From NCBI RefSeq assembly GCF_000223395.1, contig NC_015931.1, forward strand, positions 600,001 to 632,000: DNA of 32,000 nt, written 5' to 3'. The position numbers were made by a program, and so were the translations under genes. Shown one piece after another: positions 1 through 32,000 of this stretch (within the stretch, counting starts at the first letter, position 1; each line of letters starts with the position of its first letter). The notes beneath the pieces were generated by a model. That model was not told the DNA's origin. It was given only the letters and a program-made list of their open reading frames with translations, and searched no databases. The DNA is from Pyrolobus fumarii 1A. Its GTDB lineage: Archaea > Thermoproteota > Thermoprotei_A > Sulfolobales > Pyrodictiaceae.

Positions 1-1
1 G

Positions 2-3000
2 GATGCCGGGGTCAGAGCGGAGCCTTTCACCGCGAGGAACCCGGATGCACTCGAGAGGTTCCGTAGGGGCGAGACGCAGGTCCTGGTGGGCGTCGCGATA
101 TACTATGGTGTTGCGGTGCGTGGCCTCGACCTCCCCGAGAGGATAAGGTACGCTGTGTTCGCGGGCGTTCCTCGCCACAAGTTCTCCGCGCGCTTCGAGG
201 ACCCGCACCCAACCAACATCATGAGGGTATTGGGGCTCCTGGCTGAGCACGCGCCGGACGACGTGAGGAGTGAGGCTGAGAAGCTCCTGGCTAGGCTGCG
301 GAGGATCGTCCGGAGGCTCTCGGCGGCCGCCCTCCAGAAGCTCGCGGAGGAGTTGAGGAGCGGGGAGGTGTCGAGCGACGCTGCTAGGCTCTTCCAGGAG
401 GCACTGAGGTTCGTCCGCGAGGCTCTCTCGAGGAGTGATGTCTGGGAGGCTCTTGAGAAGGCGCCGGACGTGGCGATAGTGAGAGAGGGCGACAAGAGCT
501 ACATCATGATACCCGACGTGGCCACCTACATCCAGGCGAGTGGTAGGACCTCGAGGCTCTACGCGGGCGGTATAACCAAGGGCCTCTCAGTGATAGTCGT
601 GGACGATGATAGGCTGCTGGAGGGTCTTAGGAGGAGGCTACGCTGGTACATCGGCGAGGCTGAGATAAGGCCCCTCGAGGAGGTGGACCTCGACAAGCTG
701 CTCCGCGAGATAGACGAGGACCGCCGGCGCGTTAGGGATGTGCTCTCGGGGCGCGTGAAGCCAGAGTACCTGGAGCTGGTGAAAACCGCGCTGCTCATAG
801 TCGAGTCGCCCAACAAGGCCAGGACTATCGCCAGGTTCTTCGGTAGGCCGAGCGTCCGTGAGATAGCGGGTCTCCGCGCGTACGAGGTGTCGACCGGCGA
901 CTATGTGCTCACGATAGTCGCGTCGGGAGGCCACATCTACGACCTAGCCAAGACCTACTACCCGCTCGACGTGATACCATCCTGGTGGCTACGCGAGTTC
1001 AACTTCGAGGGGCGCGTCGCAAGCATAGACGAGTTCGTCACGGGCTTCGACTGGAGCAGCGCCGAGAACAAGCACGGTGTGTTCGTCGCGAAGAGGGGTA
1101 GCGTCCGGTACCTACCCGTGTACACGCCACTCGTCCGCTGCCCGGACTGCGGCTTCCAGAGCGCCGCGAACCCGTCACTAGCCCCCAACGAGGAGCAGAC
1201 CATACGCGACGTCATCAAGGCGAGGCTCGGCAAGGATGTCGACCCGTTCGACGAGAAGAGCTTGCCACGCTACTGCCCGAGGTGCGGCTCACCCTCCGTG
1301 AGGACCAGCCTACCCGTGATAGAGGCGCTGAGAGAGCTAGCCTCCGAGGTTGACATGGTGATGATCGGCACCGACCCTGACACTGAGGGCGAGAAGATTG
1401 GGTGGGACGTGGCTGCTCTCATAGCACCGTTCGCCAATAAGCTCGTGAGGGTCGAGTTCCACGAGGTGACGAGGAAGGCTATACTGGAGGCTATACGCAA
1501 CCCGAGGCCCTTCAACCCGAGGCTAGTAGAGGCCCAGACGGTGAGGCGCGTAGAGGACCGGTGGATAGGCTTCACACTCTCCCCGATACTCTGGCGCGAC
1601 TTCTGGCTCAACTACTACTGCCCGAGGATGACCGAGAGGCTGAGAAAACGCCTTGAGGCCATCCGCGCCAAGATACGCGCCTTGCGCAGGAGGGGCATGC
1701 GAGTACCAGACGAGCTGAAGAAGAGAATGGAGCGTATCGAGGCGCTCCTCAGAGCCTGTGAGGGCCCCAACCGTAACCTGAGCGCGGGTAGGGTCCAGAC
1801 GCCAGTGCTAGGCTGGGTGATAGACCGTTGGTCTAGGTTTAGCGGGGAGCAGAAGGCTTGCGCCGCGCGCCGTGGGCTGCCCAGCGAGGAGTGCCCGCGG
1901 CTACAGGTTACGGTGTCGAGTGATGGCGTGCGTGTCGTCTTCGAGGCTCCTGGGTCGCTGGCGCCAAGGCTGAGGCCGGGTACTCTCGTCGAGCTCGTCG
2001 AGGTTGGCAGGGAGGTTGTCGAGGAGAACCCGTTGCCGCCCTACACCACTGACACTATGCTGGCCGACGCGTGGGACAAGCTGAGGCTACCCGCGCCGGT
2101 AGCAATGCAGCTCGCGCAGGAGCTGTTCGAGATGGGCTTCATCACCTACCATAGGACGGACTCGACGCGGGTCAGCGACGCTGGTATCGCGGTTGCGCGC
2201 GAGTATATACGCCAGAAGTGGGGCGAGGAGGGTCTCGAGAAGCTCTTCCGCCCGAGGCGCTGGGAGCCGCCAAGGCTGATTGGTGTCGAGGCAGCCCACG
2301 AGGCTATACGCCCCACGAGACCGATAGATGCTGATACCCTCCGGAGGCTCATAGAGGAGGGTGTGATTGAGACCCCGAGGCCGTTGACAAAGAGGCACCT
2401 GGCGCTATACGATCTCATCTTCCGCAGGTTCATAGCGAGCCAGATGGCGCCCGCCAGGGTAGAGCTCCAGGTGTTGGAGGTTCGCCTGGGCGGCGAGAAG
2501 CTGGTAGAGGTCAAGAGGAGAGCGAAGATCGTTGAAGAGGGGTTCCTTATGATCTATAAGCCGTGGGAGGTTGAGGGGGAGGCGCCTGCCGGCGAGTACC
2601 GGGTTGTCAGTGTGAGGGGTAGGCCAGAGACCTGGCCGTTGACGCAAGCAGAGGTTGTGAGGATGATGAAGGAGAGGAAGATTGGCAGGCCGAGCACCTA
2701 CGCTAGGATCGTCGAGACTCTACACCAGAGGAAGTATGTGAAGACTCTGCCCAAAACCGGGTGGCTGATGCCTATGCCGCGCGGCCGCCTGGTGTACAAG
2801 TACTTGGCCGAGGAGCTTGGTAGCAAGATACCCGTCGTGAGAAACATGATATCCGAGGAGAGGACGAGGGAGCTACTAGAGCAGATGGATCTCGTCGAGG
2901 AGGGTAAGGTGGACTACCAGGTGCTCCTGGACGAGGTTTACCGGGAGCTACTGGAGGTTGAGAAGGCGCTGAAGGAGCTGACGGGGGGCACCCCAACGCC

Positions 3001-3010
3001 TCCCAAATGA
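2..3010 (+). CDS. rgy: Reverse gyrase, C-terminal ~1000 aa (end of helicase module plus topoisomerase IA module). The 5' end lies upstream of the window.
   Basis: The frame is open from nt 2 (DAGVRAEPFTARNPDALERFRRGETQVLVGVAIYYGVAVRGLDLPERIRYAVFAGVP, a helicase motif VI-like region). Toprim motif MIGTDPDTEGEKIGWDV. Zn-finger CPDCG...CPRCG. Topo IA motifs LSAGRVQTPVLG and catalytic-Tyr box ITYHRTDSTRVS. The first ATG at 86 is internal. Confidence 0.95.
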   Translation, partial: DAGVRAEPFTARNPDALERFRRGETQVLVGVAIYYGVAVRGLDLPERIRYAVFAGVPRHKFSARFEDPHPTNIMRVLGLLAEHAPDDVRSEAEKLLARLRRIVRRLSAAALQKLAEELRSGEVSSDAARLFQEALRFVREALSRSDVWEALEKAPDVAIVREGDKSYIMIPDVATYIQASGRTSRLYAGGITKGLSVIVVDDDRLLEGLRRRLRWYIGEAEIRPLEEVDLDKLLREIDEDRRRVRDVLSGRVKPEYLELVKTALLIVESPNKARTIARFFGRPSVREIAGLRAYEVSTGDYVLTIVASGGHIYDLAKTYYPLDVIPSWWLREFNFEGRVASIDEFVTGFDWSSAENKHGVFVAKRGSVRYLPVYTPLVRCPDCGFQSAANPSLAPNEEQTIRDVIKARLGKDVDPFDEKSLPRYCPRCGSPSVRTSLPVIEALRELASEVDMVMIGTDPDTEGEKIGWDVAALIAPFANKLVRVEFHEVTRKAILEAIRNPRPFNPRLVEAQTVRRVEDRWIGFTLSPILWRDFWLNYYCPRMTERLRKRLEAIRAKIRALRRRGMRVPDELKKRMERIEALLRACEGPNRNLSAGRVQTPVLGWVIDRWSRFSGEQKACAARRGLPSEECPRLQVTVSSDGVRVVFEAPGSLAPRLRPGTLVELVEVGREVVEENPLPPYTTDTMLADAWDKLRLPAPVAMQLAQELFEMGFITYHRTDSTRVSDAGIAVAREYIRQKWGEEGLEKLFRPRRWEPPRLIGVEAAHEAIRPTRPIDADTLRRLIEEGVIETPRPLTKRHLALYDLIFRRFIASQMAPARVELQVLEVRLGGEKLVEVKRRAKIVEEGFLMIYKPWEVEGEAPAGEYRVVSVRGRPETWPLTQAEVVRMMKERKIGRPSTYARIVETLHQRKYVKTLPKTGWLMPMPRGRLVYKYLAEELGSKIPVVRNMISEERTRELLEQMDLVEEGKVDYQVLLDEVYRELLEVEKALKELTGGTPTPPK

Positions 3011-3083
3011 TTTATACTTATCCATCCGGATGTTTGGATGGGAGAGGCTTTAGCCCTCAGCATGGCCTAGGGGTGCGCAAGTA

Positions 3084-3950
3084 ATGGCCTCGGATGGTAA
3101 GACGCTACGCATAGCACTACTTCACATGAAGCTGAAGCTGCTAGTCAAGAGGACGAATCTCGACCGGGCTAGGAAGCTGTTGAGGGAAGCCGTGAGCAGG
3201 AACTCTGGCGGTATACACGTGGCGGTGCTACCCGCCTTTGTCAACATCGGCGCATTCTACCTCTACTACCCCGAGGCGAGAGCCAAGAACATTGTGAAGC
3301 ACCAGGCTGAGAGGATACCCGGGCCGACCACAGAGTACCTCAGCAAGGTTGCCATCGAGAACGGCGTGTACATCATAGGCGGGCCTATAATAGAGAGGGC
3401 GGGCCCAAGGATATTCATGACGACCTTCGTCCTAGCGCCCAACGGCGAGATCATATACAAGTATAGGAAGCTAGTGCTCAACGAGAGGGAGAAGAGCTAT
3501 GGCATAAGTAGCGGGAGGGAAGTGGTTACCCTCGAGCAGCTGCCTAGACGGATAGGCGTTATGTCGGAGGATGACCTGCTGGCACCCGAGGTGGCTAGGA
3601 GCCTAGTCCTCCAGGGTTCAACCGCGATTGTCCTCACGCTCAGCTTCTCCCAGCCAATAAACCTCGTCAAGAACCTCCTTCTCGCCAGGAGCATCGAGAA
3701 CCACGTACCGATCCTGGCGCTGGGTGGTATAGTAGAGCACGCCACCGAGAGGAAAGAAGTACCAACGATAATCGTCGACCCTGAGCAAGGCACGATAGCA
3801 GAGGAGCACTCAGGCGAGGAGAAGCCCCTAATAGTCGAGATGAGAGTGGATAAGGCGCTCAACCCCGGGACAAGCACAAACAACAACGATAACATGAGGA
3901 TGGCTGAGCTGCTCTGTAGGGTACTCCGCGAGCTCAAAATGTCCAGATAG
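3084..3950 (+). CDS. Carbon-nitrogen hydrolase (nitrilase superfamily) homologue with a substituted catalytic triad; probable pseudoenzyme.
   Basis: Collinear with the CN-hydrolase blocks. VAVLPAFVNIGA aligns with (V)VLPELFxTGY, KYRKLVL with YRKxHLF, and IGVMSEDDLLAPEVAR with xGxxICxDxxFPExxR. Catalytic Glu reads Ala (3234-3236), Lys is kept, Cys reads Ser (3564-3566). Confidence 0.8.
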   Translation: MASDGKTLRIALLHMKLKLLVKRTNLDRARKLLREAVSRNSGGIHVAVLPAFVNIGAFYLYYPEARAKNIVKHQAERIPGPTTEYLSKVAIENGVYIIGGPIIERAGPRIFMTTFVLAPNGEIIYKYRKLVLNEREKSYGISSGREVVTLEQLPRRIGVMSEDDLLAPEVARSLVLQGSTAIVLTLSFSQPINLVKNLLLARSIENHVPILALGGIVEHATERKEVPTIIVDPEQGTIAEEHSGEEKPLIVEMRVDKALNPGTSTNNNDNMRMAELLCRVLRELKMSR

Positions 3951-4039
3951 CAGGGAGAGACACCCACAAGTTAACCGTACTGTTCACTCCGCGCGCTGTC
4001 CGCCCAAACCGAGACTGTAACTCCACACTGACTGCTCCC

Positions 4040-4089
4040 CAGGCTTTCTGAGCCAGAGGTCCGGGGTTCAAATCCCCGCGGGCCCGCCA
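4040..4089 (+). tRNA. Orphan 3' portion of a tRNA-Arg(UCU)-like gene: anticodon arm, variable loop, T arm, 3' acceptor strand, discriminator and CCA. No 5' acceptor strand or D arm is present.
   Basis: Sequence CAGGC-TTTCTGA-GCCAG-AGGTC-CGGGG-TTCAAAT-CCCCG-CGGGCCC-G-CCA. It matches the intact tRNA-Arg(UCG) at 29208-29285 at 35 of 40 positions from nt 38 to CCA, with a compensatory T-stem change. No GGGYYYG partner strand was found in 3780-4040. Confidence 0.6.
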
Positions 4090-4149
4090 CAAAACAATCA
4101 ACTGCACCTCGCGACTAGGAGACCGTTACCGATTCATCCGCGTGTCTAA

Positions 4150-4413
4150 GTGGGATACGGGGGTGTTTGGAGCTTGTCTCGCGAGGTTGTAGTTAGGGTT
4201 AGAGTGCCTGCCCACTACACGGGGGACGTGGAGAGAGAGATTAGGCTGGCTTACGCCATAGACCTTTTCGTCCGCGGGGTGATTAGTGTTGAACGTGCAG
4301 CTGAGCTGGCTGACATGAGCCTCTACGACTTCCTCTACGAGCTCCGTAAGAGAGGGATAGTGGCCTACCAGTACAGCGACGAGGAGGCAAGGGAGGAGTT
4401 AAAAATTGAATAG
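4150..4413 (+). CDS. UPF0175-family (COG2886-like) antitoxin candidate.
   Basis: Small protein with the family-typical core REIRLAYAIDLFVRGVISVERAAELADMSLYDFLYELRKRGI. It overlaps the downstream PIN gene by 8 nt. The GTG start at 4150 is uncertain (TTG at 4174 is possible). Confidence 0.75.
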   Translation: MGYGGVWSLSREVVVRVRVPAHYTGDVEREIRLAYAIDLFVRGVISVERAAELADMSLYDFLYELRKRGIVAYQYSDEEAREELKIE

Positions 4414-4906
4414 ACGCTGTATTGTGGTCAACTCGAGTGTCGTAATAGCCCTAGCGCGGGTGAACCTACTAGACGTCATAATCAGACTCTACAAAGAAGT
4501 CATCATACCCTCTGCGGTATATGACGAGGTCGTGATTAGAGGTCAGGGTAGGCCTGGATCCGAGGAGCTTGAAATGCTGGTACAGCAAGGTAAAGCTAGG
4601 CTTCTCAGTCCAGGCGATAAGAGGCTAGTAGAGGCGTTACACGATCCACTGGGCCTCGGTGAAGCAGAAGCGATAGCACTAGCGCTTGAACATGGTTGCA
4701 TCGTTGCGCTCGATGATAGAATTGCTAGATCCAAAGCCAGGTCTATGGGGTTGAAGGTTATAGGCACGCTTGGACTTCTACGGGAAGCTTACGATACAAA
4801 CATCATAGATAAGGATAGGTTAATCCAAAGCCTAGAGCAACTTAGACAACACGGTTTCAGGATATCGGAGCGTGTATTACGGGAACTTATAGGTAAGCTG
4901 GGTTAA
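4406..4906 (+). CDS. PIN-like nuclease of the DUF3368/COG2405 type; toxin partner of UPF0175.
   Basis: Motifs GLGEAEAIALALE, VALDDRIARSKARSMGLKVIGTLGLL and IIPSAVYDEV. Translationally coupled to the upstream antitoxin-like gene. The N-terminal strand reads VVNSS, where many PIN domains have an Asp. Confidence 0.8.
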   Translation: MNRRCIVVNSSVVIALARVNLLDVIIRLYKEVIIPSAVYDEVVIRGQGRPGSEELEMLVQQGKARLLSPGDKRLVEALHDPLGLGEAEAIALALEHGCIVALDDRIARSKARSMGLKVIGTLGLLREAYDTNIIDKDRLIQSLEQLRQHGFRISERVLRELIGKLG

Positions 4907-5049
4907 GCAAACAGCATAGCGTTATATCCGCATTTGAAGCTCTTAGCCACCCCGTGAACCCCTGGAACCACCGCACTGTAACCATAGTCTAGATCCGCTC
5001 AACGACCATAGAAAATGCATGCACGCTATGCATACCAGGCTGTACCCCC

Positions 5050-5073
5050 GATAGAGCGCCAGCCTTCGGAGCC
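5050..5073 (+). pseudogene. tRNA-Arg(UCG)-derived fragment (end of D loop, D-stem 3' strand, anticodon stem 5' strand and loop).
   Basis: GATAGAGCGCCAGCCTTCGGAGCC matches GATAGAGCGCCGGCCTTCGGAGCC of the intact tRNA-Arg at 29208-29285 at 23/24 positions. The similarity ends inside the anticodon stem 3' strand, and there is no T arm or acceptor. Confidence 0.55.
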
Positions 5074-5234
5074 CCAAGACCCCTCTGAACTACGGAGACG
5101 AGGATGGCGCCAGCCAAGGTACTAACGTCACCTAATAGGGTGTCAACGCCTCCTCTACTCCAACACCTACGATCACCCGTTGTGTAGGAGCTTGGTGCTC
5201 GGCCGCCGGTCAGTCGTCACAGCCTTGCGGCTCG

Positions 5235-5287
5235 GGGCCCGTAACTCTCCTCACAGCATTCCAGTTGCCAGCCTTACACCGGAGCCC
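5235..5287 (+). pseudogene. Second tRNA-Arg-derived fragment: 5' acceptor strand and start of the D stem, then an anticodon-arm piece with a 4-nt insertion.
   Basis: GGGCCCGTAACTC matches GGGCCCGTAGCTC at 12/13. After 19 unrelated nt comes GCCAGCCTT-ACAC-CGGAGCC, the same 16-mer as 5058-5073 interrupted by ACAC. It cannot fold into a cloverleaf. Confidence 0.45.
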
Positions 5288-5470
5288 TATTAGCCATAAG
5301 CTACTCGCCGGAGCCGAGAATATACCAGAGTCGTGTATCTGGATGTTTCACACACATCTCCTTCTGTTGAGCCTCGGTTCCAGATTTTGAACAGTGTCGC
5401 GTCTAGACGAGGGGTGGTTATAGGGGGCGTATGGCGTATACTCTCTGGCAGGCGCGTTAGGGTGAGCTAG

Positions 5471-5878
5471 TTGAGCCTGGAGGAGTTGTTCAAGGAGCTT
5501 GAGAGGATACGACGCATACTACAAGCTTACGGCTTGATGCCCGTCGAGGAGTATGAGCCCCCGTTCGACCCCCGCGAAGGCATACTCCACCCACTCTACA
5601 GCCTCGAGCCCGAAGAAGAGTACTACAGGGTGCTTGTTGACCTGCCGGGAGCCGATATGGACACTCTGCGAGTATACACTGAGGGCAACGACCTCGTGAT
5701 TGAGGCTAGCCTGGAGAGAGCCGTCGAGATAGAGACGCCATGGAGCCTCGAGAGGAGGGTAGTGCTGCGAAGATACCGCAGAAGGATACCACTGCCACCA
5801 GATGCAGATCCAAGCGGCCTCAAACTGCGCGTCTATCCCTCGCGCAAGATAATTGAGGTTCTTATCCCTCGGCGTTAG
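5471..5878 (+). CDS. Small heat-shock protein, Hsp20/alpha-crystallin family.
   Basis: YYRVLVDLPGADMDTLRVYTEGNDLVIEA ... RRIPLPPDADPSGLKLRVYPSRKIIEVLIPR fits the alpha-crystallin domain pattern. TTG start. Confidence 0.8.
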   Translation: MSLEELFKELERIRRILQAYGLMPVEEYEPPFDPREGILHPLYSLEPEEEYYRVLVDLPGADMDTLRVYTEGNDLVIEASLERAVEIETPWSLERRVVLRRYRRRIPLPPDADPSGLKLRVYPSRKIIEVLIPRR

Positions 5879-7046
5879 CCTCGTGACGCCGCTTTCGTCT
5901 CCTTCTCCTCATCCTCATCACCATCATCGCTGCTACCGCGGCTAGACCCGCATATGTCGAGAGAACACCCGCGTCAACGACTATAATATCCGTGCTTGTA
6001 TAGGCGGCGCGCACCTTGCCGATGCCCGAGCACGCCAACGTTACATTAATCCACGCTTTCACGATCTCAACGGGTAGCGGCGAGAGCGGCTTGTAGACCG
6101 CTACACTCTCTCCAATCTCTCTCCTCGTAACGTTACCCACAACACCATTGATATCGTACTTTACCCTCTTATCGACTCCATGCATACCGGCAAAACCGTC
6201 AACGCTGCACCTTGTCGTGTTCATGGTTACTGTTATCCTGTAGTCGGCTCTGACAAGACCCCCGAACAACACCACTTGAAGCTTCTCCGCACTAAGACTG
6301 ACCCTCATGTATGCAGTCAACTTGCCTATAACAAAGAATGTCTCCTCAGCATCGCTACTTACGTCTGGCACTTCAACTGCAACCAGAACATGATGGCTCG
6401 TGCCGCGTTCGTAAGGCCCTAGGGTTATACAAGAACTTGTGCTAGCTACTAGCTCGCGCTTCTCCTCCAGCACGCGTTCCCCATCGACCAGCACCACTAC
6501 ATTAGCCTCGATTTTATCCACACCGAGCTTCTCGAGACCGTAGACGCCTAGGCCGTAGCATAGCCTCGCTGTGCGCGATACCGGATCGACCCTCAGGTCT
6601 AGTATCTCGGTGCGCACGCCAGGTACTAGGATGTTGACGGGAACCAGTATGACCGGCCTCGCACGGACGCCACTAGCCGTCTCCTCGGAAGGCCCAACGA
6701 CGTACACACCATACTTGTAGAAGCCCGGTCGAAGCGCAATAATCGTGACATTGATGCCGACGAGCCCGCCACCGCTATAGACGGGGGATAGTCTAACCTC
6801 TACGCCATCCCTTAACCCCATGAGGTGTACGGCGCGCCACTCTGTAGCCGGGACACCGAGAAACCGTATGACCACGCTGGTCCACTTACCCTGAGGCACG
6901 ACAGCATCAATGCGTGTGGGTGCAATTACGAATCCTTTGCCGCCAACCTCTGCGGCCAGAGCATGAGTGTGTGGTGCAAGGAGTAGGAGGAGTAATGTTG
7001 TGCTAAGGAGCAAAAAACGAGTGTTATACTCCAAGGTGTATGTCAC
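5862..7046 (-). CDS. Secreted protein with N-terminal signal peptide, Ig/beta-sandwich-looking body, C-terminal TM anchor and poly-Arg tail. Function unknown; chaperone-like is only a hypothesis.
   Basis: N-terminus LLLSTTLLLLLLAPHTHALA. C-terminus YAGLAAVAAMMVMRMRRRRRKRRHEANAEG. Four N-x-S/T sequons. The mature N-terminus GFVIAPTRIDAVVPQGKWTSVVIRF resembles the first strand region of PapD/FimC (ATRVIYPAGQKQVQLAVTN). It starts 1 nt after the upstream gene's stop. Confidence 0.7.
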   Translation of the reverse strand: MTYTLEYNTRFLLLSTTLLLLLLAPHTHALAAEVGGKGFVIAPTRIDAVVPQGKWTSVVIRFLGVPATEWRAVHLMGLRDGVEVRLSPVYSGGGLVGINVTIIALRPGFYKYGVYVVGPSEETASGVRARPVILVPVNILVPGVRTEILDLRVDPVSRTARLCYGLGVYGLEKLGVDKIEANVVVLVDGERVLEEKRELVASTSSCITLGPYERGTSHHVLVAVEVPDVSSDAEETFFVIGKLTAYMRVSLSAEKLQVVLFGGLVRADYRITVTMNTTRCSVDGFAGMHGVDKRVKYDINGVVGNVTRREIGESVAVYKPLSPLPVEIVKAWINVTLACSGIGKVRAAYTSTDIIVVDAGVLSTYAGLAAVAAMMVMRMRRRRRKRRHEANAEG

Positions 7047-7047
7047 C

Positions 7048-8238
7048 TCACACTTGTTGTATAGTCACATCGACTGTAGCCGTGTAGGTGCCCGCTGGTG
7101 CACCCACCGGGACTAGTATCAACGGCCAGATATGCAGGTATGGGTACTGGTTGCTCGCGTAGATGCCGGCTAGAACCGCGTTGTAAGGCACCGGGTATAC
7201 CGGCGTGAACACAAGGTTTATCGTGCCTGCAGTGGCATCTACACTACCATTTACAATGGCGTATAGCCTGGCAGTGCTACCATCAGCAAGCGTTATTGTA
7301 GCATTTATGACTGCAAATGCGGTCTGGTTGTAGTCATAGAACTTCACTGCGCTGGTAGGTACGCTAGTGCTATACCCGCCGACGAAAGCATAGTCGGCCG
7401 CCGTGTTAAGATCCACATAGCTAACTGTGCTAGCTGTTGTCGTCGCGTTGGATGTATCAACATCGTAATCGCAGCTACTGTGTATTATTAGTGCCTCGTC
7501 GCCGCTGAACGCATTGTTATTCGCTATGCTGCTATCCGGATCAGCTAGTAATAGACAAACAGTCACCTGGGTTGCCTTGACATACGTGTCAGTTGCTGGG
7601 TCATATTTTATCTGAACCACTGGTATAGTGACTTGCTTCGCATATATGTATGGGTACCATTCGGTCTCGTTGAGCGTACCGCTATTAGTCGATGGCTCAG
7701 ACTCGTAAAGTGTGTTTAGAAAGCCCTCTGGAAGATCGATCCACGTTAACTGCGATAACGCTGTACTATACTGTGTGCCGAGGTTGTCCGCACTCTTGTC
7801 GAGAGTTATAGTGAAGGTTTTTACAGTGTAGATGGCTGTCGAGGATAATGCTTCACTTGTGTTCACCGAGTCTATCTTGTAGGTTGCGCCGAGCAGGGGC
7901 TGCGCTAAGCCGGCTGGGTAAGATGGTGGCAGCGAGAAGGTAACAGAGTAGTAGACTGTGAAGTTGACGTTCACACCCGTTAGGTTGAGTATAACATCAT
8001 CTTTTGTGGTTGTGTTGACCCACATGTTCCAACCGTCATAGTTCATTGTCTTGACTGTCGCGGGGTCCACCTTGATGCTCGAAGTGCCGTCTACAACGGT
8101 TGCTCCGGTAAAGCCGGTCACGCTGACTGTTACGGTTGCCGTCTGGCTACCCGCTAGAAGCAAACTGGGTGTAAGTATGGCCGTAACAATGACTACTGCT
8201 ATCAAGAAAACGCCTCGGCGCACCATCACTACCCCCAA
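7048..8238 (-). CDS. Secreted Thr/Ser/Val/Asn/Tyr-rich, probably all-beta, N-glycosylated surface protein (candidate filament or adhesin subunit).
   Basis: Signal-like N-terminus MVRRGVFLIAVVIVTAILTPSLLLAGS. Nine N-x-S/T sequons. An alternating-hydrophobic segment ATVTVSVTGFTGATVV follows the signal. The C-terminal strand is GTYTATVDVTIQQV. The DNA is more A+T-rich than its neighbours. Confidence 0.7.
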   Translation of the reverse strand: MGVVMVRRGVFLIAVVIVTAILTPSLLLAGSQTATVTVSVTGFTGATVVDGTSSIKVDPATVKTMNYDGWNMWVNTTTKDDVILNLTGVNVNFTVYYSVTFSLPPSYPAGLAQPLLGATYKIDSVNTSEALSSTAIYTVKTFTITLDKSADNLGTQYSTALSQLTWIDLPEGFLNTLYESEPSTNSGTLNETEWYPYIYAKQVTIPVVQIKYDPATDTYVKATQVTVCLLLADPDSSIANNNAFSGDEALIIHSSCDYDVDTSNATTTASTVSYVDLNTAADYAFVGGYSTSVPTSAVKFYDYNQTAFAVINATITLADGSTARLYAIVNGSVDATAGTINLVFTPVYPVPYNAVLAGIYASNQYPYLHIWPLILVPVGAPAGTYTATVDVTIQQV

Positions 8239-8498
8239 TCAATTATGGGTATGGTGCCCGCATGTAACAAGTTAAAAATTGATAGTATAAATTATGACTG
8301 ATGCATACATCTAATCATGATTTCATGTACTTATACGGATTCTGGTATCAATCATACTGTCCATACAAAGCGCGGGAAGGATACTGGTAGTCGGTATTCG
8401 TTTCAAATCTGCGGCAACGAGTTTACCCACGTGTATAGTCATGGTGTAGTATATACGGCACGGCCGCACACCCGAGCGCGGAGAGGGTACAAAAAGCC
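8239..8498. promoter_or_regulatory. A+T-rich divergent promoter region between the 8238<-5862 operon and the pilin-like gene.
   Basis: 260 bp with several TATA-like boxes (ttaaaaattgatagtataaatta near 8272-8295; tagtatatac near 8447-8456). The only ORF here (8317-8529) is low-complexity and overlaps the pilin start. Confidence 0.4.
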
Positions 8499-9086
8499 AT
8501 GTTTGTCCGGTGCATCTCGCCGATCGTAGCTAGTATAATCATCATCTCCGTTACAATTGCGATTGCCATTGCAGTGGCTGGTTTTGCATTCAACATATTC
8601 ACAGGGTATCAGGAGAAAGGTGAGGTACTGCGAGTGATTGACGCATATTTTTACTATACTCGCGAGCGTGTAAATACAATATGCACCGAGCCTCCCTGCG
8701 GGTTTCTAATAGCCAGGATACTTGTCGAGTCGGGGCACCCCACTGTGCTAGAGTTTACCCTCAACGACCTCACCTACAAGCCGTCATCATGCATATGGTA
8801 TACTAGTTCGAGTTACACACTAGACCCGGGCGACAATATAGTCGTGCTCACAAAACGACTATGCATTGTCGTATCGAAATACGCTGATCCAAACCGCTAC
8901 AACCTACTATACAAGCTCATGTATAGCGTGCAGAGCACATCCCAGTTACCTACTACCCTAAGGATACTGCTCATCAACTACCTCACGATACACACGGACA
9001 ACCCCACTCAACAACACTTCTCAATGCTAACGAGCAACGCAGTCTACAGGTATATCGTACCTGGCAGAAACGTGGAGCTCTCATAG
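8499..9086 (+). CDS. Archaeal type IV pilin-like protein (class III signal peptide, DUF361-like N-terminus).
   Basis: MFVRC-ISPIVASIIIISVTIAIAIAVAGFAFNIF matches the prepilin pattern (short basic leader, then xSPIIATxLLIxITVxxAxxVxxF). The position before the predicted PibD cut is Cys rather than the usual Gly/Ala. Confidence 0.7.
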   Translation: MFVRCISPIVASIIIISVTIAIAIAVAGFAFNIFTGYQEKGEVLRVIDAYFYYTRERVNTICTEPPCGFLIARILVESGHPTVLEFTLNDLTYKPSSCIWYTSSSYTLDPGDNIVVLTKRLCIVVSKYADPNRYNLLYKLMYSVQSTSQLPTTLRILLINYLTIHTDNPTQQHFSMLTSNAVYRYIVPGRNVELS

Positions 9087-9227
9087 CAGCTCGACACTAA
9101 CCCGACGACCAGGAATGCAAGTACGCCAGGCCAGGCCCAAGAAAAATGCGAAACAAAACCTAGATATACCCCAGGCCAGAGGCATGATGTGAAACGGAAC
9201 GCGCGGGTTTCCCAACGCCGGGGGCGT

Positions 9228-9303
9228 GCCGGGGTAGCTCAGCTGGTAGAGCGCCGGGCTGTTAACCCGGTGGTCGGTGGTTCGAATCCACCCCCCGGCG
9301 CCA
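9228..9303 (+). tRNA. tRNA-Asn (anticodon GUU), CCA encoded.
   Basis: GCCGGGG-TA-GCTC-AGCTGGTA-GAGC-G-CCGGG-CTGTTAA-CCCGG-TGGTC-GGTGG-TTCGAAT-CCACC-CCCCGGC-G-CCA. The cloverleaf is perfect. Confidence 0.97.
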
Positions 9304-9420
9304 CATCCTCCCCACTTCTACCACTTGATGTAAATAGGTGCAACACCGGGTCGTGTCACTCATCCCTGCAATAGCGGGATGCGTATAACACGCTGTAAAC
9401 GTTGATTTTTGATAGTATAT

Positions 9421-11370
9421 CTACGCGTCCTGCTGCATTACGCCTATTTGTTTGTCTAGTTCTCTCTTGAATCTCTCCCACCAGTCGAGTGCTGCTCTCG
9501 GGTCTTTCACCATCCTCTCGGCCCACTGGGTGTGGCCCGTCTCGGCTGCTATCGTGGCGACAAGGTCCCGTGTCCTGGCCGTCTCCCAGTGGGATGGCTC
9601 GGCTTTCGCGAGTCTCGAGTACAGTGCTATCCTGGCGTACATTCTCCTCGCGTGCTCGCGTAGGTTCTTGTCGACTCCGAGTATCTCGCGGTACATTGCT
9701 TGTATCAGCTTCTCTAGCCAGCCGCGGTGGAAGCGGCAGAAGCCCGCGTTGTCCACCAGATACTCGTTGATTATCCTCTCGTAGGCTGTCTTTGCGAACT
9801 CCTCTGGCTCCATGAAGGTTGGCGAGTAGTTGGTCCAGTACTTGCCGGTGACGTAGACCGGTGCTACTAGGCCTGGTGTCCAGTAGAGGTTGAGGGTCAT
9901 GTAGCCCTCCTCGCCGAAAGCCGCGTAGACCGTGTAGCTTCTCGGGTCGGTGTCGAGCCTCTCGGCTAGCTCTCGTGCCGCGCCGCGTAGTCCGCGCTCG
10001 GCTATCAACTGTAGAACTGGGCAACCGCGGCCTCCCTCGTGGAGGATCTTCTCGAGTATGATCCTGGCGAGCCTGGCGTTCCTCGCCGAGCATTCGCGTG
10101 GCTTCTCGGCTAGTAGTATGGGGTCCCAGCAGGGCCTCTCGTCTAGGCAGGCGTCTCGCGGCTCTATGACACCCCTGGCTGCGAGCTCCAAGACCCACGC
10201 CACCCAGTAGCCGGCCTCGATGGCGTCTACGCCGGCCTCGTCGGCTAGCTCTACGAGGCGCCGCGTCTCCTCGAAGACTATGATTGCCGAGAATGGCCCC
10301 AGGGCGTTGAAGGGCTCGTAGTCCACCTTTGTGCCCTTCACTAGCTTCTTACAGTTAGCCGGGCATGGCTCGCCGCACGTCCTCCACTTCTTTGGGTTCG
10401 TGCCCGCCTCCTCCTGGAACGGTTTCCAGAAGTACTCGGCGACCGCCTCGTATAGTTTGAGGCGAGCCACCTTCTCGAGGTAGACGCTCGCATAGCCCAG
10501 CATGGGGATTAGGTCGCGGTAGTGCACGTAGTTGACGCCAAAGGTGCCTCCGGTGCCGAGCCTCTCGTCAAAGCGGTACTTTCTGGTCTTCTCGGTGACT
10601 AGTTTACCGTAGGGCTCGCCGGCTACACTCCGTGCGATACTCTCTATGAGCTTGCGGTTCGATAGTCGCGGGTTGATGGACTCGGGGCGCCACGTGCCAC
10701 CCGCCACGATACCCACTATGCCATGGGCACGTGCCATCACTGTCCCAGGGCCGCCCCTCCCAGCGACGTCCACAAAGCCCCGGATGACCTCGAGCGTGAC
10801 GGGGTCATAGTGCACGGCTACTATCGCGCCAGCGCGTGTTGTTAGGGAGGCGGGCCCCGCGACCAGCACAACAGGCTTCAGGGTCTTGAAGAGGTCGCGG
10901 TGCTCGGCTATCAGGTGCCCAGCCAGGGAGTATACCCCGCACTTGCCGTACACCCTCCACACGTCGGTTCCGAGCGCTTCTACGGTGACACGCTTGACTC
11001 CAGTCTCGTCACCCTCTATGATGAGCACGCTGGGCTCCTTGGCCGCCCCTCGTATGACGATAGCGTGCGCCCCCATACCCCTCATCTTGTAGCCTATGCC
11101 GCCTACCGTACTAACATGGAGAGTGCGTGACAGTGGGCTCCTGAATACCGCGACACCCCTGTTCGACCCGAAGAGGGGCGAGCCTGTGAACGGCCCGAGG
11201 CCAAGAACGAGCGTGTTGCAGGGGGCGAGTGGGTCACACCTCCACGTCTCATCCCTATAGTGCACCTCGATGCCCAGGTCGACCGGGCCTAGTATCTCGC
11301 CGAGAGGGTGCTCGACCAGCCTCCAGGAGCCGGTCGAGACGTCAACCTCTATAACACGGTAGGTTTGCAA
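9421..11370 (-). CDS. Tungsten aldehyde:ferredoxin oxidoreductase family enzyme. Size and motifs suggest the GAPOR-like branch (tentative).
   Basis: 649 aa. AOR-family blocks GGPGTVMARAHGIVGIVAGG, WRTCGEPCPANCKK (Fe-S Cys motif), DYEPFNALGP, DAIEAGYWVAWVLEL and DNAGFCRFHRGW. TTG start. Confidence 0.85.
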   Translation of the reverse strand: MQTYRVIEVDVSTGSWRLVEHPLGEILGPVDLGIEVHYRDETWRCDPLAPCNTLVLGLGPFTGSPLFGSNRGVAVFRSPLSRTLHVSTVGGIGYKMRGMGAHAIVIRGAAKEPSVLIIEGDETGVKRVTVEALGTDVWRVYGKCGVYSLAGHLIAEHRDLFKTLKPVVLVAGPASLTTRAGAIVAVHYDPVTLEVIRGFVDVAGRGGPGTVMARAHGIVGIVAGGTWRPESINPRLSNRKLIESIARSVAGEPYGKLVTEKTRKYRFDERLGTGGTFGVNYVHYRDLIPMLGYASVYLEKVARLKLYEAVAEYFWKPFQEEAGTNPKKWRTCGEPCPANCKKLVKGTKVDYEPFNALGPFSAIIVFEETRRLVELADEAGVDAIEAGYWVAWVLELAARGVIEPRDACLDERPCWDPILLAEKPRECSARNARLARIILEKILHEGGRGCPVLQLIAERGLRGAARELAERLDTDPRSYTVYAAFGEEGYMTLNLYWTPGLVAPVYVTGKYWTNYSPTFMEPEEFAKTAYERIINEYLVDNAGFCRFHRGWLEKLIQAMYREILGVDKNLREHARRMYARIALYSRLAKAEPSHWETARTRDLVATIAAETGHTQWAERMVKDPRAALDWWERFKRELDKQIGVMQQDA

Positions 11371-11429
11371 GTATGGCCCCTGGTGTCGCTACCCGCTGCT
11401 AGTTAAAGCGGGCTAGGGTTAAGGTCGCC

Positions 11430-12746
11430 ATGCCAACCTCCTGGAGGCTCACGGCTGTCGCGGTGCACCTCTCGCTGCTGGAGATGGAGCGTGTCAAGCC
11501 CGCCGCGTGGGCAGCTAGGAGGGTGTTGAAGAGGCTCGGCTTGGCGGGCAAGCCTGTTGACAGGTTTGTGACCGGTGTGGTTACCGGGGTTGCTAGGAGC
11601 ATCGGCCTCGTTGACCGTGTGTGCGAGAGGCTCTGGCCCGGGGTTTGCCAGGGGAACCCCCGGGCTAGGGCGGCGCTGAGGGCTCTCGTCTACATCGCTC
11701 TTATCGATGATAAGATGAGGGGCGTTGCTCGCGAGAAGCTTCTCGAGGAGCTCTCGAGGATCGCGACAAAGACGGCTGGCATCAGTGATCCGCTGGGGAG
11801 GCTGCGGGGTGTTAAGCTCGAGGATGTGGCGGACCCCGTGGAGGCTAGGTGGAGGGTCGCCAGGTGGATCTACGAGGGGCTTGTCGAGGCCTGGGGGAGG
11901 GACGAAGCGGAGAGCATCCTAGGCTGGTTTAGCGGGGGGAGGAGCATCCACTGGCTGCGCGTTAACACGCTCAGAGTTGACGATCCAGAGCGGGTCATCG
12001 GGGCGGTGTTGGGCTCTGCCCGTGGTAGGGCTAGCGTGAGCCGCCGAGTGCCCAATGTCGTTGCAGTGAGGGGGCCTCTCCCCCAGCCCGTCACCCACAT
12101 GTTGGATGAGGGTATCCTCGTGGCGCAGGATGAGTCTGCGGCTGCCGCGCCCTACCTGCTACGCCCCAAGCCTCGCGAGACGATAGTCGATATGTGTGCG
12201 GCGCCAGGGGGCAAGACGAGCCTCCTCGCGGAGATAACGAGGCTACGCGCCAGGATCGTCTCGGTGGAGGTCAGCGCGTCTAGAGCCAGAGCTATGCGCG
12301 AGAGACTCGAGAGGCTAGGCGCGGATAACGTGGAGGTGCTCGTGATGGATGGTAGGAGGGCACCGGAGGAGCTCGGGGAGGGCATTGCTGATGCCGTCCT
12401 CCTTGACCCCCCGTGCACATCCACCGGCGTCCTCGACAAGAGCCCAGACGCCAGGTGGCAAGAGCCGGAGGCCCTCGAGAGGCTATCGAGGCTCCAGTGG
12501 GAGCTGCTAGAGGCGTCCTGGAGGCTGCTGAGGAGAGGCGGGAGACTACTCTACGTCACTTGTAGCCTACTCCCCGAGGAGAACGAGGAGATAATCAAGA
12601 GGTTCCTCGCTGAGCATCCCGAGGCAAGGCTAGAGCCGCTGCACTCACCCTACGAGCCCAGCCCCCTCCTCCCCGGAGCGATGAGAGCGTGGCCACACCG
12701 CCATGAGACCGGTGGCATGTTCTACGCGCTGCTCTGGAAGCGTTGA
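11430..12746 (+). CDS. NOL1/NOP2/Sun-family RNA cytosine-C5 methyltransferase with NusB-like N-terminal domain.
   Basis: SAM motif IVDMCAAPGGKTS. Catalytic motifs LLDPPCTSTGV (motif IV) and LLYVTCSLLPEENE (motif VI). Confidence 0.9.
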   Translation: MPTSWRLTAVAVHLSLLEMERVKPAAWAARRVLKRLGLAGKPVDRFVTGVVTGVARSIGLVDRVCERLWPGVCQGNPRARAALRALVYIALIDDKMRGVAREKLLEELSRIATKTAGISDPLGRLRGVKLEDVADPVEARWRVARWIYEGLVEAWGRDEAESILGWFSGGRSIHWLRVNTLRVDDPERVIGAVLGSARGRASVSRRVPNVVAVRGPLPQPVTHMLDEGILVAQDESAAAAPYLLRPKPRETIVDMCAAPGGKTSLLAEITRLRARIVSVEVSASRARAMRERLERLGADNVEVLVMDGRRAPEELGEGIADAVLLDPPCTSTGVLDKSPDARWQEPEALERLSRLQWELLEASWRLLRRGGRLLYVTCSLLPEENEEIIKRFLAEHPEARLEPLHSPYEPSPLLPGAMRAWPHRHETGGMFYALLWKR

Positions 12747-12788
12747 CCCCCAGCCGCCTTAAACGCGGTTCCAGCGGCTAACGGTGTT

Positions 12789-13664
12789 GTGGGGGGCCCA
12801 CTCGTGCCGGAGAGGATACGCTTCGGACCAGCGGGTAAGCCGGTCGGCATGAAGAGTGGCGACTATGTCAAGGCTATCGAGTATGTGGCGAACGAGGGTC
12901 TCGACGCACTCGAGTATGAGGCGGTGCGCGGCGTGCGTATCAGCGAGAAGAAGGCTGTTGAGATAAAGAGGGCTGCCTTGGAGCACGGTATCCTTCTCTC
13001 GATGCACGCGCCCTACTTCATCAACCTAGCGTCGCCCAACGAGGACACCGTTAAGAAGAGCCAACAGAGGCTTCTCGACGCGCTCAAGGCGGCTAACTGG
13101 ATGGGCGCCTATGTGGTCGTCTTCCACCCGGGCTACTACAAGGACAACCCGAGTAAAGAAGCCGCCCTCAAGAGGGTGATCGAGAACCTGAAGCCCGTTG
13201 TAGAGCAGGCTAAGCAGCTCGGGATCAAGGGTGTCGAGCTGGGCCCCGAGACTACCGGGAAGAGAGCCCAGGTCGGCGATATAGACGAGGTGATCACAAT
13301 CTGCAGGGAGGTTGAGATGTGCCGCCCGGTGGTAGACTGGGCGCACATCTACGCCAGGTACCGGGGCCAACACGTGACCAGCATCGACCAGGTGCTCAAG
13401 GTGATAGAGAAGATTGAGAAGGAGCTTGGGAGTCGCGCTGTCAACCCGCTACACACTCACTTCTCGCGCATCGAGTACGGGGAGGGAGGAGAGAGGGAGC
13501 ACCATACGCTCGACGAGGCGGAGTATGGACCGGAGTTTAGGATAGTGTGTGAGGCTTACAAACAAGCCGGGATACGCGCAGTGATAATCTCGGAGAGCCC
13601 GATACTAGACCAGGACGCACTCAAGATGAAGAAGATTTGTTGCGAGGAGCTAGGCTACTGCTAG
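12789..13664 (+). CDS. nfo: Endonuclease IV-family (xylose isomerase-like TIM barrel) AP endonuclease.
   Basis: SMHAPYFINLASP, VVVFHPGYY, LGPETTGKRAQVG, VDWAHIYAR and HTHFSRIEYGEGGEREHH correspond to the metal-binding blocks of Endo IV. GTG start. Confidence 0.8.
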   Translation: MGGPLVPERIRFGPAGKPVGMKSGDYVKAIEYVANEGLDALEYEAVRGVRISEKKAVEIKRAALEHGILLSMHAPYFINLASPNEDTVKKSQQRLLDALKAANWMGAYVVVFHPGYYKDNPSKEAALKRVIENLKPVVEQAKQLGIKGVELGPETTGKRAQVGDIDEVITICREVEMCRPVVDWAHIYARYRGQHVTSIDQVLKVIEKIEKELGSRAVNPLHTHFSRIEYGEGGEREHHTLDEAEYGPEFRIVCEAYKQAGIRAVIISESPILDQDALKMKKICCEELGYC

Positions 13665-13672
13665 GTGGGCGC

Positions 13673-13999
13673 ATGCCACGCCTCCGCCTACTCCTAGACG
13701 CGCCCGACCCCCAAGCATACCTTGAGATGATACGAGAGCTACGCAGATGCTCACAGTGCATCACGGTGCCCATGGGCCGCGAGACAGGATGGCTAGTCAT
13801 AGCGAGGGGCACCGCACTCGCAGTCATAACGCCCAGCGAGGCAAGCCTCTACGCGCCCACCCTGCACTCGCCGACACCCACACTACAAGTCGTGATAGAG
13901 GTTGAGGGGGAGGCGCTGGATGTCGCAACCCTAGCCAACATGATAGTCGAGACCGCGTGGAAACACGGCCTCAAGATACGCCCGATGCCATCACGCTAA
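13673..13999 (+). CDS. Hypothetical protein (~108 aa).
   Basis: The ORF track starts at TTG 13637, overlapping nfo. ATG 13673, 8 nt after the nfo stop, is the more plausible start. No recognisable motif. Confidence 0.5.
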   Translation: MPRLRLLLDAPDPQAYLEMIRELRRCSQCITVPMGRETGWLVIARGTALAVITPSEASLYAPTLHSPTPTLQVVIEVEGEALDVATLANMIVETAWKHGLKIRPMPSR

Positions 14000-14006
14000 C
14001 CCAACC

Positions 14007-14047
14007 CTTATAAACCCGAGCTATCATTCGACCTTCATCTCGGGTTT
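14007..14047 (+). promoter_or_regulatory. TATA-like box (cttataaa) and a 9-bp perfect inverted repeat immediately upstream of tRNA-Pro.
   Basis: cttataaa at 14007-14014. aaacccgag (14012-14020) and ctcgggttt (14039-14047) are separated by an 18-nt loop, and the right arm ends 1 nt before the tRNA. Confidence 0.45.
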
Positions 14048-14156
14048 GGGGCCGTCGTCTAGCCTGGACTAGGATGCCAGCCTGGGGCGTGGAGCCCCGC
14101 GCCGGGGTCCACCCGGATCGCTGGTGGCCCGGGTTCAAATCCCGGCGGCCCCACCA
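14048..14156 (+). tRNA. tRNA-Pro (anticodon GGG) with a 31-nt intron at the canonical 37/38 position, CCA encoded.
   Basis: GGGGCCG-TC-GTCT-AGCCTGGACTA-GGAT-G-CCAGC-CTGGGG[CGTGGAGCCCCGCGCCGGGGTCCACCCGGAT]C-GCTGG-TGGC-CCGGG-TTCAAAT-CCCGG-CGGCCCC-A-CCA. The intron contains the hairpin GTGGAGCCCCG/CGGGGTCCAC. Confidence 0.93.
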
Positions 14157-14299
14157 CTCTCTTCAACATCCATCACATTTAGACGACATGATTCTAACCC
14201 ATGGTTTGATTTTGAAGCTAGCTCCCGTTTACCCTACAGCCATGAGATAACAAGGAAAGCGAGAACGACACAATACCTCGTCAAGCCAGACAGTGTGGT

Positions 14300-16393
14300 T
14301 CACGCTACCTCTTCTGACACCATTGTTGCCTTAGGCGGTGTTGTACGTCGAAGTCTCTTAGCGTCGAGTATTAGCGCCCCGGCTAGCCCAGCTAGCCGTG
14401 CTACTGTCGCGTAGGGCTCTGCTAGCATGTATGATGCTGCCTCAAGCATAGCTGGTAACAGTAGTCTCTCGTCGCGTAGTAATAGCGTTGCGGTGATTAG
14501 CGTTGATGCCTTGTCGCCTAGCAGGGCTAGCACCGCGTAGGGCGTCGTTGGTGTATACCTCGCTATGCCTATTGTCGCTGCTGCCGCAATAGCCGCTAGT
14601 ATGTGCTCCACTGGCGGAGGCTGCGCTATCCCAGCAATCCTTGCAAACGCGTACATCACGATTGCCGCTGCTAGTGTCGCGCGCCTCTCGCTGGCGAGTG
14701 GCAACGCTGCTACACTGGGGTAGACGAGGGGCAGTACCAGTGTTAGCCACGGCGCCTCTAGCATGGAGAGTGTCTCCAGGAGGAGTGTTGTGGCTGGTAG
14801 CGCGTAGCCCGTTGCCAGCATGGTCAGCGCTACACTACGCGGGTCTAGCCTCCTCCATAGCGCCGCTGTCGACGCTAGTACAGCAGTACTTGCGAGCACC
14901 AGGACCACGTCTATCTTCGATGATGGTGGTTGCGAGAGTAGGCCCGTGCCTACACCCCACCCGTTAACAGCGAGCACAGCGAGTATCGCGGCTAGCGGGG
15001 CACCCCTAGGCCCCATAAGCCTGGCCACCATCCCGACCTCCGGCGTTACGCGCCATGCGACCAACCCCCTCCTGACTAGCGCTGGGAGAACGCCAGCATA
15101 GCACAAGCCTATGGCGACCGCCGTGGCCGCTATGGCGGCCGGCTCGGCGACCGCCACGTAGAACGAGTAGAGCGTATGGTTCCCGCCGATATAGACGAGC
15201 GTCATGAGAAGGAGGAAGAGCGGTTCTATCGAGGCTATGAGTGCGAGTGAGGGTAGCGCAGGAGCAGCCGCAAGGAGTATCAGGGAGGATGCCAGACCGG
15301 AGATCATGATTGCGGGGTTAGGCGAGGCGACTATCTTTGGTTCGATGCTTAGGGTGAAGCCGGGGCCTCCCGTCAACCAGTCGAGTGGGTTGTTAGCGAC
15401 TGGGCCCGGAGGCCTGCTCGTGAGGAACCACTCGAGTCCGTTGATAGTCTCTTTGGCTAGCCTGTCGGGGCCCATGGCGGCGACTAGAGGCAGGTAGACC
15501 ACCGCCGCTGCGACAATGACGAGTATGATGCCTCTCAGGGTGCTACGGTACTCTCTGGTGGATAGCCTGTCCCAGAGGAGGATAGCGGCTAGGAAAACAA
15601 TGCCGGTGTACTTGGTGAGCGTCGAGAGAGCGGCTAGTATGTAGGCTGCTCGTCTCTTCCCGGCTGCCGCGGCAGCCAGAGCCAGGTAGCCGAGGCCGAG
15701 CGTGAACGGCTCTAGTATGGCGAATCCAGCCACTCCAGCTATGCTGGAGCGCCCCGTCGCGACCGCGACTAGCGCCAGAGCAACGAGCCCGGCCGCTATC
15801 CCTGCAGACACGCCCCCGGCCGCAATTGCGATGTACACGGTTGTTGCTGTGAGTGCGGCAACGCCGAGCACCGCTAGGGTCGAGGATGGTAGCCTCCAGT
15901 AGGCGGGGCAATCGCCCAGGAGGCTCATCGATATGCCTATGAGGTACTTGGCGAGCGGCGGGTGCTCGAGGTTGAGGTACGAGCCTATGTTGTCCTTATC
16001 CGGGTAGGTGTAGCAGCATCTTGTAGCCGTGGCGCCGTATTCTCCCTTCACCGGCCAGGGTAGCACCGCAGCAGTCGCGTTGTAGTATAGGGTTGCGTTG
16101 GGCGGCGCTCTTGCCAGCATGGCGGCTGTACTGTTGTAGAATAGCGTAGCGTAGGCCTTGCCGCCGCATGGGCGCGGGGTTAAGCCTAGGATGTAGTCGA
16201 GGTTCCTCGCGGCGGAGACGTACCATACCTCGTCGCTGACATACCTATCCAGGAGTGTGGCATTGTAGGATGTCGCGACAACATAAGCCCCGTGGACCAG
16301 GCCCGCCGCGAGCGCAAAGAGCAGCACGATGAGCTTAGCGCGTCTAGAGGCTCCACCCAATACTCTTAGCCCTGGGGCACCGGGTACAGCCAA
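14300..16393 (-). CDS. Polytopic GT-C glycosyltransferase, family 39/PMT_2-like (dolichyl-phosphate-sugar dependent).
   Basis: 697 aa with many hydrophobic helices. Loop-1 acidic motif SDEVWYVSAARN and the hallmark EHPPLAKYLIG. Confidence 0.8.
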   Translation of the reverse strand: MAVPGAPGLRVLGGASRRAKLIVLLFALAAGLVHGAYVVATSYNATLLDRYVSDEVWYVSAARNLDYILGLTPRPCGGKAYATLFYNSTAAMLARAPPNATLYYNATAAVLPWPVKGEYGATATRCCYTYPDKDNIGSYLNLEHPPLAKYLIGISMSLLGDCPAYWRLPSSTLAVLGVAALTATTVYIAIAAGGVSAGIAAGLVALALVAVATGRSSIAGVAGFAILEPFTLGLGYLALAAAAAGKRRAAYILAALSTLTKYTGIVFLAAILLWDRLSTREYRSTLRGIILVIVAAAVVYLPLVAAMGPDRLAKETINGLEWFLTSRPPGPVANNPLDWLTGGPGFTLSIEPKIVASPNPAIMISGLASSLILLAAAPALPSLALIASIEPLFLLLMTLVYIGGNHTLYSFYVAVAEPAAIAATAVAIGLCYAGVLPALVRRGLVAWRVTPEVGMVARLMGPRGAPLAAILAVLAVNGWGVGTGLLSQPPSSKIDVVLVLASTAVLASTAALWRRLDPRSVALTMLATGYALPATTLLLETLSMLEAPWLTLVLPLVYPSVAALPLASERRATLAAAIVMYAFARIAGIAQPPPVEHILAAIAAAATIGIARYTPTTPYAVLALLGDKASTLITATLLLRDERLLLPAMLEAASYMLAEPYATVARLAGLAGALILDAKRLRRTTPPKATMVSEEVA

Positions 16394-16454
16394 CCCCTAT
16401 CAACAAACATGCCACCAAGAAGCACTCCAATAGCGTCTTGTTGTAGAGGTCCCG

Positions 16455-17984
16455 GTGGTCATGGTTCCCCTTGCTTTAAGGGGGTGTGGGTGGTGTCCAC
16501 GCCCGGGTAACCAGGTTTTGCCGAGCCACGATGACGTTAAGATAGGCCTTGAGATACACGTGCAACTGACCAGGTTGAAAACCAAGCTGTTCTGCAGCTG
16601 TAGCGCCGATTATCGCGGTGCGCCCCCAAACACCCACGTGTGCCCCGTGTGTCTCGGGCTGCCGGGTAGCCTCCCGGTCGTCAACGAGGAGGCTTTGAAG
16701 CTCGCCATAATGACGTGCCTCGCCCTCAACGGCAAAGTCGCACGCGAGCTGCGCTTCGTGCGCAAGCACTACTTCTACCCGGATCTGCCGAAGAGCTACC
16801 AGATAAGCCAGTATGATGGTCCCGGCGGCGAGCCGATATGCAAGGGTGGCTGGGTCGAGTACGAGTATAAGGGCGAGCGGAGGAGGGCAAGGATACGCCG
16901 CATTAACCTCGAGGAGGATCCAGGCAGGATAGTCCTGCCGGGCGCAGTGAGCCCAAGGCTAGCCCCCTACGTCCTCGTCGACTATAATCGTAGCGGTGTC
17001 GCACTCCTGGAGATTGTGACTGAGCCGGACTTCCGCGAGCCGGGTGAGGCCAGAGCGTTTCTAGAGAAGCTGCGGAGCATCCTCGAGCACCTGGAGGTAT
17101 GCGACTGTGGCCTCGAGGGCGCGTTGAGGGTAGACGCTAACGTGAGCGTTGGGGGCGGGGCGAGGGTAGAGATCAAGAACATCGGGTCTATCCGTGACGT
17201 TGAGAGGGCGCTTGCCTACGAGATAGCTAGGCAGAAGAAGCTGCTTGAGGCTGGTGGCACCGTCCGTAGGGAGACGAGGCACTGGGACCCGGTGAGGAGG
17301 GTAACGTACACTGCACGCGCCAAGGAGTACGAGGAGGACTACCGGTACATGCCTGACCCGAACCTGCCCCCAATCCCGATACCAGAGAGTCTCGTTGAGA
17401 AGATACGCGCTGAGATGCCAGAGCTACCCGACCAGCGCCTCGAGAGGATGACAAGGCAATACGGAATACCAGCGCACATCGTGAGACAGATGCTCGTCTG
17501 GAAGAAGCTCGCCGACTTCTACGAGGATGTTGTGAAGCTGTACCCCGAGAACCCCTCGAGAACCGCAGCGTTCCTCGTGAACGATATGCTCGGGTGGCTA
17601 AAGGAGAGCGACCTGGCAGAGCTCTACACGAGAGTCAAGCCAGAGCACGTAGCCAAGCTCATGAGGATGCTCGACGAGGGCAAGATATCACTGAGGCAGG
17701 CCAAGGAGCTGATAAAGCCGCTTCTCGAGACCGGCGAGGACCCAGAGAAACTCGCAGAGAAGCTAGGCATGACCAGGATAACCGACGAGAGCTACCTACG
17801 CCAGGTGGTAGAGAAGGTCATACGCGAGAACCCGAAGGCAGTGAAAGACGCGCTCGCCAACCCCAAGGCAGTCAACTACCTCGTGGGCCTGGTTATGAAG
17901 GAGACCCGGGGCCGCGCGGACCCAAAGCTAGCCAGGAAGCTCCTTGAAGAGAAGCTAGAGGAGATGCGCAAAGCAAACCAGTAA
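16455..17984 (+). CDS. gatB: Aspartyl/glutamyl-tRNA(Asn/Gln) amidotransferase subunit B.
   Basis: KIGLEIHVQL, KLFCSC, PVCLGLPGSLPVVN, RKHYFYPDLPKSYQISQ, NRSGVALLEIVTEPD and the C-terminal YqeY-like LVGLVMKETRGRADPK. The true start is probably TTG 16518, downstream of a ctttaagg TATA-like box; the ORF-track start gives an odd N-terminal extension. Confidence 0.93.
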   Translation: MVMVPLALRGCGWCPRPGNQVLPSHDDVKIGLEIHVQLTRLKTKLFCSCSADYRGAPPNTHVCPVCLGLPGSLPVVNEEALKLAIMTCLALNGKVARELRFVRKHYFYPDLPKSYQISQYDGPGGEPICKGGWVEYEYKGERRRARIRRINLEEDPGRIVLPGAVSPRLAPYVLVDYNRSGVALLEIVTEPDFREPGEARAFLEKLRSILEHLEVCDCGLEGALRVDANVSVGGGARVEIKNIGSIRDVERALAYEIARQKKLLEAGGTVRRETRHWDPVRRVTYTARAKEYEEDYRYMPDPNLPPIPIPESLVEKIRAEMPELPDQRLERMTRQYGIPAHIVRQMLVWKKLADFYEDVVKLYPENPSRTAAFLVNDMLGWLKESDLAELYTRVKPEHVAKLMRMLDEGKISLRQAKELIKPLLETGEDPEKLAEKLGMTRITDESYLRQVVEKVIRENPKAVKDALANPKAVNYLVGLVMKETRGRADPKLARKLLEEKLEEMRKANQ

Positions 17985-18033
17985 GCCAGCAACCACACCA
18001 CAGTTTCAGACGCGTTGCACTACTCCAGTGCCA

Positions 18034-18273
18034 TTAACTCAACCCATACTCGATCATAGTTGTGTAGAGGCGCCTAACGTTGTCTATGCACGGGCTTCTC
18101 CTCACCCTATACACCAGCCTCCTCAACCCAGGCTCTTCGTCAAGCAAAGCCTTTGTAGCAGCATGGAGGAGACGCCTACCATCGCTATTGAGGCAGTCCC
18201 TCTTGTCCCAGTAGCGCCTCTCACCGTGGAAATCGTCCAGGAGCAACCTAAGCAGGTTAACAGCCTCAGACAT
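18034..18273 (-). CDS. Small hypothetical protein (79 aa).
   Basis: Balanced charged composition and genome-typical codons (AGG, GAG, CTC). The overlapping plus-strand ORF 18028-18303 is Pro-rich and looks spurious. No family recognised. Confidence 0.4.
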   Translation of the reverse strand: MSEAVNLLRLLLDDFHGERRYWDKRDCLNSDGRRLLHAATKALLDEEPGLRRLVYRVRRSPCIDNVRRLYTTMIEYGLS

Positions 18274-18384
18274 ACCCCATCACGCCCACGGCAAGCCCAG
18301 TAACGCGCTTCAACCCATTCCACACTACGCTCCTACACTCCTAGAAGCATAGGGTAGCCCACGAGAAGTATAAGTTGTTACCTC

Positions 18385-19347
18385 GTGCTGCTCACAACCA
18401 GCGTCTACTTGACCCCTCTGTCCCCATATCACCATGGGGGAGCCTTGCACACCAATACCACAATACTACACTTGTCGGATATACACGTCGGCAGCCCGCA
18501 CTTCTCGAAAGACCTTGCAGAGAACGTCATAGCCTACGTTAACGACGTAAAGCCCGACGTTATCGTAATCACAGGAGACCTGACTGACAACGGCTACGTG
18601 CACGAGTATCGAGGGGTTGTAGAGCTCCTCTCCAAGCTAGATACAAAGAAGCTCCTGGTGGTCCCAGGCAACCATGACGCAAGGAACATGGGATACGTTG
18701 TGTTCGAGAGGGTATTCGGCTCTAGATTCCCCATCCTAGAGTACAACGGGGTGTGCATCCAGGGCGTCGACTCCAGCGAGCCCGACGTGGACGACGGGCA
18801 CATAGGTAGACTGGCCTACGACCTAGTCTCACAAAACCTAAGCCGCTGCAAAGGCTTCCGCATCGTTGCGCTACACCACCATCTCATACCAGTGCCCGGC
18901 ACGGGGCGAGAAAGAAACATCCCAGTAGACGCGGGTGACTTCCTGAAACTACTCCTCGATATGGGTGTCAATCTAGTCCTCTCGGGGCACAAGCACGTAC
19001 CATGGCTATGGGAGATAAACGGCATGGTGATACTACACGCTGGCACCGCGACAACACTCCGCTTGAAGGCTGGAGTCCCGCCCTCCCTCAACGTGATAGA
19101 AGTCACGAAAGACGAGATCATGATAAAGCGTGTAGAGACAAGGAAATTGAAAGAAGCCGTGATATATCGTGGCTACCCGCAGCCACGCGAACCGCTTCCA
19201 GTGTCAACCAGTGATGACCTACTAAGAGAACTTGAGGAAGCGGTTCAAAATCTCCGTGACAAGAATGCCCGGATAAGTTTCAACACAAGACACACAACCA
19301 GCAATGAACCATATACAAAGTGCACTCGACACAGTTCTAGAGCCTAG
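18385..19347 (+). CDS. Calcineurin-like metallophosphoesterase.
   Basis: ILHLSDIHVG, VITGDLTDNG, VVPGNHD, VALHHHL and LSGHKHV. The GTG start at 18385 is uncertain; TTG 18445 would give the usual short N-terminus. aagtataag TATA-like box at ~18368. Confidence 0.88.
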   Translation: MLLTTSVYLTPLSPYHHGGALHTNTTILHLSDIHVGSPHFSKDLAENVIAYVNDVKPDVIVITGDLTDNGYVHEYRGVVELLSKLDTKKLLVVPGNHDARNMGYVVFERVFGSRFPILEYNGVCIQGVDSSEPDVDDGHIGRLAYDLVSQNLSRCKGFRIVALHHHLIPVPGTGRERNIPVDAGDFLKLLLDMGVNLVLSGHKHVPWLWEINGMVILHAGTATTLRLKAGVPPSLNVIEVTKDEIMIKRVETRKLKEAVIYRGYPQPREPLPVSTSDDLLRELEEAVQNLRDKNARISFNTRHTTSNEPYTKCTRHSSRA

Positions 19348-19426
19348 ACTTTCCGCGCAACACTCCTCATACAGCCTCCAAAATACTAACTAACGTCAAA
19401 CGCCATTCTGGCTATGGCTGCACTGT

Positions 19427-20710
19427 TCATTGTAATATGTGGACGTGAAACACTGGCGGCCAATCCTTGACCCATACACCCCTGACCGGATCCCAAATAG
19501 CATGCTTCAATATATCGTCGGGAACAACAGCAGCATGAGACTTGACATACACTACGCCATATTCAGGCGGAAGCATGTAATCATTAGCGACATACTCGTC
19601 AACTATTCTCGGCACGCTGTTAAAGTCTGGTAGCGACGAGCTAAACATGAACATGTGTAGATAGCATCCCGAAGCTCTTACAACCTCTATTCTTGCAGTT
19701 CCATTAGTAAACACCGTGAATCGTACAACATGGTCAACATAGTTATCGAGTGATTCTCCTGTACCAGGCCACCAGAGATCCTCCCATAGTATAAGTGCGT
19801 CTATAACTACCTCTTGAGAGTCCTGCACCAGAGCTTTCATGTCAAACACGTACTCGTTACCATAAATGTCTATGACTCTAACCGTGTAGTCTTTACTCGC
19901 ACTATACGGGTTTATGAACACCACTACCGGGCCTAGGTTATACCGCTCAGTCCAGAATAGCCTGCTAAGATCTAATACGCTTACATTGACTAGTATCGTT
20001 GCTCTTCCCTGAGCGTCAACAGTATAACTACCGTCAATGTACCTTAGTTTGTACTCTCCTTTGATTAGGTCGACATACACCCAGTGGATATAGTTGCTAT
20101 CTGTCCAAAGGTTTCCTATCGTACACTCGCCTGCACGTCCTGCAACCAAGCCTATGACGATGGGCTTCACTTTCCTCAGTGTTACAGCGTCTACCACTCC
20201 AGTAGCAATACCAACACCACTACTTGTCGCAAGCACGATACGTATCTTACTAGTCTGGAACAGTTCGCCATGCAACATCACAAGCGGTATGACTATACGT
20301 TTCACCTCGCCAGGCTCTAGTTTGATCGGAGGATTGACGCCGATAGCTGCAAGCAAGTCGCCATGCTCGTTATACACGTAGATAACATCTATCTTGTGTT
20401 CGCCCTGGAGCCCACGAACATAAAGTTCTAGGTAGCCTGCTCCCACCTTAACAGCCTCTACTGTAGCCGCACTACGCATAACCACGACAGCCTTGCCCGC
20501 ACTCGCACCCGTCTCGCTAGAAGCTCCAGTCGTATAGATGTACACAAAGACGCCAGTAACCACCGCGATAAGCACGAGTACAATAACTGCGAGTGTCAAA
20601 CTGGCGGCGCGCACTGCACCAGCTATCTCCACAGCCCTCTCCATACCACCACCTACACTATTAATGAGCCCACGAGAGACAAGAAATCCCTTCAAATCCT
20701 CTATTAGCAT
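19427..20710 (-). CDS. Large pilin-like or surface protein with a class III-signal-like N-terminal hydrophobic helix; function unknown.
   Basis: ...AVRA-ASLTLAVIVLVLIAVVTGVFVYIYTTG is followed by a beta-rich ~350-aa body. A+T-rich relative to its neighbours. The start may be the internal Met (MERAVEIAG...). Confidence 0.6.
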   Translation of the reverse strand: MLIEDLKGFLVSRGLINSVGGGMERAVEIAGAVRAASLTLAVIVLVLIAVVTGVFVYIYTTGASSETGASAGKAVVVMRSAATVEAVKVGAGYLELYVRGLQGEHKIDVIYVYNEHGDLLAAIGVNPPIKLEPGEVKRIVIPLVMLHGELFQTSKIRIVLATSSGVGIATGVVDAVTLRKVKPIVIGLVAGRAGECTIGNLWTDSNYIHWVYVDLIKGEYKLRYIDGSYTVDAQGRATILVNVSVLDLSRLFWTERYNLGPVVVFINPYSASKDYTVRVIDIYGNEYVFDMKALVQDSQEVVIDALILWEDLWWPGTGESLDNYVDHVVRFTVFTNGTARIEVVRASGCYLHMFMFSSSLPDFNSVPRIVDEYVANDYMLPPEYGVVYVKSHAAVVPDDILKHAIWDPVRGVWVKDWPPVFHVHILQ

Positions 20711-20778
20711 CCGAAATCTTCCTGTTCAATACCCTGTAATCTACGATGCTAGCCACGCTACGGACGCATAGCCGGGAA

Positions 20779-22740
20779 CTAGGCAAGGATTCGTATCTTG
20801 ACTTTTATCGCGCTGAGTATCGGCGTTCCTCCTATCATGTGCCTCGATGGCGGTGCGAGCACGTTTATCGGCTTCCCGTTGAGGCCTATTACGTGCCGCG
20901 TCGTCCATAGCGTCTTCTCGGGTACCGCGTCCGTCACACGCGCCTTTAAGTGCACCTCGCCATGATCATTGTAGAGTGCTATCCTGTCCCCCTCTCTTAT
21001 GCCGTTTCTCTTCGCGTCGGTGGGGTTCACGTGGACTACTGGCGGGTGCGGACCGTACGTCTCGCGGAACTGGCTGTTGGTGTAGAGGGGGTGCGTCCCG
21101 GTCAAGAGTATGTACTCGTCGGGGGCTAGGATTAGGTCCCGGTGTTGGGGGAGTGGGTTTAGGCCTAGCTTCGCGGCTCTAGTCGAGTAGAACTCTACCC
21201 TGCCGGTGGGGGTCTGGTACTCGTCCCTGGGTCTCTGGCGTAGCCTTACTAGTCTTCCCTCGAGCAGGTCTCTTATGCTCCCCTCCTGGAGCGCGTCCTC
21301 CAACGCCTTGGTTATGGTGTCTAACGGGTCCTCGTAGAGCCACTCGTCTTTAACACCTAGTCTCTTAGCTAACTCCCATATCACTTCATACTCTGCCTTG
21401 CTCTCTCCGAGAGGCTCTACCACCATCTTGCTTAGGGTTAGCGTGGCATGGCTATAGCTGAGAGGGAGGTCCGTCTTCTCTAGGTACGTTGGCGCCGGGA
21501 GTATCAGGTCAGCGTAACGTGTTGTCGTATTCCAGTGGGTGTCGTGCACCACCACGAACACGTCGCTCCTTGCAAGGCCCTTCGCTACTAGGTGTGACGC
21601 TGGCAGGGACTCCACCGCGTTAACCCCGTAGATGTACACGTAGTGGAACTTTCCCCTTGCGAGCAGCTCGCCAAGCTCCGCCATACTCACTATCCTGGCC
21701 GGCTTCGCGCCATAGGCCTCCCCGGTGACTAACGCCAGGTTTACGAGCCATCCTCTACTGTTGCTGTAGTAGAAGCCGCGATGTTGGCCTACCAGCGCTG
21801 GTAGGAGTGAAACCGCCCTTATAATGTCGGGGCCGTTTGGCGTCCTCGCCAGCCCCATGCCTATGAACACCACGCTCGGCTTACGAGCGGCATACTCCTC
21901 CGCGAACCTCTCCATGAGCCTCCTGGGTACGCCGGTTACGCGCTCCACCCTCTCCGGGGTCCACTTGATCGCCTCCTCGGCGAACCTCTCGAACCCGTAG
22001 GTGTACCTCTCTATGAACTCCTTATCGACCAGATCGTTGACTATGAGGTGTCTCGCTATCCCGTAGGCGAGCGCGACGTCCGTCCCTGGCCTGGGCCTTA
22101 GGTGGATGTCCGATGCGCGAGCCGTCTCTGTTACGCGGGGGTCGACGGTCGCTAGGAGGCTGCCTCTCTCCCTCCTAGCGCGTAGCGCCAGGAGCCACAT
22201 GTGTACGGCGCTGACTGCCGCGTTAACACCCCAGAAGACTATCATCTCCATCTTCTCGAACTCCTCGGGCAGAACGCCATAACTAAGCCCATAGTGTAGC
22301 CCGATAGCCTCGTGTCCCGTGTTGCTACAGAGGCTGTAGTCCGTAGAGGCCGCTCCTATGGCGTTCCAGAAGCGACGAGTATAGTACCAGGTCACGATAC
22401 CCATGTTACCAGCATAGTCTATGTGGAGTACCGAGCTAGGCCCATACTCCCTGAGCACCTCTCTAAGCTTAGCCGCCGCGATATCCAGAGCCTCACTCCA
22501 CGACACCCTAACGAGCCTGCCATCCGGCTTACCACCTACCCGCAGGTAGGGGTACCTTATCCGACCACGAACAAGCCGGAGTGGGTCACCCGCTGCCCTC
22601 GGGCACGCAACGCCCCTCGTCACCGGGTGAGAGGGATCACCACGAACACGCACAACAACGCCATTCTCCACCTCCACGAGGAGCACGCAAGTGTCGTAAC
22701 AGTCTCTCGGGCAAACCACGCGATAGACACTATCGGCCAA
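20779..22740 (-). CDS. Cytoplasmic molybdopterin (bis-MGD, MopB superfamily) oxidoreductase catalytic subunit; substrate unknown.
   Basis: N-terminal Fe-S motif CPRDCYDTC...GVACPRA with no twin-arginine leader. Probable Cys ligand region DYSLCSNTGHEAIGLHYG. 653 aa. C-terminal beta-barrel block GDRIALYNDHGEVHLKARV. TTG start. Confidence 0.85.
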   Translation of the reverse strand: MADSVYRVVCPRDCYDTCVLLVEVENGVVVRVRGDPSHPVTRGVACPRAAGDPLRLVRGRIRYPYLRVGGKPDGRLVRVSWSEALDIAAAKLREVLREYGPSSVLHIDYAGNMGIVTWYYTRRFWNAIGAASTDYSLCSNTGHEAIGLHYGLSYGVLPEEFEKMEMIVFWGVNAAVSAVHMWLLALRARRERGSLLATVDPRVTETARASDIHLRPRPGTDVALAYGIARHLIVNDLVDKEFIERYTYGFERFAEEAIKWTPERVERVTGVPRRLMERFAEEYAARKPSVVFIGMGLARTPNGPDIIRAVSLLPALVGQHRGFYYSNSRGWLVNLALVTGEAYGAKPARIVSMAELGELLARGKFHYVYIYGVNAVESLPASHLVAKGLARSDVFVVVHDTHWNTTTRYADLILPAPTYLEKTDLPLSYSHATLTLSKMVVEPLGESKAEYEVIWELAKRLGVKDEWLYEDPLDTITKALEDALQEGSIRDLLEGRLVRLRQRPRDEYQTPTGRVEFYSTRAAKLGLNPLPQHRDLILAPDEYILLTGTHPLYTNSQFRETYGPHPPVVHVNPTDAKRNGIREGDRIALYNDHGEVHLKARVTDAVPEKTLWTTRHVIGLNGKPINVLAPPSRHMIGGTPILSAIKVKIRILA

Positions 22741-22876
22741 GAGACTTACCCACGAATAAGTGGTCCCGCCGCGCTTCTAGGCACATGCCCGTGCTAAGAG
22801 CGCCTCCTAGGTCGAGTATCTCACAGGGACTCAGGACCGAGAGCCAGCTACCCCGACTGAGAGTCGAGCAACTCTA

Positions 22877-22919
22877 TTCTCTAGTTGTTCTCTAGCCGCG
22901 TGGCCACCCCAATCTAGAG
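22877..22919. repeat. Short repeat cluster TTCTCTAG-N3-TTCTCTAG plus an inverted CTAGAG in the hcp/MopB intergenic spacer.
   Basis: ttctctag at 22877-22884 and 22888-22895. Inverted ctagag at 22914-22919. Confidence 0.35.
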
Positions 22920-23009
22920 GGAGAGGAAGAGGGTCACGATGGTTGAGTGGACTGGAGAGTAGGGAAAAACGAGAGATTCGTGCAGAGAGTCCTGCGTGTA
23001 TACTAGCGT

Positions 23010-24392
23010 TTAGGCGGATAGCGGGGAGTCGTCGGAGAGCGTTGTACCCTTGGCTAGCATCTTTGGCAGGTCTTCCTCGGGGGTGCTTATTAGGCGAAGG
23101 TCGAACCTCTTCCTTAGCTCCTCGAAGACGCTTGGTGTGAGGAACTCTGGCGGCCTTGGCCCTATGTATATGCCCTTGATGCCTAGGTATAGGAGCGTGT
23201 AGAGTATCGCTATTGCCTTCTGCTCTAGCCAGCTTAGCACTATGGTTACCGGTAGCTGGTTGAGATCCTTTCCGAGCCTCTTTGCCAGCTCGGCAGCCAG
23301 CACTATTATCGAGTAGACGTTGTTACACTGCCCGAAGTCGAGGAACCTCGGTATACCCTCTATGGTGCCATAGTCGCGGCGGTTGTAGCGGAACTTTCCA
23401 CAGGCAGCCGTGAGTATTATCGTGTCTTTCGGTAGCATCTGTGTGAGCTTCTCGTAGTAGCCCATCTTGGGGTTGGGTACGTCACACCCGCCTATGACGA
23501 ATATGTGGCGTATCTTACCCTCGTTGATCAGCTCGATTATCTTGTCTAGCAGTGGGAGCACGTTGGTGTGGTGGAAGCCGGTCACAATCTTACCGCCCTC
23601 TACTTTCTTCATCCTCGGCGTCTTGAGCGCATGCTTTATCACCGCCTCGAAGTTGTAGTCGCCTATGTGCGGCACACCCTCCAGGCCCGCGACGCTCGTG
23701 GTGTAGATTCTGTCCGCGTACTGCTTGAGTGGTGGCACGACACAGTTGCTGGTAGCTACTATCACGCCGGGGAACTCGCTGAACTCCTGCCTCTGGTAGA
23801 CCCAGCTGCCTCCCCAGTTGCCGTAGAGCGCCTTGAACTCGCGTAGCTTCGGGTAAGAGTGGGCTGGGAGCATCTCAGAGTGCGTGTAGACCTTTATCTC
23901 GTCCTCGAGACCCATCTCCCTGATCTGCTTGAGCAGCTCGTATAGCGCCTTGTAGGAGTGCCCGGTTACGAGTATGCCGTGCCCCTCCTCGGTTCCGGTG
24001 GGAACCTCGACTGGCGTCGGGACCCCGAACGTCTCGACATACGCCTTGTCTAGTAGCTCCATTGTCTTGAGGTGTATCCTGCCCGTCTCAAGTATCAGCT
24101 CGATGAAACGCTTCTTGTCGAAGTTCACGTTGGTTAGTGTCGTGTACAGCGCCTCGGCGAGGAAAGCGCCTATCTCGTCATCCTTGTAGCCCAGCTCATA
24201 GGCGTGGTAGTAGTAGGCTGACACGCCCTTAAGCCCGTAGATGAGGGCCTCCTGGAGCGCGTTGAGATCCGGGTCTTTACCACAAACACCTCTTATGGTA
24301 CAGCCGCCTGCTAGGCTCATACTACACTGGTCACATCTCATGAGTATCTTCTGGCTGCTCAAGGCAACTCCTCCATCTATGACACGTGTCAT
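23010..24392 (-). CDS. hcp: Hybrid-cluster protein (hydroxylamine/NO reductase, prismane protein), short archaeal class.
   Basis: N-terminal Cys motif MRCDQCSMSLAGGCTIRGVCGK. Family blocks ILVTGH, SNCV, FVIGGCD and LDFGQCNN. 460 aa. Confidence 0.92.
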   Translation of the reverse strand: MTRVIDGGVALSSQKILMRCDQCSMSLAGGCTIRGVCGKDPDLNALQEALIYGLKGVSAYYYHAYELGYKDDEIGAFLAEALYTTLTNVNFDKKRFIELILETGRIHLKTMELLDKAYVETFGVPTPVEVPTGTEEGHGILVTGHSYKALYELLKQIREMGLEDEIKVYTHSEMLPAHSYPKLREFKALYGNWGGSWVYQRQEFSEFPGVIVATSNCVVPPLKQYADRIYTTSVAGLEGVPHIGDYNFEAVIKHALKTPRMKKVEGGKIVTGFHHTNVLPLLDKIIELINEGKIRHIFVIGGCDVPNPKMGYYEKLTQMLPKDTIILTAACGKFRYNRRDYGTIEGIPRFLDFGQCNNVYSIIVLAAELAKRLGKDLNQLPVTIVLSWLEQKAIAILYTLLYLGIKGIYIGPRPPEFLTPSVFEELRKRFDLRLISTPEEDLPKMLAKGTTLSDDSPLSA

Positions 24393-24500
24393 ACAAGCGT
24401 CTATGTGTAAAACCTTCCGGGAGCCCCAACATCACTTGGCACACCCGGTAGAAGAAACACAGGAAACCCCACAGGCGTCGACCAAGTATAGGAGCACGGT

Positions 24501-24920
24501 ATGAAGACGAACGCTTTCGAAGTAGCCTACCGCTACGTCTACCCATCGGTCAGGAAGCGGCTAGTCGAGAAGCTCAGCGAAAAGGGCCTAACCCAGACAG
24601 AGATAGCCAAGCTACTCCACATAACACAGTCGGCAGTCTCACGCTACCTATCAGCCGAGCGAGGAGCCCCACTAGACCTCAAACCCTACCCGGACATAGA
24701 CGCCGAGCTGGAACAGCTAGCCCAGGAGATACTATCAAGTCATCCAGACGAATACCAGATACATTACCACCTAGTCCGCATATCCCTCGAGGTGCTCAGG
24801 CGAGGCTACGCATGCCAACTCCATGCAACCATAGACCCCGGACTAGATCCCAAAAAATGCAAGACATGTATAATACTCTTCAATTCTCCGACCGCAAAAC
24901 AAGCACTAGAAGCAAATTGA
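24501..24920 (+). CDS. HTH transcriptional regulator (COG2522-like) with a C-terminal Cys cluster, divergent from hcp.
   Basis: HTH LTQTEIAKLLHITQSAVSRYLS. C-terminal YACQLH-x11-KKCKTC (C-x14-C-x2-C). Confidence 0.75.
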   Translation: MKTNAFEVAYRYVYPSVRKRLVEKLSEKGLTQTEIAKLLHITQSAVSRYLSAERGAPLDLKPYPDIDAELEQLAQEILSSHPDEYQIHYHLVRISLEVLRRGYACQLHATIDPGLDPKKCKTCIILFNSPTAKQALEAN

Positions 24921-24990
24921 ATTGTTTCCTCAACAGTTTAGCGTCTGTTCCTTAGCCGTGCAACCCATAGATAAGCCAGCTTAGTGAGCA

Positions 24991-25014
24991 CAAGGCCCAA
25001 TCGAATATCATATC
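24991..25014. repeat. Perfect 12-bp tandem duplication (tcgaatatcata x2) at the G+C to A+T compositional boundary.
   Basis: tcgaatatcata at 24991-25002 and again at 25003-25014. Confidence 0.9.
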
Positions 25015-25082
25015 GAATATCATAACGTGGCCTCTCACGGTTAGGCTTATACTACAATTTATACTTACTGGCGTCAAGGGTT

Positions 25083-26267
25083 TTGCTGGAATTGAAGCAG
25101 AGGTACGATATAAGGAGGTTTACCACGGACAATACCGAGACTGATAAATTACGAATCTTGATAATGCTAAAGGACAGACTTCCAGCTTCATTTTCCAACT
25201 ACATAAGATACTTAGCTGAAGGCATTAGAAGGATTGCAAAATCACGTATTGAGTTGCTTTTCATACACATTAACGATTTTAAAGGCTTAGCTTGTAAGGA
25301 TAAAGGTCACGATAGGATAGTTCTACATATACCCTTCCTAGGAGACGGCAGTTACCCAAGATTGTATGACTTACTTAAAGCGAAAATGTGCAAAATGAAA
25401 GTCGTAGTGACGTTACACGGTTTCAACACTTGTGCAGCACGTCACGAGCTAATGGCCCGAAGCATGCCATGTCCACATGAATATTGCAGTACTAAACGAG
25501 TATTATATGATGTTAGGAAGAAAATACTGTGGAATATCATTTCAAGAATAGCGTTAGTAGATGCCATTATCACTCCTTCTTGGTCGGAGAAAAATGTCCT
25601 AATGAAATGCCTAGGAATACCAGAGAAACGTATATACGTAATACACCATGGTGTGGACACTGATTTGTATAGACCTCGTTCGCGGAAGGAATGTTCCCAT
25701 ATCCTAGCCAAATACAAAATTGGTGATAGTTACATCCTTCACGTGAGCAATTATCAACCTGTGAAGAACGTCGAAAGGATAGTTGCCGCATATGCTCTAC
25801 TTAAGAGGAAGTTTGGAATTAAAGAGAAGCTCGTTATTGCCGGTAGACAGCCCCGAGAGCGAATATTACGCCTCGCTATTAGCCTTGGTTTAAACCCTAG
25901 GGATATCATCTTTACCGGGGTAGTTTCAAGAGACGATCTCCCATGCCTATATAGTGCCGCTAAAGTACTTGTAATGCCAAGCATACATGAGAGCTTTGGC
26001 ATGCCCATCCTTGAGGCTATGGCCTGTGGATGTCCAGTGGTGACATCAAGCGTTTATGCATGTGTAGAAGTTTCTGATAATGCAGCTCTGATTGTTGACC
26101 CATTTGACGTGAAGGAAATTGCAATGAGTGTTTATAAAATACTTGCAGATGATGAATTGAGAGCGGAGCTTATACGTAGAGGCATAACCAGAACAAAATC
26201 GTTCACTTGGGAGAAATCAGTCTTAATGCATCTTAAAGTGTATGAGACTGTTACTGGATCAAGGTGA
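25083..26267 (+). CDS. Group 1 (GT4-family) glycosyltransferase.
   Basis: E-x7-E motif region ESFGMPILEAMACGCPVVTS. Upstream block LVIAGRQP...GVVSRDDLPCLYSAAKVLVMPS. TTG start is uncertain. Two ttatact TATA-like boxes lie at ~25046 and ~25059. Confidence 0.88.
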   Translation: MLELKQRYDIRRFTTDNTETDKLRILIMLKDRLPASFSNYIRYLAEGIRRIAKSRIELLFIHINDFKGLACKDKGHDRIVLHIPFLGDGSYPRLYDLLKAKMCKMKVVVTLHGFNTCAARHELMARSMPCPHEYCSTKRVLYDVRKKILWNIISRIALVDAIITPSWSEKNVLMKCLGIPEKRIYVIHHGVDTDLYRPRSRKECSHILAKYKIGDSYILHVSNYQPVKNVERIVAAYALLKRKFGIKEKLVIAGRQPRERILRLAISLGLNPRDIIFTGVVSRDDLPCLYSAAKVLVMPSIHESFGMPILEAMACGCPVVTSSVYACVEVSDNAALIVDPFDVKEIAMSVYKILADDELRAELIRRGITRTKSFTWEKSVLMHLKVYETVTGSR

Positions 26268-27235
26268 GTATCGTGATAAAGCTAATTGCGTCAAGAGCTT
26301 ACCTGTTTGTAAGAAGCACGTTAAACAAAATGCTGATACCCAAGGGTTTTGTAGCAGTGAAAGTTAATGATAATCAATTGTTCTTTTTCGATCCCTCTAA
26401 CTCCTCTCAGGGATTTCTGCTTTACACCACTGGCAAGTATGGATCTGGAACAGAACTATTAGCACAATTGTTCTTTTCACACATTATTAAGAATGGTTAT
26501 GTTGTTGTCGACGTCGGGGCTCATTTTGGTTTTTACACTCTGATTGCAGCTGCAAAAGTTGGTAAATCCGGACTCGTCATGGCCTTTGAACCTAGTAAAA
26601 CGAACTTCCGCGTCTTAAGAGTGAACATCTTAGCAAATAGACTTACAAATGTTAAGCTTTACAAGGTAGCATTGGCGGATGAGAATGGTAGAGCTGTTTT
26701 AGGTGTTCCTAGAGGGCGCTTGTCCGGAGAGAATACACTAGCTGTTAACCCTTCACAAGCAGAGCAGCTTGAAGTTGTTGAAGTAAGAAGGTTTGACGAG
26801 ATAGCGGAAGAAGAAGGGATAAGCAAAGTGGATGTCGTAAAGATAGATGTTGAGGGAGCAGAGTATAAGGTTCTCAAGGGATTCGGGAATTATCTGGACA
26901 CATGTAAGTATATAATCTTAGAGGTTCATCCAAGCCAGATGGTTAAGCTTGGTACAAGCCCAAAGGAACTCTACGCTTTGCTAAATAGACATGGTTACAA
27001 CCTATATTGGCTCGACAAGAAAGCTGGGATTATCCCCGTATCCCATAACAGGCTTATGTCCAAGATATTGACGCGACATCACCTGATTTGCGCAAAACAA
27101 GACTTAGAATTGGACAAAATAAGACTAAGGCTTATGAAGTATGACTTGATAGTTAAATCCTCATTTACTAGAAGACAGAGGTTGGCAATGTTGTTTAACA
27201 ATCCCAAGTATATATTTAGAAGACAAAATATCTAA
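26264..27235 (+). CDS. FkbM-family SAM-dependent methyltransferase.
   Basis: VVVDVGAHFGFYTLIAA (SAM motif I) and VDVVKIDVEGAEYKVLKG (FkbM signature). 4-nt overlap with the GT4 gene. Confidence 0.85.
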   Translation: MSIVIKLIASRAYLFVRSTLNKMLIPKGFVAVKVNDNQLFFFDPSNSSQGFLLYTTGKYGSGTELLAQLFFSHIIKNGYVVVDVGAHFGFYTLIAAAKVGKSGLVMAFEPSKTNFRVLRVNILANRLTNVKLYKVALADENGRAVLGVPRGRLSGENTLAVNPSQAEQLEVVEVRRFDEIAEEEGISKVDVVKIDVEGAEYKVLKGFGNYLDTCKYIILEVHPSQMVKLGTSPKELYALLNRHGYNLYWLDKKAGIIPVSHNRLMSKILTRHHLICAKQDLELDKIRLRLMKYDLIVKSSFTRRQRLAMLFNNPKYIFRRQNI

Positions 27236-27378
27236 GGCTTTATTAAGTTAGATGCTGGATACGTATCGTCCTTCAAACACGAGCGATAATATTTCGCATC
27301 GAAGGCGATGCTTAACTTGCCGCCTAAAGGTTATAGTTTTAGTTAACTCTCGAGAGCTACTTTCGGGAGATAAAAGCA

Positions 27379-28950
27379 ATGCTTTTACATGACGGTAGTC
27401 GTGTGTCATTGATAGGTATCGACGGTGGTAATTGGCACGTACTACATTGGTTAATTAACGACGGTTATATGCCAAATTTAAAGGAGATTACAACGAGAGG
27501 AGCAAGTGGCATTTTAATTTCACTTATACCGCCGGTAACCGCACCTGCTTGGCTTTCTATAGCAACTGGTTTAACACCTGGTGAAACAGGCGTAATTGAC
27601 TTCTTTAAGGTCATTGATACGAGTAGTTATAGTCTGGAACTAGTCTCTGCAAAGGATTATAAAGGAAGGTCTATATGGGATTATGCCTCATTAATTGGTT
27701 ATAAAGTTGCAGTGTTAGACTACCCGCTTCTGTACCCGGCTTACCAGGTAAATGGTATCATGGTATCATCGTGGGGTGGTAAGGTCACAACATACCCAGA
27801 GGACTACATTAATACCATTCGCGAGCTAGTAGGCGAGTATAACATAATAGTCAGTTACAACAATATAGAGTATAATGACCTTGATTTATTCCTTGAGCAC
27901 ATCGAGAAAGCAGCCAATGTAAAGCTACGGGTGTCTAACCATACCCTCAGCCTTGCTAAATGGGATCTGTTCGTAGATGTCATCTCCTTTACGGACTGGC
28001 TTCAACATAGAATGTGGCATGTTATAGATAATAACCATCCTCTGCATCGTAGAGTTCCTAATGTAGGGTATTACCGAAGACGTTTTGCTGAACTCTGGTC
28101 GATCCTAGACGAGTATATCGGAAAGATTAGGGACAACTTTGACATCGTGATAATAGTCTCTGATCATGGTTTTGGACCACACTGGGGAGTACTAAACATC
28201 GTCAAGTTGTTTGAAGCTAAGGGACTTATCAAGATACGTAGATTGAGCAGCAAAGAAAGATTGCTAGCCAGGATAATTGACATTGTAAGACACACTAAAC
28301 TGCGTAATATTATTCCTAAAAGAGCCCGCACTGTAGGCAGAAAGATGTATAAGCAACTTAGAAGCATCAACAAACATTTAGACATTGATGCGAGCTTAGT
28401 CATTATACCTGAGTTCACAATACCCTTCGGGGGCGTATTTGTCAATAGCAAGTTTAGCGATAAGCGCGATGATATAATAAAAAAGATTGTTGACGCGCTT
28501 AGATGGATCGAAGAGAATACCAACGGTAATGTGAGAATAAGATACTGGTTGAAAGAGGAGATATATGATGGCCCATATGTGGAAAAATTGCCGGATATAA
28601 TACTTGCCGTTAATGACTGGAAGAGTGTGGTAGTAAAGAGCCTCGAGGGTCCTATCTATAAGGATGACGTCTATTCTCCTCGGCATACCGGAAGCCACAG
28701 AATGGAAGGTATAATCATCGTGGATGGCACGAGAGTCAAGAAGAAGAATATCAAAGCCCATGTGACAGATGTTGCACCAACATTGATGTACATCATGGGA
28801 TTGCCTATACCATCTAATATTAAAGGACGTGTTCTACGAGAAATAGTGGAACTAGATAGGGAGCCCATACATGTTGACCCAACATATTATGCTAAGCTTA
28901 GACTCCGCATGAAGCTAAGACAAACGCTGAGACCGGATAAACCAACATGA
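27379..28950 (+). CDS. Alkaline-phosphatase-superfamily enzyme (type I phosphodiesterase/nucleotide pyrophosphatase-like), soluble.
   Basis: IGIDGGNW, PPVTAPAWLSIATGLTPGETG (nucleophile Thr block), VSDHGF and HTGSHRMEGI. No TM segments seen. Confidence 0.8.
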   Translation: MLLHDGSRVSLIGIDGGNWHVLHWLINDGYMPNLKEITTRGASGILISLIPPVTAPAWLSIATGLTPGETGVIDFFKVIDTSSYSLELVSAKDYKGRSIWDYASLIGYKVAVLDYPLLYPAYQVNGIMVSSWGGKVTTYPEDYINTIRELVGEYNIIVSYNNIEYNDLDLFLEHIEKAANVKLRVSNHTLSLAKWDLFVDVISFTDWLQHRMWHVIDNNHPLHRRVPNVGYYRRRFAELWSILDEYIGKIRDNFDIVIIVSDHGFGPHWGVLNIVKLFEAKGLIKIRRLSSKERLLARIIDIVRHTKLRNIIPKRARTVGRKMYKQLRSINKHLDIDASLVIIPEFTIPFGGVFVNSKFSDKRDDIIKKIVDALRWIEENTNGNVRIRYWLKEEIYDGPYVEKLPDIILAVNDWKSVVVKSLEGPIYKDDVYSPRHTGSHRMEGIIIVDGTRVKKKNIKAHVTDVAPTLMYIMGLPIPSNIKGRVLREIVELDREPIHVDPTYYAKLRLRMKLRQTLRPDKPT

Positions 28951-29207
28951 GAATATCATACAAGTAACTCCTCAATAAATTGCAAGCGAAGCGCGTCTAC
29001 ACTCCTGCTTAGCGCCAATTGGAAGATTGTTAATAGTTATAATCCTCGAAAGGCACGGATGATGCTTCAAACAGAGAGGTCCGAGATCCAGAAGCAGCCT
29101 TCTCGCAAAGTGCAACAAGAAAAGATAAATACAACTCGTAATCGCATACAGTTTCAAGTCATGTTACAGCATGATATTGCAAGAGCAACACGTTTACGAG
29201 TAAGATG

Positions 29208-29285
<78 letters not shown>

Positions 29286-29461
29286 TCCCCCTTCTCCATC
29301 ACTCACTGTTCCAGATATCCAAGTTTTAAGCAGTCTTGCACCCGAAGCCTATAACGTACATTACAACGTATGATGCACTCTGTTGGCATGCTATCAATCA
29401 ACGAAACGCACCGGGATTGTTTTAGTATGTTGTTGGTGCCGCTCGTGTCTGGTGGCCGGTT

Positions 29462-30025
29462 ATGCCTTTTCGCCTCTTTAAGCGTCTCGATATACCCGAC
29501 GTTGTTCTGATAGAGGCTGTGAGGTTTCACGATCAGCGTGGCTTCTTCCAGGAGCTTTACAAGAGGACTGATTTCCTTGCTAACAACGTGCCGTATGACT
29601 TCGTGCAGGTTAATGTGAGCTTCTCGAGGAGGGGTGTTGTTAGGGGTTTGCACTACCAGTTGAAGCCTATGGAGCAGGGTAAGCTCGTGACCGTACTAAG
29701 GGGTAGGATTGTGGATGTAGCGGTTGACATTAGGAGGGGGTCGCCTTGGTACGGGAAGCATGTGATGGTGGAGCTCTCGGAGGATAAGCCTTTGCTTCTT
29801 TGGATTCCTCCGGGGTTTGCCCACGGTTTCCAGGCGCTCGAGGATAGTGTTGTGCTCTACCTGGTGACTAAGGAGTATTCTCCGAGCCATGAGCGTTGCA
29901 TACGCTGGGATGACCCGGACCTGGGTATACCATGGCCGATGAGGGACAACGTGATACTTAGCGAGAAGGATAAGAGGTGCCCGTCGTTTAGAGACGCTGA
30001 GTCGAACTTCGACTACCCCCTCTAG
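29462..30025 (+). CDS. rmlC: dTDP-4-dehydrorhamnose 3,5-epimerase.
   Basis: RGFFQE, VRGLHYQ, QGKLVTVLRGRIVDVAVDIRRGSPWYGK, LWIPPGFAHGFQAL and IRWDDPDLGIPWP. Confidence 0.93.
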   Translation: MPFRLFKRLDIPDVVLIEAVRFHDQRGFFQELYKRTDFLANNVPYDFVQVNVSFSRRGVVRGLHYQLKPMEQGKLVTVLRGRIVDVAVDIRRGSPWYGKHVMVELSEDKPLLLWIPPGFAHGFQALEDSVVLYLVTKEYSPSHERCIRWDDPDLGIPWPMRDNVILSEKDKRCPSFRDAESNFDYPL

Positions 30026-30095
30026 TATCACATTACAGCACAAACCATTGTTAACATGGTGTTGTAGGAGAGGCTCCTCCCTCCTTCCCATATAC

Positions 30096-31151
30096 TCATG
30101 TCTCCTCGAGGCTGAACCTCTCCTCTACAACCCTCCTATCCACCTTCAACAGCCTCGCCGCCACAAGTAGCTTCGCGATGTCAATGGGTTTGAGTTTGAT
30201 GAGAGGCGCCTTGGTGATGTCTATGCGCCCCTCTTTCTCTACGACCCTCTCTGCTATCCTCTTACCGTCACGCCACGCTTTCAAGAACTGCTTGAATAGT
30301 CCTAGGTTTTTGACTGCGAGCGGCACTGTGAACAGCTTCCTGGTGTAGAGTAGCCTTATGACTAGCTTAGCCTTGGTGGTTATGTTGGTCGCGTGGTAGA
30401 GGAAGGACCAGCACCTGGCGCTGAGGTACACACGGTATGGCTTGACGCGCCCAAATGTCGAACCCCTAGAGTGTCTCGCCGCTATGAAGGGGAAGGATGC
30501 TACCCGGTACCCGGCGTGCCACAGTTTAAGCCCAAGAACATTATCGTCGCAATAGGCGAACAGCTCATCGTAGAACATGCGGTTTGTATTATTTGCTTTC
30601 AACACGGCCTCCACGCGCCAGATGGAGTAGGCACCGTAGGCATAGGTTATGTAGACTGGTTTCTTCATAGCTGTCGGCGGCTTGCCATGGAGGTAAGAGG
30701 CGCCGAATATGTACTCACTTAGGTACTCGCCAGCTGTGTCTATCAATCCGGTTCTGGGATCAAGTATTATACCTTGAGCTGCGCCAAGGTATGGTCTCGC
30801 TTCCATCTCTTCGACAAGCCGCGTTACGCTATCCGGCTCGGGCATGGCATCGTTGTTCAGAAGGATGACGTATTTCGATTCTGGATCGCGTGCCTGGAAG
30901 GCCGCGTTGACGCCGCCGGTGAAGCCTAGGTTGGTATTCATGCGGAGTATTTTGGCGCGGCTTCCGAGCTTCTCCTCTATGAAGCTCTTTACCTTCTCGT
31001 AGCTGCCGTCCGTTGAGCCATTGTCAACCACTATGAGCTCGTAGTTAGGATAGTCTAGGTTTTTGACGCCCTCGAGGGATGCAAGTACATCCTCTATTAT
31101 CGGCATGCTGTTGTAGTTCAACCATATTATCGTGACCTTGGGGTACGGCAC
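30096..31151 (-). CDS. Family 2 glycosyltransferase (GT-A fold; rhamnosyltransferase-like by context).
   Basis: VTIIWLNYNS, YELIVVDNGSTDGS and VILLNNDAMPEPD. It lies 13 bp downstream of rmlD on the same strand. Confidence 0.88.
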   Translation of the reverse strand: MPYPKVTIIWLNYNSMPIIEDVLASLEGVKNLDYPNYELIVVDNGSTDGSYEKVKSFIEEKLGSRAKILRMNTNLGFTGGVNAAFQARDPESKYVILLNNDAMPEPDSVTRLVEEMEARPYLGAAQGIILDPRTGLIDTAGEYLSEYIFGASYLHGKPPTAMKKPVYITYAYGAYSIWRVEAVLKANNTNRMFYDELFAYCDDNVLGLKLWHAGYRVASFPFIAARHSRGSTFGRVKPYRVYLSARCWSFLYHATNITTKAKLVIRLLYTRKLFTVPLAVKNLGLFKQFLKAWRDGKRIAERVVEKEGRIDITKAPLIKLKPIDIAKLLVAARLLKVDRRVVEERFSLEET

Positions 31152-31164
31152 TGTTGTCCGCCCC

Positions 31165-32000
31165 TTAGCCTGTCTGCCTTAACTCCCTCCTAAGCTCCTC
31201 TAGGGCAGCCTCGTGATCCCAGAATGGCACGCTACCAACCAGTTGCCGCGCCAGCGTAACATCTAGGCTAGAGTCTCGCGGACGCGGCGCGATGAACTGC
31301 AGCTCCTCGAGTTTTACAGGCTTAACCAGGTCTTTTGGCAGCCCGAACTTCTCGGCTATCATGAGTGCGAACTCATACCTACTCACTCTCGACCCGGCGA
31401 TGTGCAAAACCCCGTGTTCAACGGCCTCGTCCAGCTTCTCTAGGAGTGTTAGCAGCGCACGCGCCAGGAGAGTGTTGAGTGTGGGGGAGTACCACTGGTC
31501 TATGGCTGCGTGTATCTCCTCTCCTCTCCCTAGTTTCTCGATAACGACTATCGGGAAGGTCTTCTTGCCCGGCCCGCTGCCGTAGATTCCACTCGTTCTC
31601 ACGACTACACCGTTAGCTGCGAGTACGGGTGTCTCTCCCGCGAGCTTCGTCAAGCCATAGTAGTTGATGGGCGATGGGGCGTCATCCTCACGATACTGGC
31701 CGCGTCTCCCGTCAAACACGTAGTCCGTCGAGATGTATACGATGCGGGCTCCGACGCGCACCGAGGCCCTAACCAACGCGATTGTCGAGAGCGTGTTAAC
31801 CCTCCATGCCATCTCCCTCTCCTTCTCGCAGGCGTCGACATTAGTGAAGGCGGCAAGGTGGAACACTACATCGGGCTTATGCTCTTGCACTACATCTACG
31901 AGCCTCTCGGGCTCGGTCAGGTCGAGTTGCAGCTTGATGCACTCGCTGCACGTCGCGGGGGGCTTTGAACGGTAGAGTGCTATGATGTCGAACCCCTTGT
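31165..32000 (-). CDS. rmlD: dTDP-4-dehydrorhamnose reductase; the 5' end lies beyond the window edge.
   Basis: KPDVVFHLAAFTNVDACE, YISTDYVFDG and YGLTKLAGE (YxxxK). The frame stays open upstream of the ORF-track GTG (31890) to nt 31998 (KGFDIIALYRSKPPATCSECIKLQLDLTEPERLVDVV...), so the gene continues past 32000. Confidence 0.9.
   Translation of the reverse strand, partial: KGFDIIALYRSKPPATCSECIKLQLDLTEPERLVDVVQEHKPDVVFHLAAFTNVDACEKEREMAWRVNTLSTIALVRASVRVGARIVYISTDYVFDGRRGQYREDDAPSPINYYGLTKLAGETPVLAANGVVVRTSGIYGSGPGKKTFPIVVIEKLGRGEEIHAAIDQWYSPTLNTLLARALLTLLEKLDEAVEHGVLHIAGSRVSRYEFALMIAEKFGLPKDLVKPVKLEELQFIAPRPRDSSLDVTLARQLVGSVPFWDHEAALEELRRELRQTG

Follow-up and report, generated by a model that had tools for sequence, protein, structure and literature searches.

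The tRNA-like sequence at positions 4042–4089 of the stretch of Pyrolobus fumarii DNA analysed here (32,000 nt, hereafter the window) is very probably a relic without function, left by recombination at an attachment sequence that resembled tRNA-Arg, and bounds a toxin-antitoxin (TA) cassette. It is an orphan relic of integration and not part of a simple att pair, since there is neither an integrase nor a directly oriented intact tRNA-Arg nearby and the insertion lies outside any tRNA gene.

A 5′-truncated tRNA-Arg copy

Read directly, the letters of 4040–4089 fall into CAGGC, TTTCTGA, GCCAG, AGGTC, CGGGG, TTCAAAT, CCCCG, CGGGCCC, G and CCA. Re-reading them bore out the parts that an earlier note on this DNA had listed: an anticodon arm with the loop UUUCUGA, a variable loop, a T arm, the 3′ strand of the acceptor stem, the discriminator G and an encoded CCA. 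The note had counted all 50 bases as tRNA. The stretch 4042–4089 on the plus strand is indeed tRNA, truncated at its 5′ end (positions 29–76 and the encoded CCA); the CA at 4040–4041 is flank, the homology starting at position 29, and only part of the anticodon stem’s 5′ strand is therefore tRNA-derived.

In blastn-short comparisons the 48 bases were identical to the window’s tRNA-Arg(UCG) at 41/48 positions, which corrects the 35/40 given earlier, and to the UCU consensus at 45/48. The similarity to tRNA-Arg is well above chance (E = 7e-15 to 4e-11 in the 32-kb window, 7e-15 for the fragment’s best match), and a repeat search over the whole window paired 4042–4091 with 29206–29255 at 86%. The T stems differ in a compensatory manner (CGGGG/CCCCG in the fragment versus CCGGG/CCCGG in tRNA-Arg(UCG)), as had been correctly pointed out. 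The 48-base fragment is confirmed as a genuine 3′ part of a tRNA-Arg that has no 5′ partner in the window.

Searches for a complete tRNA or a 5′ half

ARAGORN found three tRNAs in the window, tRNA-Asn (9228–9303), tRNA-Arg(UCG) (29208–29285) and, with the -i option only, tRNA-Pro(GGG) (14048–14156); Rfam at the gathering threshold returned the identical three. The tRNA-Pro gene, on the plus strand, has a 31-nt intron, an encoded CCA and a CTTATAAA box upstream, and is missed by ARAGORN at default settings but found by Rfam and ARAGORN -i.

At 4040–4089 no cloverleaf, complete or interrupted by an intron, was found by ARAGORN (default, -i or low threshold) or by Rfam at gathering and E-value thresholds. 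Over 3700–4300, Rfam at E≤10 detected only the T arm and a mascRNA-like mini-helix, the latter below threshold (E = 0.044) and with two pairs broken. A “tRNA-Ser with a 424-nt intron” called by ARAGORN at low threshold was rejected, its acceptor and D arm being broken.

The earlier note had seen no 5′ partner or D arm just upstream of the fragment, and their absence held with ARAGORN, Rfam and BLAST when the search was widened to 32 kb: no 5′ half of the form GGGCCCG…D arm occurs on either strand of the window. A 16/17 match at 285–301 (minus strand) was set aside as a chance similarity; it lies antisense within the reverse gyrase ORF and lacks an acceptor strand. The leader of the fragment has no significant complement inside the window, and the RNA fold of leader plus fragment was not better than that of shuffled sequences (z = 0.29). 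Nor did a permuted tRNA gene emerge, as a second, downstream fragment at 5050–5073 covers tRNA positions 20–43 only, not positions 1 onwards, and the sequence before it is unrelated to an acceptor or D arm. An exact 37-mer of the 3′ fragment had no match in species-representative genomes (a set in which the source genome is absent or masked), and the fragment sequence had none in viral contigs.

A TA pair between two permuted tRNA-Arg fragments

The fragment lies in a 1.24-kb segment specific to P. fumarii (3951–5189), which runs from the stop codon of a CN-hydrolase gene to a conserved non-coding block and has a GC content of 0.526, versus 0.62 in core genes. The CN-hydrolase gene (3084–3950) encodes a product 100% identical to a Pyrolobus fumarii 1A protein. 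From left to right the segment comprises 91 nt, the tRNA-Arg 3′ fragment, an antitoxin gene, a toxin gene, 143 nt, the second tRNA-Arg fragment and 116 nt. Neither tRNA fragment is at a tip of the segment; the outer 91 nt (left) and 116 nt (right) have no assigned origin.

The antitoxin gene (4150–4413, plus strand) belongs to the UPF0175 family (Pfam PF03683, E = 1.6e-17), and its start is probably the TTG at 4174, following the gene call on Logan contigs (79 aa). It is overlapped by 8 nt by the gene for a PIN-like/DUF3368 toxin, Pyrfu_0657 (4406–4906, plus strand; Pfam PF11848, 4e-13, and PF20698, 1e-6). Both genes are sense to the tRNA fragments.

The second tRNA-Arg-derived fragment (5050–5073, plus strand) had been overlooked in the earlier note. 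Its letters, GATAGAGCGCCAGCCTTCGGAGCC, are identical to tRNA-Arg(UCG) at 23/24 positions (E = 2e-5; 96% in the repeat search) and comprise the last part of the D loop, the D-stem 3′ strand, the anticodon-stem 5′ strand (CCAGC), the loop CUUCGGA and GCC. The two fragments have the same orientation and overlap at tRNA positions 29–43, where they read GGCTTTCTGAGCCAG and AGCCTTCGGAGCCCC and have TTC and GAGCC in common. Their order is permuted: the 3′ part comes first, then the TA genes, then the 5′/middle part. Between the stop codon of the PIN gene and the second fragment, a scan also picked up a palindrome, ATGCATGCACGCTATGCAT (5016–5035), which is terminator-like on the minus strand.

Synteny of the segment in related genomes

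We compared the locus with two related Pyrodictiaceae genomes, L126 (GCA_054017235.1, 76% amino acid identity) and L129 (an ENA assembly, 77%). Both share the P. fumarii gene order of reverse gyrase, CN-hydrolase, HSP20-like protein, two large secreted proteins and tRNA-Asn. In both, the gap between the CN-hydrolase and HSP20-like genes measures 130–140 nt and holds neither TA genes nor a tRNA-Arg fragment, and nucleotide homology to P. fumarii ends at the CN-hydrolase stop codon and restarts at about window position 5195. The more distant relatives L128 and L131 have another gene order. The fragment is thus accompanied by accessory DNA missing from the syntenic site in relatives, as is characteristic of partial tRNAs derived from integration. 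The parsimonious reading, that the segment was inserted in P. fumarii rather than deleted in L126 and L129, is not strictly polarised; the two genomes possibly form a single lineage, and would then count as one independent lineage without the segment.

The 1.24-kb segment has no convincing terminal repeats, and Pfam and PHROGs scans of the ORFs of at least 25 aa in 3934–5293 yielded no integrase or integrase remnant. No intact tRNA-Arg is present nearby as a direct-repeat partner: the sole intact tRNA-Arg of the window (29208–29285) is 25 kb off, inverted and 86% identical. The insertion site of the segment is not inside a tRNA gene.

A resident tRNA-Arg gene could also have decayed in place, its 5′ part being deleted in P. 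fumarii and the whole region lost from the relatives, with no mobile cassette involved. We consider this improbable. The incomplete polarity of the comparison and the lack of an integrase would suit such a history, as would GGGCCCGTAACTC at 5235–5247, identical to the 5′ end of tRNA-Arg at 12/13 positions; but that match (E = 3.4) is not significant alone and lies within a 65-nt block that is kept in relatives without a tRNA there, and we rejected it as the missing 5′ end. Simple deletion, moreover, does not yield a permuted fragment order with TA genes in between, and tRNA-Arg sequences turn up repeatedly at the borders of this TA family in other genomes.

The 65-nt block itself (5195–5260, GCTCGGCCGCCGGTCAGTCGTCACAGCCTTGCGGCTCGGGGCCCGTAACTCTCCTCACAGC) is non-coding and nearly invariant across P. 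fumarii, L126 and L129, and in the latter two it directly follows the CN-hydrolase stop codon. It comprises a predicted hairpin and then two TCACAGC repeats, and might be a small RNA; its Rfam matches do not rise above noise. Elsewhere in the window, a low-GC island (about 24500–29200; GC 0.40 versus 0.55–0.62) adjoins the intact tRNA-Arg(UCG) at its 3′ end and carries genes for an HTH protein, a GT4 glycosyltransferase, an FkbM methyltransferase and a phosphodiesterase-family protein. As an element matching the fragment, this island (24.5–29.2 kb) was rejected: neither an integrase nor an att repeat was found in it, and it is on the wrong strand for a simple pair.

Related TA genes beside partial tRNA-Arg copies

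Five close homologues of the PIN gene (57–73% amino acid identity) could be placed on contigs, one each from Aeropyrum camini and A. pernix and three from metagenome-assembled genomes (MAGs). The UPF0175/PIN pair adjoins 5′-truncated tRNA-Arg copies in 5/5 of these loci. An intact tRNA-Arg is also present in three of the five (L187, L134 and L185), and partial copies alone are found in L186 and L133. In the MAG locus L187, the TA pair lies between an intact tRNA-Arg(CCG) (c5586–5663) and a partial copy (c4194–4242) in a cassette of about 1.3 kb; the partial copy begins at position 31 and has the same CCG anticodon as the intact gene. The A. camini locus L134 likewise has its TA pair between an intact tRNA-Arg(GCG) (c7363–7441) and a partial copy (c4575–4619). 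In the A. pernix strain L185, an intact tRNA-Arg(GCG) (c7975–8053) is followed by three partial copies (c6718–6773, c4565–4619 and c3449–3503), with another TA pair in every interval. The remaining MAG loci contain two partial tRNA-Arg copies (L186) and one (L133).

The partial copies of the five loci start at tRNA positions ~23–31 and extend to the CCA, a range that includes the 5′ boundary of the P. fumarii fragment at position 29. Such copies are a well-known footprint of site-specific integration into the 3′ part of a tRNA gene, repeated in these loci so as to build arrays. In all five loci the TA genes are antisense to the tRNA pieces, at variable distances, whereas in P. fumarii they are sense. 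The 28-mer that forms the fragment’s T arm and acceptor strand is common to all tRNA-Arg isoacceptors across Thermoproteota in the species-representative genomes, and similar orphan 5′-truncated tRNA-Arg copies were found in L006, L016, L019, L053, L062, L095 and L100. Among 49 metagenome loci with distant PIN relatives, mostly non-archaeal, no tRNA or tRNA-Arg debris was found nearby, and the viral contigs contained no relatives of the PIN gene. The association between the TA pair and tRNA-Arg is confined to close archaeal relatives.

The cassettes and arrays downstream of tRNA-Arg(GCG/CCG) (L185, 2700–8053; L134, 4567–7441; L187, 4194–5663; L186, 1615–5641) have features of their own. Their layout is integron-like and they contain no integrase. 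The TA pairs are of several kinds (AF2212-like with PIN, UPF0175 with DUF3368, DUF433 with PIN_10, and a 63-aa protein with PIN_2), each bounded by a 5′-truncated tRNA-Arg copy. Each partial tRNA is abutted by a conserved arm of about 100 nt that contains two TGTCCCA boxes, the inverted repeat GTCCCA-N-TGGGAC and TATTTA; this Aeropyrum-type arm (GTCCCA-N-TGGGAC and TATTTA) is absent from the P. fumarii window. Among the orphan copies, those of the archaeal MAGs L019, L062 (the copy at 2821–2848), L095 and L100 are directly preceded, at the place of the D arm, by TTTATAA or TTATAAG, a motif that resembles the TATTTA arm of the Aeropyrum cassettes.

These loci shape what remains of the proposal, made in the earlier note, that the fragment is an integrase att core. 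In the broad sense it gains support, from the lineage-specific TA segment in P. fumarii and from homologous TA pairs lying between an intact tRNA-Arg and a truncated copy. As a simple att core it does not stand, given that no integrase or remnant and no directly oriented intact tRNA-Arg were found nearby. Put differently, the locus combines three marks of an integration-derived partial tRNA (a tRNA copy limited to the 3′ part, accessory DNA next to it, and the same cargo found with such copies elsewhere) and lacks two (an intact direct-repeat partner and an integrase).

The recurrence of this TA family beside tRNA-Arg pieces might alternatively mean that these pieces work as RNA within the TA module, either as a processing signal (an RNase P/Z substrate) at the 5′ end of the TA transcript or by mimicking a target of the PIN RNase or acting as its decoy. 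PIN/VapC toxins are known to cut tRNAs, and in P. fumarii the fragment precedes the antitoxin start by 60–85 nt, on the strand of the TA genes, and gives the mascRNA-like mini-helix match described above. We nonetheless hold such a role to be very improbable: the antisense tRNA pieces at variable distances in the five other loci leave no conserved arrangement at the RNA level, the fold is no better than that of shuffled sequences, the mini-helix match is sub-threshold with its two broken pairs, and integration at tRNA-Arg is a simpler account of the association.

The anticodon loop and the source of tRNA-Arg(UCU)

The loop of the fragment was compared with those of 75 intact intron-less tRNAs that contain its 28-mer, among them 29 UCU, 9 CCU and 33 CGN readers. 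C32 and A37 are present in 29/29 UCU and 9/9 CCU genes, and G37 in 32/33 CGN readers; the fragment combines U32, UCU and G37, which is not seen in any of the 38 intact genes for Arg(UCU/CCU). In tRNAs that read ANN codons, t6A depends on A37. The comparison shows that the anticodon loop of the fragment is not that of a working tRNA-Arg(UCU), which renders doubtful the earlier suggestion of descent from a separate UCU isoacceptor that was functional. The sequence may have been of UCG type, its UCU triplet having arisen by decay or as an artefact of a junction. By eye, we saw no TATA-like box in 3951–4041; such boxes lie 35–45 nt upstream of the genuine tRNAs (CTTATAAA for tRNA-Pro and CTTAAAA for tRNA-Arg(UCG)).

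AGA accounts for 36 of the 275 Arg codons in eight genes of the window, and this use implies a UCU tRNA somewhere in P. fumarii. An intact canonical tRNA-Arg(UCU) directly follows alaS-DUF434 in Pyrodictium occultum and in two MAGs of Pyrodictiaceae; its last 31 nt (GTCC…GCCA) equal window 4059–4089, and the preceding base differs. Logan contigs from four P. fumarii read sets (L001–L005) end at 4085/4088 and restart at 4060/4074. Because these contigs come from a k=31 graph and break around the 31-mer 4059–4089, the same 31-mer should also occur elsewhere in the P. fumarii genome, presumably in one or more other tRNA-Arg genes. An attempt to reach the P. fumarii tRNA-Arg(UCU) through alaS-DUF434 synteny gave no P. 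fumarii protein in the DUF434 search. An intact canonical gene would be by far the likeliest source of the UCU tRNA in P. fumarii.

It is most improbable that the fragment is the 3′-half gene of a split, trans-spliced tRNA-Arg(UCU), the other reading in the earlier note, with a leader that would pair with the trailer of a 5′ half elsewhere in the genome, the two being joined by the splicing endonuclease and a ligase. The break at 28/29 is near the split positions known from Nanoarchaeum and Caldivirga, a CCA is encoded here and in the window’s genuine tRNAs alike, the 36 AGA codons demand a UCU tRNA and an intact P. fumarii UCU gene was not directly seen; yet the 5′ half is absent from the 32 kb, the locus belongs to a TA-bearing segment missing from relatives, the U32/G37 loop occurs in 0/38 intact UCU/CCU genes, there is by eye no upstream TATA-like box of the kind that tRNA-Pro and tRNA-Arg(UCG) have, an intact UCU gene after alaS-DUF434 is the family norm, the contig breaks point to another gene with the same 3′ 31-mer, and like truncated copies elsewhere adjoin intact genes with the same anticodon. 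Our literature search found nothing on split tRNAs or tRNA fragments in P. fumarii.

Proposed origin of the fragment

Returning to the reading of the fragment as a recombination relic, we infer that the TA cassettes move as circles with a tRNA-like attP, a tyrosine recombinase being supplied in trans. By one route (a), a circle whose attP spanned approximately positions 20–76, with a UCG-type loop and G37, would have recombined, at or near GAGCC, with a non-tRNA site. At the left junction, host GGCTTTCT would then be fused to element GAGCCAG…, so that the “UCU” with G37 would be a chimera. By another route (b), one cassette with parts of both flanking att copies would have been excised from an array of the A. 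pernix kind and reinserted at this site, and the UCU triplet would be due to decay. Either route would produce the observed order of 3′ part, cargo and 5′ part in one orientation, with the overlap at 29–43. The fragment would not be expected to give rise to a tRNA. A simple tie to the Aeropyrum-type cassettes is disfavoured by the sense orientation of the TA genes here and by the absence of the conserved arm.

Tentatively, and with more doubt than confidence, we raise the possibility that the P. fumarii fragment is the end of one member of an undescribed class of integrase-less, TA-only cassettes in Desulfurococcales/Pyrodictiaceae. Such cassettes would have a tRNA-Arg-like attP, would form integron-like arrays downstream of tRNA-Arg (four in A. 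pernix L185) and would depend on a trans-acting recombinase; in P. fumarii the copy would occupy a non-tRNA secondary site, with a chimeric “anticodon loop”.

Comparison with known systems and implications

SSV-type and pNOB8-type integration in Crenarchaeota leaves att scars of tyrosine recombinases beside captured genes. The P. fumarii fragment resembles such attL/attR remnants in being the 3′ portion of a tRNA with a 5′ boundary in the anticodon arm and with accessory DNA adjoining. It differs from them in that there is no partitioned or intact integrase and no direct intact partner, the site is not in a tRNA gene and two permuted fragments are present.

Split tRNA half genes are known from Nanoarchaeum equitans, Caldivirga maquilingensis, Staphylothermus and Aeropyrum. 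Like them, the fragment is a stand-alone 3′ portion with a boundary near 29/30; unlike them, it comes without a 5′ half in the window, leader/trailer pairing, a promoter (by eye), a canonical loop or conservation of the locus.

The cis-mobilizable elements (CIMEs) of Firmicutes are integrase-less and flanked by att sites. Tycheposon islands of Prochlorococcus consist of cargo modules separated by partial tRNAs in arrays (bioRxiv 10.1101/2020.12.28.424599). The TA cassettes resemble both in carrying a small cargo between att or partial-tRNA copies without a recombinase of their own, and arrays built by successive integration are a feature of tycheposons as they are of A. pernix L185. They differ in their hyperthermophilic archaeal host, in a cargo of TA genes only, and in that their mobility and the recombinase in trans are deduced; the P. 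fumarii copy further differs in lying away from any tRNA gene.

Partial tRNAs are well documented as scars of integration (PMC3718332; PMC9897764; bioRxiv 10.1101/2020.12.28.424599), and TA genes of the vapBC type are known among the cargo that insertions at tRNA genes carry (PMC3718332). In archaeal genomes, fragments of tRNA genes have been wrongly scored as tRNA genes (van der Gulik et al. 2023, PMC9897764). The P. fumarii fragment is, like those, a non-canonical partial tRNA left by the integration of a genetic element; unlike those, it is too short for ARAGORN and Rfam and has gone unannotated rather than mis-annotated.

On present evidence, a negative result in this respect, P. fumarii should not join the list of archaea with split tRNAs, and the fragment should be annotated neither as a tRNA nor as a tRNA half. 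The locus also marks Pyrfu_0656/0657 as horizontally acquired. It adds a case of a tRNA-derived attachment sequence away from any tRNA gene. The fragment itself is an ordinary trace of gene transfer, and the more interesting lead is offered by the arrays of TA cassettes in Aeropyrum and the MAGs: the Aeropyrum arrays, with their TA genes separated by partial tRNA-Arg copies, could explain how TA systems spread among hyperthermophilic archaea.

Follow-up and report, generated by a model that had tools for sequence, protein, structure and literature searches.

Three neighboring genes of Pyrolobus fumarii 1A, here called A (Pyrfu_0660), B (Pyrfu_0659), and C, appear to form a cell-envelope module of the Pyrolobus lineage. 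The account that we favor, tentatively and with somewhat less than even confidence, is a complex of two surface glycoproteins tethered to the membrane, in which B is the anchor and A its partner, accompanied by a co-regulated pilin-like protein, C. Neither profile searches nor structure models revealed a relation to PapD, CanA, or any other solved structure.

Locus Organization and Conservation

The window, a 32-kb stretch of DNA from P. fumarii 1A, contains all three open reading frames of the initial annotation at the following positions, together with their flanking elements:

7048–8238, minus strand: gene A (Pyrfu_0660), predicted secreted beta-rich protein, 396 aa as first read
5862–7046, minus strand: gene B (Pyrfu_0659), predicted type I membrane protein, 394 aa as first read
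8499–9086, plus strand: gene C, 195 aa, prepilin-type (class III) signal
8227–8498: intergenic region between the divergent genes A and C, 43.8% G+C
8291–8286, minus strand: TATA-like TTTATA upstream of A
8450–8455, plus strand: TATATA upstream of C
5471–5878, plus strand: HSP20 small heat-shock gene, convergent with B
9228–9303, plus strand: tRNA-Asn (GTT), flanking C

A and B lie back to back on the minus strand and form one operon. This conclusion is unaffected by corrections to the start codons, while the 1-nt gap first reported between the genes does not survive them. A conserved GGAGGT-like Shine–Dalgarno element and the N termini of homologs place the likely start of A at ATG 8226 (392 aa, matching the Pyrfu_0660 annotation), and TTG 7034 is the most probable start of B (390 aa, matching the Pyrfu_0659 annotation), so that the gap becomes 13 nt. 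The junction is nevertheless tight, with the GAGGTG Shine–Dalgarno element of B overlapping the stop codon of A. The divergent spacer (260–272 bp) is A+T-rich, as described earlier, relative to the 54.6% G+C of the window, and TATA-like hexamers face both genes. On the other side, the HSP20 gene and the 3′ end of B overlap by 17 nt; HSP20 is kept as neighbor of B at every related locus and is a positional neighbor of the trio. GC3 of A, B, and C is 55–59%, lower than the 72–80% of core genes, which would fit accessory genes and says nothing about function. A search of the window found no pilus ATPase, platform gene, prepilin peptidase, dedicated signal peptidase, or usher-like gene, consistent with the earlier claim that PilB/PilC-type genes are absent nearby (none occurs anywhere in the 32 kb).

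Co-conservation of the A–B pair in relatives was one of the tests that the initial annotation had set for itself; the pair is co-conserved, and C is kept along with it. The gene order, with C divergent from A–B and HSP20 facing B, is present in the related contigs recovered (L001, L002, L003, L004/L005, and L006), and L009 carries C and A. In L008 a deletion has taken away the promoter along with the 5′ parts of both A and C, and the module therefore looks dispensable. The flanks are syntenic in L004/L005 (GAPOR, RsmB, and AP-endonuclease genes), which indicates a vertically inherited stretch of chromosome rather than an island, and they show no sign of an integrated element at the locus. Purifying selection acts on all three genes (dN/dS 0.11 for A, 0.14 for B, and 0.10 for C), and the trio is confined to the Pyrolobus lineage.

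The surroundings of the related loci hold other features. By eye, a tRNA-shaped sequence lies at the equivalent place in L008. In L002 a TIGR02228 peptidase belongs to a neighboring cluster that has CanA-like genes of its own. In relatives the locus adjoins the gene for a TM-anchored protein of 1432–1436 aa, which contains numerous CarboxypepD_reg-type domains and weakly matches an S-layer family.

Architecture of the Encoded Proteins

The main elements of the three proteins are as follows:

Residues about 44–141, 143–240, and 245–358 of B (nt about 5973–6917, minus strand): three beta-sandwich domains, from the AlphaFold model
Residues 361–377 of B (nt 5916–5966, minus strand): TM helix, from hydrophobicity and the model
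Nt 5886–5915, minus strand: cytoplasmic poly-Arg tail of B, RMRRRRRKRR, from sequence
Residues 34–49 of A (nt 8092–8139, minus strand): N-terminal alternating strand, conserved, TGTVxVxVxG
Nt 7621–7749, minus strand: invariant core of A, LTWIDLPEGFLN...NETEWY.YTYAK.VT.P, from conservation
C228/C256 of A, minus strand: conserved Cys pair, the single pair, from conservation
Nt 7441–7473, minus strand: Asp-rich loop of A, CD[YF]D.D.SN.T, from conservation
C-terminal hairpin of A: LILVPVGAPAGTYTATVDVTI
Nt 8514–8600, plus strand: class III signal and hydrophobic N-terminal helix of C, MFVRC/ISPIVASIIIISVTIAIAIAVAG (predicted cleavage after MFVRC)

B carries the signal sequence, single C-terminal TM helix, and poly-Arg tail ascribed to it earlier. 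In its AlphaFold (AF2) model (pLDDT 71.8) the signal peptide is followed by three beta-sandwich domains in tandem and then by a single TM helix; the only helix besides the signal peptide is the TM segment with its tail. Domains 2 and 3 each have one conserved Cys pair, and the Foldseek matches listed for the model are generic tandem Ig/FN3/ASH/DUF11/Big arrays. By this model B is a type I membrane protein with three Ig-like domains.

A begins with a hydrophobic, Sec-type signal sequence, in keeping with its description as secreted, and is rich in Thr (13.9%), Val (11.6%), Ala (10.1%), and Ser (8.1%). Its nine N-x-S/T sequons, an exact match to the earlier count, exceed the 4.6 ± 1.8 obtained when the sequence is shuffled with its composition preserved (P about 0.02), and the two segments quoted in the initial annotation exist (ATVTVSVTGFTGATVV, residues 34–49; GTYTATVDVTIQQV, residues 383–396). 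The AlphaFold (AF2) model of A has a mean pLDDT of 38 with no residue above 70, and Foldseek with this low-confidence model returned nothing below E = 4.5. Searching all PDB sequences with the A-family profile found no relevant chain at E ≤ 10, thread, TasA, AbpA, CanA, and CanX included. Among 1.84 billion representatives only five homologs were found; A is an orphan protein.

C had been described as a pilin-like protein with a class III signal. The N terminus is indeed of pilin type, but all database scores fall below thresholds: E = 1.1e-3 and 20.3 bits for Pfam Pilin_N (cutoff 25.2), which is matched by 1/5 C homologs, and 18.3 bits for TIGR02537 (cutoff 20). A profile of five C homologs retrieved eight PDB chains and nothing else, of which seven are archaeal type IV pilins and the eighth is an archaellin, with E values of 0.0024–0.65 and matches confined to the N-terminal helix. 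The globular domain comprises about 150 aa with four conserved Cys.

A Proposed Tethered Surface Complex

In the complex that we propose, A and B would be translated from the same mRNA, and the position of the Shine–Dalgarno element of B suggests similar amounts of the two proteins, although coupling is no proof of a 1:1 ratio. After Sec export, the three Ig-like domains of B would reach roughly 10–13 nm out from the membrane, in which B would be held by its one TM helix, with the poly-Arg stop-transfer tail in the cytoplasm. A would likewise cross the membrane by the Sec route, lose its signal sequence to signal peptidase I, and carry N-glycans on as many as nine sequons; no anchor is predicted in A itself, which may be held noncovalently on B through a presumed A–B contact, giving a tethered complex with the outer-protein-plus-anchor logic of SlaA/SlaB. 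Since B is short, this complex would probably sit within the 40-nm quasi-periplasm beneath the p4 S-layer, both described for P. fumarii (PMC3156397, PMC5744192), rather than form the S-layer. C, expressed from the shared divergent promoter region, would probably be a third component, either membrane-embedded or in a short fiber. The module might serve, for example, in adhesion or as an envelope scaffold. Two features argue against a static complex: the N-terminal alternating strand of A, ahead of a motif like the start of an Ig domain, looks donor-strand-like, and the co-conserved pilin-like gene hints at a fiber.

Alternative Explanations

Such a strand would be put to use if mature A polymerized by inserting it (residues about 33–49) into the next subunit, as in thread, TasA, Abp, and cannula fibers, with B as a TafF-like membrane-proximal anchor or terminator, no PapD homolog, and C accessory or unrelated, a possibility that we consider unlikely. 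The strand directly follows the signal peptide, is kept in all full-length A homologs, and precedes TG[YF]IAATP.D, which resembles the start of the first Ig domain of B (KGF[IV].[TA]P.R.D); however, this similarity covers 7 columns, with an hhalign probability of 0.6%. Heavy glycosylation with no anchor is typical of archaeal fiber subunits (PMC9715654), and a true cannula-like cluster adjoins the locus in one relative. For the archaeal donor-strand fimbriae Tafi, TafF has been put forward before as a terminator that resembles a subunit and is anchored in the membrane (PMC11821415), and anchors, likewise proposed as terminators, are reported in abpX loci (bioRxiv 10.64898/2026.01.04.697558); the novelty argued earlier for an anchored partner in archaeal fibers is weaker for it. 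Against polymerization, the A profile has no PDB match at the same E limit, and hhalign of A against CanA-like profiles gives probabilities of 1.6% and 0.4%, while CanX is recovered at 2.7e-25 by the same CanA-like profile. Mature A has about 360 residues, which makes it roughly double the known subunits of such fibers in size, and its C-terminal domain reads, from motif knowledge and low-confidence DSSP, as ending in a complete F–G hairpin. A SipW-type signal peptidase I in the locus is frequent, not universal, for TasA/cannula/thread systems, and a dedicated one is absent from the window and from conserved synteny. The suggested A–B translational coupling, moreover, would not readily yield a large excess of subunit over anchor. 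The initial annotation had gone further and suggested B as a membrane-anchored PapD/FimC-like chaperone that caps an open groove of A ahead of donor-strand exchange, a model that now seems extremely improbable. The domains of B are Ig-like in the model, and a 10-residue likeness exists at its mature N terminus; some of its top Foldseek matches, ciliary central-apparatus proteins, are presumably ASH-domain proteins, a fold that we take to be grouped with PapD/MSP. Yet none of the 50 Foldseek matches listed for B in either library is a chaperone, and Pfam scans of B (whole, per domain, and in four homologs) returned neither PapD_N (PF00345) nor PapD_C (PF02753), nor indeed any match, whereas the positive control FimC scored 3.2e-38 and 4.6e-11, respectively. 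Aligning the B family to a FimC/SfmC/YadV/YehC profile gave an hhalign probability of 0.15% (E = 0.39) over exactly the segment matched by eye (KGFVIAPTRI/AGVALGATRV). PapD-like chaperones are soluble two-domain boomerangs of about 200–240 residues whose invariant cleft Arg8 and Lys112 bind the C-terminal carboxylate of the subunit; the 394-aa B is instead modeled as three tandem domains plus a TM helix. An alignment of the four chaperones shows T43, R44, and K148 (precursor numbering) to be invariant, while the putative Arg8 equivalent is R, R, R, K, and Q in five B homologs and no alignable Lys corresponds to Lys112. There is also no usher-like gene in the window and no outer membrane. Sequence and architecture thus largely refute a PapD-type identity for B.

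The N terminus of C raises the question of a type IV pilus-related module, with C as a major or minor pilin built by a distant PilB/PilC-type machine and A and B associated with that pilus, for instance one as adhesin and the other as a component of its base or alignment; taken as a whole, this is decidedly unlikely. C has the class III-type N terminus, its profile finds archaeal pilins and one archaellin only, it is co-conserved with and divergently transcribed from A–B, and a T2SSF platform gene lies about 3 kb from the locus in L008, which alone has one nearby. But the pilin scores of C are all under family thresholds, Cys or Ser occupies position −1, where Gly or Ala is usual, and the ATPase, platform, and prepilin peptidase genes missing from the window are also missing from the conserved synteny blocks. 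Class III signals are, besides, carried by proteins outside pili, the sugar-binding proteins of Sulfolobus among them. Finally, A and B are very unlikely to be an analog of SlaA/SlaB in the p4 S-layer peculiar to Pyrolobus, with A as its lattice glycoprotein and B as its membrane stalk. The order and features of an outer glycoprotein followed by an anchored protein mimic slaA–slaB, and the family is confined to the lineage with the unusual symmetry, Pyrolobus being the sole member of the Pyrodictiaceae reported with p4 instead of p6 (PMC5744192). In a SlaA/SlaB-type pair, however, the anchor has a long coiled-coil stalk, the lattice protein is large, and the genes are essential and highly expressed, a combination that A and B do not show. 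B has no coiled coil, and its three Ig domains (roughly 12 nm in the model) are too short for the 40-nm quasi-periplasm (PMC3156397); A, at about 40 kDa, would be small for an 18.5-nm tetrameric unit cell. GC3 of the three genes is well under that of core genes, the partial deletion in L008 makes the module look dispensable, and the 1432–1436-aa TM-anchored neighbor in relatives is a better S-layer candidate.

Comparison with Known Systems

With the bacterial chaperone–usher chaperones PapD and FimC, B shares the Ig-like beta-sandwich fold class, and its 10-residue N-terminal resemblance is best taken as chance; B differs in having three domains and a TM anchor versus two soluble domains, a variable key Arg, no family match, and no usher by its locus. 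Archaeal type IV pilins (Pilin_N/TIGR02537; PDB 8fjs, 6nav, 6w8x) resemble C in the short positively charged leader, the hydrophobic N-terminal helix with an ISPI/ASII pattern, and the beta-rich globular domain, whereas C scores below curated thresholds, its globular domain is larger and Cys-rich, and assembly genes are not nearby. Relative to archaeal donor-strand fibers (the Saci_0406 thread, Abp/AbpX, CanA/CanX, and Tafi), A lacks profile similarity and is about twice as long, and the conserved A–B locus has no dedicated signal peptidase I. A is nonetheless a predicted secreted, glycosylated, beta-rich candidate subunit with a conserved N-terminal strand, the membrane-anchored Ig-like B is encoded beside it as in haloarchaeal Tafi with the TafF anchor, and P. 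fumarii belongs to the Pyrodictiaceae, the cannula family. SlaA/SlaB of Sulfolobales show no sequence similarity to A and B; SlaA is about three times as large as A, B has no coiled-coil stalk, the 40-nm space of P. fumarii is too wide for A–B to bridge, and the A–B–C module appears dispensable and has non-core codon usage. In architecture the two pairs are alike: both are operons in which an unanchored, heavily N-glycosylated, beta-rich outer protein (predicted for A) comes first, followed by a protein that is exported by Sec, has beta-sandwich domains in its N-terminal part, and is anchored by one TM segment at its C terminus, as in B.

A Lineage-Restricted Trio of Envelope Genes

Genes A, B, and C of Pyrolobus fumarii 1A are a real, conserved, and lineage-restricted set of orphan envelope genes.

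7048–8238, minus strand: A, secreted glycoprotein candidate; 396-aa ORF with 100% identity to Pyrfu_0660, annotated as hypothetical
5862–7046, minus strand: B, membrane-anchored protein; 394-aa ORF corresponding to Pyrfu_0659, annotated as hypothetical
8499–9086, plus strand: C, pilin-like gene, divergent from A

A and B clearly form an operon. The initially described spacing of 1 nt becomes 13 nt with revised starts. Upstream alignment of five homologous loci places the start of A at ATG 8226 (392 aa), since a GGAGGT-type Shine–Dalgarno element is conserved upstream, and B most likely begins at TTG 7034. The GAGGTG Shine–Dalgarno element of B overlaps the stop codon of A. The spacer from which A and C diverge, also noted initially, spans 260–272 bp at 43.8% G+C.

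The arrangement of C opposite A–B, with a convergent HSP20 gene beyond B, is present in every related contig recovered. Conservation of the A–B pair had been proposed as a check on their association, and the two genes do lie side by side in the related contigs recovered.

Related contigs carrying homologues of the trio
L001 (GCA_053988995.1): A and B adjacent, divergent C homologue, convergent HSP20 gene
L002/L003 (GCA_054016755.1): as L001
L004/L005/L006 (MAG "Pyrolobus sp.", WAOO01000127): as L001
L009: only C and A, the contig being short

The dN/dS values between L001 and L002 are 0.11 (A), 0.14 (B), and 0.10 (C). Genes for GAPOR, an RsmB-type methyltransferase, and an AP-endonuclease lie right of C both in the window and in L004/L005, so the locus is ordinary, vertically inherited chromosome. 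Its low G+C and nearby tRNA-Asn, which prompted us to consider a mobile or viral origin, mark no island, and we reject that origin on the synteny of these flanking genes. PHROGs gave nothing significant, and matches in BFVD, being generic Ig arrays, were likewise counted against a viral source. In a further relative (L008, GCA_054017235.1, 7337–8500), a head-to-head deletion has cost C and A their 5′ ends and has also removed the promoter region. A 117-aa remnant of C lacking the N-terminal helix there abuts a 248-aa remnant of A lacking the signal peptide, and B is intact (384 aa). This represents either pseudogenization of the module or misassembly; if it is no assembly artifact, the module is dispensable.

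The range of the A family is very narrow. Of the proteins returned when 1.84 billion representatives were searched exhaustively with the A profile HMM, five are true relatives and one is a false positive of low complexity. Word-indexed searches recovered five A and four B proteins, a GTDB genome scan added one locus, and two metagenome scans added none. Across these searches, no relative of A fell outside Pyrolobus-like genomes. A literature search on the locus tags found nothing, and a broader one on Pyrolobus appendages found nothing informative.

Several features of the surrounding sequence are recorded here in their own right. B and the convergent HSP20 gene share 17 nt at their 3′ ends (5862–5878), and every related locus preserves this tail-to-tail overlap. 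A gene pair, one member UPF0175 antitoxin-like and the other PIN/DUF3368 (4150–4906, plus strand), separates CN hydrolase from HSP20; because CN hydrolase and HSP20 are adjacent in L008, the pair looks inserted in P. fumarii. A small unlisted ORF (18085–18261, minus strand) has 73% identity to a 75-aa Cys-rich protein encoded directly downstream of C in L001/L002; since the P. fumarii copy lies 9 kb from C, it is no fixed part of the module.

B Is Predicted to Be an Anchored Stalk

The initial annotation had proposed B as a membrane-anchored chaperone of the PapD/FimC type. Its anchor is borne out: B has one C-terminal TM helix followed by RMRRRRRKRR. B is unrecognized by Pfam, NCBIfam, and the PDB sequence set. 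An AlphaFold2 model based on an alignment of four homologues was usable (mean pLDDT 71.8) and comprises a signal peptide, three beta-sandwich domains (~44–141, 143–240, and 245–358), and one long C-terminal helix, with one conserved Cys pair in domain 2 and another in domain 3. Foldseek searches of this model against PDB and BFVD returned generic tandem Ig-like arrays only, with TM-scores ≤0.27, including ciliary central-apparatus proteins, IL-23R, contactin FN3 domains, RbmA, alpha2-macroglobulin, DUF11, Hoc, and Big-1. No pilus chaperone appeared among the 50 matches listed per library.

Sequence comparisons with four E. coli K-12 chaperones (FimC, SfmC, YadV, and YehC) agree. The positive control FimC scores 3e-38 for PapD_N and 5e-11 for PapD_C in Pfam, where B has no match. 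Profile–profile alignment of the B family to the four chaperones recovered only KGFVIAPTRI / AGVALGATRV (probability 0.15%, E = 0.39), the same stretch that had been matched by eye. All four chaperones share the aligned Arg (R44, precursor numbering); the five B homologues have R, R, R, K, or Q at this position. PapD homology is thus rejected on Pfam, hhalign, Foldseek, and an architecture of three domains plus a TM helix, and, as far as the present sequence and model tests reach, they refute the reading of B as a chaperone. On the predicted model and these failed comparisons, B is a stalk with three Ig-like domains and a membrane anchor, and no PapD-like chaperone. The useful result here is negative: the "archaeal PapD" idea goes back to 10 residues that match by chance, and it should not be carried forward.

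A Is a Sequon-Rich Orphan

At the sequence level A remains an orphan. No A member has a family match in Pfam or NCBIfam, and the A profile matched no PDB chain at E ≤ 10. An AF2 model from the five-sequence alignment was unusable (mean pLDDT 38), and Foldseek matches to it were noise. As described initially, A carries nine sequons (4.6 ± 1.8 in shuffles), and both beta-strand strings quoted for it are present. In the alignment, a conserved strand, TGTVxVxVxG, directly follows the signal peptide. The core (LTWIDLPEGFLN...NETEWY.YTYAK.VT.P...KYDP) is invariant, a single Cys pair is conserved, a sequon comes after an Asp-rich loop, and the C terminus has a ...ILVP.GAPAG.Y.AT... hairpin. From its common motif, this hairpin would be the usual final strand pair of an Ig-like domain that is complete, in agreement with low-confidence DSSP. 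A solute-binding protein or enzyme finds no support in Pfam or NCBIfam, and paralogy of A and B is rejected (hhalign probability 0.6%).

Because the host belongs to the Pyrodictiaceae, we compared A with cannula proteins. A first hhalign comparison aligned residues 188–216 with a CanA-like N terminus (36% identity over 28 columns, probability 1.6%), and this match vanished against a better six-sequence profile including CanX, CanA, and Hyper2 (0.4%), leading us to reject a cannula-like A.

Separately, a cannula-like gene cluster occurs in L002 (814–6508, MAG GCA_054016755.1), ~0.7 kb beyond the C homologue with the 75-aa gene between. Its products include three CanX/CanA-like proteins (382, 198, and 170 aa), the largest with a ~250-aa insertion. 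The cluster also encodes a signal peptidase I of the archaeal type (TIGR02228, 89 bits) and a P-loop ATPase with apparent C-terminal hydrophobic segments (by eye). The three-protein profile matches CanX (9h8b) at 2.7e-25 and CanA at 2.8e-17. Such a cluster is absent from the P. fumarii window.

Glycosylation-related genes were also noted in the window.

25083–31890: glycan-biosynthesis region, including genes for a GT4 glycosyltransferase, an FkbM methyltransferase, and a type I phosphodiesterase (~40% G+C, GC3 ~40%)
29208–29285: tRNA-Arg, abutted by this low-G+C block, with RmlC, GT2, and RmlD genes then following
14300–16393, minus strand: membrane protein of 697 aa, weakly matching PMT_2 (GT-C glycosyltransferase)

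The low-G+C block beside tRNA-Arg may reflect horizontal acquisition. The 697-aa protein, whose gene lies 5 kb away from those for the glycoproteins, may be an enzyme of protein glycosylation.

C Resembles Archaeal Pilins at Its N Terminus

C, described initially as pilin-like with a class III signal, has a prepilin-like N terminus (MFVRC|ISPIVASIIIISVTIAIAIAVAG), but every database score falls just below threshold. In PDB, a five-sequence profile matched archaeal type IV pilins, a single archaellin, and nothing else, always at the N-terminal helix. The 32 kb contain no PilB/PilC-type assembly ATPase or platform gene; nor do they encode a prepilin peptidase. Elsewhere, a 427-aa orphan ORF (19427–20710, minus strand; low GC3, 47%) without Pfam or NCBIfam match has an N-terminal segment, ...AVRAASLTLAVIVLVLIAVVTGVF, that by eye looks like another class III/pilin-type signal.

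Possible Roles of the Trio

A–B is unlikely to be the S-layer itself, because the three Ig domains of B cannot span a quasi-periplasm 40 nm wide (PMC3156397), the codon usage of the trio is non-core (GC3 55–59% vs. 72–80% for core genes), and the locus is partially deleted in L008. Furthermore, a 1432–1436-aa protein adjoins the locus in relatives (L001:4169–8467, L002:10887–15185, and L004:9714–14024). It carries a signal sequence and a C-terminal TM anchor, along with many CarboxypepD_reg-type Ig domains and an N-terminal region whose beta-propeller-type matches are faint. The Kustd1514 S-layer family matches it weakly, below cutoff (E = 4e-8). It is a plausible long-stalk S-layer candidate in the Pyrolobus lineage. 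P. fumarii lacks such a gene at this position and instead has reverse gyrase, CN hydrolase, and the toxin–antitoxin pair.

The main rival to the reading we favor is a fibre of A anchored by B, which we regard as unlikely. The conserved N-terminal strand, read from the alignment, is the only positive hint of donor-strand polymerization, and nothing in the conserved locus resembles polymerization machinery. Such a fibre would resemble TafA/TafF, proposed for haloarchaeal Tafi (PMC11821415), so that even then an anchored partner of A would not be the wholly new assembly logic initially envisaged. In a quite improbable, more specific version, A would be the subunit of a new archaeal donor-strand fibre class, sequence-unrelated to TasA, cannula, and thread proteins, with B as its three-Ig-domain anchor or assembly platform and C priming or capping the fibre. 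If true, three genes would make up a self-contained fibre system, lacking an ATPase, an usher, and a dedicated peptidase, in a host growing at 113 °C. Should A polymerize, it would represent a further family, unrelated in sequence, among the increasingly many chaperone-free donor-strand fibres of archaea.

We tentatively favor, at somewhat below even chances, a tethered two-component surface complex with a coregulated pilin-like third protein. B has the anatomy of an anchor. A has that of a glycosylated partner lacking an anchor, and its translation appears to be coupled to that of B; these features and the lack of polymerization machinery in the locus point to tethering. P. fumarii, the subject of a 1997 paper whose title is cited in PMC5744192, has an envelope known only from electron micrographs, and the co-inherited, lineage-specific trio offers a concrete target for surface proteomics and cryo-ET of the quasi-periplasm. 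As a tethered complex, the A–B pair would resemble SlaA/SlaB in its logic of outer protein and anchor.
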